This document shows, piece by piece, positions 1 through 64,000 of a DNA stretch of 64,000 nucleotides. The position numbers were made by a program, and so were the translations under genes. Positions within the stretch are counted from its first letter, which is position 1. Each line of letters starts with the position of its first letter. The notes under the pieces were generated by a model that was not told the DNA's origin, ran no database searches, and saw only the letters and a program-made list of their open reading frames with translations. Source of the DNA: Guillardia theta CCMP2712 (lineage: Eukaryota > Protista > Cryptophyta); the NCBI RefSeq assembly GCF_000315625.1, contig NW_005434659.1, positions 91,557 to 155,556 of the forward strand, in the 5' to 3' direction.

Positions 1-1090
1 GTGGAGGAGGAGGAGGAGGAGGAGGAGGATCGAAGGAAAGAGAAATGGGCAAGAGACAGAAACGCACGTGCGATCGCTCAATTGAAGAATCAAGAGAATC
101 AGGGGACCCGGCGTCGGATCGGTGGCCGAGATCTCCTCTGTCACCCTCCCTTTCTCCATACCAGTCTCCTCCCCTCCTGCCTCCTCCTGCCTCCCTCTCC
201 CTCTTCTCCCGAAGAAGCCTTTGGATCCTTCAGGACGGTCAGTTCGGCACAGGATCTCTGTTGCTCACAATTCTGCTCTTGACTCCTCGCGCGGTCTCTC
301 ATCGTCTTCTCCCTCATCATCGTCATAGGAATACGTCCCATGCCCGCTATGGGCCCTGCGCTCAGCCATCAACCTGCACAAGGTGTGAGGACATTCGCAA
401 GCACGTTCCACGAAGGATCCAGACCGATCGATCACAGCGCGTCTGCTCTCATGGCTCTCTGCTCGCCGCGCCTCTTCATCTTCATGTGTGCGAGGAGGTC
501 CTTTGCTGTTCTTGTCTCGTCCTGTCTCGCCATGAGCCCTGCACGGCAATCCTAGCTCCTCACCGATAGGATATTCCCTGCTCAGGAACTGTTCGCAAAC
601 TTGAATTTCAGCTTCGAACTGTTCAAGATTGCTGATGGATGACGAGTAGTCGTTTCCAACTGCCATAAAGCTTTCCAACCTGCAAAGAGAGAAAGCAAAG
701 TGAATCCGAAAAAGGTTTCAAACCGCCGATCGCCCTTCCCATCCTCGCCCCGACTCTTCAATTCTTTTCTTTTGTACCAAGTTCAACTGCAACACGAATG
801 GCAAGCACCAAGACTCGATAGCGCGTTTCAAAGACACTTTCATATGTTTGATAACAAGAGCATCGCCATTCTTGATCACAGCATGCTAGCCCGGCCAATC
901 AACATTCTTTGTCCATCAAAAACCAGGTTCCCCGATACCTTGGTCTCAGCAATCTTCATGCTTGACCAGCCTCTGTGAGTTCAACTTCCATACAACAGGA
1001 GGATATATCACTCAAGAAACATCGCATGCTCTTCCTCTTACTTCAGCTCTACTCCTCTCCCTCTTCTTCTCTTTCCCCTCGCCACACCAT
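1..1090 (-). CDS. Multi-exon hypothetical protein, probably truncated by the left window edge
   Basis: Short GT..AG introns join plausible exons (YKRKELKSRGEDGKGDRR|LESFMAVGNDYSSSISNLEQFEAEIQVCEQFL, ORF 265..678). No recognisable domain. Start codon uncertain. Confidence 0.4.
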
Positions 1091-3116
1091 TCGGCATTTT
1101 TGAACGTCACGGTTCTGGCCGTTATTTTCGTTTAGATAAAGAGAACTAAACTTCCAGTCTCAGACTGTCTTTTGAGTAAAGAGGCAGCGCCGGGGCGGAG
1201 CCTCCGCCCGGCCGCCTGTGACCGTACGATACTCGCCGCGGAGTCGCCGCGCCGCCGGGCCCCGGCCCCAGCACCGGGAATCATGCGATCACCGGGTTTG
1301 AAGGCCCGGGGACAGCAATTGGCCTGACGGTGACCGCATTTCGGAAGTTTCAGCCTGTGAACTGAAGTTAACTTGGGGCTTGAGTATGCCTGACTCTGTG
1401 AGTCGGCGACGGATCACCTCCTGAGGTTCCGGGCCGGCCGTAAGTTCAGGCTCGCGACTGGGCGGCCGAGACTTGGATCATCCACTCAGTGGGCCGGCGG
1501 CAGTGCGGCGGTCAGCCCGGGCCCGCGGCCCGGGGCCCGGCGTTCACACGGTTTTCTTGTTTGCCGAGCTGAGCGCTTCAACTGGAGCGGCGGGACGTGC
1601 TCAAAATGTGGTAGTAGGCGACCTTCGGATCCGCTTGCTAGGACCTGCTGATACCGTTGCTAAGGATCCTAGGGGAGGGGGTCTACCTTCGCTCGTCATA
1701 TCGAGGGTCTATATTTCCTATGGCTTCCTAGGACACTCTTCGTTCTAAAATAGTTTTAAAATAGCCGCGTCGGCCTCCGAATCCGGAAGGTTCTGTGACC
1801 GCGGACCGCAGCATAGGACCTGAGGGGGGATGCGGTATAAATATCTATTTAAAAATTTATAGAATTATATTTAGGCAGAAAATAGCACAAACCCTACAGT
1901 GCAGAAACTAGGGCCTTGGGATCCTCTGGTACAATCTCACAATTTATGGTAAGAGATTTGTACCACATTACTTCTTCCCTATACAAATATATTTATTGTA
2001 TTTGTATGACGAAGAAGTAATGTGGTACTATTCTCTTTCCCAGTTGAAAGAGGGGGTCGGGTAGGGAAATGTTATGACCAGTAAGGGTAGTGATCCTGTG
2101 AAGTAAAAACACCTCGGGTACTCTATACCGAAGAGGACGGGATTCGTGAGGGGTAGGGTCAAAAGTTTAGACCAGGTTTGGTAGGTAGTTGCAGTCTGTT
2201 GTGCTGTGGGGGAGATTTCAACAAGGGTAGGGTACTTGGTCGTTCAATTGTAGGGTGTATACGTAAGCCAAGCATTTTGAATTGGGGGTGGTTGTGATTT
2301 GTAGGGGGTACTAGATCCTCATAGGTACTAATTCAAGGCATTGTAACCGGTGTCTGGGACAAGGTATCTGGGGGTGGACACAAATGATGTTGGTGGGTGA
2401 GTGCCATGGGTGGGTACAGGACAGCAGTTGTTGATCTGTCTACAAAAGGTTGGTAGGGTGCGGGTTGCCAAGGGTGGCAGGAGATATGTTGTGGGGTGGG
2501 GTAGGGTTATCTCTGTATCCTCTGCCTAATACCACCCTACCATCACAACCACCCCAGCACCTGGTCCTTTACACGGATCATCAGGCGCATTGTGATTTTT
2601 CGTTTGTAAGACTTTTCGGCTACGTCAAATTCAATTGAAGAATTTGAGGCACCCATATTTTTCAATGAAAATACCCTTATCCAAGGGGGTACATATTCAA
2701 ATATTTGAAAATGTTTCCGAAAGTTTCTCTGTTGGAGAGTCAAACGTACCAAGTTCAAAACATGAGCCCCTACCCCCTGTTTTAACCCACCCACCCCCCC
2801 TTTCACCTCAAAGCCCCTCTCTTCGTCGGTCTCCGGGGATGCCTCAATTCAAATGTGAACAACCCCCACCCCACCCTCAGGTCGGCCATGCGCCATCACC
2901 CACCCGAAATACTAACAAATCCCCAGCAAAAGAGGGTACCTACATGAGACCACCCCACCCTTTGACCAACGTCTCCTCGTGACTGCCGCGTCTGTCGCCT
3001 TCCTCAAGCTATCTTTCACCCGTAGCGCAGCTTTTGTTCTTTCCCGCTCGCTTGTCCTCTCACCTTACTATCAGCTTCTAGCCTTCTGTTTCAACAACAC
3101 AACAACACTTGCAGCA

Positions 3117-4183
3117 ATGTCCAGCGACTCTCGTGAGGAGAATGTTTACATGGCCAAGCTCGCCGAGCAGGCCGAGCGCTACGACGAGGTATGGCTCGAT
3201 TTTCAATTGTTCATGAACTTTCTATGATTGGATTGTATATTTCTTTGTTTCTTTGATGCTTTGTTGTTTGTTTATTGGCCAATTGTTTTTGACATGAAAA
3301 TGAACACATGGACGTGTTCTTTGTGGTTAAATGGATGCGTGTTGCAGTGGTGTAGCTGTAAGGTGTAAAATATGATGTCTGGTTCGTTTTGATGCTTCCC
3401 TTGATGCATCCGAAGCATCTTTGCAATGTCTCACTTCCAAATCAGATGGTCGAGGCCATGAAGTCTATCGCCAAGATGGATGTTGAGCTCACCAACGATG
3501 AGCGCAACCTTCTCTCCGTTGCCTACAAGAACGTGATTGGTGCCCGTCGTGCTTCTTCTCGCATCATTTCCTCCATCGAGCAGAAGGAAGAGAACAAGGG
3601 CAACGAGCACCGTGTCTCCATGATCAAGGAGTACCGCCACAAGGTTGAGTCTGAGCTCTCCAACATCTGCAATGACATCCTCAACATCCTCGACAAGCAC
3701 CTCATCTCCTCTGCTACCACTGGCGAGAGCAAGGTGTTCTACTACAAGATGAAGGGTGACTACTGGAGATACTTGGCGGAGTTTGCTGTTGGCGCTGGTC
3801 GCAAGGAGGCTGCTGAGCATTCCTTGGTTGCCTACAAGAACGCCCAGGACATCGCTCTCACCGATCTTCCCCCCACCAACCCCATCCGATTGGGCCTGGC
3901 TTTGAACTTCTCTGTGTTCTACTATGAGATCCTCAACTCACCGGACCGCGCATGCCAGCTCGCCAAGCAGGCCTTCGATGATGCCATCGCTGAGCTTGAC
4001 ACTCTCAACGAGGAGAGCTACAAGGACAGCACCCTCATCATGCAGCTCTTGAGAGATAACCTCACCTTGTGGACATCCGACACCCAGGAGGATGCTTACG
4101 ACAAGGACGCTGGTGACGAGGAGGGCGGTCAGGTACCATAAATCCATACGTGGATGACAAAGTCTGACTCTGTACAGGATTAA
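3117..4183 (+). CDS. 14-3-3 protein; join(3117..3188,3446..4132,4178..4183)
   Basis: [24 protein letters not shown]|MVEAMK...[18 protein letters not shown]...[12 protein letters not shown]...[17 protein letters not shown]...[22 protein letters not shown]. Introns are canonical GT-AG; the last has a CTGAC branch motif. Confidence 0.98.
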
Positions 4184-4339
4184 ATTGTAGTTAGCTCATG
4201 AACGATTCTGGGATTGCTGAATGTTGATTCTTGAATGTTAAAGACATCAACCTTGTGTTTGGGTATTTTGTTTCGCATTTCAGTTGTTATTGCACTATAA
4301 GAAACTGATTTACATATCTCGGTTGAACTTCTAAATAAA

Positions 4340-5270
4340 TGAAAACCAAAACATCAGTTACTTGCCGTGCAGTCTCGCCCACTCGCGGGAGCTGGTAAAA
4401 CATATTCAGAGAATAACCTCCCTGCCAAGGGTACTCACGCTTGCTGAAAGTCGACTTGTCCATCATGAAACCTGCGCTCTTCTCACCATTCATCCACACA
4501 GAAAATCTCTTTACGTGATGAAGGGTCCGAAGTCGCCCGTGTACTGGTTGTGGAACCCGACGAAGATGGCGTAACTGAGAGGGGACGTCAGATGCAGGAG
4601 CCGCACATCTCACTGTTCTCACAGGATGATGCTGATCTTGAAGCCGAAGAAGAGGAGAAGGCTTGGCTCGTTCCACACGTTCACCCCGGGCTAGAGCCAT
4701 GGTCATTCGCTTTCATCGTGTCGACCTGTCAACCTTGATGGGGTTCATCATGAGCATAAGGCCTGACTTCCCGCCAGGATACGCATTCTTCTTCTGCCCC
4801 TCCGGCACAGGCATGAGGCTGATCCCTCAGTCATTAACCTCCTCCTCCTCCTCCTCCTCCTCCTCCTCTCCACACCGTCCAAGTCTTGGCCCTGACGACA
4901 GAGGAGCGTCTGCTACCTGTTTCGGTTCTTCCCAAGTGGACTCGCCTGTCTTGGTGTTGTACCAGTACCTGACCATGGGGATCAGAAAACGCTGCCGGCT
5001 TCATCATGCTAGCACGTTGCGCCCGTGCTGCTGTCTGTGGCAGTCTGCCATTCGTTGGTGCTCATCGACTGTCGCAGCGCGACACGGGAAATGCCAACCG
5101 GGCGAGCAGTCGACGGCATGAGGCTGACGGGGGAGGACATGAAGGCCTTAGAATAACATCAGCGAGCAACAAGTCTCTAGCTGCTGCTAGCGAGAACCAC
5201 ACACAGCAAAACAACACCAGGGGAAAGTGCTGGGTATGTTTGTAAGAGGCACAAGAGCGATATGCTTCGT
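4340..5270 (+). CDS. Possible small multi-exon hypothetical gene
   Basis: GT..CAG intron-like segments (about 4431-4501 and 4571-4624) join into KISLRDEGSEVARVLVVEPDEDG|DDADLEAEEEEKAWL. Start, stop and function are unresolved. Confidence 0.25.
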
Positions 5271-5822
5271 GACATGTAGGAGGAAGCAAAAGCAGAAGGG
5301 ATTGGACGGCAGCATGCTGGCATCAGCGAAGACTCTCCTCTTGTGTTCCGAATGTCTCTCACCATTGTCACTCCCGCCTGCACAACCAGCGCCAAGAGCC
5401 CGAGACAGGAGCGCATTGTCGCTTCTTTAGGACACTACCCCCACCCCTCCCCAGACCAATTGAGTACCCCAACCCATAGAGGCCTTCGCCTTGCAAAGTG
5501 CCACTGGGCTAGCGAGAGAGAACTGAAACGAAGCAAAGAAAGCAAGATGAAGAGAAGGAGATCAAGAGAGGGGGAGGGAGAGGGAGAGGAAGGGACTGAG
5601 GAGAAAGTGAGGATGACAACGATACCAACGACGACACAGATACGATATTGATCACGACTGAGTGGTACGGTAGGTGAGGACGGAGAAAAACAAAGGAAGA
5701 GGTCAATGATGTAGGAGTAGAACAAGAGAGGTAACAGGAGCAGGATGATCGGATGTGAAGATTTGCTGCATTTACGTGTGTGGACGCGCTGCTTGCGTTA
5801 GCTAAAGTGCAATCGTTGTGAA

Positions 5823-8093
5823 TCAGAATCCGAAGGAGAAGGAGGAGGTGGAGGTGGCTGTGGAGGACCGTCAGTGGAGCGAGAGAGAGGAAGCGAGGGA
5901 GGGGGCAGAAGCTGCTGGAAGGGGAGGGGATGAGAGGGGGGTGAGAAGGAAGGTAAAGGGCGAGAGAAAGGGAGGGTGAGGGGGTGAGCGAGGGGTAGGG
6001 GGTAGGGGGCATGGGGGGAGGGATCAACACTCACAAGACTCCACCAAGTTTGTCCATAGAGAAGCCTTGCTGTCCTCCCTGAGGAAATCGTCATCGGAGG
6101 AGCGGAGAGGAGGAGAAAGGACGAGGACGGGGAGAAGGGAGGGAGGAGCTGTAGGAGGAGCGAGGCGGAAGAAGATAAGGAGGAGCAAGGAGTGACAGGG
6201 CAGGGAGCACAGGGAGGAGAAAGGCGGGAAGGATAGGGAGGTGAAGGGAAGGGAGAAGAGAATGGAAAGAACAATGCAGAGGGGAAAAGACCGGGCGGGG
6301 AAGGGGGACGGGAGGGAGGAGGAGGAGGCNNNNNNNNNNNNNNNNNNNNNNNNNNNNNNNNNNNNNNNNNNNNNNNNNNNNNNNNNNNNNNNNNNNNNNN
6401 NNNNNNNNNNNNNNNNNNNNNNNNNNNNNTGGACACTTTGTCGCAAAATTCTTCTCGAACAAATAACTTGAGACAAGAGTCAGGAATGAACAAAGCATTG
6501 AACGAGCGTGAAGCAAACAAATGATAGAATGAAATGAAGCAGGATCAACATCAAACAGAGACAACAACAATTAGATCATGAACAGAGACAACAACAATTA
6601 GATCATGACACAGACAACAGTGTAGATTACAGGGGTCGCTCTTCGCGCGCATGATTGCAATAATCAAGAAAATCCTCGAGCTTCATGTCCATGGTTGCTG
6701 AGACTCTAAACCTGAGCTAACGTCAACAAAATCGCAGCATACTCCTTCTCTTACTTGGTGTCTGCATATTTCTTCAACAGATTCTCACACTTCCAGCTCT
6801 CGCTTGCCGGCCATTTCGGGATGACGTCGGTGAGAATGACCTGGTTCAACAGAGTAAACCTCTCCTCTCCTCCTCTCCCCTCTCTCCCTTCCCTTCTCTT
6901 CCCTCCCTCCCCTCCCCTTCCTTTCCAATCCCCTTCTCCTCCTCCCTTCCCCTCCCATCTCCATCTCACTAACCGGCAGGTTGCGCTTCTCATAGTTCTC
7001 TACAAACTCCTGGGCCGTCAGCCCACTCCGCCTAGGGCAGTCTGTCAGCATTCTCACACAAGGGTGCTCGAAGGCTACCTGTCGACGTTCTCGACTGTGA
7101 GCCAGCTCGGATCGATGGCCATGTTGGCGTCTGAAGGGAGTCAGGTAGACGTCGACGAGGAAAGAGACTCACTCATCCACGGCTCGAAGAGAATGTCGGA
7201 GTAACAATCCTGACTTGACGGTCAACCAGAAAGTTGAGAAGGAGACGAGGAGGGGATGGAGAAGGAGGAGGGCAAGGGGAAGGGATACAGGAGGACGCGA
7301 TGTAGTAGTAGAAGGAGGAGGAGGAGGAGGAGGAGGAGGAGGAGGAGGAGGAGGAGGGAAAGGGAAACTGGACAGGTGTCATCATGTCACTTACTTTCAT
7401 CCTCAGCGGTTTATGCCCTGGAAACTTGCTGTTGATTCGTTTTAGAAAAGTTTCTTTCCAACACTTTTGAAATCTTGAACAACAGTTAGGGATCTTTTCA
7501 AATGATGCAGGATACCGTGCCTGAAATCTCCTCCAAACTTGCTGATCGTCAGTTCTCTCCAAATATTCTTTCGGATGGTCACGAAATGGAAAAGAGTGAA
7601 TAGCAAACATACGGTATGATGGCTGAAGCAGTACATGCCCACACTGACTGAAGACAGTCCTGAAAACTTGTCAGCAGCTCTATCAATCTGATCAGAACGT
7701 CTTACTACACAGGGCATGATGGTCAAGGAACGATAATATCTGTTCAAACAGCATCACACGCAAGATTGACATTGCAAATGTTTCAACGTGTAGAATTGTC
7801 TTGTCATGCAATCTCCGGAACATTCCGAGCGAGGCCGTCAGCTTGTTTTCCATCGCAACGTCGCAATCGAATAAATTCCCTTCTCTGCCCAGCACTGGCG
7901 TCAAACCATCCCAGCAAACAAGGGAGCCCTACGGTTTGATTCCATAAGGATTGACGTCTTCTTCTAGAGCCTCCCTGTTGACATCCATGTCGTCCAGCCA
8001 ACGTGCCGTCAGTCACATGCCATTGAATTTCATCTCTCACCTCTCCTCCTCATCCCCATGTCGTGCTCGCTTTCGCTCAGGCTCTCCCTCCAT
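5823..8093 (-). CDS. F-box + JmjC domain protein (JMJD6/plant JMJ22-like); catalytic core falls in the assembly gap
   Basis: Spliced reading: MEGEPERKR...NPYGIKPEGNLF...LGMFRRLHDKTILH..ILSFLDHHAL (F-box-like), SDILFEPW, RRSGLTAQEFVENYEKRNLPVILTDVIPKWPA..W, MKLEDFLDYCNHAREERPL|YLFEKNFATKCP[gap]. After the gap it ends SLWTNLVESSTSTSSFSFGF*, matching the FxFxF-type tail of this family. Confidence 0.85.
6330..6429. other. Assembly gap (100 N placeholder)
   Basis: Run of exactly 100 n. Confidence 0.99.
6554..6620. repeat. 27-bp intronic tandem repeat, about 2.4 copies (aacagagacaacaacaattagatcatg)
   Basis: Two exact copies at 6554-6580 and 6581-6607 plus a degenerate partial copy. Confidence 0.85.
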
Positions 8094-8149
8094 CGTCACG
8101 GTCTACGTACACGCTAATGTCAGAGTTGAGAGTTGAGGAAGAAGTGTAA

Positions 8150-8435
8150 AGGAAGAGGAGGAGCAGAAGAAGCAGGAGCAGAAGAAGAAGCAGCAGCAGG
8201 AGGAGGAGGAACAGCAGCAGCAGCAGCAGGAACAGCAGGAACAGGAGCAGCAGCAGCAGGAACAGCAGGAACAGGAGCAGCAGGAGCAGGGGCAGCAGGA
8301 GCAGGAGCAGGGGAAGGAGGAGCAGGGGCAGGGGCAAGGTCAGGAGCAGGAGGGGGAGGTGAAGCAGGATGAGGATGAGGATGAGGATGAGGATGAGGAT
8401 GAGGATGAGGATCAGGAGCAGGAGCAGGAGCAGTT
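8150..8435. repeat. Compound microsatellite (GCA/GGA, CAGGAG, GATGAG units)
   Basis: Directly visible low-complexity array between the JmjC start and the end of the PDZ gene. Confidence 0.9.
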
Positions 8436-8521
8436 GAGCATGAGATGCGTCTTCAGACACGAGAATTAACTCAACATGAATTACTAGGAAGAGAAAAAGA
8501 CAGTGAAAGAAAGAGGCAAAT

Positions 8522-13357
<4,836 letters not shown>

Positions 13358-14645
13358 TTAAGCAGGGGGTGGTCTGGCAGACCAATGGGTACGGCAATCG
13401 ATCTAGGATTTTCTTGATCACCGGTCATACCTAGTACCCACAATAATAAGCACAAAAGCACGGGCAATATCCAACTTTAAAGGGGTACATTCTGATAATT
13501 ACCGAAATAAGTGGGTAGGGGTAGTGAGTTTACTTGCATGTTCCCATGGGATGTGGGTGGGTGGTGTATGAGTGAGGCGGGCCTGAGTATCCTCCCGGCC
13601 GGACCGGGCCCGCCGCAGCTGAGCAACCGATTCCACTTGATTCGAATCGATTCGGTCCGATTGAATTTGGGGAACATGGGTCTGCGGGGGGTGGGGTTAT
13701 CAATGTACGGGTTATTATAAAGGTAAAAAATGGGGTGTAATGAGGAAATGACGTTTTCGAGGGGGTGGGGGCCTTACGTTTCTATTGAGTAAAAGTCAGC
13801 AGGACGTAACTGAGAAGGGGTAGCGAAAAGTAGCTTGTCTTCAAGGACCGGGTACTTAAATACCATTTTCAGTCGAGAGGGTGGGTACTTTGGAGATTCG
13901 GATAGAGGGTACGTTACCAAGGGGGTCAAGGCAATACATCCCAAGGGGTAGGGTATGTTTTGAAGGGGTAGTGTAGTAGCATATGTCCCTATTACCCCTA
14001 CTTTTAGCTTATTTATATCCGGTATTTTGATAGCAAGGTTTTCCATCGAATCAAGGGTGGGTAGAGTAGGGTACAAGCCAGGGAGGGTGGGCATACCAGT
14101 GTAGAATGCAACAAGGGTGAAGGTGGTTGAGAAGTAAAGGAGGAAGGGGAGAGGGGGAGAAGGGAAAGGTTGGAGAAGAAATGGATGAGGTAGTCGGGGG
14201 CTTGAGGTTTTGGAGAGATGACTTCATCTTAGATGTAGGACAACGAGTGATAGTTGTTGTTTGACAGGAAAGAATTAATGTCAGAAGACGTAGTTGATAG
14301 TATTTGCTTTCATACGACAATGCTGTTGATGGATCAGGCGGAATTTCAAGCAAACATTAAAAGAAAGACCATCAACGGATGATTCTGTTGATTGAAACAC
14401 TATTCAGTTAGTATTATACTAGGGGAAACCAAATTCTGGAGGATTTGTTCGAGATACCTCTCTTGCTAGGATGAGTCTCATTTCTTATTCGAAACTGTAT
14501 GCACAATTTTGTGCCAAACAAGATTGTCGTTCTACATTTTCACGATTGACGTCTCTTCTTAGGTCTCGTCAACGACAACAAGCTTACCCTCCTCTTCCTA
14601 TTCGACTTTCATCTATTTCTTCGACTTCCCCAAAACTGCAGTGAA

Positions 14646-14995
14646 ATGATCCTTACAAGAAACCTTCTGTATGGCGCGGTCGGAACTCTTGCAGCAGCAA
14701 GTGCTGCAGCGACTGTGGCATTTTCGAGCCAAACTCGTACTTTCACCACGACGACTTCCAAAACTTCGTCTCAACCTATTTCTGAGTCCGAAGGGAAAGA
14801 TTGTGATTGCGCGCCCCTCTGGACTTGCATGCAAACCAAATGCGGAGGAGAACTCTGCTCCGAGTGCTCAGGTCTCGAGACTCAGCTGAGAGCCTGCCTT
14901 GCCAGGGTGAGTGATTCTTGTTGCATGTTCCTTGTCTTGATGGGGCTTCGCTGACATGATTGGGACAGATGAAGGCCTCGCCCAAGTGGGGTTAA
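14646..14995 (+). CDS. Small Cys-rich protein with a possible mitochondrial presequence (CHCH/CX9C-like); join(14646..14906,14969..14995)
   Basis: MILTRNLLYGAVGTLAAASAAATVAFSSQTRTF..., then CDCAPLWTCMQTKCGGELCSECSGLETQLRACLAR|MKASPKWG*. One CX9C motif and a GTGAGT..CTGAC..CAG intron. Confidence 0.6.
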
Positions 14996-15247
14996 ACCTA
15001 CGTTTGCTGTGATTGTAGTTTTTCTCTGTTTCAATCGTGCTTTGAGACACATTGTTGAGCGTATTTACTAAAATACGAGGTGCCCATATGCGGCCATGTT
15101 GCACATTAAAATTTCCAACTCTCGCTGCTGGTTTTCCTTTGAACAAATTTATATCTTCACAGAACATTTATAGAGTAGTTTCTAGCTATCGGCTCGACCG
15201 TTATCAGATGCTTGAAAGAAAGAATAAATAATGTTAGTAAGACTATA

Positions 15248-16778
15248 CTATGATGCGGTCACGGGTTCTCCAGAAGAGAAGTGACCATGGCCCATCCAGG
15301 GCTCGTCGACGATGTCACTCTTGCAAGGTGATTCCGAGAGAATGTCACTTCCTGAGTCTGACCTGAGAAGCGATCTCGTTGTGATCCTCTTGAGCCCCAG
15401 AGGCTGAGAAGACTTTGTGACCGGCTCCTCCTCAAACCTTCTTGACCTTGGCATATCGTCAATAGTCTCCAGGTTGTTCAGCAAATTTTCAAGTGAAGGG
15501 AGGGAAGAAACGAAATTTTCAGACTGAACTCCTGCTGGCATATCCTCGGTGTTAGACGGATGGAAGACTGGCATGTCGTCTGGTCCATCCTCAATAGGCA
15601 TGCGCTCAAATGAGCCCAACGGTGCAGGCATCGCAGAGCTCTCATTGAACGTCTTGTTCAACGGTTCGTAATCCTCGTCCACATGAGAGAAGAGGCATTC
15701 TGCAGAATGGAGTTCCTCAGTTCGCTCTCCGCTTGCATAGTCTGCAAAATTCGCAGGGACCGAAACAGGTCTTGATTCTGCGTTCGTGCCCAATGAAATC
15801 ACCGCGAACGAAGCGTTGTGGACGGCATAAAGAGCTGGATCTTCAGCCTTCTTGCTCAGATCACGACCAGCAACCAGTACATCACAGCAATTTTCCATCG
15901 CCACCTTCATCAAAGATTCTGCTACCGGGCCCGTAGCCCTCAAGCGCTTGACGCTCTTGATACCCAGCTCGTTGCATTTCTTCTCGAACACATCCGAAAG
16001 GATCTCCACTTCAATTCTGGCAAGCTCGTCCTCTTGCAAGGAGCTGGTGCTTCTTGGGCGTAGGATCAACGATTTCCTCACTGCCTTCGTGGTGATGACC
16101 AGATACACCTCATCTATATCCCTGCACAGTAACTTGGAGGCTGCCCAATCAAACGCCAATTTTGAAGCATTTGTGCACTCGACGTGAAAGAAAACCCGCC
16201 TTGGCAAAACAGTCAGGAATGCGCCAGCTTCGTCCTTAGGCTTCTTGATGACCATCACGGGGCAAGTACAGAGCTGAGCAACTTTAGAGCTGACCTGAAC
16301 AGCATGTAAGGACAAGCCTAGATCAAATCTCAAATTCACTTACCGATCCGAGCACAGCCCTTTTGAAGGTGTTCAATCCACGACTCCCGATCACACACAT
16401 GTCACAACTGTTTGTCTTTGTCGCCTCGCTAATCACGACCTCGGGCGACCCCTGAGCCAGGACAACGCGATAATTGACTCCTTTAGCATTGCAAAGATTT
16501 TCATATTTCAGCAGAACTTTCACTCCAAGCTCTCTATTTGCATTGGTCCCGAAAACAGTATCGCGGTCATATGCATGGACTAGGATCACCAAATCCTGCT
16601 TTCGAAAGAGGTTTGCACGAGCCCAGGCAAACGCTGCTCTGGTCTCAGCTGTATCATTTACCGCCATGGCGATCGTTCTCGCTGGTGCATCATGCCTCTG
16701 ACACCAGCTTTGAGCATTGTATTGTGTGGTCATAGACAGACGATATCCTCTCTGTTGATTTTCAAACCTTGCATACAC
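15248..16778 (-). CDS. Universal stress protein with tandem USP domains and a disordered C-terminal tail
   Basis: RTIAMAVNDTAETRAAFAWA...VILVHAY...GSPEVVISEA...DMCVIGSRGLNTFKRAVLGS|VSSKVAQLCTCPVMVIK. A second, degenerate USP follows (SKLAFDWA...GPVAESLMKVA..CDVLVAG..YAVHNASFAVISL). Start approximate. Confidence 0.9.
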
Positions 16779-18777
16779 AGGGGTGCTAGTATATGGCCGT
16801 GCACAAAAGGGATAGCTCCCAAATTCGTTCTACGCCCACATAACAGATTTCCTATACCAAGAGCTTCCGAGGCGGTGATAGGAGAGAAATCGTGAATTGC
16901 GAGGGGGGAGAATGACAGAGAACTAGGTTTCAGTGAGATATCAGGAGGAGCTGGGAGGCGGTTGGCAGAGAATGCAGCGGGAAGGAACGGGAAAGGAGCG
17001 GATAGGAGGGAGGATCGTCACGCTGCTTGAGGAGAGGAGGCCAGAAGTACATGGGGTGGGTGGGTTATCTCTGTATAAAAAGTAGGGTGGGGGTGTAAAA
17101 GGTTGTGTTTTTGGTGGTATTGGATGGGGTGATATCCCAGAGATTGTATGGGGTAGGGTCATGTGGTATTCAGCTTTGACGGTGGGTCATCAATATGGAG
17201 GGTGGCATAAGTCTTGGGGTGCATTTCATTGATCATGTACCGGTACTTCGATGTTATGTCAGGGGGTTCTGAAATGATGGGTTCCTTTTTCATGGGGTCG
17301 GAAAGGACATGGAGGGGTACGAGTGGGGTCAGGGTAGTCTGGGGAGGGTAGGGGTACACTTGAAGAAGTCACACCACCCTATTGTGAGATAATATTCCAC
17401 CAACAGGCTAGGTACAATGATACCCCACACCTTCTGATCAAAATTTTTAATAATAGTGGGGTACCTGATACCACCCGTGGTACCTCGAGGCGTGATCAGG
17501 ATCAAAGCCTTGGGTGATGGTCGAAAACGACCCCCTTATGATATTGGTCAGGGGGTAGGGGTAGGGGGGTTCTGGACGAGATGTTGGGGGCTTCAGCAGT
17601 ACGAGGGGATCTTATCATTTAGTATGAAAACAAGGGGTACTGTGATACAACTTAGGGGGTGGTTATCCATGGAATTGAGAGAAATATTTTGTGACGCCTA
17701 GGGTGGGGTAAGGTACCAAGGCAGGGGAAAGGGGGGGGTCACTTCAGTAGTGGATACCAGGGAGATGGGGGAGGTTTTGAGCAGATACTACGATATTTTA
17801 TAAGATAAAATTTAAACCCGTGATCTGGTTTTAAGATCAAAACGTTTGAATGCAACCGTTCGGGTTTCGCAGCTTATGAAAATGGATCCTGGGGGGCATA
17901 ACGGTGTTATTCCTGTGGTAAATGAGGTATTTCTAAAAAGTATTTATAACGGGGGTCATATCTCCTCGATACCAGATAGTTTTCCGATATGTCTTATTTT
18001 CGAAATTCCTCTTGGGGCGCAACTAACCTTTCCAATCGAAACGATGGGGGTTTGGGACAAACCTAGAGGGTACCTAGATTGCTCTAAATTTTTGTTAAAG
18101 TTTTTGAAGTTCGCCTCTGTATTGAATTAGCCAAAATGTTGAGGACAGTGCTGTAATGCTTCTCACAAAGTCGATGTATTGCTGACTGTCTTTTTTGCTG
18201 TGCTGAACGGTACCATATAAAACCTTCATTTTATAGTAAAATGAATACTTGAACTGAAAAAGAATTTTAAGGGACTCGTGCAGGGCATGTGGACGTAGAG
18301 ACGGGGTCGTATCTGAAAAAAATGGAGGGGGCTCCCCATGGAGGAGGTAGGTAGGGAAATAGTGTGGGTAGGGTACTCGACAAGGTCGGGATTCAGCACC
18401 ATGGGGTATACACAAGGTTTTGACAGAGGACGCACAACAGAGAAACTGAGGGAGTAGGGGTATAGATTTACACCTTCAGACTTCGGGTACCCTACAACCC
18501 CTTGGAAATATTTTCAGCTCAACCCTATATGTGCAGCGTAATTTAGGGGGTGGGGGTGATTGTCCAGATTACCTCTTGACAACGAACAGGTGTAACATTT
18601 GTAGAAATGGGGGCCAGAGGAGACGGACCTGAAAACTCCGCAAATGTGAAGAGCTCAAGGAGTTTTAAATGGTGCCTTGAAAAAGAGGAGAGCTAAAAGC
18701 ATTAAAATTCCCCGGGGGCCGGCCCGCCGGCTCCACGACCGGCATCGGGTGAGATTTTCGGGGGAATGGGCGTAAAC

Positions 18778-21700
18778 ATGCTGGAACTGGACGATGGAGG
18801 GTGGAGGATAAAGACAGCGAGAGAGGAGAGGAGGAGGAGGAGATCTTCGTTCCTCGCTACCACAACATCGCACACACCCTCCCCTTCATCAAAGAACTTC
18901 GCATCGCGCAGCGCGAAAGCCTTCGGTTGGCGAGTCAAGTGCAAGAATTTGCTCCAAGTGTCAGCGTGGAGGAGGAGAGGAGGGCTATGCACTGGAAGAC
19001 TGGTGGTCACGGACGAAGCCAGCGAGAGAGAAGAAGAGGTTCGAGGAGTCGGACTCTGCAGGATCAGAAGGTATTGTGGACAGATAGTGGGCGAGAACAT
19101 TCCGCGTTTACCTGCGTGGATCGAGTTTGGAGAGAAGGAAGAAGACAACGTATTGATATGGCGAGCAGAGATCGAGAGCTGTGAGGAGCCTATCTTCCTT
19201 GAGACTATCACCATGTTTGACGGAGAGGTGACGACCGAGCTGTCAGCTTCGCATGCTATCCAGCAAACTCGCACTCGCAAGATGGAAATCTTGATGTGGA
19301 CCTTCATCAGCCTGGCTCTCTTCCCTATTGCCTTTGCCTCCCTCAAGGTGCCTCGGATGCTGCTGATGCCTCTTACGGTCCTCTCCTCCCTGCTGTTGGC
19401 CTCCGTCATCCCCAAACTTCAATGCCGCTACGTAGGAATGGAGGAGGTCTGGACTTCGGCGATGTTGAACGGTTGGCAAAGTTTCAGCTATGCAGGAGTG
19501 ATCAAGTTTTCCGCGTGCTTCGGCGTTCTTGGCTCCATCAGGAGGCTTCTCTGCAGGTTGAACATCTTGCCGCTTCAAGTCAGACAACAAACAGGCTGGC
19601 TCTTCTCCGGGCCCTTTCATGATGGTCTACCTACCATCTCAACCTTGTGACCTTTCTAACGATTTGCTGCAAGGTGCAAGAATGCCGCCCAACCCTCTGT
19701 TTGGGAGGTTGAGGTTCCTGCCGAGTAGCTTCGGTCCAGGCATCGTCCGCAAGTATGCTCCTTGCGTCAGCGACATGTTCGCCGTCCTCTACGTCAGGAT
19801 GGATGAGTTTCCGGGCCATTCAAACGCGACGTTCCAGTTTGTTGCGGGGTTCTTGTCTCAGGTCAGAGATCGGGCGGGTCGTTGCAACTTGTCTTCTGAC
19901 GATTTGATCAACTGCAGCGCGAACAGTTCGGGTGCATCGCTCTCAACCCGTGGAAGCAGCATGTCAGCATGCATGCCAGCTGCGACGGGATTCTGTTTTC
20001 GAAGCACAGCAAGGCCTCCTCCTCCCTCGGCTCGTTGCAGTCAAGCGGCGATATGGCGAGAGGAGCCAACAAAGTTCGAACAGACTGGGCGATCATGTTG
20101 TGGTCGGATGGGGACACATTCGAAAGTTATCTCAAGGCTGTCGGAGAGCATTGTCGAGCGAGGGTACCGGCAGACTGCGAGCAGGATGGAGGGGATTTGA
20201 GTGCGTGCGAGTTGGGTCCGGGGATGCCGACGGGCTGGTGCAGCTGGTATGAGTACATGGAGAAAGTTTCGGAGCAAGACTTAGAGTTGAACGCGCGCAA
20301 GCTGCACGGATGGCTGAAGCAAGGGGTCGACTTGAGGGTGTTACAGCTCGACGACGGATATGTCGATCACTGGGGAGACTGGACCAAGAGCTCAAAGAAA
20401 TTCCCGGAGGGAGCGGGGAACGTCGCAAGCATTGCCGGGAGATATGGCCTGGCAGGAGGTGAGTCAAGAGTTGTTCCCTTAGCTTCTTTATGTTTGTTTC
20501 TCGTCCCAACGACTCTGTCTGCAGGACTCTGGATTGCGCCGTGGGCTGCGGATAAGGATGCTCTTGTCGCAAAGGAACATCCTGAATGGGTTCTCAGAGC
20601 AGACTCGTGGGGAGATGCGTACAAGTCGCCATGGCTGTGGCTGCTGGACTTGTTCTCGTCAAGAGCTGCCAACAGTGGATTTACACACCCGGGAAAGTGG
20701 TTCTACGGACTAGATGCTACTAATCCTGAGTGAGGGCTGGGAAGGGAGGGCGGGCGGAGAATCTGACATGCCTTGCCAGGTGTCGAGCGCACGTGAAGTC
20801 TTTCATCCAAGAGTTCGTGCAGCAGCACGGCATCAAGTTCCTGAAACTCGACTTCCTGCATGCAGCAGCCCTCCCAGCGCTGCATTTTGATCCAGCGCTC
20901 ACAAGAGCTCAGGTGAAGCTCCTTCTGATGCCGACCCTCGACCTGATGGCGTGTCGAGGTCTTTCAACTCGCCCTGCAGACTCTCCGTGAAGCCGTGGGC
21001 GATGCTTTCTTCCTGGCTTGTAGCTGCCCAATGGGTGCAGCAGTGGGATGGGTCGACGCGATGAGGGTATCAGCAGACACAAACCTCTCTTGGAAGCCGG
21101 TCTTGACTCGCTCGCCTCGTTGCCTTGAGTCTGACTCTGAGGCTCAGTGGCCGATCTGGTGGGACAAGACCAACTTGCCGTCGGGGAGGAACATGATGCG
21201 CAACTCGCTCGTCCGGCATCCTATGCATGGCGTGTGGTGGATGAACAATCCTGACTGTCTGGTGCTCGCAAGGTGTTTCTCACTCTGCCTTCCAAGTGAC
21301 CCCCGTCTGATTCTGCTGCAGTTCCGATCGCGATGGTTCAACCAAGCAAAGTTACGCTGAGGCCATTGGGAAAGCAACTCTAGCAGGTAAGCCACATCGA
21401 TCCGCAGTCAGAGTCAGTGAGTCTGCGGGCAGGAATGACCGGGGGGCTTCTGTTTCTTTCCGACGATCTGCTCTCCCTCCCCGTAGAGCGACTCCGCATC
21501 CTTCAGTGTCTGTTTCCCCCGCTGCACTCCCAACCCAGGTCGCTCGTTCTACCCGCGCACGTCATCTTCCATGGTCAGAGCGAATGCCCTGAGGTTCTAG
21601 TCAGCGAGGTCTGCTGGTCCTCTGCTGGGGGGTGAGGGTGGAGTTACTTGCAAGCAGCTGACAGGGCCGGAGGGCACCTGGATGTTAGTCGGCCTCTTCA

Positions 21701-22487
21701 ATCTGAGCGACCACCATGACGCCCGGGCTATCGCCCTCACGTCTCTCCCCCTCCACCTCCGAGACGACGAAGAAGTCAGAGAGCCTCCTCTTTTCCCCTC
21801 GGGTGACCTTCCTGCAGGTCGTGGTGTATGACTTCTGGAACGGACAGGTCTGCACCTGTACCTCCAGCCACAGCTCGTCTCACTCTCCCCGCAGTGTACG
21901 AGAGGCTGGGCCTCTGCCATCTGTGCCATTCAGATCCCCGCGCATTCCGCTGCTCTCCTTGCTGTGAGTTGCGTCAGAGCGTCCCGGAGCCGCTGATGCT
22001 TGCTCTAGGTGCGGTACAGGAGGACGCGGGAGGAACCGAGCTACCTGGGCTCAGACCTTCACTTCTCGTGCGGTTTGGAGCTGAAGAAGTGAGCCAGGGA
22101 CAAGAGTATCCTGTGTTGATCCTGAACCAGGTGGGAGACGGCGGACAAGTCGATATCGATGGAGCTCAGCGTCCCCAGAACTGCTCAAGGGAGCGTTTGG
22201 ATCAGTCTGCCGCTCGAGGACTGTGAGGTAGAGCTGCAGTCGCATGTCAGCACAGCCCGTGACCTGTGTCGCTGCAGCACTGTAGCGACTCCACACCTCG
22301 AGTGATCGGATCGGCTTACAAAGGAGGAGCCGTCAACAGGGCCTCCTCGCCTGGTCCCTCATCTTTCTCTTCCCCTCTGGCTCCGGCTGAACTTGTTGCA
22401 GGAGGGACACCGATGAATTGCATATGGAGGATCCCTGTAGTGGTCGAGGAAGGATGCCAATCGCTGCTCGAGATCTCCTGGGCTTGA
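18778..22487 (+). CDS. Glycoside hydrolase family 36 alpha-galactosidase (multi-exon) with an N-terminal hydrophobic hairpin
   Basis: PTGWCSWY, LQLDDGY..WGDW..KFP, GLWIAP..EHPEWVL, LDATNPE, FLKLDFL (nucleophile), LACSCP..AVGWVDAMRVSADT (acid/base), WMNNPDCL, GGLLFLSDDL. Confidence 0.88.
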
Positions 22488-22515
22488 TCGCCCATGATCA
22501 TCTCCACTCACTCCC

Positions 22516-25337
22516 TCAGCGGACGTGTCGCTTGTGTATGTAAACAACAGGAGGGTCCCATTGGCTCGTCCTTGTAATGGTGTTGTAGTAGAACTTGTTT
22601 CCCTTGTCGTCGTGCTCCAGCCGCCAATGAGGCGGGAGGATTGCTTTGTTCCCAGCCAAGGCAACATATTCTCCTTCTTCTTCGGGCCCTCCATCGCCCT
22701 CGTCCTTCCATGCATGTTTCGGTGACTTGCCCGCGGCACCGCTGCTGTTTTCGTCGGACAGGAACTTTGACAGGAGAGCGACTCTGGTCTCGAGGGTCTC
22801 AACCAGCGACGAGAGCTCGGTCACCTTGAGTTCAAACTTTCCCAGCTTCTCTCGAACTTCTTGCAACTCCTCCCAATCTCGATCGAGGGACGGCATCAGC
22901 AGGAGCTCCTCGTACTCTTTCTCTCTCTCCTCATTGAACCTATCGGTGTCCGTCTTCTTTCCCCAGTAGAACATTGCTCGGAACCTCCGCAGGATCAGCT
23001 TCTTCATCATCGAGCGAAACTTGGTGGCCATGGGGTCGTCTATGCCGTTTCTAGACACCTGCATGAACTTCTGGTTGAGAATGGCCGACGAGATCCTGAC
23101 CAGACCGAAAGTGCAGATGATCTGAAAGAGAAACAAGAGGAAGGAAGCCAGGATTGCATTTGACTGCATCAAGGAAGTGAAGTTGTTGTCTCCGCGCATC
23201 ATCATCTTGTATTGCTCGTAACAAGAATCGAGAAAAGAAGAGAAGTTGGACACGTCTATCCCATATGCCACGAAGAAGCTCACCCCGAATACAATGTTGC
23301 AGAAAAAGATCACCACGAGGAGTGTTGTCAAGTCATCGTAGGACTTGAAGATCGTGTATGAGATGTTTGCAAACCGATCGTTGGTGAACTTGCTGAAGCT
23401 AAAAGCTCGACCCCAAACGAAGATGCTGTTGAACGAAGTCCAATTCCATATCTGTGAGTAAATCCATCCTAGATTCTCGAAGTCTAACTCCGCAAACTGA
23501 AGATGAAAGTGAGAGAGCGTTCACAGTTAGCCAACTTCACCTTGTCGTCTTTCTGCTGTGATGAATTCACGTATGGTATCGATATGATCAGGAATTGTAT
23601 CCGAAACGCTAGACTGATGAAAAACACCAAATACATCATAAGGTTCAGCCATTTCCTTGCAGCTTGTATCAGCTCACGGTTTCAAATTGTTCGCAATTAC
23701 CAAGGGTTTCTCCAAAACCTTGCACCGAGAGCGTTCCATTCGAAGACATCCTGCACGATCAGAAGTAGCACGAACACATGAACAATGATGTCGAAAATCA
23801 AAGCAGCATATTGCCTGCAAACAAACTAGTTACAAACATTCTCCACCTTTGCAAGAACCTCTCTGAAAAAATCCCATCCTGAAAGCGCGAAACGAGCTCA
23901 CGGGAACTACTTTACCTGTCGCGAACATTGCGAGTAAGCATATCAGGACGTTACAAAAGAGAACGCGAATACCGTAGAAGGTGAACTCAAAGAGGAGGCG
24001 GAGGGAGAGGAAGTAGTTGAAGAACGGGTTGTAAAGGTTGATGTCGAACATGACGGCTCGGGTCTTTCGGTCTGTCCATCTCTACTTGAAGTTCAGAGAC
24101 GAGGTGACAGTCGGAGAGCAAGGAGGCGGAACCTGCGACTCGAGGTACTTGAACATGCTCAACACTTCTCCTCTCGTGTAGTTCACGGGGATGTCGATGG
24201 CATATCCCCCGCCCTGTGAATATGCCATGACGAGCATGCGATAAGGGGGAGGAGACCTGCCTCATAGTAGCCCAGGCTTGCCGTCATGGGATAGGAGTTT
24301 AGCTCTGCTGCCGTGCGGTAGAAGAGTTTGGTAGGAGGAGGCCACCCGGCGATGAAGGAGTCGGGCGGCATGTTGGCTGTCGCTCATGTCAGTGAGGAGG
24401 AGAAGAGGGAGGACAGGTCGGACTGTTATCAGGGAAGCAGCTCCTCATGTAGGGCCTCAACCGTGATGGGATGAAGAAGCTCCCGTCCTCGCACGAGACT
24501 TCCTGCGTCCGAACTTGTCTGAGACGGAAAGCTTGTACAATCACGTTATAATGCAGCACTATTCGTTCAAAGTAAGCATGTAGCATCTGAGTACAAACAA
24601 GCGCACCAGTTCTCTTCTGCTGATCGGTATAATTGTCGTGATTGTACCATGTTTCTTGGAAGAGATACTGAGGAACGACAGAGTTCATGTAATTCCAAAA
24701 GTCTGACTGGGTAGAAATGTTCTCGAACGTCTTGAAAAATGGATCCACAGGAAATGGCCTGTTTACATGAAGTCAGAATGTCAAGGATAAAACGTTCAAC
24801 TGATACATTCCTTTTCATGATGACACTTCTGACCGTGTCGACATAGTTGTATGCATCATGAACATCGCGCTGAAGGTATGTAGATGTCGTGAAAAGAAGC
24901 AGGAAGCAGGCGTAGAACACGACTTCTCGGACCTTCTGCCTGCGAAATATATCGATAGCTTCCTGCAGGTTGATGTTTGCCTTGGCCTTCATTCCAGCAG
25001 CTTGCAGCAGGCGACGAGCATACGCAGCATGTTCCGAGTCTGCATCCTCCGACTCCACTGTCTCTTCCGTTTTCAACATCGTCGACAAGAGCCAGAACAA
25101 GTTGCGGAGGGCTCGACCTATCGCACGATGCTGCTGCCTTCTCGTTTTCCTCCTGCCACGAGCTCCTCGTCCTCGTCCTCTCCCTTTTCCTCCTTCTCCT
25201 CCTCTGCCAGCCGTGTGCGACTCCCCGCCATTACAGTAGCAGTAGGCCCGCCTGGGAGCTGAGTGCAGTTGACTAAAACCACTCCAATACGAGAGCTGCG
25301 AGGGTTCTGACGGACTTGTTCTGCTCCTCGTTGCCAT
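22516..25337 (-). CDS. Polycystin-2 (PKD2/TRPP)-like channel with a C-terminal coiled coil and WW domain
   Basis: TM1 REVVFYACFLLLFTTSTY. TOP domain: FENISTQSDFWNYM..WYN..RLRQVR..C, GGYAIDI, WTDRKTRAVMFDINLYNP..F..LRLLFEF. NPWKWLNL, pore FSSFLDSCYEQYKMMMRGD, S6 helix, and WW LPPHWRLEHDDKGNKFYYNTITRTSQWDPP. The 5' end is uncertain (25231 or 25337). Confidence 0.88.
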
Positions 25338-25398
25338 GCGGCGGGCTGGTATGGAGTACCAGGTCTCTTTACTGGTTTACAATACAGCACTACTACTG

Positions 25399-26957
25399 CT
25401 ACACGAGCATGAGCTCGTCCGCTAGGCCCCTGCGACAGAAATGAGATCGAGGCAGGTGCAAGAGCAAAGCATGATGCATACATACCATGGCACAAACATC
25501 TTCTTCTGCTCGTCAAAGACGTAACAAAATGAAATGTTGTGCTTTGCACAGGCGTCTCGCAGGCTGCATACCCATACCTCGAACTTGTTGAGAATCATAA
25601 GATCTCCCAGTCCTCCGCTCTTGTGTGTCTGGTTTCCTCTTCTGATTCCCTCCATGATCTCATCCCATGTCTGCTGCATCTGACAGTGGGGATAGACTGA
25701 TGCGAGGAACTGAGGCCGCAATTCAACCTCATTGCTCGTGCCATAATCCAGCGTCACGTTCATTACATTCCAGCTCTCCACTTGTACCGGACCAGATACC
25801 GTATCAGAGGGTGTAAGAACACTTGTGATATTCAACGTGATCTCTTGCTTGCGGCCAATGGCGTTTTGAATTCTGTACAAGAGGATGCTTGTGCTGTCCC
25901 GAAGAAATGACGTTCCCTTCACACTAACGGAGGTGTTAGCACCTTTCATGCCGTTGACTGTTGCTAAAACGTTTGAGAAGGGAGGAAGTTTGAAGGTAGA
26001 TGGAAACTTCACGAAAATGCTTCCGCCCACTGGGATACCTGTGACAGTCTTGAACGTGACTTGAGCAGAGGTTAGCTGTGAGGAGAGAGGTGTTGACAAA
26101 GATAGATTCACATAGGACAATTTGTTCCTCGTCAGAATCACAGCAGTATTTCCGGTTCTGCTGAACCAATAATGCGTCATTCGGTTCAACTGTGGATCGT
26201 TGATACGATTGTTATAAAATTTCATCTTGTAACTGGGAACTTTTGTAGTTCCACGCAATTCGTCTGTTGCATCAAAAATCTGGATTCCAAATTGTACTTT
26301 GCGCTGTTGCAGCGCACCGGGAATCTCGCCAGGAGTATACAACGGGTTGACAACTCCAGATATCGTGAAGTGAATTCTTTGAATTGTGCCTCTCACATCT
26401 GATGATTGGACATCAGCATCTGTATCTGAATACGTCATCATCTCAAACATGTTCGTGCAAGAAGTGCTCGAGCACGGGTCAGATGAGCCAAACCAAGTTC
26501 CTACTAGGACGTTGTCGGTCACCGCCGGCTCTATGGTCAATGACCCTTTAGAAGATGGAGCAATTTTGATGAAGCCAGCTCGGTTTGTAATTCCTTCGAG
26601 TCCAGTCACCCCCTCTCCAAACCTTCCTCCTCCTGATATGTTGACAACGGAGTTCGATACATTGAAGCCATACGGGAATATTACTCTGATGATTGTGTAC
26701 TTCAGCTGAGTGTTGCTGTGATAGATAGCTGGATTGATCCCAGCGACAGAATATATCGGATACAGGTCGATAGACACGTACACGCTGACATCATTGCCGA
26801 CGCCCAAGCTTGAAACGGAGATGTTGGCGTCAACAGGCAGGACACAATCTCCAGCAGGACATGAATCAACATGGGTTAGGTTGTAGCTCATTGTTTGAGC
26901 TGTCACTGTGTGAGGAACAACAATGGAAGCAAGGAGGAGGAGGAGATGGGATGTCAT
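25399..26957 (-). CDS. Secreted beta-strand-rich (Ig-like) protein; separate gene or N-terminal part of the polycystin
   Basis: 511-aa ORF with signal peptide MTSHLLLLLASIVVPHTVTA, many N-x-S/T sequons and a VTFKTVTGIPVGGSIFVKFPSTF-type module. A GTATGT..CAG intron leads to WGLADELMLV* (stop at 25399). Confidence 0.7.
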
Positions 26958-27260
26958 GATGTTGCAGCGTCAAGTTATCTCCCTCTTGTCTTGGCCTCGC
27001 TCTTCGCTTGTCATGCACTCATAAAAAGAAGTAACGATTCTGCTCTTCTTGAAACTGCCGGGCGCCTGCTCGGCTGGGGCCGGGAGCGGCCCGGAAGCTG
27101 AACTCCGAAACGACCCTGGGACTGAACAACAACTAAGACGAGGGCTCGTAACCTGTCCAAGTACCCTCAGTCCGTCGACCAAAAGACAGCAACCTCTTCC
27201 TATCCAGTCTACTAGCATGAACGTGTAGGGCAGCAGTCCAACTCTAGGTTGGGCTATGGC

Positions 27261-30133
27261 ATGAGGCACCGGCAGCTGCTGCGCCAGCTGCTGCTCTGCT
27301 CCAAAGCCTACAGGGTCCTCAGCCCTCCCATCCTCCTCCTCCTCCTCCTCCTTGTCGTCTCTCGCTGCTTCCTTGATCTAGGGGAACAGCACCCTCAGCA
27401 TGAGCAGGGGAGTAGCGGGGAGTTCAGCACCCCGAAGATCGTCCTGACGTCTCCAGCTGAGGAGAGGGCATCAGAGCAGGTCAACGAGATTGGAGGACCG
27501 GGCGAGAAGAAGCATGAGGAGAATGAGCAAGAGCATAAGATTAACGTCAGTCAGAGAGGAGGACTGTTTGTTCCCACCTACGGCGAGATCACCGGTAACA
27601 CCCCCTAGGGATCAATGATTGGATTCCATGTGTCTTCCTAGTACCTTGATTAGATTCTATATGTGTCTTCCTAGTACCTTGATTAGATTCTATATGTGTC
27701 TTCCTAGTCCCTTGATTAGATTCTATATGTGTCTTCCTGGTCCCTGGGCATGGTCTGACTTTTCTTGTCTCTTCGATTGCTGGAATGACAGATAGCTTCC
27801 TGGAGAGACAGGTCAGCTCTGCCTCTATGTATAGAATTCTCTGATCCGTTAGTCACAGAGAACCCTAGGGCCGAGAATTCTAGCCGAGGATGTCTTCTTT
27901 AAAGCGGAAAATCATGGTTCGCAGGTGGGAGGATACGAGTGTTCTTGATGAGGTGTAAGAGATAGTCTTGAACGCGCTGCACTGTCCAGGTCCTTGTGCA
28001 CACTCTCCTTGCAACAAACCTGGCGTTGAAGGAGATCGACGTGAGCTGGGTAACTCAGCTCACGTCTGACCGCCTGGATGGCTTCAAAGCGATGATGGCG
28101 AGGCGAGCAAACTCTTGCTCATCGGCTTCATCGTGAGGGCGCATGCAGGTGGAAGGGCCCCATATCAGCCACGTTGTACTGCAGAGAACTGCAGCGGGAC
28201 CTCGACCTCATTCGGCCGCTTCGCGACAGGGTGAGATGAGTGGGGGAGGAGAAAATTAAGGTCATGACGATGAGATTTCAGGTTGACTTCCATCTCGTCC
28301 TGGCAGATCTACATCCTGGCAGGTCTGTCAGTGATTGCAAGACGACAGGTGACGACGTTGCTGACGCTGGCTCAGGCTCTACCCAGTGAACACCTTGAGG
28401 AATCTGGCCATGGATAAGGTGAAGCACTTCTTCAGCCTCTGCAGTTGACAGTCTTGGTGCCAGTGTCGAACTCAGTGGATGGTGTTGGTTGACGCAGACT
28501 TCGTGCCAAACGATGACGTATACGACCTGCTGCTGCCGCGTCTCGAAGTTTGCCTTGTTTCTCTGGTATCGTTCTGTAAGCCCAGTCGCAGCCATGGGGA
28601 AAGACAGGAGGCAACGAAATTTACGTGCTTCCCGCCTTCCAAATGCAAGACAAAGGTTGCTGCCGAACTGAACGAGGTTGAACCTGAAAGAGGAGCAGAG
28701 AAAGGCATACCTCGAAACAAGATGGAACTCCTGTCACTCGGTCCGGCCGTCAGTCAGGTCAGTCGACGACTCTGCGATAGAAACACTCACTTGGCCACGT
28801 GGCAGGTTCATCCAGAGAAAGGGAGGGACATCGCTCACAAGTACACAGACTATGAGAGATGGAGAGTGTCGGTGACAACTTTCCTTGTCCCTCCCGCCGA
28901 CCTCTGAGCAGCCATCGCAGAGTGAGATCTACGAGATTCAGTATAGAATGCCTTACGAGCCATACTATGTCGCCAACAAGCGGATCCCAAGGTTTGAGGC
29001 TCCCAAATGATGCGATGAAGAGTAAGCGGGGTGTGAAGATATGAAAGCGCATTCGTGGGCTATGGAAATGACAAGACGGGTCAGTGCTATGAGGTGTGGA
29101 GGTCCAGAATGAAGTACAAGGTAGTGCAGGTTGAGAACAGCGCACTGAAAGACTGACATCTGTAGATTTTGCCGGATTGTTTTGTCTTCCACATGGACCA
29201 TCCTCGGGGGGACTGGCTCAAGTTTGACACAGAGTGAGGAGGGAGTATCTTTCAATCCTTTCAATGAGCTGGACCGCAGGTGGATCATTCGTGGGCCATC
29301 AACTCTGGAGACCTTCTTGAAGGAAGTTCATGGTACGGGCAGAGCTTGTCCACTGCGATGTGCTGACGTGGGTGATGGTATCAGTGCGATACACGGGAAA
29401 CAAATCAACTCCACACGAGGCGGGGGTGAATCTGCATGTGATAGCAGGTAAGAATGTGCCTGCCCTCTCCAACTACCTTGAGACGCCCTGTAGGGGAGCA
29501 GGGGGAGAGCTGCGAGGACGCATGTCTGAAGAGAAACCTCAGCTGCCGGTGAGCTGGTCCCTTACGGGAGGAGCTGGTTGACAATAATCGTAGAGCGGAG
29601 CATGGACTAGAAGTGAACGACTGCGAGGTGAGAAGATGTTCTTGTTTCCTCCTGGTTCACTTCTCCTGTGCCCTTAGAGGGTCAAAGAAGCCCTAGGGGG
29701 ACTTTGTGAGGGATCGTGCAGGTAGTTGGTTCCTCGTTCTCACTTAGATAGCTACTTAAGAGATTATACAGCCAGGCGTTGTTCGGCAACGACCTTCCAG
29801 CCTTCAACCACAAGTACAACATGGTGATGCTTCGTGCTAAGGGAGGAGGTCGTTGCCTGATGACGTCATCAATTTCAGTGTCTGGTGAACCAGAAGCCCG
29901 GGGAGTACCCGCTGTCCTGCCGGATCAGACAGGTAGACCTGCTCGCTACCTTCTCGTCCTCTGATAGCCGCAGCCGGACTCGAATCGCGTTTGTCCCTGT
30001 GGGGAGAAGTAGGTGCGAGGATGCTGCTGCTGCATGTGATACCTGGCGCAGGCTAGAGCAATGGCTGACGGAGCATTGGGTGGAGGAGATAAAGAACAAG
30101 GTGAGCGACATGAAACGCACAAACACGCGCTGA
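27261..30133 (+). CDS. Type II membrane glycosyltransferase, GT49 (LARGE/B4GAT1-like), with a C-terminal extension
   Basis: N-terminal TM (PILLLLLLLVVS). DVSWVTQLTSDRL..MMARWKGPISATLY, YPVNTLRNLA, DxD motif LVDADFVP, PRNKMELL, HKYTDYERW, YEPYYVA, FVGYGNDK, HMDHPR. The 3' end is approximate. Confidence 0.85.
27628..27745. repeat. 33-bp intronic minisatellite, about 3.5 copies (atgtgtcttcctagtaccttgattagattctat)
   Basis: Copies start at 27628, 27661 and 27694, with a partial copy at 27727. Confidence 0.92.
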
Positions 30134-30389
30134 GAAGCACTGAACATGTCTCCCTGCCAGAGTCTGGAAGAGTTTCAGTTGACATGGTTCAAGTGAGGTC
30201 CAAGCAGCCTTCTTATTGTTTTAATACAGCCAATCAAAATCACATCATCGTACAGATAATATCACACTTTCACGCAAAATCTCAACAGAAAATCCTCAAA
30301 AAGAAAAAAATCGTCACTAGAAGCAGCTCCCGGAAACTCTGAAACACTGATATGAGTATAACGACAACAACAGGATCGCGGGTAGAGGT

Positions 30390-32330
30390 TCACCTTCCTC
30401 CCGTGGTTAAGATGTCTGGAAGATCCCATAGGTTGCCCTTAGGCTCCTCCAGGAATGGACAAGACTCGGCCTGACGGGCTGTGCTCTGTCCTTTGCCACT
30501 GAGCCCGTTGATAGACGAGGCGATACCCTCAGTGAGGGAGAACGAGCCGCCGAGCATGGAGAGCTCAGCATTGCTGCCGGGGAATGGACGTTGGATGGGA
30601 GAAGCTAGAGCCTTGGACGGGAATCCAGACGCCATTATGCTCGAAGAACCGAGGTCAGCTACAGACATCTGCGGCATGGCAGAGCTGCAGATATGAAGAT
30701 CAGGTCCACATACTAGGGCAAGGAGAAACATACATGGCCATGCTGGAGCCCCTTATAGGATGCGATCTGCTCCGTGAAGCTCCGAAGGGACTCTCGTAAG
30801 CAAACTGTCTTCTCAAGTCTGACGCTGAGTTGATCTTCCACTGACAAGTCTGCCCGCTGCTGTCAGCGCTGGGGGGCAGATAGCAGATCCCCGAGCCTCA
30901 CCTTGTTATCAAAGTAGTAGAGGGGTGGAGTGAGCATTGCGTTTGGCGTCATGGCAATCTCTGCATCGAAAATCCCCCGATCTCGTTTCATGCCGATCCT
31001 GTACAAGTCACAACCCATCAGTCTCACCCCTGGCAATACGTTTCCTCACCTGTTCTCCAGGTGATCACTGAACAAGTGTGAGTGTCCACCCAGTGCTTCA
31101 GCACTGAACAGACTAGTCTGAAGGGGCTTCTCGGGTATGTACTTGGTCTTTGACGTCTCGATCCCTCGCTGGTCTATACCGTTACGATAGTAGGCGATGC
31201 CGATGGGCCCGATGGCCTTCTCGAAGGGCATGCCGGACTGGAGGGCCTCGTTGTACGAGGACTGCAGGAGGTTGTTGGCGAGCTGATGGAATGGGGTCTT
31301 TTCGTGGTAGCTCCTGTTCGTTACCGTGTGCCAGTGAGCCGCGTTGGCACATCCAACAAGGTTCCCTATGGGCCTCCCCGTAGCCTCACAGTTGCAGCAG
31401 GTGCGGCACCAGAGCTGAGCGTATCGACCAGCCTTGGGGGACTCAATGATGCGATGCCTTCCCGTGCAGCCTATGACGAGCTCCGTGTCTCTCTTGTAGC
31501 GATACCTTGAGGGCTCCGCCTTCCACTCGCTAGTCCGGGGAACAAAGTTGTAGGTAAGGCTCTTCTCGTTACCCCTGTTCACGTCGGCTCGTATAATAGT
31601 TTCGTTGCAGCCTGTGAGCAGGGTTCAACGGCAGAGACTACCATCCTCTCTCTCTCTCTACATACCATGACAGGGGCAGGAGGACGGGATCAAAACGTCA
31701 ATATCATGGCTGGGCTGAAAGAAAGTGAGAAGCAGCGCCATGGGAGATATTGTTCAGGAGTTTACCGCTGATTCGTCGATGCTCTTGTCTGTTCCCAAAG
31801 TTGGAGTAGGGCATCCCTGATAGAAGCCAGGCAGGTAAGCTCCCTCACCACTTGATAGGGGAGTGAAGGCGGACCTGATTCAGGGCAAGCAAGTGGGTAA
31901 ACCCTCGTCGAAAGTGCATGCATCCTTGCTGCTTGCAAGACTTGCAATGAGGCATCATGGCGATGTCCGGCATCTGCCATGCCTGACCAGAGGTCTGGTC
32001 TCTGCTCTGAGCTCTGTCCATCTCAACCATCAGCTCGGTCATGAAATTCAAACCCAACTCCGAGGACAAGAAGCAACTCCTTCAAGTCACTTGGATCACC
32101 AGCAATTCGAAACTTTCCTGTGAAGCAATGCTCGCATGTGCTTCTCCTCTGTACCAGTCCTTCGAATCTTTCTGATCATCGCCTTCTTGTCTCCTCCCTT
32201 CCTCTTCTTTTCCCCTCTCCCCTCGTCGCTCCATCCATCGCCGACCTCCTCGCCATACCCAGGCAGTTGCTACCTCGCGACCCCCTCTCCGGTAGTAAAT
32301 TCGAAAAGCCGCAAGATCGCGATGGTTCAT
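30390..32330 (-). CDS. Multi-exon hypothetical protein with Cys/His clusters
   Basis: Coding-like exons (31046..31582, 31845..32069, 30390..30731) separated by short introns; motifs HCKSCKQQGC, CPCHG, CRTCCNC..C..H.H..H. No family recognised. Confidence 0.55.
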
Positions 32331-32410
32331 TCGACTCCTTCTGTTTAACCCCTACCCTCTTTCAGAGGTATTTATAGGGGGTGGCAGGGGGAACAGGCGT
32401 AGAAGAAGTC

Positions 32411-33270
32411 TCATTTCGATCTCATCGGAGAGGTCAAAGCGAGTGAAGGATCGAAGAACCAGATGCACGCAGCCCTGAGAGCGAAAGATGGTACATGATG
32501 CACCTGAAAGCACAAGAGCTGATAGACCGACTGACCGTCACCCATCCAATGTCCTTTGTCTTCCTGCCATGTGCTGAGAAGCAGCAGAAGCAGCGATGTT
32601 TTGCAGTGAGAAGAACACAACCACAGTATCTGAAATGATCCTATGTGAGCGGACGTTACGTCTGAGATCAAATGAACTGAAGGTTGGTCCCATGCTGAAG
32701 CGATGAGCAATGATTCTTGATAGAATCAGAAAGCTTGTTGCTTCAATCAGGTTCTCAAAGTTTCCGTCTCAAGCACAGCGAAGAGAGAGGAGAGGACGTG
32801 CAACCTTGTTGCCATCGGTTTCAATGGGTCAACAACAACAATCATATCGTCAAATGTACTCATTAAACTTTGTATTCCACATTGTTTAACCAACAAATAC
32901 CCACCTCCAAATCCTTCTTCATAAATAGTTCGGGGCACGTGTCCAATAATCTACACACTTAATGCCTTACGTTCGGAGTGACAGTGTGTGTTGCCTCAGT
33001 CATTCAATCCAACCTTGCCCGACAGACTATCCTTGCTGTTTGTATCCTGGCCACCATAGTCCTCATCCAGCATCTCACTTTTGCACAAAAACGCAGGCCA
33101 TCACCTTCAGTCCTCCCCGTGTTGCGGCCATCGCTCTCCTACTCCCCTCCTCGCAGTCTCCATTGCTGCAGGAGCTCACTGATATTCTAGACCTTCCTCG
33201 GATATCGCTGACATGCCACAACCTCGCCATCCTCTGACGACAACGTCCGTCGCTCTCCGTCTTCCACCAT
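32411..33270 (-). CDS. Possible small multi-exon hypothetical protein
   Basis: Short ORFs (32747..32938, 32411..32710) with intron-like gaps and an upstream G-rich tract. No motif recognised. Confidence 0.25.
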
Positions 33271-33538
33271 CAAAACTTGTTTGTCCACTCAACGTCCCTT
33301 GGCCCTCCTCAACCTTGATAGTGCGAAGATGGGGTGGGGGTGATTACTCGTAGGGTCCATGGGGTATTTTGTTATGAGTTTTGCACGTTAACTAGTGGGT
33401 AGGTTGTCAAAGTACCCCCATTTTCAGGGGTGGTGTGTCCCCAGAACCCCTTATAGGGAGAAGAGACACGTGAGATCACCCCCACTAACCCCTCTATTTT
33501 CCTTGTTTCCAGGGGGTAGGGGTACAGTCGTTCAAGGG

Positions 33539-35871
33539 ATGAGCATGCAGGCGGCAGTGAGCAAGGAGTTGGCGACGCTGACGCTGCCGGCCATGGTGGA
33601 GCAGCACGTTAGCGCCATGATAGCTGGAGCGCTAGAGGAAGGAGTGAGGACGAGGCAGCTGGTGTCTCTCCTGCTCCCCTTGCTCGCTGACTCTTCCATC
33701 GAGGAAGAGCAGCTCAGCACTGTGTGCCACAACATACATGCCAGCTGCTACCCCAATCAGGGAGACGATGACGATGCGGAGGAGCTGGACTACCTCGTTG
33801 ACTGTAGGGGCGTTATTCTAGCTTATGCGGGAAAGACTCTCCTGAAACCTACGAACTTGCAGCTCCTCCGCAACCATAGGTACGGAGTTGTAGGCAACAA
33901 TGGAGTCGGCAAGACCACTCTTCTCAACCGTATCGCGTCGAGAGAGGTGTCCAACTTCCCTCAGAACATCAAAGTTCTCTACATTCAGCACGAAGTTTAC
34001 GTGGACTTGGACTGCACAGTCGTTGACTTCATGGAGCAGCAGCAAAGGACCGAGGGAACGGACAAGAAGCTCATCCAGGACGCGCTGGCCTCCATCGGCT
34101 TCACTGAGGAGAGAATGGCGTCACCAGTTGCCGAGCTGTCTGGAGGATGGCGTATGAAGCTTGCCATCGCCACTGCTGTGACACAGAAGTGCGACCTCCT
34201 CCTCCTTGATGAGCCGACCAACCACTTGGATGCCGCTTCGAGAGCCTGGCTCGCCGACTATCTTGTCACTCTGACAAACACAACTGTCTGCATTGTTTCT
34301 CACGACTATGAGTTCCTCGGCAAGACATGCACAGACGTCATGCACATCGCCAACCTCCAGCTCACTTACTACGGGGGAGGGTTCGCCAACTTCGCCATGA
34401 ATCGCCCTGACGTCATGGAGGCTCTTCCTTCCATGACGGAGAGCGGAGCTAGCGCCGTCATCACTCTCCCCGATCCTGGGAAGCTGGACGGAGTGAAGTC
34501 GAAGACGAAGCCTGTGGTGGAAGCGAAAGACTTGACCTTCTACTATCCCAACTCCGACAAGCCCACACTAGACAAGGTCAACGCAAAGTTGTGTGTCAAG
34601 AGCAGAGTTGGGCTCCTAGGAGTGAACGGGGCGGGCAAGACGACGCTGCTGCGCTTGCTGGTGGGAGATGCTGCTGTTGATCAGGGGACAGGGAAGCACG
34701 TGGGAGAGATCGCGAGGCACCAGAACCTGCGTGTGGCCTACATCGCTCAGTCGTCGATGCATCACTTGGAAGAGCATCTTCACATGAAGCCTTGGCAGTA
34801 CGTGCAGGAGAGGTTTCGTACCGGTCTAGACAAAGAGGTGAGGTCTACTTGCGCCTGTTGCTCGCCGAGTTGTGAGGATGGGACCTGACTTGTGCGCGCA
34901 GTTGGCGAAGCGTGAGACGATGAGGCTAACGCCGGAGGAGGAGGCGCTGAGGAACAAGATCGGAAACATCAAGGATATCGTTGGTCGTGCGATTCGTGGA
35001 GGAGAACTGAGCTACGAGACTGTGAGAGCTGGGAGAGAGGACGACGGGACGTTCTGGGAGCCCTTGGGGTCGATCAAGAGGAAGGTGAGTTAGCGAGAAT
35101 GCTGTATCATGTTCTTGTCTGATGTTTGACCGACAGGACCCGTATGTGATGAAGTTGTGCCTGAACTATGACGCGAAGCTTCAAGCCTACCAGAGTGGAG
35201 CTGAGGTGAGAGCAGAGCTGGGGACAGGCTGGTGTTGACGACCCCGGCAGATCCGGCCATGCACAGAGAGGGAGATCCTGAAGCATCTTGCCGACTTTGG
35301 CCTTTCTCACCGTCTGGCGCAGTCAGGAAGGATCAAGGGTATGTCTGGAGGACAGCGATGCAGGCTGGTGCTTGCTTCTGCTGTGTGGAACAAGCCGCAC
35401 TTGATCGCTCTTGACGAGCCGACGAACTACCTAGACAACGAGACTCTCAATGCTCTTGCTGCTGCCCTGCAGAAGTTCGATGGTGCCATCCTTGTCATTT
35501 CCCATCACCAGAACTTCGTCTCGAGAGTCTGCAATGAGCTGTGGAAGGTCGAAGGAGGCCAAGTGGTTGTTACACAGGTGAGGTCCTTCTCCTCGACCAC
35601 CACATCCTCCTCCTCCTCCTCCTCCTCCTCCTCCTCCTCCTCCTCCTCCTCTCCTCCTCCTCCTCCTCCTCATCATCATCATCATCATAATTATCGCATC
35701 ACTCCCCGTTCTCGTACTGTTGTCTTCTCACACCTGCGGTAGACTGCCAAGGAGGGCCGCTCTCTGCAGCGAGGAGGATCGGACAACAGCTTGTCTAGCA
35801 TGGACCGCATCGACTCTCAGAACAGCCTGGAAACCTCCTCGTCCGTCAACTCGATGGAGGATGGAAAGTAA
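33539..35871 (+). CDS. Soluble twin-cassette ABC ATPase, eEF3/New1-like (chromodomain-like insert) without HEAT repeats
   Basis: ABC1: LAYAGKTLL..YGVVGNNGVGKTT, LSGGWRMKLA, LLLDEPTNHLD, VSHD. ABC2: GVNGAGKTT, insert YVQERFRTGLDKE..IVGR..GELSYE..WEP..KL..YD..HLADFGL, MSGGQRCRLVLA..WNKPHLIALDEPTNYLD. No TM segments. Confidence 0.9.
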
Positions 35872-36082
35872 TTGTAATGCTGCCCTCCTCCCTCCTTCAG
35901 CATCCCTGTGGGAGGTTCCGACGCAGAAGCTTTGCCTGTATTGCTGGATTTTTTTGTGCAAAAGAATAAATAGTTCAAACACGGAGAGAAAAAGAGAGAG
36001 AGAGACTTGGAAATTAATGAAGGAGGAATAGAGAAAGCGTGAAAGAACAAAACAACAAGACTTCCAGTCGGGCCCCGCGACG

Positions 36083-37291
36083 TTACAAGGGGATGGAGTA
36101 CTCATAAACGACATGGTCTGAGAGGTTATCAGAGATTCTCTTCTCCGACACTCCCAACATTGACACGTGCATTTGCTCGTCATCCATGGCGATGGACAGG
36201 AAGCCATGGCCGACGTGTATCTTGACCAGGGTCGCCTTGCTCGCCTGTGTCGCTCTCAGAGACTGATCGACGCTGTCCTTGAGCGTTGGATGCAGGTCGT
36301 ATCCTCCAGCACCGTTGACGAAGAAGTGAGGGAGGGAGCTGTCTCTCACTCGCACATGCTGCATGTTGTGGTCATGCCCTGACAGGTACGCGTGAACTCT
36401 GTGCGACTTGAGCACGGGCAACAGCTCTTCGATGAGGATGTCCGTAGGCCCGTTCCCGCTGAAGCTGAAGACCGGCCAGTGCCCAGCAACGATGCACCAG
36501 CTCCTTCCTCCGTCTCTCCTCCCGCACTGATCCTTGAGTGTCTTCCCCAGCCAAGAGATCATCTCCTGCCGCCTCGCGCTCCCCATATGCCTCACAGCTG
36601 GCATGCCGTCCTTCTCCGACGCCAGGCAGCGGAAGTTTGGCTCCCCCTCCTTTCCGCAGACCCACGTGCACATATCGAGCATAATGAGGAGGAGAGAGGT
36701 GTTTTGTGTGGAGCCAGGGAGGGGAAAGTGAGCAGCCTGGAACGGGCTCATCCTCCACCTGCTCTCCTCTTCCGCGTACTTGTACTCGGCCTGCACATCA
36801 CCCACGCAGTCATGGTTGCCGGGAGTGAGGTACCACGGGACATGAGAGAGCTCTCCTCCTGTGTAGACTTCCTTCCATCCTCTCCTGAGCCGTGCGGTCT
36901 CGTTGCTTCCCTTCAGCCCCCTTGGGTAGGCATGGTCCCCAACAGACACGATGAACTTAGGATGCGCTCTCTTCGACCAGCTTCCCATGAGTGCGGCGAC
37001 AACCTCCTGCGCTTCCTGCCGTCCTTCCTTCTCTTCCTCCCATGGCATCCTCTGCACGCCCCAGTCCCCGATCACTCCGATGTTGAGGAGACCGGTATGG
37101 AAAGGTGGACCGAGGTGACGGGGACGGGCCAGGAGCCAAGACAGCCATGTCGGGCTGAAGATCAGCCACAAGCTGCAGGCAAGAAGGAGCCAGGCTCGGA
37201 GGGGAGGGAGGAGAGGGAAGAGAGGAGTGAGAGAGGACGGCATGGGGAAGATGAAGGGCAGCGGAAGCGACAAGCCACGCGGCGACCGCAT
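36083..37291 (-). CDS. Purple acid phosphatase (ACP5/TRAP-like metallophosphoesterase), intronless, with an N-terminal hydrophobic anchor
   Basis: All five PAP motifs present: GDWG, GDHAY, GNHD, VAGH, GHDH. Confidence 0.92.
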   Translation of the reverse strand: MRSPRGLSLPLPFIFPMPSSLTPLFPLLPPLRAWLLLACSLWLIFSPTWLSWLLARPRHLGPPFHTGLLNIGVIGDWGVQRMPWEEEKEGRQEAQEVVAALMGSWSKRAHPKFIVSVGDHAYPRGLKGSNETARLRRGWKEVYTGGELSHVPWYLTPGNHDCVGDVQAEYKYAEEESRWRMSPFQAAHFPLPGSTQNTSLLLIMLDMCTWVCGKEGEPNFRCLASEKDGMPAVRHMGSARRQEMISWLGKTLKDQCGRRDGGRSWCIVAGHWPVFSFSGNGPTDILIEELLPVLKSHRVHAYLSGHDHNMQHVRVRDSSLPHFFVNGAGGYDLHPTLKDSVDQSLRATQASKATLVKIHVGHGFLSIAMDDEQMHVSMLGVSEKRISDNLSDHVVYEYSIPL

Positions 37292-37540
37292 GGCTGTCGG
37301 GGAGGCTGCGGGGGGTACTGGGTGGATGTTGAGTGAAAAGGGTAGGTAGGGTATGTCGTGGATTGGTGTATGTTGAGAATTTTTGGGGGTGTTTTTAAAA
37401 ATCAGAAAGGTGGTAGGGGTACTCAAAGTACGGGTACTATAACATGTGAGGTGCACAGCCGGGGTCGGTTATTCGAGTCTATGGGGCTATTGGATCAACG
37501 GCAGGGCTCAACAATGTAGCAAGGGCGAGGAAAATATCAA

Positions 37541-37628
<88 letters not shown>

Positions 37629-37862
37629 ATCCTGTGCTTCTGTGCTCCTGTGCTCCTGTGCTCCTGTGCTCCTGTGCTCCTGTGCTCCTGTGCTCCTGTG
37701 CTCTTGTGCTCCTGCTGCTCCTGTGCTCCTGTGCTCCTCCTCCTCCTCCTCCTCGGCTCCTCCTGATCCTGTGCTCCTCGGCTCCTCCTGTTTCTGTGCT
37801 CATACTCATGCTCATACTCATGCTCATGATCTTGCTCATGATCTTGCTGCTCATGCTCATGC
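37541..37862. repeat. Compound microsatellite (CCTGCT, GCTCCTGT, CTCATG/CTCATA units)
   Basis: Directly visible, in the spacer between the divergent PAP and DNAAF5 genes. Confidence 0.92.
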
Positions 37863-38043
37863 TGACTCATCCTCTCCCCCATCGTTCTCATGTCCTGATG
37901 TTCTTGCTGCAGCTGCTTCTTCCTGCCCCTTCTTCTGCTTCTCCTGCCTTCCAACTCCTGCCCGAATCCCTGCCTCTGCTGCTACTCCTGTGACTAACGC
38001 AGCTGCTGCTGTATATGCTCCTGCTCTCATGATCCTACAACTC

Positions 38044-38045
<2 letters not shown>

Positions 38046-38109
<64 letters not shown>
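38046..38109. repeat. (CTG)n trinucleotide repeat, about 21 units
   Basis: Perfect run upstream of DNAAF5. Confidence 0.95.
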
Positions 38110-38112
<3 letters not shown>

Positions 38113-38346
38113 CTGTACCTGTATATGAACCTGAACTCCCTCCTCCTGTTCCTCTTGCTCCACCTGCTCCTATCGTGCGTGTGGTTCCCCAGGCTCGAGA
38201 TCAGACTGCTCAGGCTCAGGCTCAGACCCGGGATCTTTTATCTCTCTCGCGTGCTCCTCGGTTCAACTTTGCCTGCTCCTTACGCTATTGCCCGTGATGC
38301 ATGCTGCCGCTGCCGCCGCTACTCCCTTTGCTGCTATCTGTGTGGG

Positions 38347-41300
38347 ATGGGGATGGGTACTGAGACTTTCAACCTGCAGATGGACTTGGGAGCGCTGTCG
38401 CAGCTGATGGGGAAGGTGTCGAACGAGGGGAGGGAGAGGATTGTCGAGACGGCTGAGCTCAAGTCAAGTTTCGTCGATCCCAAGGCCATCTCAGGTGGGA
38501 TGGGAGAGGAGCGGGAAAGAGGATGACGTTGCGTGCAGGTCGAGGGCTCATGGGCCTTGTACACAGGGAGGCAGAGGACGTGGAGAGCTTGCAGAGAGAG
38601 ATCAGCTTCCTTGCGAGCGAGGAGATGGGAAAGAGGAGGGCGGCCCTTGGTAGGATCAGCCTGCTAGTGCGCAATGACGACACGCCGCTTGTTGTGCTAG
38701 ACAAGGTCTGGAAAGAGTTGTCGATCGAGCTGATCAAACTCATGGCGGATCCTGTTGAGAGGATCCGTGATATGGCGATGCGATGTCTGCTCTCCTTCCT
38801 GGACAAGGTCACCTCGGTCTCCAGCGTGCTTCCTATCGTCATCCCGTGCATGGTGTACAGAGTCGCAACATCGCCTGCTGAGGAGAGCTCGGAGGAGATC
38901 CGGCTCCTCCTCGTCCTCATCCTTGGACGTCTAGTGGCTCTTTGCCCCAAGGTGGTCGGGCAGTACATGGACGCGATTCACTCCATCCTCCATGCCTCCC
39001 TCCAGGTCAGACTGCCTTCCTCCTTGAATTGCCTGTCGGCCACCACCACCTCCTCCTCCTCCTCTCGCTCCTCCTCCTCTCACTTCTTCTTCTCGCTCCT
39101 CCTCTTCTTTCTCCCCTTCTTCCTCCTCCTCCTTCTCCTCCACCACCACCACCTCTTTTCCTCCTCCTCCTCCTCCTCCTCCTCCTCCTCCTCCTCCTCC
39201 TCCTCCTCCTCCTCTTCGACTTCCTCCTTCCATCACCTCCCCTTCCTCCTTGTCCCTTTCATTCCCTCGTCTCTCCTCTTCTGAATTCTCCTCAGGACTC
39301 CCATCCAGCGGTCAGGAAGGAAGCCTGCAGCATTCTCGTCTCCCTCTGCAGCTGTCAGAAGGAGAGCATGAAGATGGTGGTGAGGTACGAGGAGACGAGG
39401 GCTGGAGCAGAGCCACGCTACAGGTACGGGGAGCTCATAGATAGCCTCAAGAGCACGCTCAGGCACAAACACTCGTCTGTGAGGAAAGTTGCAGTGACTG
39501 CCCTCGGCTCCCTCCTGCTCGTGGGGGACAAGAACGTAACGCTGGTGGAGGACCTGGTGGCCTGGCAGCTACCCAACGTCATTCCAGTCTGGCAGTTCTT
39601 CTCCGGGGGAGTGTGGGAGGAGGGGAAACTTGTGAAGCCCGAGGAGCGGCAGCCCCGCCACAACTTCCTCGCCCTCCTCGCAAGTGACCCGAGCGCCAAA
39701 GTCAGGGAGAACTTCATCTCCGTGCTCATCGACTGGATGACGCGGCTCAACGATCGCTGGGACCACGAGAGTCGGCTCCTCCCCTACCTCCTCAATGGGC
39801 TCTGCGATCCGTGCCCTCCTCTCCGCATGGCGACCTTCGAGGCGATGGAGCGGCTGGGGGAGACGCACGAGAACGAGAGGGAGAACAACGAGCGAGACAA
39901 GCAGGAGCTGCGAGACTTCCTTGAGTACGGGCACAAGACCCCGTCGGAGCAGAACGCGACGGAGAGGTGGAGGAGCTGCAAGCACGAGCCTCCCTTCACC
40001 AGGAGGCCGCGGCTGGGAGCGCGCATGGTGGTCAGGAACAACTTCAGGAGGCTGTGCCCGACGCTGGTGCGGGAGCTCAACGACTGGCAGCCCAAGACGA
40101 GGAGCATGGCAGCGCAGCTGCTGTACTACCTCGTCCTCTACACTGAGTACTGGGTGACCAACGACGTTCGGGCAATGGTCGAGTCCTTCACCAAGTGCTG
40201 CTTCCGCTCCCTGGCAGAGATGGAGGAGGGAGACCCGGAGGCGAGGCTGCTGCTTCGCCAAATCCTCCTGTGCGCGCGGACCGTCGGGGAGTTCATCGAC
40301 CCCTCCGTCTACATGCCGCTCCTGCTCCCGACGGTTAGAGGAGAGACTGACCTGGACGTCCACCGACGTTGCGCTGCTGTGGAAATCCTGCGGGCCATGT
40401 GCGAGGGTTGCTCCTCCTCCTGGCTCGTGCCCCACGTGTCGACCATGATCGCCGCCCTCGACTGCTCCTCGATCTCCGAGTCGCGTGACCCTCGCCTGTC
40501 CTCTCAGCTCGTTCGCTGCTCGCAGCAGCTTGCTGAGTCTTGCGGGGAGAAGCTGGACGAGGAGTCGAGGAGGCAGATGACGCAGATCGTGGTGTCTGTG
40601 CAGGTGAGGAGGGAGGGGGGGGGAGAGGGCGGTAAGGGGAGGATGACGATGATGAGAGGGGGAGGGAGAGAGGAGGAGGTTGTCTTCACTCGTTCACGCT
40701 CCTTGGCAGGTGAAGGCCTGGTGCTTCGGGCAGAAGCAGGTCACCGACTTCCCTGCGAGCTCTGAGGAGCTGGACAAGTACGCGAGGGACTGGAGGAGCG
40801 TGCAGTTCTCCTGCCATCAAGCTCTGCGGGCGATCGCGAGCACGGCCTGCTCCTCCATCAGCTCCCTCCTCTCCGACCACTTCTCCTCTTTCCTCGAGAC
40901 CCTGATGCCCGGGCTCACCAGGCTGAGCTGCCTGCACGAGCTCGCCCTGCTCGAAGTCCTCTACCGCCAGCTGGACGAGGAGGACGTCTCCCAGCCGCTC
41001 CTCCAGCTCCTCCTTGCTGAGCTCGTCCGCCTCGTGCAGCTTCCCAGCTCCTCCTCTCCCAGCTCCTCCTCCTCCTCCTCCTTCCTCCTTGAGTGCATTA
41101 TCTTCGTGAACTTCGTCGTCCAAGACCCTTCCCTCCCCTTCCCTCCGCAGCTCTTCAAGCAGCTCTTCCTCGCCCTCCTCAGGGTGGCTCTGTGGGCGAG
41201 GCAGACGACGAGCGCTGAAAGGGGAGAGGAGCAGGAGGGTGAGGAGCAAGCCGAGAGGAAGAAGGTGGAAGATGAACGAGCGGAGCGAGCCTTGCTCTGT

Positions 41301-42106
41301 CAGACAGCGTTGGAAGCCGCTTACATGGCGAGCGCGGGGGAGCAGGCGGAGGTTCTGTTCGAAGAGGAGGCGATGAAGCTGGTGGGTGATACTCTGTGCG
41401 CAATGATGGAGGAGGAGAACGCCAAGACACGCGAGCTGGCGTGTTATCTCACTCAGAATGTGATGATAGCTACGAAGAATCAACGTGACATGTTGGAGTT
41501 TGAGGAGGAGATGAGGAAACAGCTGTTGTTGAGGATGGACGATAGTGCAGACGCGGTGCAGCAGGCATCTTTCCAGGCGATGGAAAGTTTGTTGGAGAAG
41601 AGAGCGAATTCCGGTGAGAAAGGTGTTGTGAATGGTGATGATGCTGACAGTGGAAATGATTGTCATTACTACTATTTGTCCTGGTTGTTGATGATGACGA
41701 CGATGACGATAATGATTATGATGTTGTTGCTGTGGTTGCTGAGGTGATGTTAGCCGGTCCACTGTGTCTGAAACTTTCGCAGGTGGGATTGAAGGGCATG
41801 TCGTCGAGACGATCAAGAAGAAAATCTCGCAAACTCTCGAAGAACCTCAAGTTTCAGATGACATCGCAGAAATCTGCAGACGTTTGATGGAAATCTGCCA
41901 ATAAACCATTTCTAATGATGTTTGCCGAAAACTGGTTTTGTGAACCTCACATGTTAGGCGCCAAGAAAATTGTTCTGTCATTGCTCCTTCTCCAACATCC
42001 CCCGCATCAATCTGTGATACATTCATTGCATACATGTACAATCTTTGAGGTGAGAAGGTCAAAGAAAGGGAGGAAAGATCCACAAATTGCCAATGAGAAT
42101 GATTAG
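38347..42106 (+). CDS. DNAAF5: Dynein axonemal assembly factor 5 (HEATR2)-like HEAT-repeat protein
   Basis: LQREISFL....GKRRAAL, LMADPVERIRD, EESSEEIRLLLV, LQDSHPAVRKEAC, LRHKHSSVRK, SRLLPYLLNGLCD, PPFTRRPRLGARMVVRNNF....LVRELNDW..KTR..AAQLL, LLLRMDDS.DAV. The 3' end is approximate. Confidence 0.85.
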
Positions 42107-42308
42107 ACATGAACGAGCTTCTCGACCCGATGCGTCAGGCCCATGCCATGTTGACCTCTGACCTTTGAGTAGAATCTCCTGATACCTGGCAAGAGATGAG
42201 CTGAGAAACGTCACAATGAGGAAGAACAACATCGCGGGTTGAGTTCTTCAGCTTCTGCTGAATCTCCGAGGTGAAGACGCAGGTGAAGAAGCCCTGCCGT
42301 CAGCCGCG

Positions 42309-43996
42309 TCAAACTCGCAGTTCTTCGTCACCCACTCCTACATCTCTGTCGCGATCGAATAGCCTTTTGAGCCTCGACGTCCTCAAGGTCATCGGGACCC
42401 CCTCGAAGTCCGAGTGAACAGAGTTGGCAGCTCGCTGAGAGGTCGGGTCAGCGAATATCGACGCCCCTCCTCCGCCTTCGCGTGCACCTGACGGGAGGAT
42501 GCCGGGGGAGGAAAGATGCCATGCTTGCGCAGCTCTAGAGTGACTGGATCGAGGTCCTGGTCTTGATAACCTTCTTGGCTCGCAACCAGAGAGTCTGCGG
42601 GCAACATCGACTTCATAACAGAGAATCTCAAGCCGTTGCTTCCTACCTCCGCTGTTGTCAGAAGCCTGTTGCAATCCTGCTTGAGGGGATTGCTCGGTCC
42701 TATCAAGGGAGTCCAAAGTCATACCAACAGGAGGAAACAGCAGGGGAGCATGCATGTGGCATGTCACTTACTTGTCAGGAGAGTTTCCAGCAGAACGGGG
42801 GATGGAAGCAAGAAGCGCTGAGTCGTAGAGCGCAAGCTCAAACCTGGAGAACCTCCCAGTGCGATAGCAGTGCTAATGTTGAAGTGAGGCAGAAATCTCT
42901 GAAAAGACAAGGAAATACTTCAAGCTGCTTGGGATCATTATCCCACACTACCTTACACATCATCTGCCGGGAAGTTAGAGCATGCAGAGCAGTACAGACA
43001 AAAGTCTACTCCGTTGTTCAACACTTTGCTGATGGTCCCGATTCCTCCACCGGAGATGTTGTGGAACCTGCCAGCAGTTCAATGAAACTTGATCCGTCGG
43101 TTCCTTCCTCACTGTTCGTCGAACGCCTTGGAGCCCTCCTTGGTGAGGATGACTCGCATCCCCTTTCTTGCCTTGATCGGCCCTCCGATCGACAGCGGAT
43201 GATGAGGTGGGGGACTTTGGACGAGTGACATTGGCATGAACTCAAGCCGCCTGTGTGAGATGCCGTTGGTCGAGAAGTCCGTTCGCAACACAACCGTCTC
43301 TGCATGCTGGCAGTAGTATGACGATGGATATGAAGCAGAGCTTTTGTTGTACTTCTGAGCTTCACTTCTCTGCTTTGAGTTCCTAGAGGCCTTCGCCTTC
43401 TCGTTCGTGCTTTCTTGCCCATGAAACCCATTTGAGATGCTCTGTCCTGCCACAGGCCTCTCGTCCCCGGGCGGCGAGTATGTTTCTGCCGCAAATGAGT
43501 CGGACAATGACAAGAGAGGATGGTGGAGAGAAACGTTCAGCCCATTTTCTCCATTGGCCTCGTTGATATGACCGCGAGTCAACGATTTCGTGGCCAATGA
43601 ACCTTCTAGCGCATTGACATGCGATGCAGGTGCTCCGTTGCCGTTAAAAGCTATCCTGGAGAAGGAAGGAGGAGGAAGTGCCTGTCGTTGGTGATTGTGA
43701 TCTGAGGTGTTGTATTGAGGCGAATCGGGGGGGATGCATTGTGGGGAAGCGGGTGGCGGAGACGATGAAATGGGTTCAGGTGGAGGTGGAGAAGAGCGGG
43801 TGTTCATTTGAGAAGATGATGTAGACTGTGTTGAGAACCTCAGAACCTGCAAGATGGGAGACATGGCTCTTCTCTTCGATGAAGATGCTGAGAGAGGCGT
43901 TGCTCCTCCTGCTCCCGTTCCCTCCCATCCTGCCTTTGCTGTAGCCGACGATGTCGGCACACTTGCTTGGGACGGATCAGATGATGGCTCCCGCAC
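42309..43996 (-). CDS. Multi-exon hypothetical protein with a Pro/Ser-rich N-terminus
   Basis: ORF 43109..43996 plus downstream exons (42309..42767, 42389..42706) and an upstream GGGT-rich tract. No confident domain. Confidence 0.5.
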
Positions 43997-44628
43997 TAGA
44001 GCTGGATCGTCAGGGACTTGAACGGTGGATCAGCAGCAGCAGCAGCAGGAGGCGGAGGAGGAGGTTCGGGAAGCTTCCTGCTCCAGCGCCAGCATCGGCA
44101 TCGCGCCATTGCTGCGAGAGCTCACCGTGAAGATGAAAGGGTGGTCGAGGGAGGGGTGGTCTCTCAAAACTGGAGGGAGGGGGTAGTATATTATGACAAC
44201 CCAGGGTGGTTCGGAGATCGGAGCCCCAGAATGAGGGCTCGGAGGTAGGGTCCTTTCCGGGTAGGGGATAGGGGTGGTGAAATCCAAGGTACATAGAATG
44301 CTTTTTTATTCCGAAGTTCAGTGTTCTGGCCGCCCGGCAGCGGCTGAGCGGCGGCTCGGCCCCGGCGTCGGACCGCCGACATCCGGGGCCAGGACTGTTT
44401 GAGCCAGATCCGAGCCTTGAAGTTGGTTCTCGCTGTCACAGGCTTACTGTGCTTTATCGGCGCACCCTTGATTACCGAATTGCAGTCATTCCCATCGTGC
44501 AGCTGGGATGGCCAATAGAGACCAGGAAACCCGTACCCCCTTTCATGTATCATCGGCTGATAACCGAATTCCAGAACATCTACATCTATCTCTGCAAGAT
44601 TTTTTGGTGGGATTGAAAGATCAACAAT

Positions 44629-45317
44629 GTGCGCTGGATGGAAGCTGTCACTGTCAATCGATTTCTGAGAAGAGACCCTCGGCAATTTCCAACTATTTTG
44701 TCAGATTGCCTGCTTGGTGTCAGAAATCTTCCAATCGAGTTAAGAAAGAAGGTATTTGAATTCTCTATCTGCAACAGTGACCTCCGTGGCGCAAAAATTG
44801 AGGTAAAAAAGTTGGGTGGTCCAGGAGGCGCTCAGATGAATGAGGTGCTCTATACTACCCGAGACACCAACATCCACAACGCGTTCGTTGCATGTATGTG
44901 TGCACAGCTCAATACGGGCGTGGAAAGAAGTGTTTTTCTCGTGGATTATTTCACACTGTATAGAATGCTTCCCAGACGCACCGGTGAAATACCCATGGAT
45001 GCGAAAGAGTGCTTCAAGAACATGTTTTGTGTTTACCTTGCCAAAAGCGCCACATTGAAGTTGCGATTTGGCAGAGATTGGTACGGTCGACAATCAACGA
45101 GAGCGACCAAGAGCCCAATGTCATGGCAGAGGTGGAAATGCTTCGAATGGTCAGCAGGGCAACACGAGCAGAAGACAGACGATACATGGAACAAATGGGA
45201 AACATGCGCCAAAACTTTCCGTTGCAGGAGCCCAACACATTTTCCGCAGAGTACCTCAACATCAACACCATCGTTTCTCGCATGCTTATTTTGCTGCAGA
45301 ACGGGACATTTGCTTGA
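44629..45317 (+). CDS. Orphan protein with an F-box-like N-terminal motif (one predicted intron, about 45031-45074)
   Basis: LGVRNLPIELRKKVFEF resembles the F-box core. A 44-nt GT..CAG intron joins KNMFC to RLVRSTINESDQEPNVMAEVEMLR..LLQNGTFA*. The unspliced ORF would end at 45423. Confidence 0.5.
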
Positions 45318-45354
45318 AAAACCATGCATCTTTATGAAATGCAATAAACTCCCT

Positions 45355-45675
45355 TCAACTCAACAAAATGTCTATGGTATCTATGATCTCATGCAAGCTG
45401 TCCCATTCATCTTTTTGCAATAGCATCATCAGTATGTTTTGACAAGACATCTTCATCCTTTCCAAAAAGGTCTTGACTTCGTATTCTGACATTCCTTTGC
45501 ACAGGGAATCAAAATCCATCAGGCTGTTCTTTATCTGCTGAAAAAAGACCAATACGCGATTGTTGGTATGCTCGTCTGTTCCATACAGAATATGTTGGCG
45601 CAACTCCAAACACCCTACACCCACGTAAACCTCGAGGTCTTTCAGGTTGATGCGATATTGGGCACTCCGTGGCAT
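45355..45675 (-). CDS. Small intronless helical orphan protein (about 106 aa)
   Basis: Uninterrupted ORF with normal globular composition and an amphipathic pattern (RVLVFFQQIKNSLMDFDSL, WDSLHEIIDTIDILLS). Confidence 0.5.
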   Translation of the reverse strand: MPRSAQYRINLKDLEVYVGVGCLELRQHILYGTDEHTNNRVLVFFQQIKNSLMDFDSLCKGMSEYEVKTFLERMKMSCQNILMMLLQKDEWDSLHEIIDTIDILLS

Positions 45676-45729
45676 TTTGCTTCATGTCTGCCCAGACATA
45701 GCATTTATACACACAGGTTCGGGGACAGT

Positions 45730-45875
45730 TGAATTTGGCTAGTAAATTCTCAGATGATTTTCAGCCGATTTTGCATTGAATCTGGCTAGTAATTTTTAGA
45801 TGATTTTCAGCCCGGCGATTTCGCATTGAATCTGGCTTCTTAAAACTTGAAAGGCTGAGTTAAAAACTTGAAATC
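45730..45875. repeat. Degenerate tandem repeat of about 48-51 bp (tgaatYtggctagtaa..agatgattttcagcc..gattt.gcat), about 2.3 copies, plus a duplicated aaaacttgaaa
   Basis: Visible direct repeats in the AT-rich spacer between divergent orphan ORFs. Confidence 0.75.
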
Positions 45876-46224
45876 AGTAAGAGGACAATCATACTACTAC
45901 TGGGCCGCCGCGGGGGATACGGACTTGAGTAAAGAAAAGACTTGAGCACCGTACTGTCAGTATCACTTAGTGACTGATTTTTAACTTAACTTTGAGTAAA
46001 GTGAGCTCAGTACAAAAGTTTCAAAATTGTTTGCAGCATGCCTGCGTGCAGATTACCCCACCCCCCTTCATCCATGACCAAGTCACCCCCACCTCCTCAA
46101 GATCCTGATTTCACCCACCCATTGGTTCCTTTGAAATCAACCCCCTACCCCCTCTGTCTCCCCCCGTCCCAGCCCCTATCCCTTCATAAGGCCAGCCCTT
46201 CGAGGCAGGGAGCATACTCCTACG

Positions 46225-47322
46225 ATGTTGCACATGCGCGTCCTCCCCGTCGCCTCCCAGGTCGCCTCCCTCTTCCCCGTGCCCGACCCGGCCTCTCTTC
46301 CTCCGACATCATCGGTGGCGGTCTCCTCTCCGGCCCTCCTTACCCTGACCACGTTGTCTACCCGGACCCCAGCCGTCCAGACTACGGCTGAGGGAGTGGA
46401 GTCGTTAGATGGACTCCTGAGCGAGGTCGACTATGGCAACAGAGAGACGGAAGCGCTACTTGAAAGCGGCAACTCAAAGGACACGGCTCCCTCCCACCAC
46501 GAGACGCCATTGCAAGCCACTGTCAGTCAAGGGCTGAGCCAGCTCGGCATCCCCGGCGGCTCGGCTACTTGCATGCAAGGGTCCTTCTTCCTGCATCCTG
46601 AGCTGGGCTCAGCCGAGGAGTACATTAACGGGACGAACATTATTCCGACGCCCGAAGAGCTGACGGGGATATCGAGCAACGCTGACGACAGCTTCTTGAA
46701 AGACACTAACTACGTGGAGGACGTGGCTATCCCTTTCCTCCCATCCGGCTATGTCATCATCACCCGGGACACACCAGAGTTCACGTTATTCTATGCTAAC
46801 AAGCCGAAGCTCGAGCATGCCTTCCTCAAAGCTGCTCGTCTCCATGGTGCGAGGCTGGTCTGCTCTGAGATACTCTCGGGCTCCTTCTCGGCCCTGCTCC
46901 CTACCATTTCTGATGAGAGGTGGACTTTATACCAGCGCGCCCACAGCTACTTCAAGCTCGAGCAGCTCTACATTCCCCTCTCCTCTTCCAACGTCCACGA
47001 CTGTCTCAACGATATCATGCGACATGCCAAGACCATCCAGCAAGACAACACCCGCAGGGCTCACAAGCAACCCCGGGAGGACCAGAGCAACCACCTCAGC
47101 AACGCGCTGCAGCAGGCAAGCCTCACAACCGCCAGGGTCAGCTTGCGAGGCGACAGCTACCAAAACGACTACCTGGGGTCCGTCGAGCGCGATCCGACGA
47201 CAGGCAGATCCGAGCTGAGGCTGGTCTTCAACCAGCTGGCCGTGGACAAGTACAAGCAGGTTCAAGAGAAGGCCAAAGTCCGGACGGCGAACGCACGGAA
47301 TCAAAGCGAGAGTAGGCAGTAG
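46225..47322 (+). CDS. Intronless orphan protein (365 aa) with a low-complexity N-terminus and a globular C-terminal half
   Basis: Long ORF with C/G-ending codon bias, preceded by an ACCCC-rich tract (46050-46200). Confidence 0.7.
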   Translation: MLHMRVLPVASQVASLFPVPDPASLPPTSSVAVSSPALLTLTTLSTRTPAVQTTAEGVESLDGLLSEVDYGNRETEALLESGNSKDTAPSHHETPLQATVSQGLSQLGIPGGSATCMQGSFFLHPELGSAEEYINGTNIIPTPEELTGISSNADDSFLKDTNYVEDVAIPFLPSGYVIITRDTPEFTLFYANKPKLEHAFLKAARLHGARLVCSEILSGSFSALLPTISDERWTLYQRAHSYFKLEQLYIPLSSSNVHDCLNDIMRHAKTIQQDNTRRAHKQPREDQSNHLSNALQQASLTTARVSLRGDSYQNDYLGSVERDPTTGRSELRLVFNQLAVDKYKQVQEKAKVRTANARNQSESRQ

Positions 47323-47511
47323 CGCAGACATGGCAGCAAGAAGGTTGATCTCTAGAATGTTCTTCTTTGATTGTTCTATCAGAATACACGTTGAGTAACA
47401 ACCATTAACTGCTGATATCCTCGCGTCTCTCTGATTTCATCTCTTTGCTTCCCAATGCAACTGCGAGTCACATAACAATCTGCAATCGCATGGTGTAAAT
47501 GCCCCATGCAC

Positions 47512-49503
47512 TTAGATTGTAATGGACTCAATCAGATTGCCCTTGCGTTTTGCATCTCGGTAGATATCATGCAGCACATGCACAACTTTCATTGTGCTGG
47601 AACTGCCCAAGATAACAAGTCTTTCTCTTGCACGACTGATTGCGACACAAAGACGGTTTGGGCTCTTGATGAAACCGACTGATTGACTGAAGTTGCAGCG
47701 GACACAGCTGAGAATCACTGTGTCCGCTTCGCTGCCTTGTGCTGAATCCACTGTGACGATGCGAAAGTTGTCAACAAAACATTTTGTCGACTTGTTGTAG
47801 AGACCGGTCATCTCCGCAACATTCAGGAGGCGTGAAAATTGTTCTTTGTAGAAAGTAATGATCATGACGCTGTTAGTCTTGATGTAATTTCGAAAATCTT
47901 GCTCCAACATGGTAGAAGTCAACTCGTCTACTTCATGTTGATTGTACTTGCTCGATTTGCCATCCTCGCCTTGGTTGTGATCACACCATTCCACGCGGCC
48001 GTCCTTGCGATCGATATTGCTCCATGTGACGAGCTTTTTGTTGTAGAACGCCTTTGACACGACATCACAGATGTTTTTGTGCATGCGGTATTGAGTTTTG
48101 AGCATGGGAAAGGTCAGCATCTTTGCAAGCCTGTGGAAGAAGCTGTTTCCATTGCCTGTGTAGCTGAAAGGGGTCAGCTGCTTTTGATCACCAATTGCAA
48201 TGACTGACTCTATCGTATGAGAGACTATCAGTGCTGGCATCTTGAACTCTGGGACAACACCAGCCTCATCGATCACCAAGACACAACGCTTGCCTTGTCG
48301 GATATTCTGAACAGAATCCACAGTGCTCACAAAGATATTCCTTGTTGAAAGGATCTCCTGATAGACTTGGTTGCACGTTTCTTTAAGTTGCTTTCTTTGC
48401 CATAGGACCTGGGCGTGATAACTATGATCTTCGTTTCTGAGAAGGCAATACTTGGAATTGATGTAAAGATCCCATGCCAAGCTCCATTTGCTTGTTGTCT
48501 TGCAGATACTCTTTTTTTGATGAAATCTTTGATGGAGCAGGGTACTTATCTTGTCAAGCCTGTTGAGTTCCTTCAAGCATGAGAGGTATTGCTCGCTTGA
48601 CTCGATGAGGCCGTAGAATGTGTACTTCTTGCAATTTGTGTTTAGCCTCGAGTCATTTCCCACCACGACGAATTTCAGATCAGCGTCTACCGAGAGCTTG
48701 TCAACAATAGACTCCAGCGCCTTGTTCTGCACACATACCACGAGGCAATTCATACCAAGGGGGACGCAACCCTTGACGATGTGGTAGATGGTCGTGGACT
48801 TCCCCGTCCCTGGAGGCCCCTGGATTCCCTCTACGTTGGTCTTCATGTGTTGGATAGCCGCCAGCTGCTCGCCATTGATGGGCACCAGACTTGTGTCGAC
48901 CCTTCCTGCATATTGAAAGATTTGTCTGTTGCTGGAGTTGATCATGGAACTGATCATCCCCGATGGCACAGAATTTCCCTGAATCATGTAGATCCAGTAG
49001 AGATCCATGATGTATGGCTTGAAGTAGCCGACAAGATGTACACTGTTTGAATACTGAAGGTCATCATCGTACCTGGAGAGTTGGATCCCATACTGCAAGA
49101 AGTATCCTTCGCTGTGGCGGCGCAAGAGGCACCAGGAATCGTTGACTAAGAAGATGTTGTTGAGATACTGATCCAGGTCCAGTTGCTGTCCGTCTTTGTC
49201 AAGCAGATCGAGTACTGAATTTTCATCCCGAATCATTTGCATCACCGGCAGCCTTCGGTCCCTCCAGCCAGGAAAAGTATTCTTGAAGGTGTTTTCAAAA
49301 AGAGACCAGATCTCTGCCGAGACATTCTGAGAGCAAGCTTCGAGGTACTGACTCACGTTCATGCGACTGTGAATCTCGACTGTTGAGGTTTTGCAAGGGA
49401 ACAAGATCTTTTTGGTCGCGGATTGCATGACATCAGAGTCGATGTCCCTTTCGACTAGTTCGAGGTCAAGCAAGAAGCGAGCTGAGAAGCATCTTGTAGG
49501 CAT
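47512..49503 (-). CDS. Superfamily-1 Upf1/DNA2/NAM7-like helicase, intronless (about 663 aa)
   Basis: NGEQLAAI (Q motif), IQGPPGTGKST, VQNKALE, VIDEAG, IGDQKQLTP, SFFHRL, LKTQYRMH..I, IITFYKEQ, TVDSAQGSEAD, NRLCVAISRAR. Confidence 0.93.
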   Translation of the reverse strand: MPTRCFSARFLLDLELVERDIDSDVMQSATKKILFPCKTSTVEIHSRMNVSQYLEACSQNVSAEIWSLFENTFKNTFPGWRDRRLPVMQMIRDENSVLDLLDKDGQQLDLDQYLNNIFLVNDSWCLLRRHSEGYFLQYGIQLSRYDDDLQYSNSVHLVGYFKPYIMDLYWIYMIQGNSVPSGMISSMINSSNRQIFQYAGRVDTSLVPINGEQLAAIQHMKTNVEGIQGPPGTGKSTTIYHIVKGCVPLGMNCLVVCVQNKALESIVDKLSVDADLKFVVVGNDSRLNTNCKKYTFYGLIESSEQYLSCLKELNRLDKISTLLHQRFHQKKSICKTTSKWSLAWDLYINSKYCLLRNEDHSYHAQVLWQRKQLKETCNQVYQEILSTRNIFVSTVDSVQNIRQGKRCVLVIDEAGVVPEFKMPALIVSHTIESVIAIGDQKQLTPFSYTGNGNSFFHRLAKMLTFPMLKTQYRMHKNICDVVSKAFYNKKLVTWSNIDRKDGRVEWCDHNQGEDGKSSKYNQHEVDELTSTMLEQDFRNYIKTNSVMIITFYKEQFSRLLNVAEMTGLYNKSTKCFVDNFRIVTVDSAQGSEADTVILSCVRCNFSQSVGFIKSPNRLCVAISRARERLVILGSSSTMKVVHVLHDIYRDAKRKGNLIESITI

Positions 49504-49760
49504 GGCTGCAGGACTGAGCTGGCGGGGGAGACGAGGGAGGAGGTATGGTGGACAACAACACAAGCGCTGCTGTCGATAACCCACCCTACCCTCCATTCTC
49601 AGTGATCCCTCATATCTTGACCGCTAGTAGGCTATGGACCCCTCCAATCCCCCTTTTTCGGTGTACCGACTGTGATGTTCATATAGAAGGCATTCGGTAC
49701 CCCACCCCCCTCCCTGAGATCCTCGCAGAGGATTTGCTCAACCCTCGGCGAAGTGAGACG
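49504..49760. promoter_or_regulatory. Candidate bidirectional promoter between the two helicase genes
   Basis: 257-bp spacer between divergent ATGs, containing ACCC/TACCC tracts like those upstream of other genes in the window. Confidence 0.5.
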
Positions 49761-52700
49761 ATGACAGAATGGGGACGAGGACGAGGAGGACGAGGAGGAC
49801 GAGGAGGACGAGGACGAGGACGAGGAGGAGGAGGAGGAATGCAGGAGGGGGAGGAGGATTCTATGTCTCCCAAGTTGCGATACATGATCACAAGTGACAT
49901 CTCCTTGCGGACCATCCATGAAGCTCGAATCTTCGTTCAAGAGGTTTGTAAACTCGAGGGGGAACATTGGTGTCTTGGACTGCTGACAAATGGGGGAGGA
50001 CGACATCGTCTAGAAGAAATCCTTGATTCAGATAGAATTGTGTGGACGACTGGAATGTCCATGCAGCTTGTTGAGTTTTGCTCTCTGTACGACATCCTGT
50101 TGCCACTGATGAAATGCTGTCAGCGCTTGATCACAAACTTTCCTCATCTCACCCGACAAATTCACACGCTGATGTCCATTTTCAACTCCAAAGACCTCTT
50201 CATGGACAAGCTTGTGGACATGATAACTGATGAAAGTCAGAACATCATGGCTCGTCTCAGCGCTGAAGACATTCATGCGGTAGCCTTCTTCGCAGTCAAG
50301 CTGCTTCGCGTATCGCCTCGAAAAAAGACTTTTGAAAAGTTCCAACAGCTGGTTCAGCAACTTGAGGATCGAGCTTCTCAGCTTACAAACAACTCGAATC
50401 AACATGAGATATTGTTGACACTGAATGCACTGAAGAGTTTGATTGAGCGATACACTCCTGGTGACGCGAGACTGAAGCAGATGCAGAGGTCAAGAGCAGT
50501 AGCTTCATCGCATCTCCTTCCCTACTCCTGGCCTGGTGAGCTCAATGAGACTGGAGCTCGACACAGCAACGACTTCGTTGACATTGCTCAAGTTCGCGTC
50601 ATTCCGACTCTCGATGAGCTGCTGTCCGAGGTCCCTCCCTGCCTCCCGCAGAACAGAGCCGACGCTCCTCACCATCATCCTCCCGAGTCCATCCAGAGGC
50701 TCGTTGACGTTCACTTCCGCTTGTTTCGCCATGATTGCATCGCCAACTTGGCAGAGGTTGTGCGTCATATCGCGGCACACAAAGGAGCAGTCTTCGACTG
50801 GTTCCACAAGCACATGGGGAGCGACAGGCAGAAACTCGATGCAGCGGGCTCGAGCATCCATTCGGTGTTTGTGTTCAGGAACGTGCGATTCCTGCAGACT
50901 GGATGTGACAAGGTCTGCGGAATTGTGTCTACGTATGAGATGGATCAGATTGTGCCCTTGCGGAGAGCATCGCAGAAGGAGATGGAGAAGAAGTGGAAGG
51001 AAGGTGCTATACATGCTCTTCAGAAAGACGACGTAGTCCTCCTATTTCATCTGGGAAAACTACTGGCTGGGCAACTGAACGAGTCGATTCAGTTGGCAAC
51101 TGTGACGTCTCCGTCGCCGACTTCAATAGTCAGCCAGCCCTTCAACAGGTTGCAGGTCAGTCTGAAGTTCCAAGTGACTGATCTTGGAAGTGCAAAACTG
51201 TTTCAGAACCCGTCGGAGGCATATGGGATCATAGATCCAAGACAGGGTTTCTATAGCTTTCAAGAAATCCTAAAAACATTGCAACTGGTGGAAGAAGAAA
51301 CGATCTCACCAGTGTTGAATCAGCTGCAGTTGTCTACCCAACCACTCTTTCCTGGCACTCCAAAGTATCTCAGCAATACTGTCTGGAACTTTCACTGCCT
51401 GATAGAACCAACACGTCTGCAAGAAATGGACGCCATGGACTTGGAGTTTTTGAAGCAAGTGCCGTCAGCAGCATTGGAAGAAGAGAGTTCCAAGAGGGAG
51501 GTCATTCGAAGGCTACAACAAGTGAGCTATCTAGACACTGAGCAGGCTGATGCGGTTGTCAGCTCCTTGCACAGATCTCTGGCCATCACACACGGTCCGC
51601 CTGGTAAGCCTGCAGATCCTGACAAAGTTGACATGACAGCAGCTGACGTGTGCGCAGGAACCGGCAAAACGTTCTTAGGCGTCGCGATCGTGAAGATGCT
51701 GATAGAAAACAAGCGGATTGGACCTAGAAACCCTCTCTTGTGCGTGTGCTACACAAATCATGCTCTAGACCAGTTCCTCGAACACTTGTTAGACGCGTAT
51801 CCTGACCTGAAGATGGTTCGATTTGGGTCACGAACTCAATCTGAACGGCTTTCCGGCTACCTGATGAAGAACATCTGGCAACAAGTGTCTGCACAGCAAC
51901 TTACCGTACAGTCGATGAGATATCAGTTCGGTCACCTGACCAAAATCATCAAGACCTGCGAAAAAGACGTTGAAATGCTCGAAACCTCCAGGGGGAAAAA
52001 AACTCTCTCTTGGAACGAGATAAATCATTTCGTCGAGATAGAATTTCCAAAGATTTACATGCAGCTTGAGATGGCCGAAGATATCATCTTTGGCGACAAT
52101 GACTTCTCTTTTCAGGGCAGGGAGAGCATTCTCGAATTATGGGTCAATCCTCTACCACGAGGGAGAAGTGAGAAGGGACCTTCAGGAGCTCAGGTGTCAA
52201 AGGCTTCAAATCGCTACGAAGCACTCGAGAGCGAAGAAACATCTTCGTTGGACGATGAGGAGAAAGTTGAAGAGATACGCGAGAAAGATGACTATGATTT
52301 ACCAGCGGAGGAATCACGATACTTGTTTCTACCTGAGCAGATGGAAGACTGGTGGCCTGATGGTGACAACCAAGCAGCTGTTGAGGACATTGAGGATATT
52401 TGGAAGCTGTCGTTGGAAGCGAGAAGAAGGTTGAGAGATGTCATTACTGGAATGTTTCAAGAGCACAGAGAGAAGTCTTTGTATGATCTATACAACAAGT
52501 TGAATCAAGCCTATGCAGAAAGGCGACAACTGCAACAATCACAACAAGTCGCGTATCTGAGAAGCTACTGCTCTGTCGTTGGATGTACTGTGTCGGGTCG
52601 CAGCAAGTTCTTTGATGTCATCAACGGTCTTAAAAGTAGCGTTGTGCTGATAGAGGTAGGGCGAGTCTTCAAGCTTCTTGTGCAACTTACTTGTTGTTAC

Positions 52701-55700
52701 ATCTAGGAAGCTGCGGAGATTCTCGAGTCTCAGACTCTTTCCTTGTTCAGTGGCAGCTCCGTACAGCATGCCATCTTGATCGGCGACCATCACCAGCTGA
52801 GGCCTAAGGTGAACTTGTACGAGTTGACATGGCAGTCGAGGAAGGGGTTTGACATTGACCGATCTCTCTTCGAACGTCTCGTCGAGGATCGCAATGCCCC
52901 AACCTCTGTCCTCAGACGTCAATATCGCATGCGGCCGGAGATCTCGAGGCTGATACGAGAGACGATCTACCCCGACCTGCTTGATGGGCAGCGGGTGCTG
53001 CTGTATCCGCCGGTGAAAGGCATGCTGTACCCTGTCTTCTTCTGGCACCACTCGGTCCCTGAAGACAGCTTCCATCCTGGCGACATGAGGTATCAGACGC
53101 AAGAAGGCTCCAAGACAAACTCACATGAAGTCGCCTGCGTCATCGCTCTGGTGACCTACCTCCTCCAACAAGGCTATGCCCGAGATCAAATCACCATCCT
53201 GACGGGCTACCTCGGGCAAAGCGTCTTGATCACCAAGGAGCTGAAGAAACTCTCGTTTTCCGCATTCCTTGGCGAGAAAGACAACAGGGAAGCCAATCTG
53301 CTGCTAGAGGAAGAAGGCCTGTCCGACGACAGCGCCAGCAAGTCTGGCATAAGAGTTGCCACAGTAGACAACTATCAAGGGGAAGAAAATGATCTCTTGA
53401 TATTGAGCCTGGTACGCTCGAACCCGACACAGATGTCAGGGTTCATGAAGGTAGAGAACCGCGTCAACGTCCTTCTCTCTCGAGCGAAGCAAGGCATGTA
53501 CATCATAGGAGACAAGGACACGCTGACTCATCGTGACGCCATGTGGTCAAAGGTTGTCAGCATACTCTCCGAGAGCTCTTGTGTGGGCGACGCGATCCCC
53601 ATCACTTGTCAGCGGCACCCTAAAGACATTCGCTGCTGCAGGGACGTCAAAGACTTCAAGTCGTTCGCTCTCGATGGCGGTTGCATCCTCCCCTGTCCAA
53701 CGCGCTTGAGCTGCGGACATGCCTGCCCCAGGTTGTGCCATCCTGACGGACACGAGGGGTTCCAGTGCCGGCAGCCATGCACGAGAAGGCCGGATCAGTG
53801 TCAGCAGCAGCACCGCTGCAAGAAGCTCTGCTTCCAAGCCTGTGGCAAGTGCTCCGAGCTGATCGAGACCGTCCTGCCATGCGGTCACACCAAGCCCATC
53901 GAGTGCTGGAGGTCAGCTGAGCCCAGCAGGTCCTACTGCGCGGAGAAGGTGACGGTCCTCATGCCAGTGTGCCGCCATGAGGTTCAAGTGCCTTGTAAGT
54001 TGGCTGAGGAGTATGAGGACGGAACGAGACCGTGTCCGGTACCTTGCAGCGGTCAGCTTTCATGCAGCCATCCTTGCACATCTACCTGCGGAGCATGCCT
54101 ACAAGAAGGATGCAAACGAGCTGGGAAAGACTTCCTGACGTCGGTATACCAAGACATCGAGCCGGTCCATCCAGTCGAGTGCCAAGTGAGGTGTCAGCAG
54201 AAGCTGTCAAACCTCTGCGGGCATGTTTGCAACGCTCCTTGTCATCAGTCCAACGGCACCAAGTGCGGCATGTCGTTCTGCCAGGAGCCTTGCGTACTGG
54301 GATGTCAGCACTCCAGCTGTTCGAAGCCTTGCGGCTACTTGTGCCAGCCCTGCATCGAGCTCTGCGACTGGCACTGCGAGCATGCAGGCAGATGCTCTCT
54401 GCTGTGCCTGGCTCCCTGCGATCGCCTGCCATGCAACGAGCGATGCAGCAAGACCCTTAGCTGTGGTCATCGATGCCCGAGCGTGTGCGGGGAGCCGTGC
54501 GAGTACTACGAGAAGTTCTGCCCTCTCTGCGACTCGACGGGGGAGGTGCGGGAGCTTCAGGTTGACCTCATAACGTTCGCGACCCTCGGGGAGGCTGACC
54601 TGGACAAGAATCCTCTCATCTTGTTTCCCTGCCGCCAGCACGTCCTGCAGCTGGAGTCGGCAGACGGGCACATGGAGATCGGGAGGTACTACCTGCAAGA
54701 CGCGGAGGGAGCCTTCACAGGTCTGAGGGAGCTGGAGATCGCCATGAACGACTTCAACAACAAGCTCTGCCCGTTCGGGTGTGGAAGACCGTCAAACGAC
54801 GGCTACCAGATGAAGCGATATGGAAGAGTGGTCAACGCCAGGAACGCTGTGTTGCACCAACAGAAGGTCTTAATACAAACAGAGATCGAAGTAGCGCAAT
54901 GCGAGCAGATGCTGCTGATAGATGAGACTAAAGTCTCCCAATGCTACGACAAGGCAGTCGAGATCCAACAACGACTGGAGGACTACAAGAACAACATCAC
55001 CTTCAACATGAAACATTTCAGCCCCGATTCTCAGCGGGAGACGCGACTCGTCGAGCCTCTTCCAACAGCTCGCGCCAAGGCCATGAACTTGTTGCTGGCA
55101 TGCGCCTGTAGACTGCCAGCGAAATTTCGCGAGCATGATGACGTCAGGTTGCTCAGAAGCAAGGTTGAAACCCTTCTGAATGATCTGATAAGGCTGAAAG
55201 CATTCTCATCCTTCTTGTCCCTCTCTGATCGTCTCATGGAATTTTCCATTCACATTTCTTATGGGACGCTCATTGCCAGTCTCTTTCGAAAGATTCTTCA
55301 GGCCCTTCAGTCAGATGTGGCAGATTCTGTGAGATGGAAGATTCTGTTCCAAGCAATGTGCCTATCAACAAAGTTTGTCCAGGCAAAGAACAACAACGTG
55401 GTTAATCTCCAAGTCCTTGAGGAGATGTCAAGGATTCTAGAAGTGTTCCGCACGTGTATGCAAGCATTTCAACCTGAGCAGGACCTGGTCATGTGGCAGA
55501 GACTGATGCACTCCTTCATCGTTTTCAGACACAACCTTACAAGCAACCAACTTCCGCTCCTAAAGTTGAGCAAAATGCAAGAACTGACATCAACCCTGAG
55601 AGAGTTTGTGCGGGAGACGATGCGAGGACTAGAAAACTCAGACAATCCTGAAGTAGTTAAAGTAGTTCAAGAGGAGCTGAAGCAGCTTGACGACGGTGAG

Positions 55701-56125
55701 TACCTTGTACTTTTACCTCTGCCTCCTGACTGTGTTCCTTGCAGGAATCCCTCTTGAGGTACGTTCTCAGCCTCCATGTCCACCTGTTCCCCAGCAGATT
55801 GACATCTTGCAGACCTTCAGAGAGATCTTCAAGGCGATGGAGTTCCACCCCTCTGACCCAGGGTACAATGGAGGAGGCCACTGGTACTCTTGCCCCAACG
55901 GTAATGGAGCTGCGCTGCTCCTGTGCTCTCAGCTCGTTTCACTGCTCTCACCCTCCTCCTCCAGGTCATCCCTACGTCATTGCTGACTGCGGAGGGGCAA
56001 CGCAGGAGTCTACCTGCTACGAGTGCGGGGCAGCGGTCGGAGGACAGAGTCATCGACTGTTGGAGGACAACAGAGTGATACGCTCGGAGCAAGAGCTCGT
56101 AAACATGTCAAGAGGCGCACGATGA
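49761..56125 (+). CDS. ZNFX1: ZNFX1-like SF1 RNA helicase with an RGG N-terminus, NF-X1 zinc fingers and a C-terminal RZ finger; introns 51604..51657, 52656..52706, 55696..55744, possibly 55759..55797, and 55901..55964
   Basis: PGEL...GARHSNDF.DI....IPT, HFRLFRHD, HGPPG|TGKT, CYTNHALDQFLE, LIE|EAAEILE, IGDHHQLRP, SLFERL, QYRMRPEIS, TVDNYQGEE, NRVNVLLSRAK. Repeated C..LSCGH.C..C.H fingers, KRYGRVVN, and GHWYSCPN|GHPYVIADCGGATQESTCYECGAAVGGQSH. Confidence 0.92.
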
Positions 56126-56543
56126 ATAGACGAGCAGCTAGGAGAAGCTGGTCGTGAGTATAGCATGACAGTAAAACTTCCCGATTCTGCTGCTCTCCGG
56201 ACCTTGACACTGTCGCACGCACGGCCCCGGCCATAGTGTGACGGCGACGGAGGCTGATAAGAGGCAGAGACTGAGAACCAACTCGCCCGGCCGTCGGGCC
56301 CGGATCACCGTCGGGCCCGGACCACTCGGATTCCGAGTTCAGTTGTCAAACTCTCCCTTGGCCATCAAATCCATGGACCCCTACTTTGATTTCTACTACC
56401 CCTGCTTTGAAATGTCATGTGGGATTATACCCCTCCTGTACACACCTGAGGCTAGTTGGATATGGGGTGACCTACGTTTCACACCCGTACATCACCCACC
56501 CCCATCTCATCACCACCCAATATCCCCCCGTAGCGGGGAGGCA

Positions 56544-59500
56544 ATGGCGCGAATGGTTGCGGGCTTGGCGGTGATGGCGGTTATGGCGGCAGCGGCAGGA
56601 GGCGAGGAAAGGAGGATACATCCGTCACTGAGGGTCTGTCCTTCTCCTCTCTTCCCCTCCTACAGCGACTGCAGTCAGGGATATGCTCCGTTAGCGTGCT
56701 CTCCGCCTCCAGACTGGTGTGACATCGATATGGGAAACCCGGTCTTTGTGCAGGGAGAAGGTTACGTGGTGAGGAGAAGTGTTGGCAAGTTCGAGGTGAT
56801 CCTTCGAAGAGTCGGAGGCTTCAAGAATGACCTGAGTGCCCGTGTACATATCAGTTTCGAGAAGGAAATATTTCAAGATGTTGTGTTGGAAGACATATTC
56901 TTTGTTCAGGCGCCTGTGCAGTACAATCGATACATTCCTGCCAAGGCAATGAACGTCAGCGAGAGAAATGTGAGCGGAGAGATTATGTGGTGGCATTGGG
57001 ATGGGCGAGACAAGGTAGTGAGCATCCCTTGGAACAATTCTATCCACGTGGGGATAACTGTTCGCAGCTTTCAAGTATCTTTGTCATACAAGAATATGAC
57101 AGATAGCAGGACATTTCTGATATTGGATGACATCTCAAGCATAGGAATGATTGGGTTTGCTTCTCTGCAGCTCGAGGCCTATGAGGGAGCCTTGTTGCCA
57201 ATCTATCTTGACCGAAGTGGAGGTGCACAGGGAAGTATTCAAGTTTCATTGCAAGTGGACACAACAAGTCCAGGATGCAATTCCACTATCACCAACGACT
57301 TCTCCCTGCTCAATACCACAGTCAGCTGGTCGAATCAAGATCAAGGCAGGAAGACTGTTTTCTTGCTTGTGAGTGACGACGAGTTGGTCTCGCTCTTTCA
57401 AAGGAATTTTTGCATCCTGTTGGCAAACAGCGTCACAGACGGCTATTCCTCTGCAAGCCTGAATGGGTTCTCTCCCATAGACTCCCGGAGGTCCAAACTA
57501 CATGTAACGTTGCTGGACAACGATCTTGTCAGTGAGATCGAGATCTTGACAGAAGAAGGGTTTTCGCCTCTGGACCAGGTCATGGTTCAAGTGAAGCGGA
57601 TTTCAGGGTTCTCGAAGTACATTTCTGGATTTTATGAATTTTACAGCCGAGACGGTCAAAAGTTTCAAAACTCACTGGCATGGGATGTTGGATCAGAAGA
57701 AACCAAACAATTCCTCCTCAATGAATTCCCGGATCTCCCTTCATGCAACTACACCAATTACCAGATTCGAGTGGTCAGCGACAGGCCGCAGTTGTCCCAG
57801 TCGGACCTCTCTTGCTCAGTTGCATTCCATTTGAGGTTCATCACAGGAGCTCTAGTCCGCGGTGGCTCCTGGGCAATTATCTCAGCGAGAGAAAATTGCA
57901 GCATTTCCCTTTCGTCAGCTTCGTATCAGTTGTTCACCAACTCCAAGGCCAGAAAGCTTGAAGTTCAGGTTTGCAGGAACTCCCTTTCATGTTCCATCTC
58001 TGCTTCTCTGCAGACTGCAGATGTCAACTCGACCTACGGCACTCACTACATCCTCTCTTCTCATTCGATCTCATTCGATGCCGGGCAACCACTTTGCTCG
58101 ACCGTCGTCGTTGAGGCGCTCCCAGCAAAGCCTGATTACAAGGGACGGCCGCGAGTTTTCAACCTCTTGCTGTACAAAGATGACGGATTCTTGCCTGAAA
58201 TCGGGATCACACAAGCAGTTGTCGCTATCTCGAATGCCCCTGTCCTTTCTATCTCTCCACAATCAGGAACTTGTCACCTCATTTCCTCTCTTTCCATCAG
58301 TTTCATCTCAGTGGTGACTGGAGACTTCAAGAAAACACTGTCGGCGTCTTGGTCAGCCGAGTTCGTTTCTCCCGACTACATCTCTGGAATCTCTCTTCTG
58401 CCAGCCAGCGGAAATTTCAGTTTGACTTCCCAGGTCAAGACGGCAACTCTTACTTTCAACCTTCTCAACGACGGGTTGTATCACTTTGGACAATACATAC
58501 GACAGATCCGAATGACTATCAGCAGCAAGGACGATGTCTCGTTCCCGGATCCTTTCTTTGACTCCACTACTGTCACACTGGTGAATGATGTCTGTAACCT
58601 GGGAAGGGCAGTCCCCTTGCAAACAGTCTGGGTGTACAACCGTACTTCTGCAAATCCTCAAGTGGTCGTGAATAGAGTTGATGGATATGAAGGAACTCTC
58701 CAGGTGAGGTACAAGGTCGTCGATGGGACGGCGATCAATCATCAGGATTTTCAAGTTGAGGACGGAGTTCTGCTGTGGGATGAGCTTGACACTACATCCA
58801 AGGCGATCAACTTGACTTTCAACGAGGAGATGAAGTTCTCGGCTGGGGCTTGCTACATCAACTTCACTCTCATGTTCTATTCCTTCGACGGCTGCGCCTA
58901 CAGGAATGTCAGTTATCTATCTGCTGAAGTCCGCATCAACAGAGACGATCACCAAGGCCTCGGGATCGTCGGATTCAAGCAGAGCCTGGTCGAGATGTCT
59001 CAGGACGCCTTCTTGTCCCTCAGGGTGGAGAGGACGTGTGGAGATAAGGGGAACACTACTGTGTTCTTCCAGGGGGTGGGCTATGAGATCGGCACCTTGA
59101 GATGGGAGGAAGGGGATGTCAGCGAGAAGAAGATCAGAGTAACGACAGGCACGTCGACGACGTCGATCGCTGCAGCGGACTGGAAGACCACTTGGTCACA
59201 GCAGATGTTCATCTGTGTGGGAGACAGAGATGCGTACTATGAGTATGAGGTGACTCTTACCGAGTCCTACGGCAGTTTCATCGACCCGTCGAGGTCGAAA
59301 GTTCTTGTTCGAGTGTACAAGGAAGGAGACTCGGGGATAATCTCTCTTGCAGCAGCCGACACCTTCGGCTCTCCCCTCCTCCCCTCTCTCCCCTACTTCG
59401 TCATCAACATCTCCCGCTCCTTATCTTTGGGATCCGCGACGGTGAAGTACGTGGCGGGAGGAGGAGGAGGACCGCGGGATTGTGCAAACTTTGTCCCCGT

Positions 59501-60302
59501 GGTAGGCACTAGGCTGTGGAGTGAGAATCAATTCAATGTGCAGGAGGTGAAGATTCCAGTCCAGCAGCCGTTCGTCGTCAACGCCACCAGTTGCAAAGTT
59601 TCGGTTGTATTGCAGAGGATCCATGATGGAACTTCGCTGTCGGCGACCAACTCTGTCGCTGACATCTGGTTCAAGAAGAACGACCTTCGACCTGGGAAGA
59701 TCGTCTTCCAGAGCTCGGCTGTTGAAGTGAAGGAAAGCGATCCTGAAGCCATTCTCTTCGTCAACAGGGTGGATGGGCGAGATGGGAACATCAAAGTGAG
59801 GTACAGGATCGAGAGCGTGTTCTCAGCATGTCAGCAATCTTCCATCACCTATCACTCCACCGTTCAAGACAGCACTAGCGGAACCAACGTGATATGCTCG
59901 CCTGACAACTCGTCGTTCTGCGTCAACTCGAGCTTGTCGGACTCTTGTGTTGCTGGCAGGTGTTCGATACCTGTCAGATCATATTACGAGGATGCCCTGT
60001 CCTACCATCATATCAGGGCTGAGGGAGGACTGCTGGAGTGGCAGGACGGGGAGAGCGAACGAAAGTACATCTCGATTAAGCTCTTCAGCGCTGCAGCTAT
60101 CAACCAGACATACCGTAGAGCCTTCATCGTCAGCCTCTATGACGCCTCCTCCGACGACCCAGCATGCGGTCAGGCGTGCCTGCCGACGTTCGCACAGGAC
60201 GTCTGTGAGTTTGATACCTGGCATCACAATATGAGCAGCAGAGCTGCCGTGTTGATCCGGAAAGAGACAGGTAAAATCCGTTGCTTCACTTCCTCAATTC
60301 CT

Positions 60303-60387
<85 letters not shown>

Positions 60388-63300
60388 CTGTTCCTGTTCC
60401 TGTTCCTGTTTCCTGTCCGTCGTCGTCTTTCTTACTCTTGCTTCTCTCCTATGCCTCTTCCTCTTCATCCTCATTTTCACCTCATCTCTCAACTTGACCC
60501 TCCAGGTGTCGGTTACCTGCAAGTCCTCAGCAGCGCTTTGTTCCTGCCAGAGCAGACAACCAGCTCCGTCTTGTTTACAGTCAGACGGGCAGACGGAAAC
60601 TCCGGGTCATCGACTGTCACCTACCAGACCGTGCCCGACGAACTGCTCAACGGCGTCTCTCCTGCTGTGCCACTTCGAGATTACCTGCCAGTGAACGGTA
60701 AACCGAGATGTTGTTGTAGAGATTGAGCTCTCAAACACTCCATTGAGTGATTTGTAACGATCTGCTTCGTCCTTTGTGATTGTGCTGTTGGCATCATTCT
60801 GCAACCATCTTATGTTTTCTTGAATTCTACCCGTACCAAGGTTTCTCACTTTCATCGCAGGCACCTTGACATGGCAAGAGGGAGACTTCACCGACAAGCT
60901 AGTTCGAGTAGATCTTCTGGGAGACAATGTCTACCGCAAGGGACAACTTCTGAGATCATTCCAACTCTCCTTGGCTTCTCTCTCCAACAAGATTGACCCG
61001 ATGAATGCGAACTCAACCAACATTCTTGTGGAGGATGACGCCAGTCAACCAGGAGAGGTCAGAGCTGAGGTGAGGAGGAGGACAGGGATGCGGCTGGTGG
61101 ACTTCAAGTTTGGCTCGAGAGGGGAGGATCAGAGTTTTATCTGCTGCTGGGATCAGGGGGTCCTTGTCGACCTCACCGCGAGCTTTCAAACTTCTCTTGG
61201 GACCAGCAACCTGGTGGACGTCAGGAGGGGAGCGATCCTCAAGCACCAGTGCGAGTTGCAAGAGTCGACAAGATGCGACGAGCGATCCTCACAGCCTGTC
61301 GCTCTTGCTGACCGCGTCTCTCTCTCCGTCTGGCTGGCCATCGACGACCGAGGGTATCTGCAGAACTGGAACAAAAAGACCCTTGCTGAGCTGACAGAGC
61401 AAGTGAACGGGCCGAATCACACCCGATGGCATCTTTTCCCAACAGGGTTTGAACGAGATGTGTCAAGGTATGTCCCGCTGACGGAGATCTGGGCGGATTC
61501 CGAACGCCTCTGGAACTCAACAGACCTCAAGGGTCGAACTCTTTCTCTCTACCTTGAGATCGAAGGGCTCTTTGTTGATGTCACCTTCCTCGAGCCTCTC
61601 GTCTCCTCGACTGGCAACAAACTTCAGTACTTGCGAACTCTGCCCGCTAGCCTGACGGAGCATGCGGAGAGGTACAAGAACGAACTTGTGCTGGTTGACC
61701 TCAGCGGAGGGACGTGCGATGACATCTCGCCCCATACTTGCATCACTTCGCAAGGTTGTCAACTTGTCAACACAAGGGACTCGCACGTGCTCTGGTCCCT
61801 CCTGCCCTCCCACGCTTCTTTTCCTTCAGATTACGGGCAGTTTGCCAACATCTGCAACGGAGCTTGTCACGCTGCCTGCTTCGTCGGGCGGACAGTGTCA
61901 ATGTTTCTGCAGGACGAGGGAGAGTACTTCGACGTGACGTTCATGACCAACTCATCTACGAGCTACAGCAGGAGACAAGTGCAGATGACTTCCAGGATGA
62001 TGTACACTGCAGCAGAAACGGCCATCTTCCCGACGATGACGTCATAGTCTTCGACGTCCTGCGCAAGAACGGGACCGATGGACCCCTCGTGGTCCACTTT
62101 GACCTAATTGATTCAGCTGGGGACGTGCTGAGGAACGGGACCCTGCTGTGGTTGGAAGGAGAGTCCAGGACACAGTCTGTTGAGTTCTCAGCTGCGAGCT
62201 GCTCGAATCGAGGAGACAGGAACGTGTCGATGCGACTGAGCCAGCCGAGCAGGGTTGACGGAGATAACCTGCGGGCGCTCGAGGTTTTCATTCTGACCCC
62301 GTTTGCTCGCCCTCCTCGTTCCTTGATGGGATGTGAGTTGATGTTGCTGGACAAGGAGAGCCCCGTTGGCGTGTTCATGCTCGATGCCCCTGAGTGTGTG
62401 TCTTCTGCTTCAGCTTTCTTCTTCCAAGCTGAGAGAGCTGGCGTCTCGACCTACCATGTCATCGCCAACTTCTCTCTTTCTTCGCATGATGGAGTCGTTG
62501 GGGCAGGCTGGACTTTCCCTTGGGCCTCCTATGACCAAAAGATCTACATGGCCCCGATTGAGACGTCGCTGTTCGATCATCATCAGCAATTTTACCAGCT
62601 GGAGGCAGGGGTTTCTTCCATCTCATCACAGGGAGAGAATTTGTTGAGGCACAACATGTATCTCTGGAGCTACATCGAATCGTGCTCGTTCACTCCACTC
62701 TTCTTTGCTCTTTATCTTCGCATCACTTCATCTTCTCAGCTGGTTGACCGAAACAGCGTCTTGTCTTTCCAGATTCAACCGTCTCTCAAGGTCCCATCAC
62801 CGTTCTTCTTGGTTGCAAGCTGCTACATCCAATCGGCAAGTCTGCCGCAGCCCTTCCGATCAAACCTCAGCACGTTCGTGTGGGAGGTTGGAACTGAAGA
62901 TTCCAAGAACGTCTCGATCTCAGTCACAACGCTACCGGGTCAACTCTCCCTCTCTCACTTTGACCTGGTCGTCGAGGCTTCGCTGGTCCCATTAACATCA
63001 CAGTGCGACCCATCGTGCCCTTCCTCTGACTACTTCCTCCGCCAGAGCTCTTCCTTCCACGTCCTCCCCGTCACGTCCTTCGGTCTCATCGGCTTCTCTC
63101 CGCAGTCCCTCTACGTCGTCGTCTCGGAGTCGCAAGGGTCTGTCACGCTGCAGGTGCAGCGACAGTTTCCTCACGGCGACAACATGGCGGTGGCATGGTC
63201 GACCATCCCAGGCTCAGCGGTGGGAGATGTCAACTTTGCAAGCAGCTGGGGTATGTCGACGTGGAGCGATGCTGGGAAAGACGTGATAGAGATCAAGGTT

Positions 63301-64000
63301 CTCATCTTTGACTGGACCATCGAGTACAACTCGGCGAGGGATTTCTACGTGAAACTTCAGTATGCAAGTGATGGTGACGTTATCGACCCGACAGCAAGCA
63401 TTGCTCGGGTCGTGATACTGTCAAACTCGCACATCCCTGAGTTCATCGCTCCTTCTGCCTCCTCCTCGTCCTCCTTGGCAGGAGAGCAGAACGTCGTCTC
63501 CTTCGCCTTCCGCCCCAACGTCCTCATCGCAGGAGGGGATGAGATCACGATCTCGGGGCTGAGGGGTTTCCAGGACGAGGACGCGACCCCGAAAATCATC
63601 TCAGGAGACGTCCAGCTCTTCGACCTTGCCAGCACGTCCTGGTCACGAGCTGCTGGGCTCTTGACCCTCAAGGTGAGAGAAGGAGCGTCGCTGCCATGGG
63701 ACGTGGACACAGTAGTGCGCGTCGAGCTGAGAAACGGGATGGACGACATGTGCATCTCCCCGGTGATTAAGGCAGCAGCCATCGACGCAGAGCTGGCCTC
63801 TGCTGGACCTCTGTGTTGGAAGAAAGAGTCTCTTGCAGAGCTACAACTCGCGTCGAGAGATTGTCTGCTTCCCTTGTGCTCCTTCTCTAGCAGCGTCGAT
63901 GAGCATGTCCGATACAACTTCCTCTTGCTCAACAACGTCACAGTTGGTTCAAAGATGAACCTATCCTCGTTTCTTCCCATGAGCAACCTGGCGGCAACAG
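56544..64000 (+). CDS. Very large secreted or surface protein with many Calx-beta repeats (continues beyond the window)
   Basis: Signal peptide MARMVAGLAVMAVMAAAAGG. Repeats such as VVVNRVDGYEGTLQVRYKVVDGTAINHQDF..GVLLWDE, GKIVFQSSAVEVKES..VNRVDGRDGNIKVRY and VRRADGNSGSSTVTYQT..DY..GTLTWQEGD. Only a few introns. Confidence 0.88.
60305..60410. repeat. (GTGTTC)n grading into (CTGTTC)n microsatellite in an intron
   Basis: Visible hexamer run inside the intron at about 60271-60505. Confidence 0.93.

What the first reader, a model, noticed from the sequence alone, without database searches (positions are those of the whole stretch)
47512..56125. Head-to-head pair of SF1 helicases (ZNFX1-type and Upf1/DNA2-like): candidate RNA-sensing defence module
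Seen: two complete superfamily-1 helicases with all canonical motifs are transcribed divergently from a 257-bp spacer (ATGs at 49503 and 49761). They differ in architecture, intron content and the motif II variant (DEAG versus EEAA), so they are not a recent tandem duplicate. Known: ZNFX1 proteins act in antiviral RNA sensing (mammals) and small-RNA silencing (C. elegans ZNFX-1, S. pombe Hrr1), and eukaryotic immune genes often occur as head-to-head co-regulated pairs (e.g. plant NLR pairs). Inference: a co-regulated sensor/effector or helicase/helper pair against RNA viruses or transposons in an alga. I know of no description of such a pair.
Basis: partly seen in the sequence, partly recalled or inferred. 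Interest (0 to 1): 0.8.

Follow-up and report, generated by a model that had tools for sequence, protein, structure and literature searches.

The report
ZNFX1 gene beside a virus-family helicase
Two real but unrelated RNA-helicase-type genes sit head to head in what looks like a cryptophyte alga: an ordinary ZNFX1 orthologue, and a small intronless helicase whose nearest non-cryptophyte relatives lie on giant-virus-like DNA. Nothing yet shows that they work together.

Summary
An intronless 663-aa SF1B helicase (47512-49503, minus) and a ZNFX1 gene (49761-56125, plus) diverge from a 257-bp spacer. They share only 26% identity over RecA2, so they are not recent duplicates.

Corrections and additions:
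- ZNFX1 has four short GT-AG introns, not three. A stop-free 54-bp intron (51604-51657) splits the Walker A motif. The model has 5 exons and 2048 aa, with helicase core, NFX1 fingers and an intact RZ finger.
- The small gene is not Upf1, DNA2 or Sen1. It is a full-length member of an unnamed family of minimal Upf1-like helicases.
- Outside cryptophytes (Hanusia 68%, Guillardia 38%), that family lies mostly on dense, orphan-rich metagenomic contigs. These carry poxvirus-type cap methyltransferase, NUDIX, histone, asparagine synthase and YqaJ genes, so they look like giant viruses.

The module idea has no support yet. The adjacency recurs only in a 90%-identical relative. The Guillardia paralogue and eight distinct environmental family loci have no ZNFX1 neighbour. 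Both genes are near-silent in the one RNA run sampled. That fits inducible genes, so it does not refute the idea.

Other first-stage readers noted this same stretch, and noted endogenous giant-virus segments elsewhere in this genome (unchecked).

Verdict: new members of known kinds, and a suggestive but unproven pairing.

The parts
47512..49503 (-). Small intronless SF1B helicase CDS (663 aa, stop included). A minimal Upf1-like core with a family-specific N-terminal region.
   Evidence: ORF and Pfam AAA_11/AAA_12. Collinear over its full length with 17 family members. AF2 model pLDDT 85. Foldseek top hits are SETX, IGHMBP2, Sen1, Upf1 and the ZNFX1 core.
48796..48819 (-). Walker A / motif I, GPPGTGKS (aa 229-236), of the small helicase
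   Evidence: Invariant columns in alignment A1
48259..48270 (-). Motif II, DEAG (aa 412-415), of the small helicase
   Evidence: Invariant D412 E413 A414 G415 in A1
49504..49760 (.). 257-bp divergent intergenic spacer between the two start codons; a putative bidirectional promoter plus 5' UTRs
   Evidence: Sequence. It is 71% identical with gaps to relative L004, while the coding flanks are about 90% identical. No transcription start sites could be mapped because almost no RNA reads fell here.
49598..49645 (.). Conserved 48-bp block inside the spacer, 45/48 identical to L004; a candidate core promoter or UTR element
   Evidence: blastn alignment of the spacer to L004
49761..51603 (+). ZNFX1 exon 1: RGG box, N-terminal region, and the start of the helicase up to GPPG of Walker A
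   Evidence: ORF. ATG conserved in L004. Donor G|GTAAGC at 51603/51604.
49773..49838 (+). RGG/RG repeat (aa 5-26) at the ZNFX1 N-terminus, encoded by a 9-nt tandem repeat; it differs in L004
   Evidence: Translation, repeat family D1, divergence in L004
51604..51657 (+). Hidden intron 1: 54 bp, GT..AG, in frame and stop-free, splitting Walker A
   Evidence: The Hanusia orthologue reads GPPGTGKT. The window-only 18-aa insert is bounded by GTAAGC...GCGCAG.
51658..52655 (+). ZNFX1 exon 2: TGKT of Walker A through to the first E of motif II
   Evidence: AAA_11 hit
52656..52706 (+). Intron 2 (51 bp, GT..AG), inside motif II (IE|EAAE)
   Evidence: Sequence and reading frame
52707..55695 (+). ZNFX1 exon 3: motifs II-VI (AAA_12), the Cys-rich NFX1-type finger region and a helical C-terminal region
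   Evidence: AAA_12 4.4e-40. PDB 9q9z ZNFX1 9.2e-76. CxH.C finger matches and Cys density.
55696..55744 (+). Intron 3 (49 bp, GTGAGT..TTGCAG)
55745..55900 (+). ZNFX1 exon 4: linker and the first half of the RZ finger (GHWYSCPNG)
55901..55964 (+). Intron 4 (64 bp, GTAATG..CTCCAG), inside the RZ finger
55965..56125 (+). ZNFX1 exon 5: second half of the RZ finger (HPYVIADCGG...GGQSHRL) and the stop codon
   Evidence: PF20173 3.3e-16. Alignment with animal, fungal and protist RZ fingers. Cys-to-His spacing is 21 residues, as for human C1860/H1881 (numbering from 10.1101/2025.09.05.674436).

Best explanation
These are two independent genes that share a short divergent intergenic region.

(1) The plus-strand gene is the ZNFX1 orthologue (5 exons, 2048 aa). 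It has an Upf1-like SF1B RNA helicase core, NFX1-type zinc fingers and a C-terminal RZ finger with the catalytic Cys/His pair. By homology it should bind RNA through the helicase and ubiquitinate through the RZ and zinc-finger module. That role belongs to antiviral or small-RNA-linked RNA surveillance. This function is inferred, not shown here.

(2) The minus-strand gene is an intronless 663-aa 'minimal' Upf1-like helicase made of a 1B barrel, stalk, RecA1, a helical 1C prong and RecA2. It belongs to an unnamed family found in cryptophytes, in at least one other eukaryote-like contig, and above all on giant-virus-like metagenomic contigs. The family has therefore been exchanged between giant viruses and algal hosts. 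The topology leans towards virus-to-host transfer, but the direction is not settled. The cryptophyte copy is an old, compositionally adapted resident gene under purifying selection. It is most likely a 5'-to-3' ATP-driven RNA or DNA translocase (inferred from the fold).

The head-to-head layout allows co-regulation from one bidirectional promoter. On present evidence it is a lineage-specific arrangement, not a conserved two-gene module.
For: ZNFX1 identity:
- Pfam AAA_11, AAA_12 and RZ.
- PDB ZNFX1 9q9z at 9.2e-76 and 1.4e-15.
- Hanusia phi transcript 57% identical over aa 408-2065, then ZNFX1 proteins of algae, fungi and animals at 32-39%.
- RZ finger aligns, with the conserved Cys and His 21 residues apart.

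Small helicase family:
- Full-length collinear alignment, including the N-terminal signature.
- The family clade has 100/99 support. The cryptophyte clade (100/99) lies inside it, with virus-context rows on both sides.

Virus-like contexts:
- L006: VP39-type PARP_regulatory (9e-19) and NUDIX.
- L014: PARP_regulatory and PCIF1_WW.
- L008, L015: histone.
- L009, an IMG/VR contig: asparagine synthase, patatin and YqaJ.
- All are dense and orphan-rich, on parent contigs of up to 204 kb.

Resident and functional:
- GC3 of 0.59 is within the host range.
- No terminal repeats.
- dN/dS of 0.43 against the 90% relative; ZNFX1 gives 0.24.
- 68% identical to a Hanusia transcript with all motifs intact.

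No conserved pairing:
- tblastn with ZNFX1 finds no second ZNFX1-like gene in any family locus except L004.
- The G. theta locus has none within 10 kb.
Against: - Two Upf1-like helicases 257 bp apart is not a common chance event. The spacer also keeps a 48-bp conserved block.
- Both genes are equally near-silent in the RNA sample. That is what an inducible, co-regulated defence pair would show.
- Both orthologues co-occur in Hanusia phi.
- Synteny was tested in only one other cryptophyte genome, and there only for a paralogue. The G. theta ZNFX1 locus itself was never found.
- The viral nature of the contigs rests on gene content near the helicase. No capsid or polymerase hallmark gene was seen.
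Confidence: 0.62

Rival explanations
1. The two helicases form a co-regulated defence module, with ZNFX1 as the sensor and E3 ligase and the small helicase as a helper or effector. They are transcribed from one bidirectional promoter and induced by RNA viruses, giant viruses or transposons.
For: - Divergent layout with a 257-bp spacer and a conserved 48-bp block.
- Both genes are intact and under purifying selection.
- Both are near-silent together in an unchallenged culture.
- Both orthologues are present in Hanusia.
- Both match the Mokosh MkoA defence helicase profile, at 3e-50 and 3e-43. This reflects the shared SF1B core.
Against: - No conservation of the adjacency beyond a 90%-identical relative.
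- The G. theta paralogue stands without ZNFX1.
- Family members on virus-like and eukaryote-like contigs stand alone.
- No expression correlation or interaction data exist.
- The relative's copy carries a 1-nt deletion.
Confidence: 0.2
2. The small helicase is a passenger of an old endogenous giant-virus insertion next to ZNFX1. It would be a decaying or silenced viral remnant without a host function, flanked by orphan intronless ORFs.
For: - It is intronless, and its closest non-cryptophyte relatives lie on virus-like contigs.
- The neighbouring ORFs 44629-45423 and 46225-47322 have no Pfam or PHROG match.
- There are almost no RNA reads, and 13 probable RNA runs hold none of its words.
- dN/dS of 0.43 is relaxed compared with ZNFX1.
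- L004 has a frameshift.
- Other first-stage notes report giant-virus segments elsewhere in this genome (unchecked).
Against: - All helicase motifs are intact, and the protein is 68% identical to a transcribed Hanusia orthologue.
- The cryptophyte clade also includes G. theta, so the gene has been resident a long time.
- GC3 and codon use are host-like.
- There are no viral hallmark genes or terminal repeats nearby.
- The orphan neighbours have no match in the virus-like loci.
- dN/dS is clearly below 1.
Confidence: 0.15

Closest known systems
ZNFX1 (human ZNFX1, C. elegans ZNFX-1, S. pombe Hrr1 family)
   Same: The plus-strand gene has the same order of parts: N-terminal region, Upf1-like SF1B core with motif II (D/E)EAA, NFX1-type Cys/His fingers, helical region, and a C-terminal RZ finger. 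The RZ finger has the conserved Cys and His 21 residues apart. The best PDB match is the ZNFX1 helicase core 9q9z.
   Different: It has an RGG repeat at the N-terminus. Pfam PF25396, seen in animal and Mortierella ZNFX1, was not detected. Only 32-39% identity to non-cryptophyte ZNFX1 proteins. The gene is split by four 49-64-bp introns, one inside Walker A and one inside the RZ finger. Its function in a cryptophyte is untested.
Upf1-like SF1B helicase cores (SETX/Sen1, IGHMBP2, Upf1, MOV10)
   Same: The small helicase model superposes on the full cores: 1B barrel, stalk, RecA1, 1C insertion and RecA2. TM is about 0.6 and Foldseek E-values are 1e-31 to 1e-24. All motifs are conserved.
   Different: Only about 18% identity to any of them. 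It has no CH domain, no R3H/AN1 domain, no large HEAT/ARM N-terminus and no SQ tail. It has a family-specific N-terminal signature (YLxKCxQNIxAExW) and a long two-helix 1C prong (aa 304-387).
Unnamed helicase family on giant-virus-like metagenomic contigs (for example P0010, P0030, P0045, P0015, P0004)
   Same: 33-37% identity over more than 90% of the length, the same size (640-720 aa), the same N-terminal domain, and a single well-supported clade.
   Different: Those copies sit among dense orphan genes, with VP39-like, NUDIX, PCIF1 and histone genes nearby. The window copy sits in host DNA with host-like composition, next to ZNFX1.
Mokosh MkoA (bacterial anti-phage RNA helicase)
   Same: Profile match to the helicase part: 3e-50 for the small helicase and 3e-43 for ZNFX1.
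   Different: The match covers only the shared SF1B core. There is no PLD nuclease partner and the organism is not bacterial. This is a resemblance of the core, not membership.

Membership tests
ZNFX1 | Upf1-like SF1B helicase core (AAA_11 + AAA_12) with a complete motif set | tested here: met
   AAA_11 1.3e-09 and AAA_12 4.4e-40. Walker A is restored to GPPGTGKT by removing the 54-bp intron. EEAA, GDHHQL and TVDNYQGEE are present.
ZNFX1 | NFX1-type Cys/His zinc fingers downstream of the helicase | tested here: met
   One strict and five loose CxH.C...C matches at aa 1301-1559 of the 2066-aa read-through model, with 5-11 Cys per 50 aa. The PDB ZNFX1 match extends into this region. No Pfam zf-NF-X1 hit was reported.
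ZNFX1 | C-terminal RZ finger with the transthiolation Cys and the general-base His | tested here: met
   PF20173 3.3e-16. Aligned with seven RZ fingers. Cys of DCGG and His of GGQSH are conserved and 21 residues apart, as for human C1860/H1881. Activity not tested.
ZNFX1 | Closest relatives are ZNFX1 proteins rather than other SF1B helicases | tested here: met
   Named hits are NFX1-type zinc-finger-containing protein 1 or RZ-type proteins. Best PDB hit is 9q9z.
Upf1 (NMD helicase) | N-terminal Cys/His-rich CH domain that binds Upf2 | tested here: not met
   The N-terminal 200 aa of the small helicase are a helix plus a beta-barrel without Cys/His clusters. The PDB sequence match to Upf1 covers aa 382-659 only.
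DNA2 | N-terminal PD-(D/E)XK nuclease with an Fe-S cluster, fused to the helicase | tested here: not met
   No nuclease domain in Pfam or NCBIfam. At 663 aa the protein is too short. DNA2 ranks only 24th by fold, with a TM normalised to the target of about 0.35.
Sen1/SETX | Large N-terminal HEAT/ARM domain and the Sen1-specific brace | tested here: not met
   There is no N-terminal extension. SETX is the top fold hit for the core only, at 19% identity.
Giant-virus-associated minimal Upf1-like helicase family (unnamed) | Collinear over the full length (about 640-720 aa), with the conserved N-terminal signature and the EGIQGPPGTGKS / IDEAG / GDQ.QL motifs | tested here: met
   Alignment A1: invariant E64, W66, G139, G159, N210, Q213 and all motifs. 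Family clade support is 99 and 100/99.
Endogenous giant-virus element (GEVE) | Neighbouring viral hallmark genes, a compositional shift, or element boundaries | tested here: not met
   No viral Pfam or PHROG hits in the flanking ORFs. Host-like GC3. No terminal repeats.
Conserved two-gene defence module | Adjacency kept across divergent genomes | tested here: not met
   Kept only in the 90%-identical L004. Absent at the G. theta paralogue and at every other family locus held. The G. theta and Hanusia ZNFX1 loci themselves could not be examined.
Conserved two-gene defence module | Co-expression or induction | tested here: inconclusive
   About 1 read on the helicase and about 3 on ZNFX1 exons 1-3, from 6% of one RNA run. 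Probable RNA runs hold 0.00-0.01 of the words.

The most novel reading that the evidence does not exclude
Cryptophytes captured a helicase from giant viruses and placed it under the same bidirectional promoter as ZNFX1. This would form an inducible two-helicase unit against giant-virus or RNA-virus infection. For example, the virus-derived helicase could recognise viral transcripts or replication intermediates and hand them to the ZNFX1 helicase and E3 ligase.
Probability: 0.08. Interest if true: 0.75.

Novelty: new member of a known kind. Interest (0 to 1): 0.3.

Why it matters
- ZNFX1 is an emerging innate-immunity helicase and E3 ligase in animals. A complete orthologue with an intact RZ finger, apparently in a cryptophyte, adds to the evidence that this architecture is ancient.
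- The small helicase defines an uncharacterised family shared by giant-virus-like genomes and algae. It is a marker of virus-host gene exchange and a candidate viral RNA-metabolism enzyme.
- If the two genes were shown to be co-induced and to interact, this would be a rare example of a eukaryotic two-gene antiviral unit built partly from a viral gene. At present that is only a possibility.

Tried and rejected
- Recent tandem duplication: rejected. The two share only 26% identity, over RecA2 alone.
- Upf1, DNA2 or Sen1 membership for the small helicase: rejected, because the accessory domains are absent.
- Recent mobile or viral insertion: no terminal repeats, host-like GC3, no viral domains in the neighbours, and the orphan neighbours have no match in the virus-like loci.
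- Finding the window's own record: the exact 694-aa ORF is not on record.
- Finding more relatives for synteny: the metagenome scan with cryptophyte-specific peptides returned only distant bacterial helicases. These are L019-L023, four of them on human-gut metagenome contigs. They are bacterial, not human DNA, and I did not analyse them further.
- IMG/VR gave only 3 loci.
- No G. theta ZNFX1 appeared within the length limits of the word search.
- ESM Atlas gave only generic SF1 clusters.
- BFVD gave nidovirus helicases and one distant Sylvanvirus protein, with no close named giant-virus homologue.
- Cluster look-ups gave no names.
- Mapping transcription starts and confirming introns with reads failed for lack of reads.
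- The claims here do not rest on an absence of relatives.
Full report
**Observation**

The region holds two superfamily-1B helicase genes on opposite strands. The minus-strand ORF 47512-49596 carries AAA_11 and AAA_12 and every SF1 motif. Its start codon is best placed at 49503, giving 663 aa. The Hanusia orthologue begins at the same point. In L004, a metagenomic relative about 90% identical in DNA, similarity and frame collapse immediately upstream of that ATG.

The plus-strand gene starts at 49761, and that ATG is conserved in L004. The spacer is only 71% identical to L004 and has gaps, but it keeps a 48-bp block (49598-49645) with 45 of 48 positions identical.

The two proteins share 26% identity over RecA2 only, and nothing elsewhere. 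They are not recent duplicates. Motif II is DEAG in one and EEAA in the other, as stated.

**ZNFX1 gene model**

Three GT-AG introns were evident: 52656-52706, 55696-55744 and 55901-55964. A motif scan then showed no intact Walker A. The reading was GPPG, then 18 residues, then TGKT.

The DNA there reads G|GTAAGC...GCGCAG|GA, which is a 54-bp, in-frame, stop-free intron at 51604-51657. The Hanusia phi transcript reads GPPGTGKT without interruption.

The final model has five exons: 49761-51603, 51658-52655, 52707-55695, 55745-55900 and 55965-56125. It encodes 2048 aa. No RNA read confirmed any splice, because almost none mapped.

**ZNFX1 identity**

- Pfam finds AAA_11, AAA_12 and the RZ finger.
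- The best solved structure by sequence is the ZNFX1 helicase core 9q9z, at 9.2e-76 for exon 3 and 1.4e-15 for the read-through of exons 1-2.
- The closest named protein is a Hanusia phi transcript, 57% identical over aa 408-2065. Next come ZNFX1 or RZ-type proteins of Closterium, fungi and animals at 32-39%.
- A Cys-rich stretch with one strict and five loose CxH.C...C finger matches follows the helicase.
- The RZ finger aligns with animal, fungal and protist examples. The Cys of DCGG and the His of GGQSH are 21 residues apart. That matches human C1860 and H1881, described as the transthiolation cysteine and general base (10.1101/2025.09.05.674436).
- An RGG repeat (aa 5-26) opens the protein, and it is variable in L004.

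This is an ordinary, complete ZNFX1 orthologue.

**The small helicase**

By sequence it matches Upf1 (9e-25), SETX, IGHMBP2, ZNFX1 and Sen1, over the C-terminal half only.

An AlphaFold2 model built on an 18-sequence alignment has pLDDT 85. It shows a beta-barrel (aa 87-159), a stalk helix, RecA1, a long two-helix insertion (aa 304-387) and RecA2. Foldseek places it on the full cores of SETX, IGHMBP2, Sen1, Upf1 and ZNFX1, at about 18% identity.

It lacks the Upf1 CH domain, the DNA2 nuclease and the Sen1 N-terminal domain. It is therefore a minimal Upf1-like helicase, not a member of those families.

**Its family**

The word search gave an 89% relative (metagenome), Hanusia phi at 68% and G. 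theta GUITHDRAFT_120150 at 38-39%. Below these came dozens of unnamed proteins of 640-720 aa, 33-37% identical over more than 90% of the length. They are collinear with the window protein, including an N-terminal signature.

The contigs that carry them are dense, on both strands, and mostly made of orphan genes:

| Locus | Parent contig | Neighbouring genes |
|---|---|---|
| L006/L007 | 103 kb | poxvirus VP39-type PARP_regulatory (9e-19), NUDIX |
| L014 | 30 kb | PARP_regulatory; PCIF1_WW directly upstream |
| L008 | 129 kb | histone H3-like, glycosyltransferases |
| L015/L016 | 23 kb / 17 kb | histone |
| L009 | IMG/VR contig | asparagine synthase, patatin, YqaJ |
| L017 | 23 kb | PARP |
| L001 | 205 kb, 61% GC | no Pfam hits on record |
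| L013 | 30 kb | no Pfam hits on record |

I read these as giant viruses (Nucleocytoviricota-like). No capsid or polymerase gene was seen in the stretches held.

One basal subgroup (P0065, locus L018) sits among peptidase M16, cyanate lyase and Myb genes, and looks cellular and eukaryotic.

**Trees**

A 98-row quick tree and a 35-row careful tree (LG+C20) agree:

- The family is one clade (99, and 100/99).
- The four cryptophyte rows are one clade inside it (99, and 100/99).
- The cryptophyte clade is sister to P0005 and P0033 (84 in the quick tree; 85/76 in the careful tree).
- Together these are sister to the main virus-context clade (92; 94/88).
- The virus-context P0063 branches first (98/96).

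Virus-context rows thus lie on both sides of the cryptophytes. This shows gene exchange between giant viruses and algae. It leans towards virus-to-host transfer but does not prove it. BFVD holds no close named giant-virus homologue, so the viruses are uncultivated lineages.

**Is the window copy a live host gene?**

- GC3 is 0.59, within the 0.53-0.77 range of the neighbouring host genes.
- No terminal repeats bound it.
- The flanking ORFs have no viral domains and no homologues in the virus-like loci.
- Against L004, dN/dS is 0.43 for the helicase and 0.24 for the ZNFX1 N-terminus.
- L004 carries a 1-nt deletion at CDS position 1677. It appears in both assemblies of one run, so it may be real or an error.
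- Conservation with a Hanusia transcript at 68%, with all motifs intact, argues for function.

**Is it a module?**

The adjacency recurs only in L004, which is too close to be informative. The G. theta family member has no ZNFX1 within 10 kb. tblastn with ZNFX1 finds nothing beside the helicase in any other family locus. Both orthologues do occur in the Hanusia transcriptome, which shows co-occurrence only.

Expression data are thin. In the one raw RNA run of the species, 6% of the run was read. About one read fell on the helicase and about three on ZNFX1 exons 1-3. A ChIP DNA run covered the stretch evenly at about 10x. Thirteen probable RNA runs hold 0.00-0.01 of the words.

Joint silence fits either inducible co-regulated genes or simply two lowly expressed genes.

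**Organism**

Both genes have Hanusia phi as their nearest named relative, and the helicase clade includes Guillardia. This supports a cryptophyte origin. Freshwater and lake metagenomes hold parts of the stretch.

**Verdict**

The ZNFX1 call is right. The second helicase is reassigned to a giant-virus-associated family. The defence-module reading is possible but unsupported.

Other first-stage notes on this genome describe the same stretch, giant-virus segments elsewhere, and a MOV10/HELZ-ZNFX1 fusion elsewhere. I used them as leads only.

Noticed in passing
window 51604-51657: A 54-bp, in-frame, stop-free GT..AG intron splits the Walker A motif of ZNFX1 (GPPG|TGKT). ORF-based reading hides it. 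Other short stop-free introns may be hidden in genes of this genome.
   Followed up: yes
L014 4976-8173 and 14793-15626; L006 17325-20363: On two virus-like contigs from different subclades, the family helicase lies near mRNA-cap enzymes. PCIF1_WW is 94 bp upstream, and VP39-type methyltransferase and NUDIX lie within 5-8 kb. This hints at a role in viral mRNA metabolism.
   Followed up: partly
L004 near 2876 (window CDS position 1677, about window 47827): The 90%-identical environmental relative has a 1-nt deletion in the small helicase, before motif V. It appears in both assemblies of the same run, so it could be real or a sequencing error. dN/dS downstream of it is unchanged (0.39).
   Followed up: partly
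window 49773-49838: A 9-nt tandem repeat encodes an RGG/RG box at the ZNFX1 N-terminus. Its sequence differs in the close relative. P0121, the homologous protein called on another metagenome contig, starts at the internal Met at 49863 (aa 35), so the true start is uncertain.
   Followed up: partly
window 47200-47399: This is the only RNA-seq pile in the 6 kb examined (depth 1.8, all first mates on the + strand). It lies over the 3' end of the orphan ORF 46225-47322 and in the convergent gap before the helicase stop codon. A loose end sits at 47247. The transcript's strand and identity are unresolved.
   Followed up: no
window 44629-47322: Two intronless ORFs (264 and 365 aa) have no Pfam or PHROG match and no homologue in the virus-like loci. 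Their GC3 values are 0.48 and 0.76, so they are heterogeneous in composition.
   Followed up: partly
window 56238-60497: A long ORF of 1419 aa with a Calx-beta domain begins 113 bp after the ZNFX1 stop codon. It ends in an (RV)n/(PV)n dinucleotide-repeat-encoded tail.
   Followed up: no
L018 3381-5411: A basal member of the helicase family sits on a contig with peptidase M16 (split, probably by an intron), cyanate lyase and a Myb gene. This looks like a second, unidentified eukaryotic host lineage of the family.
   Followed up: partly
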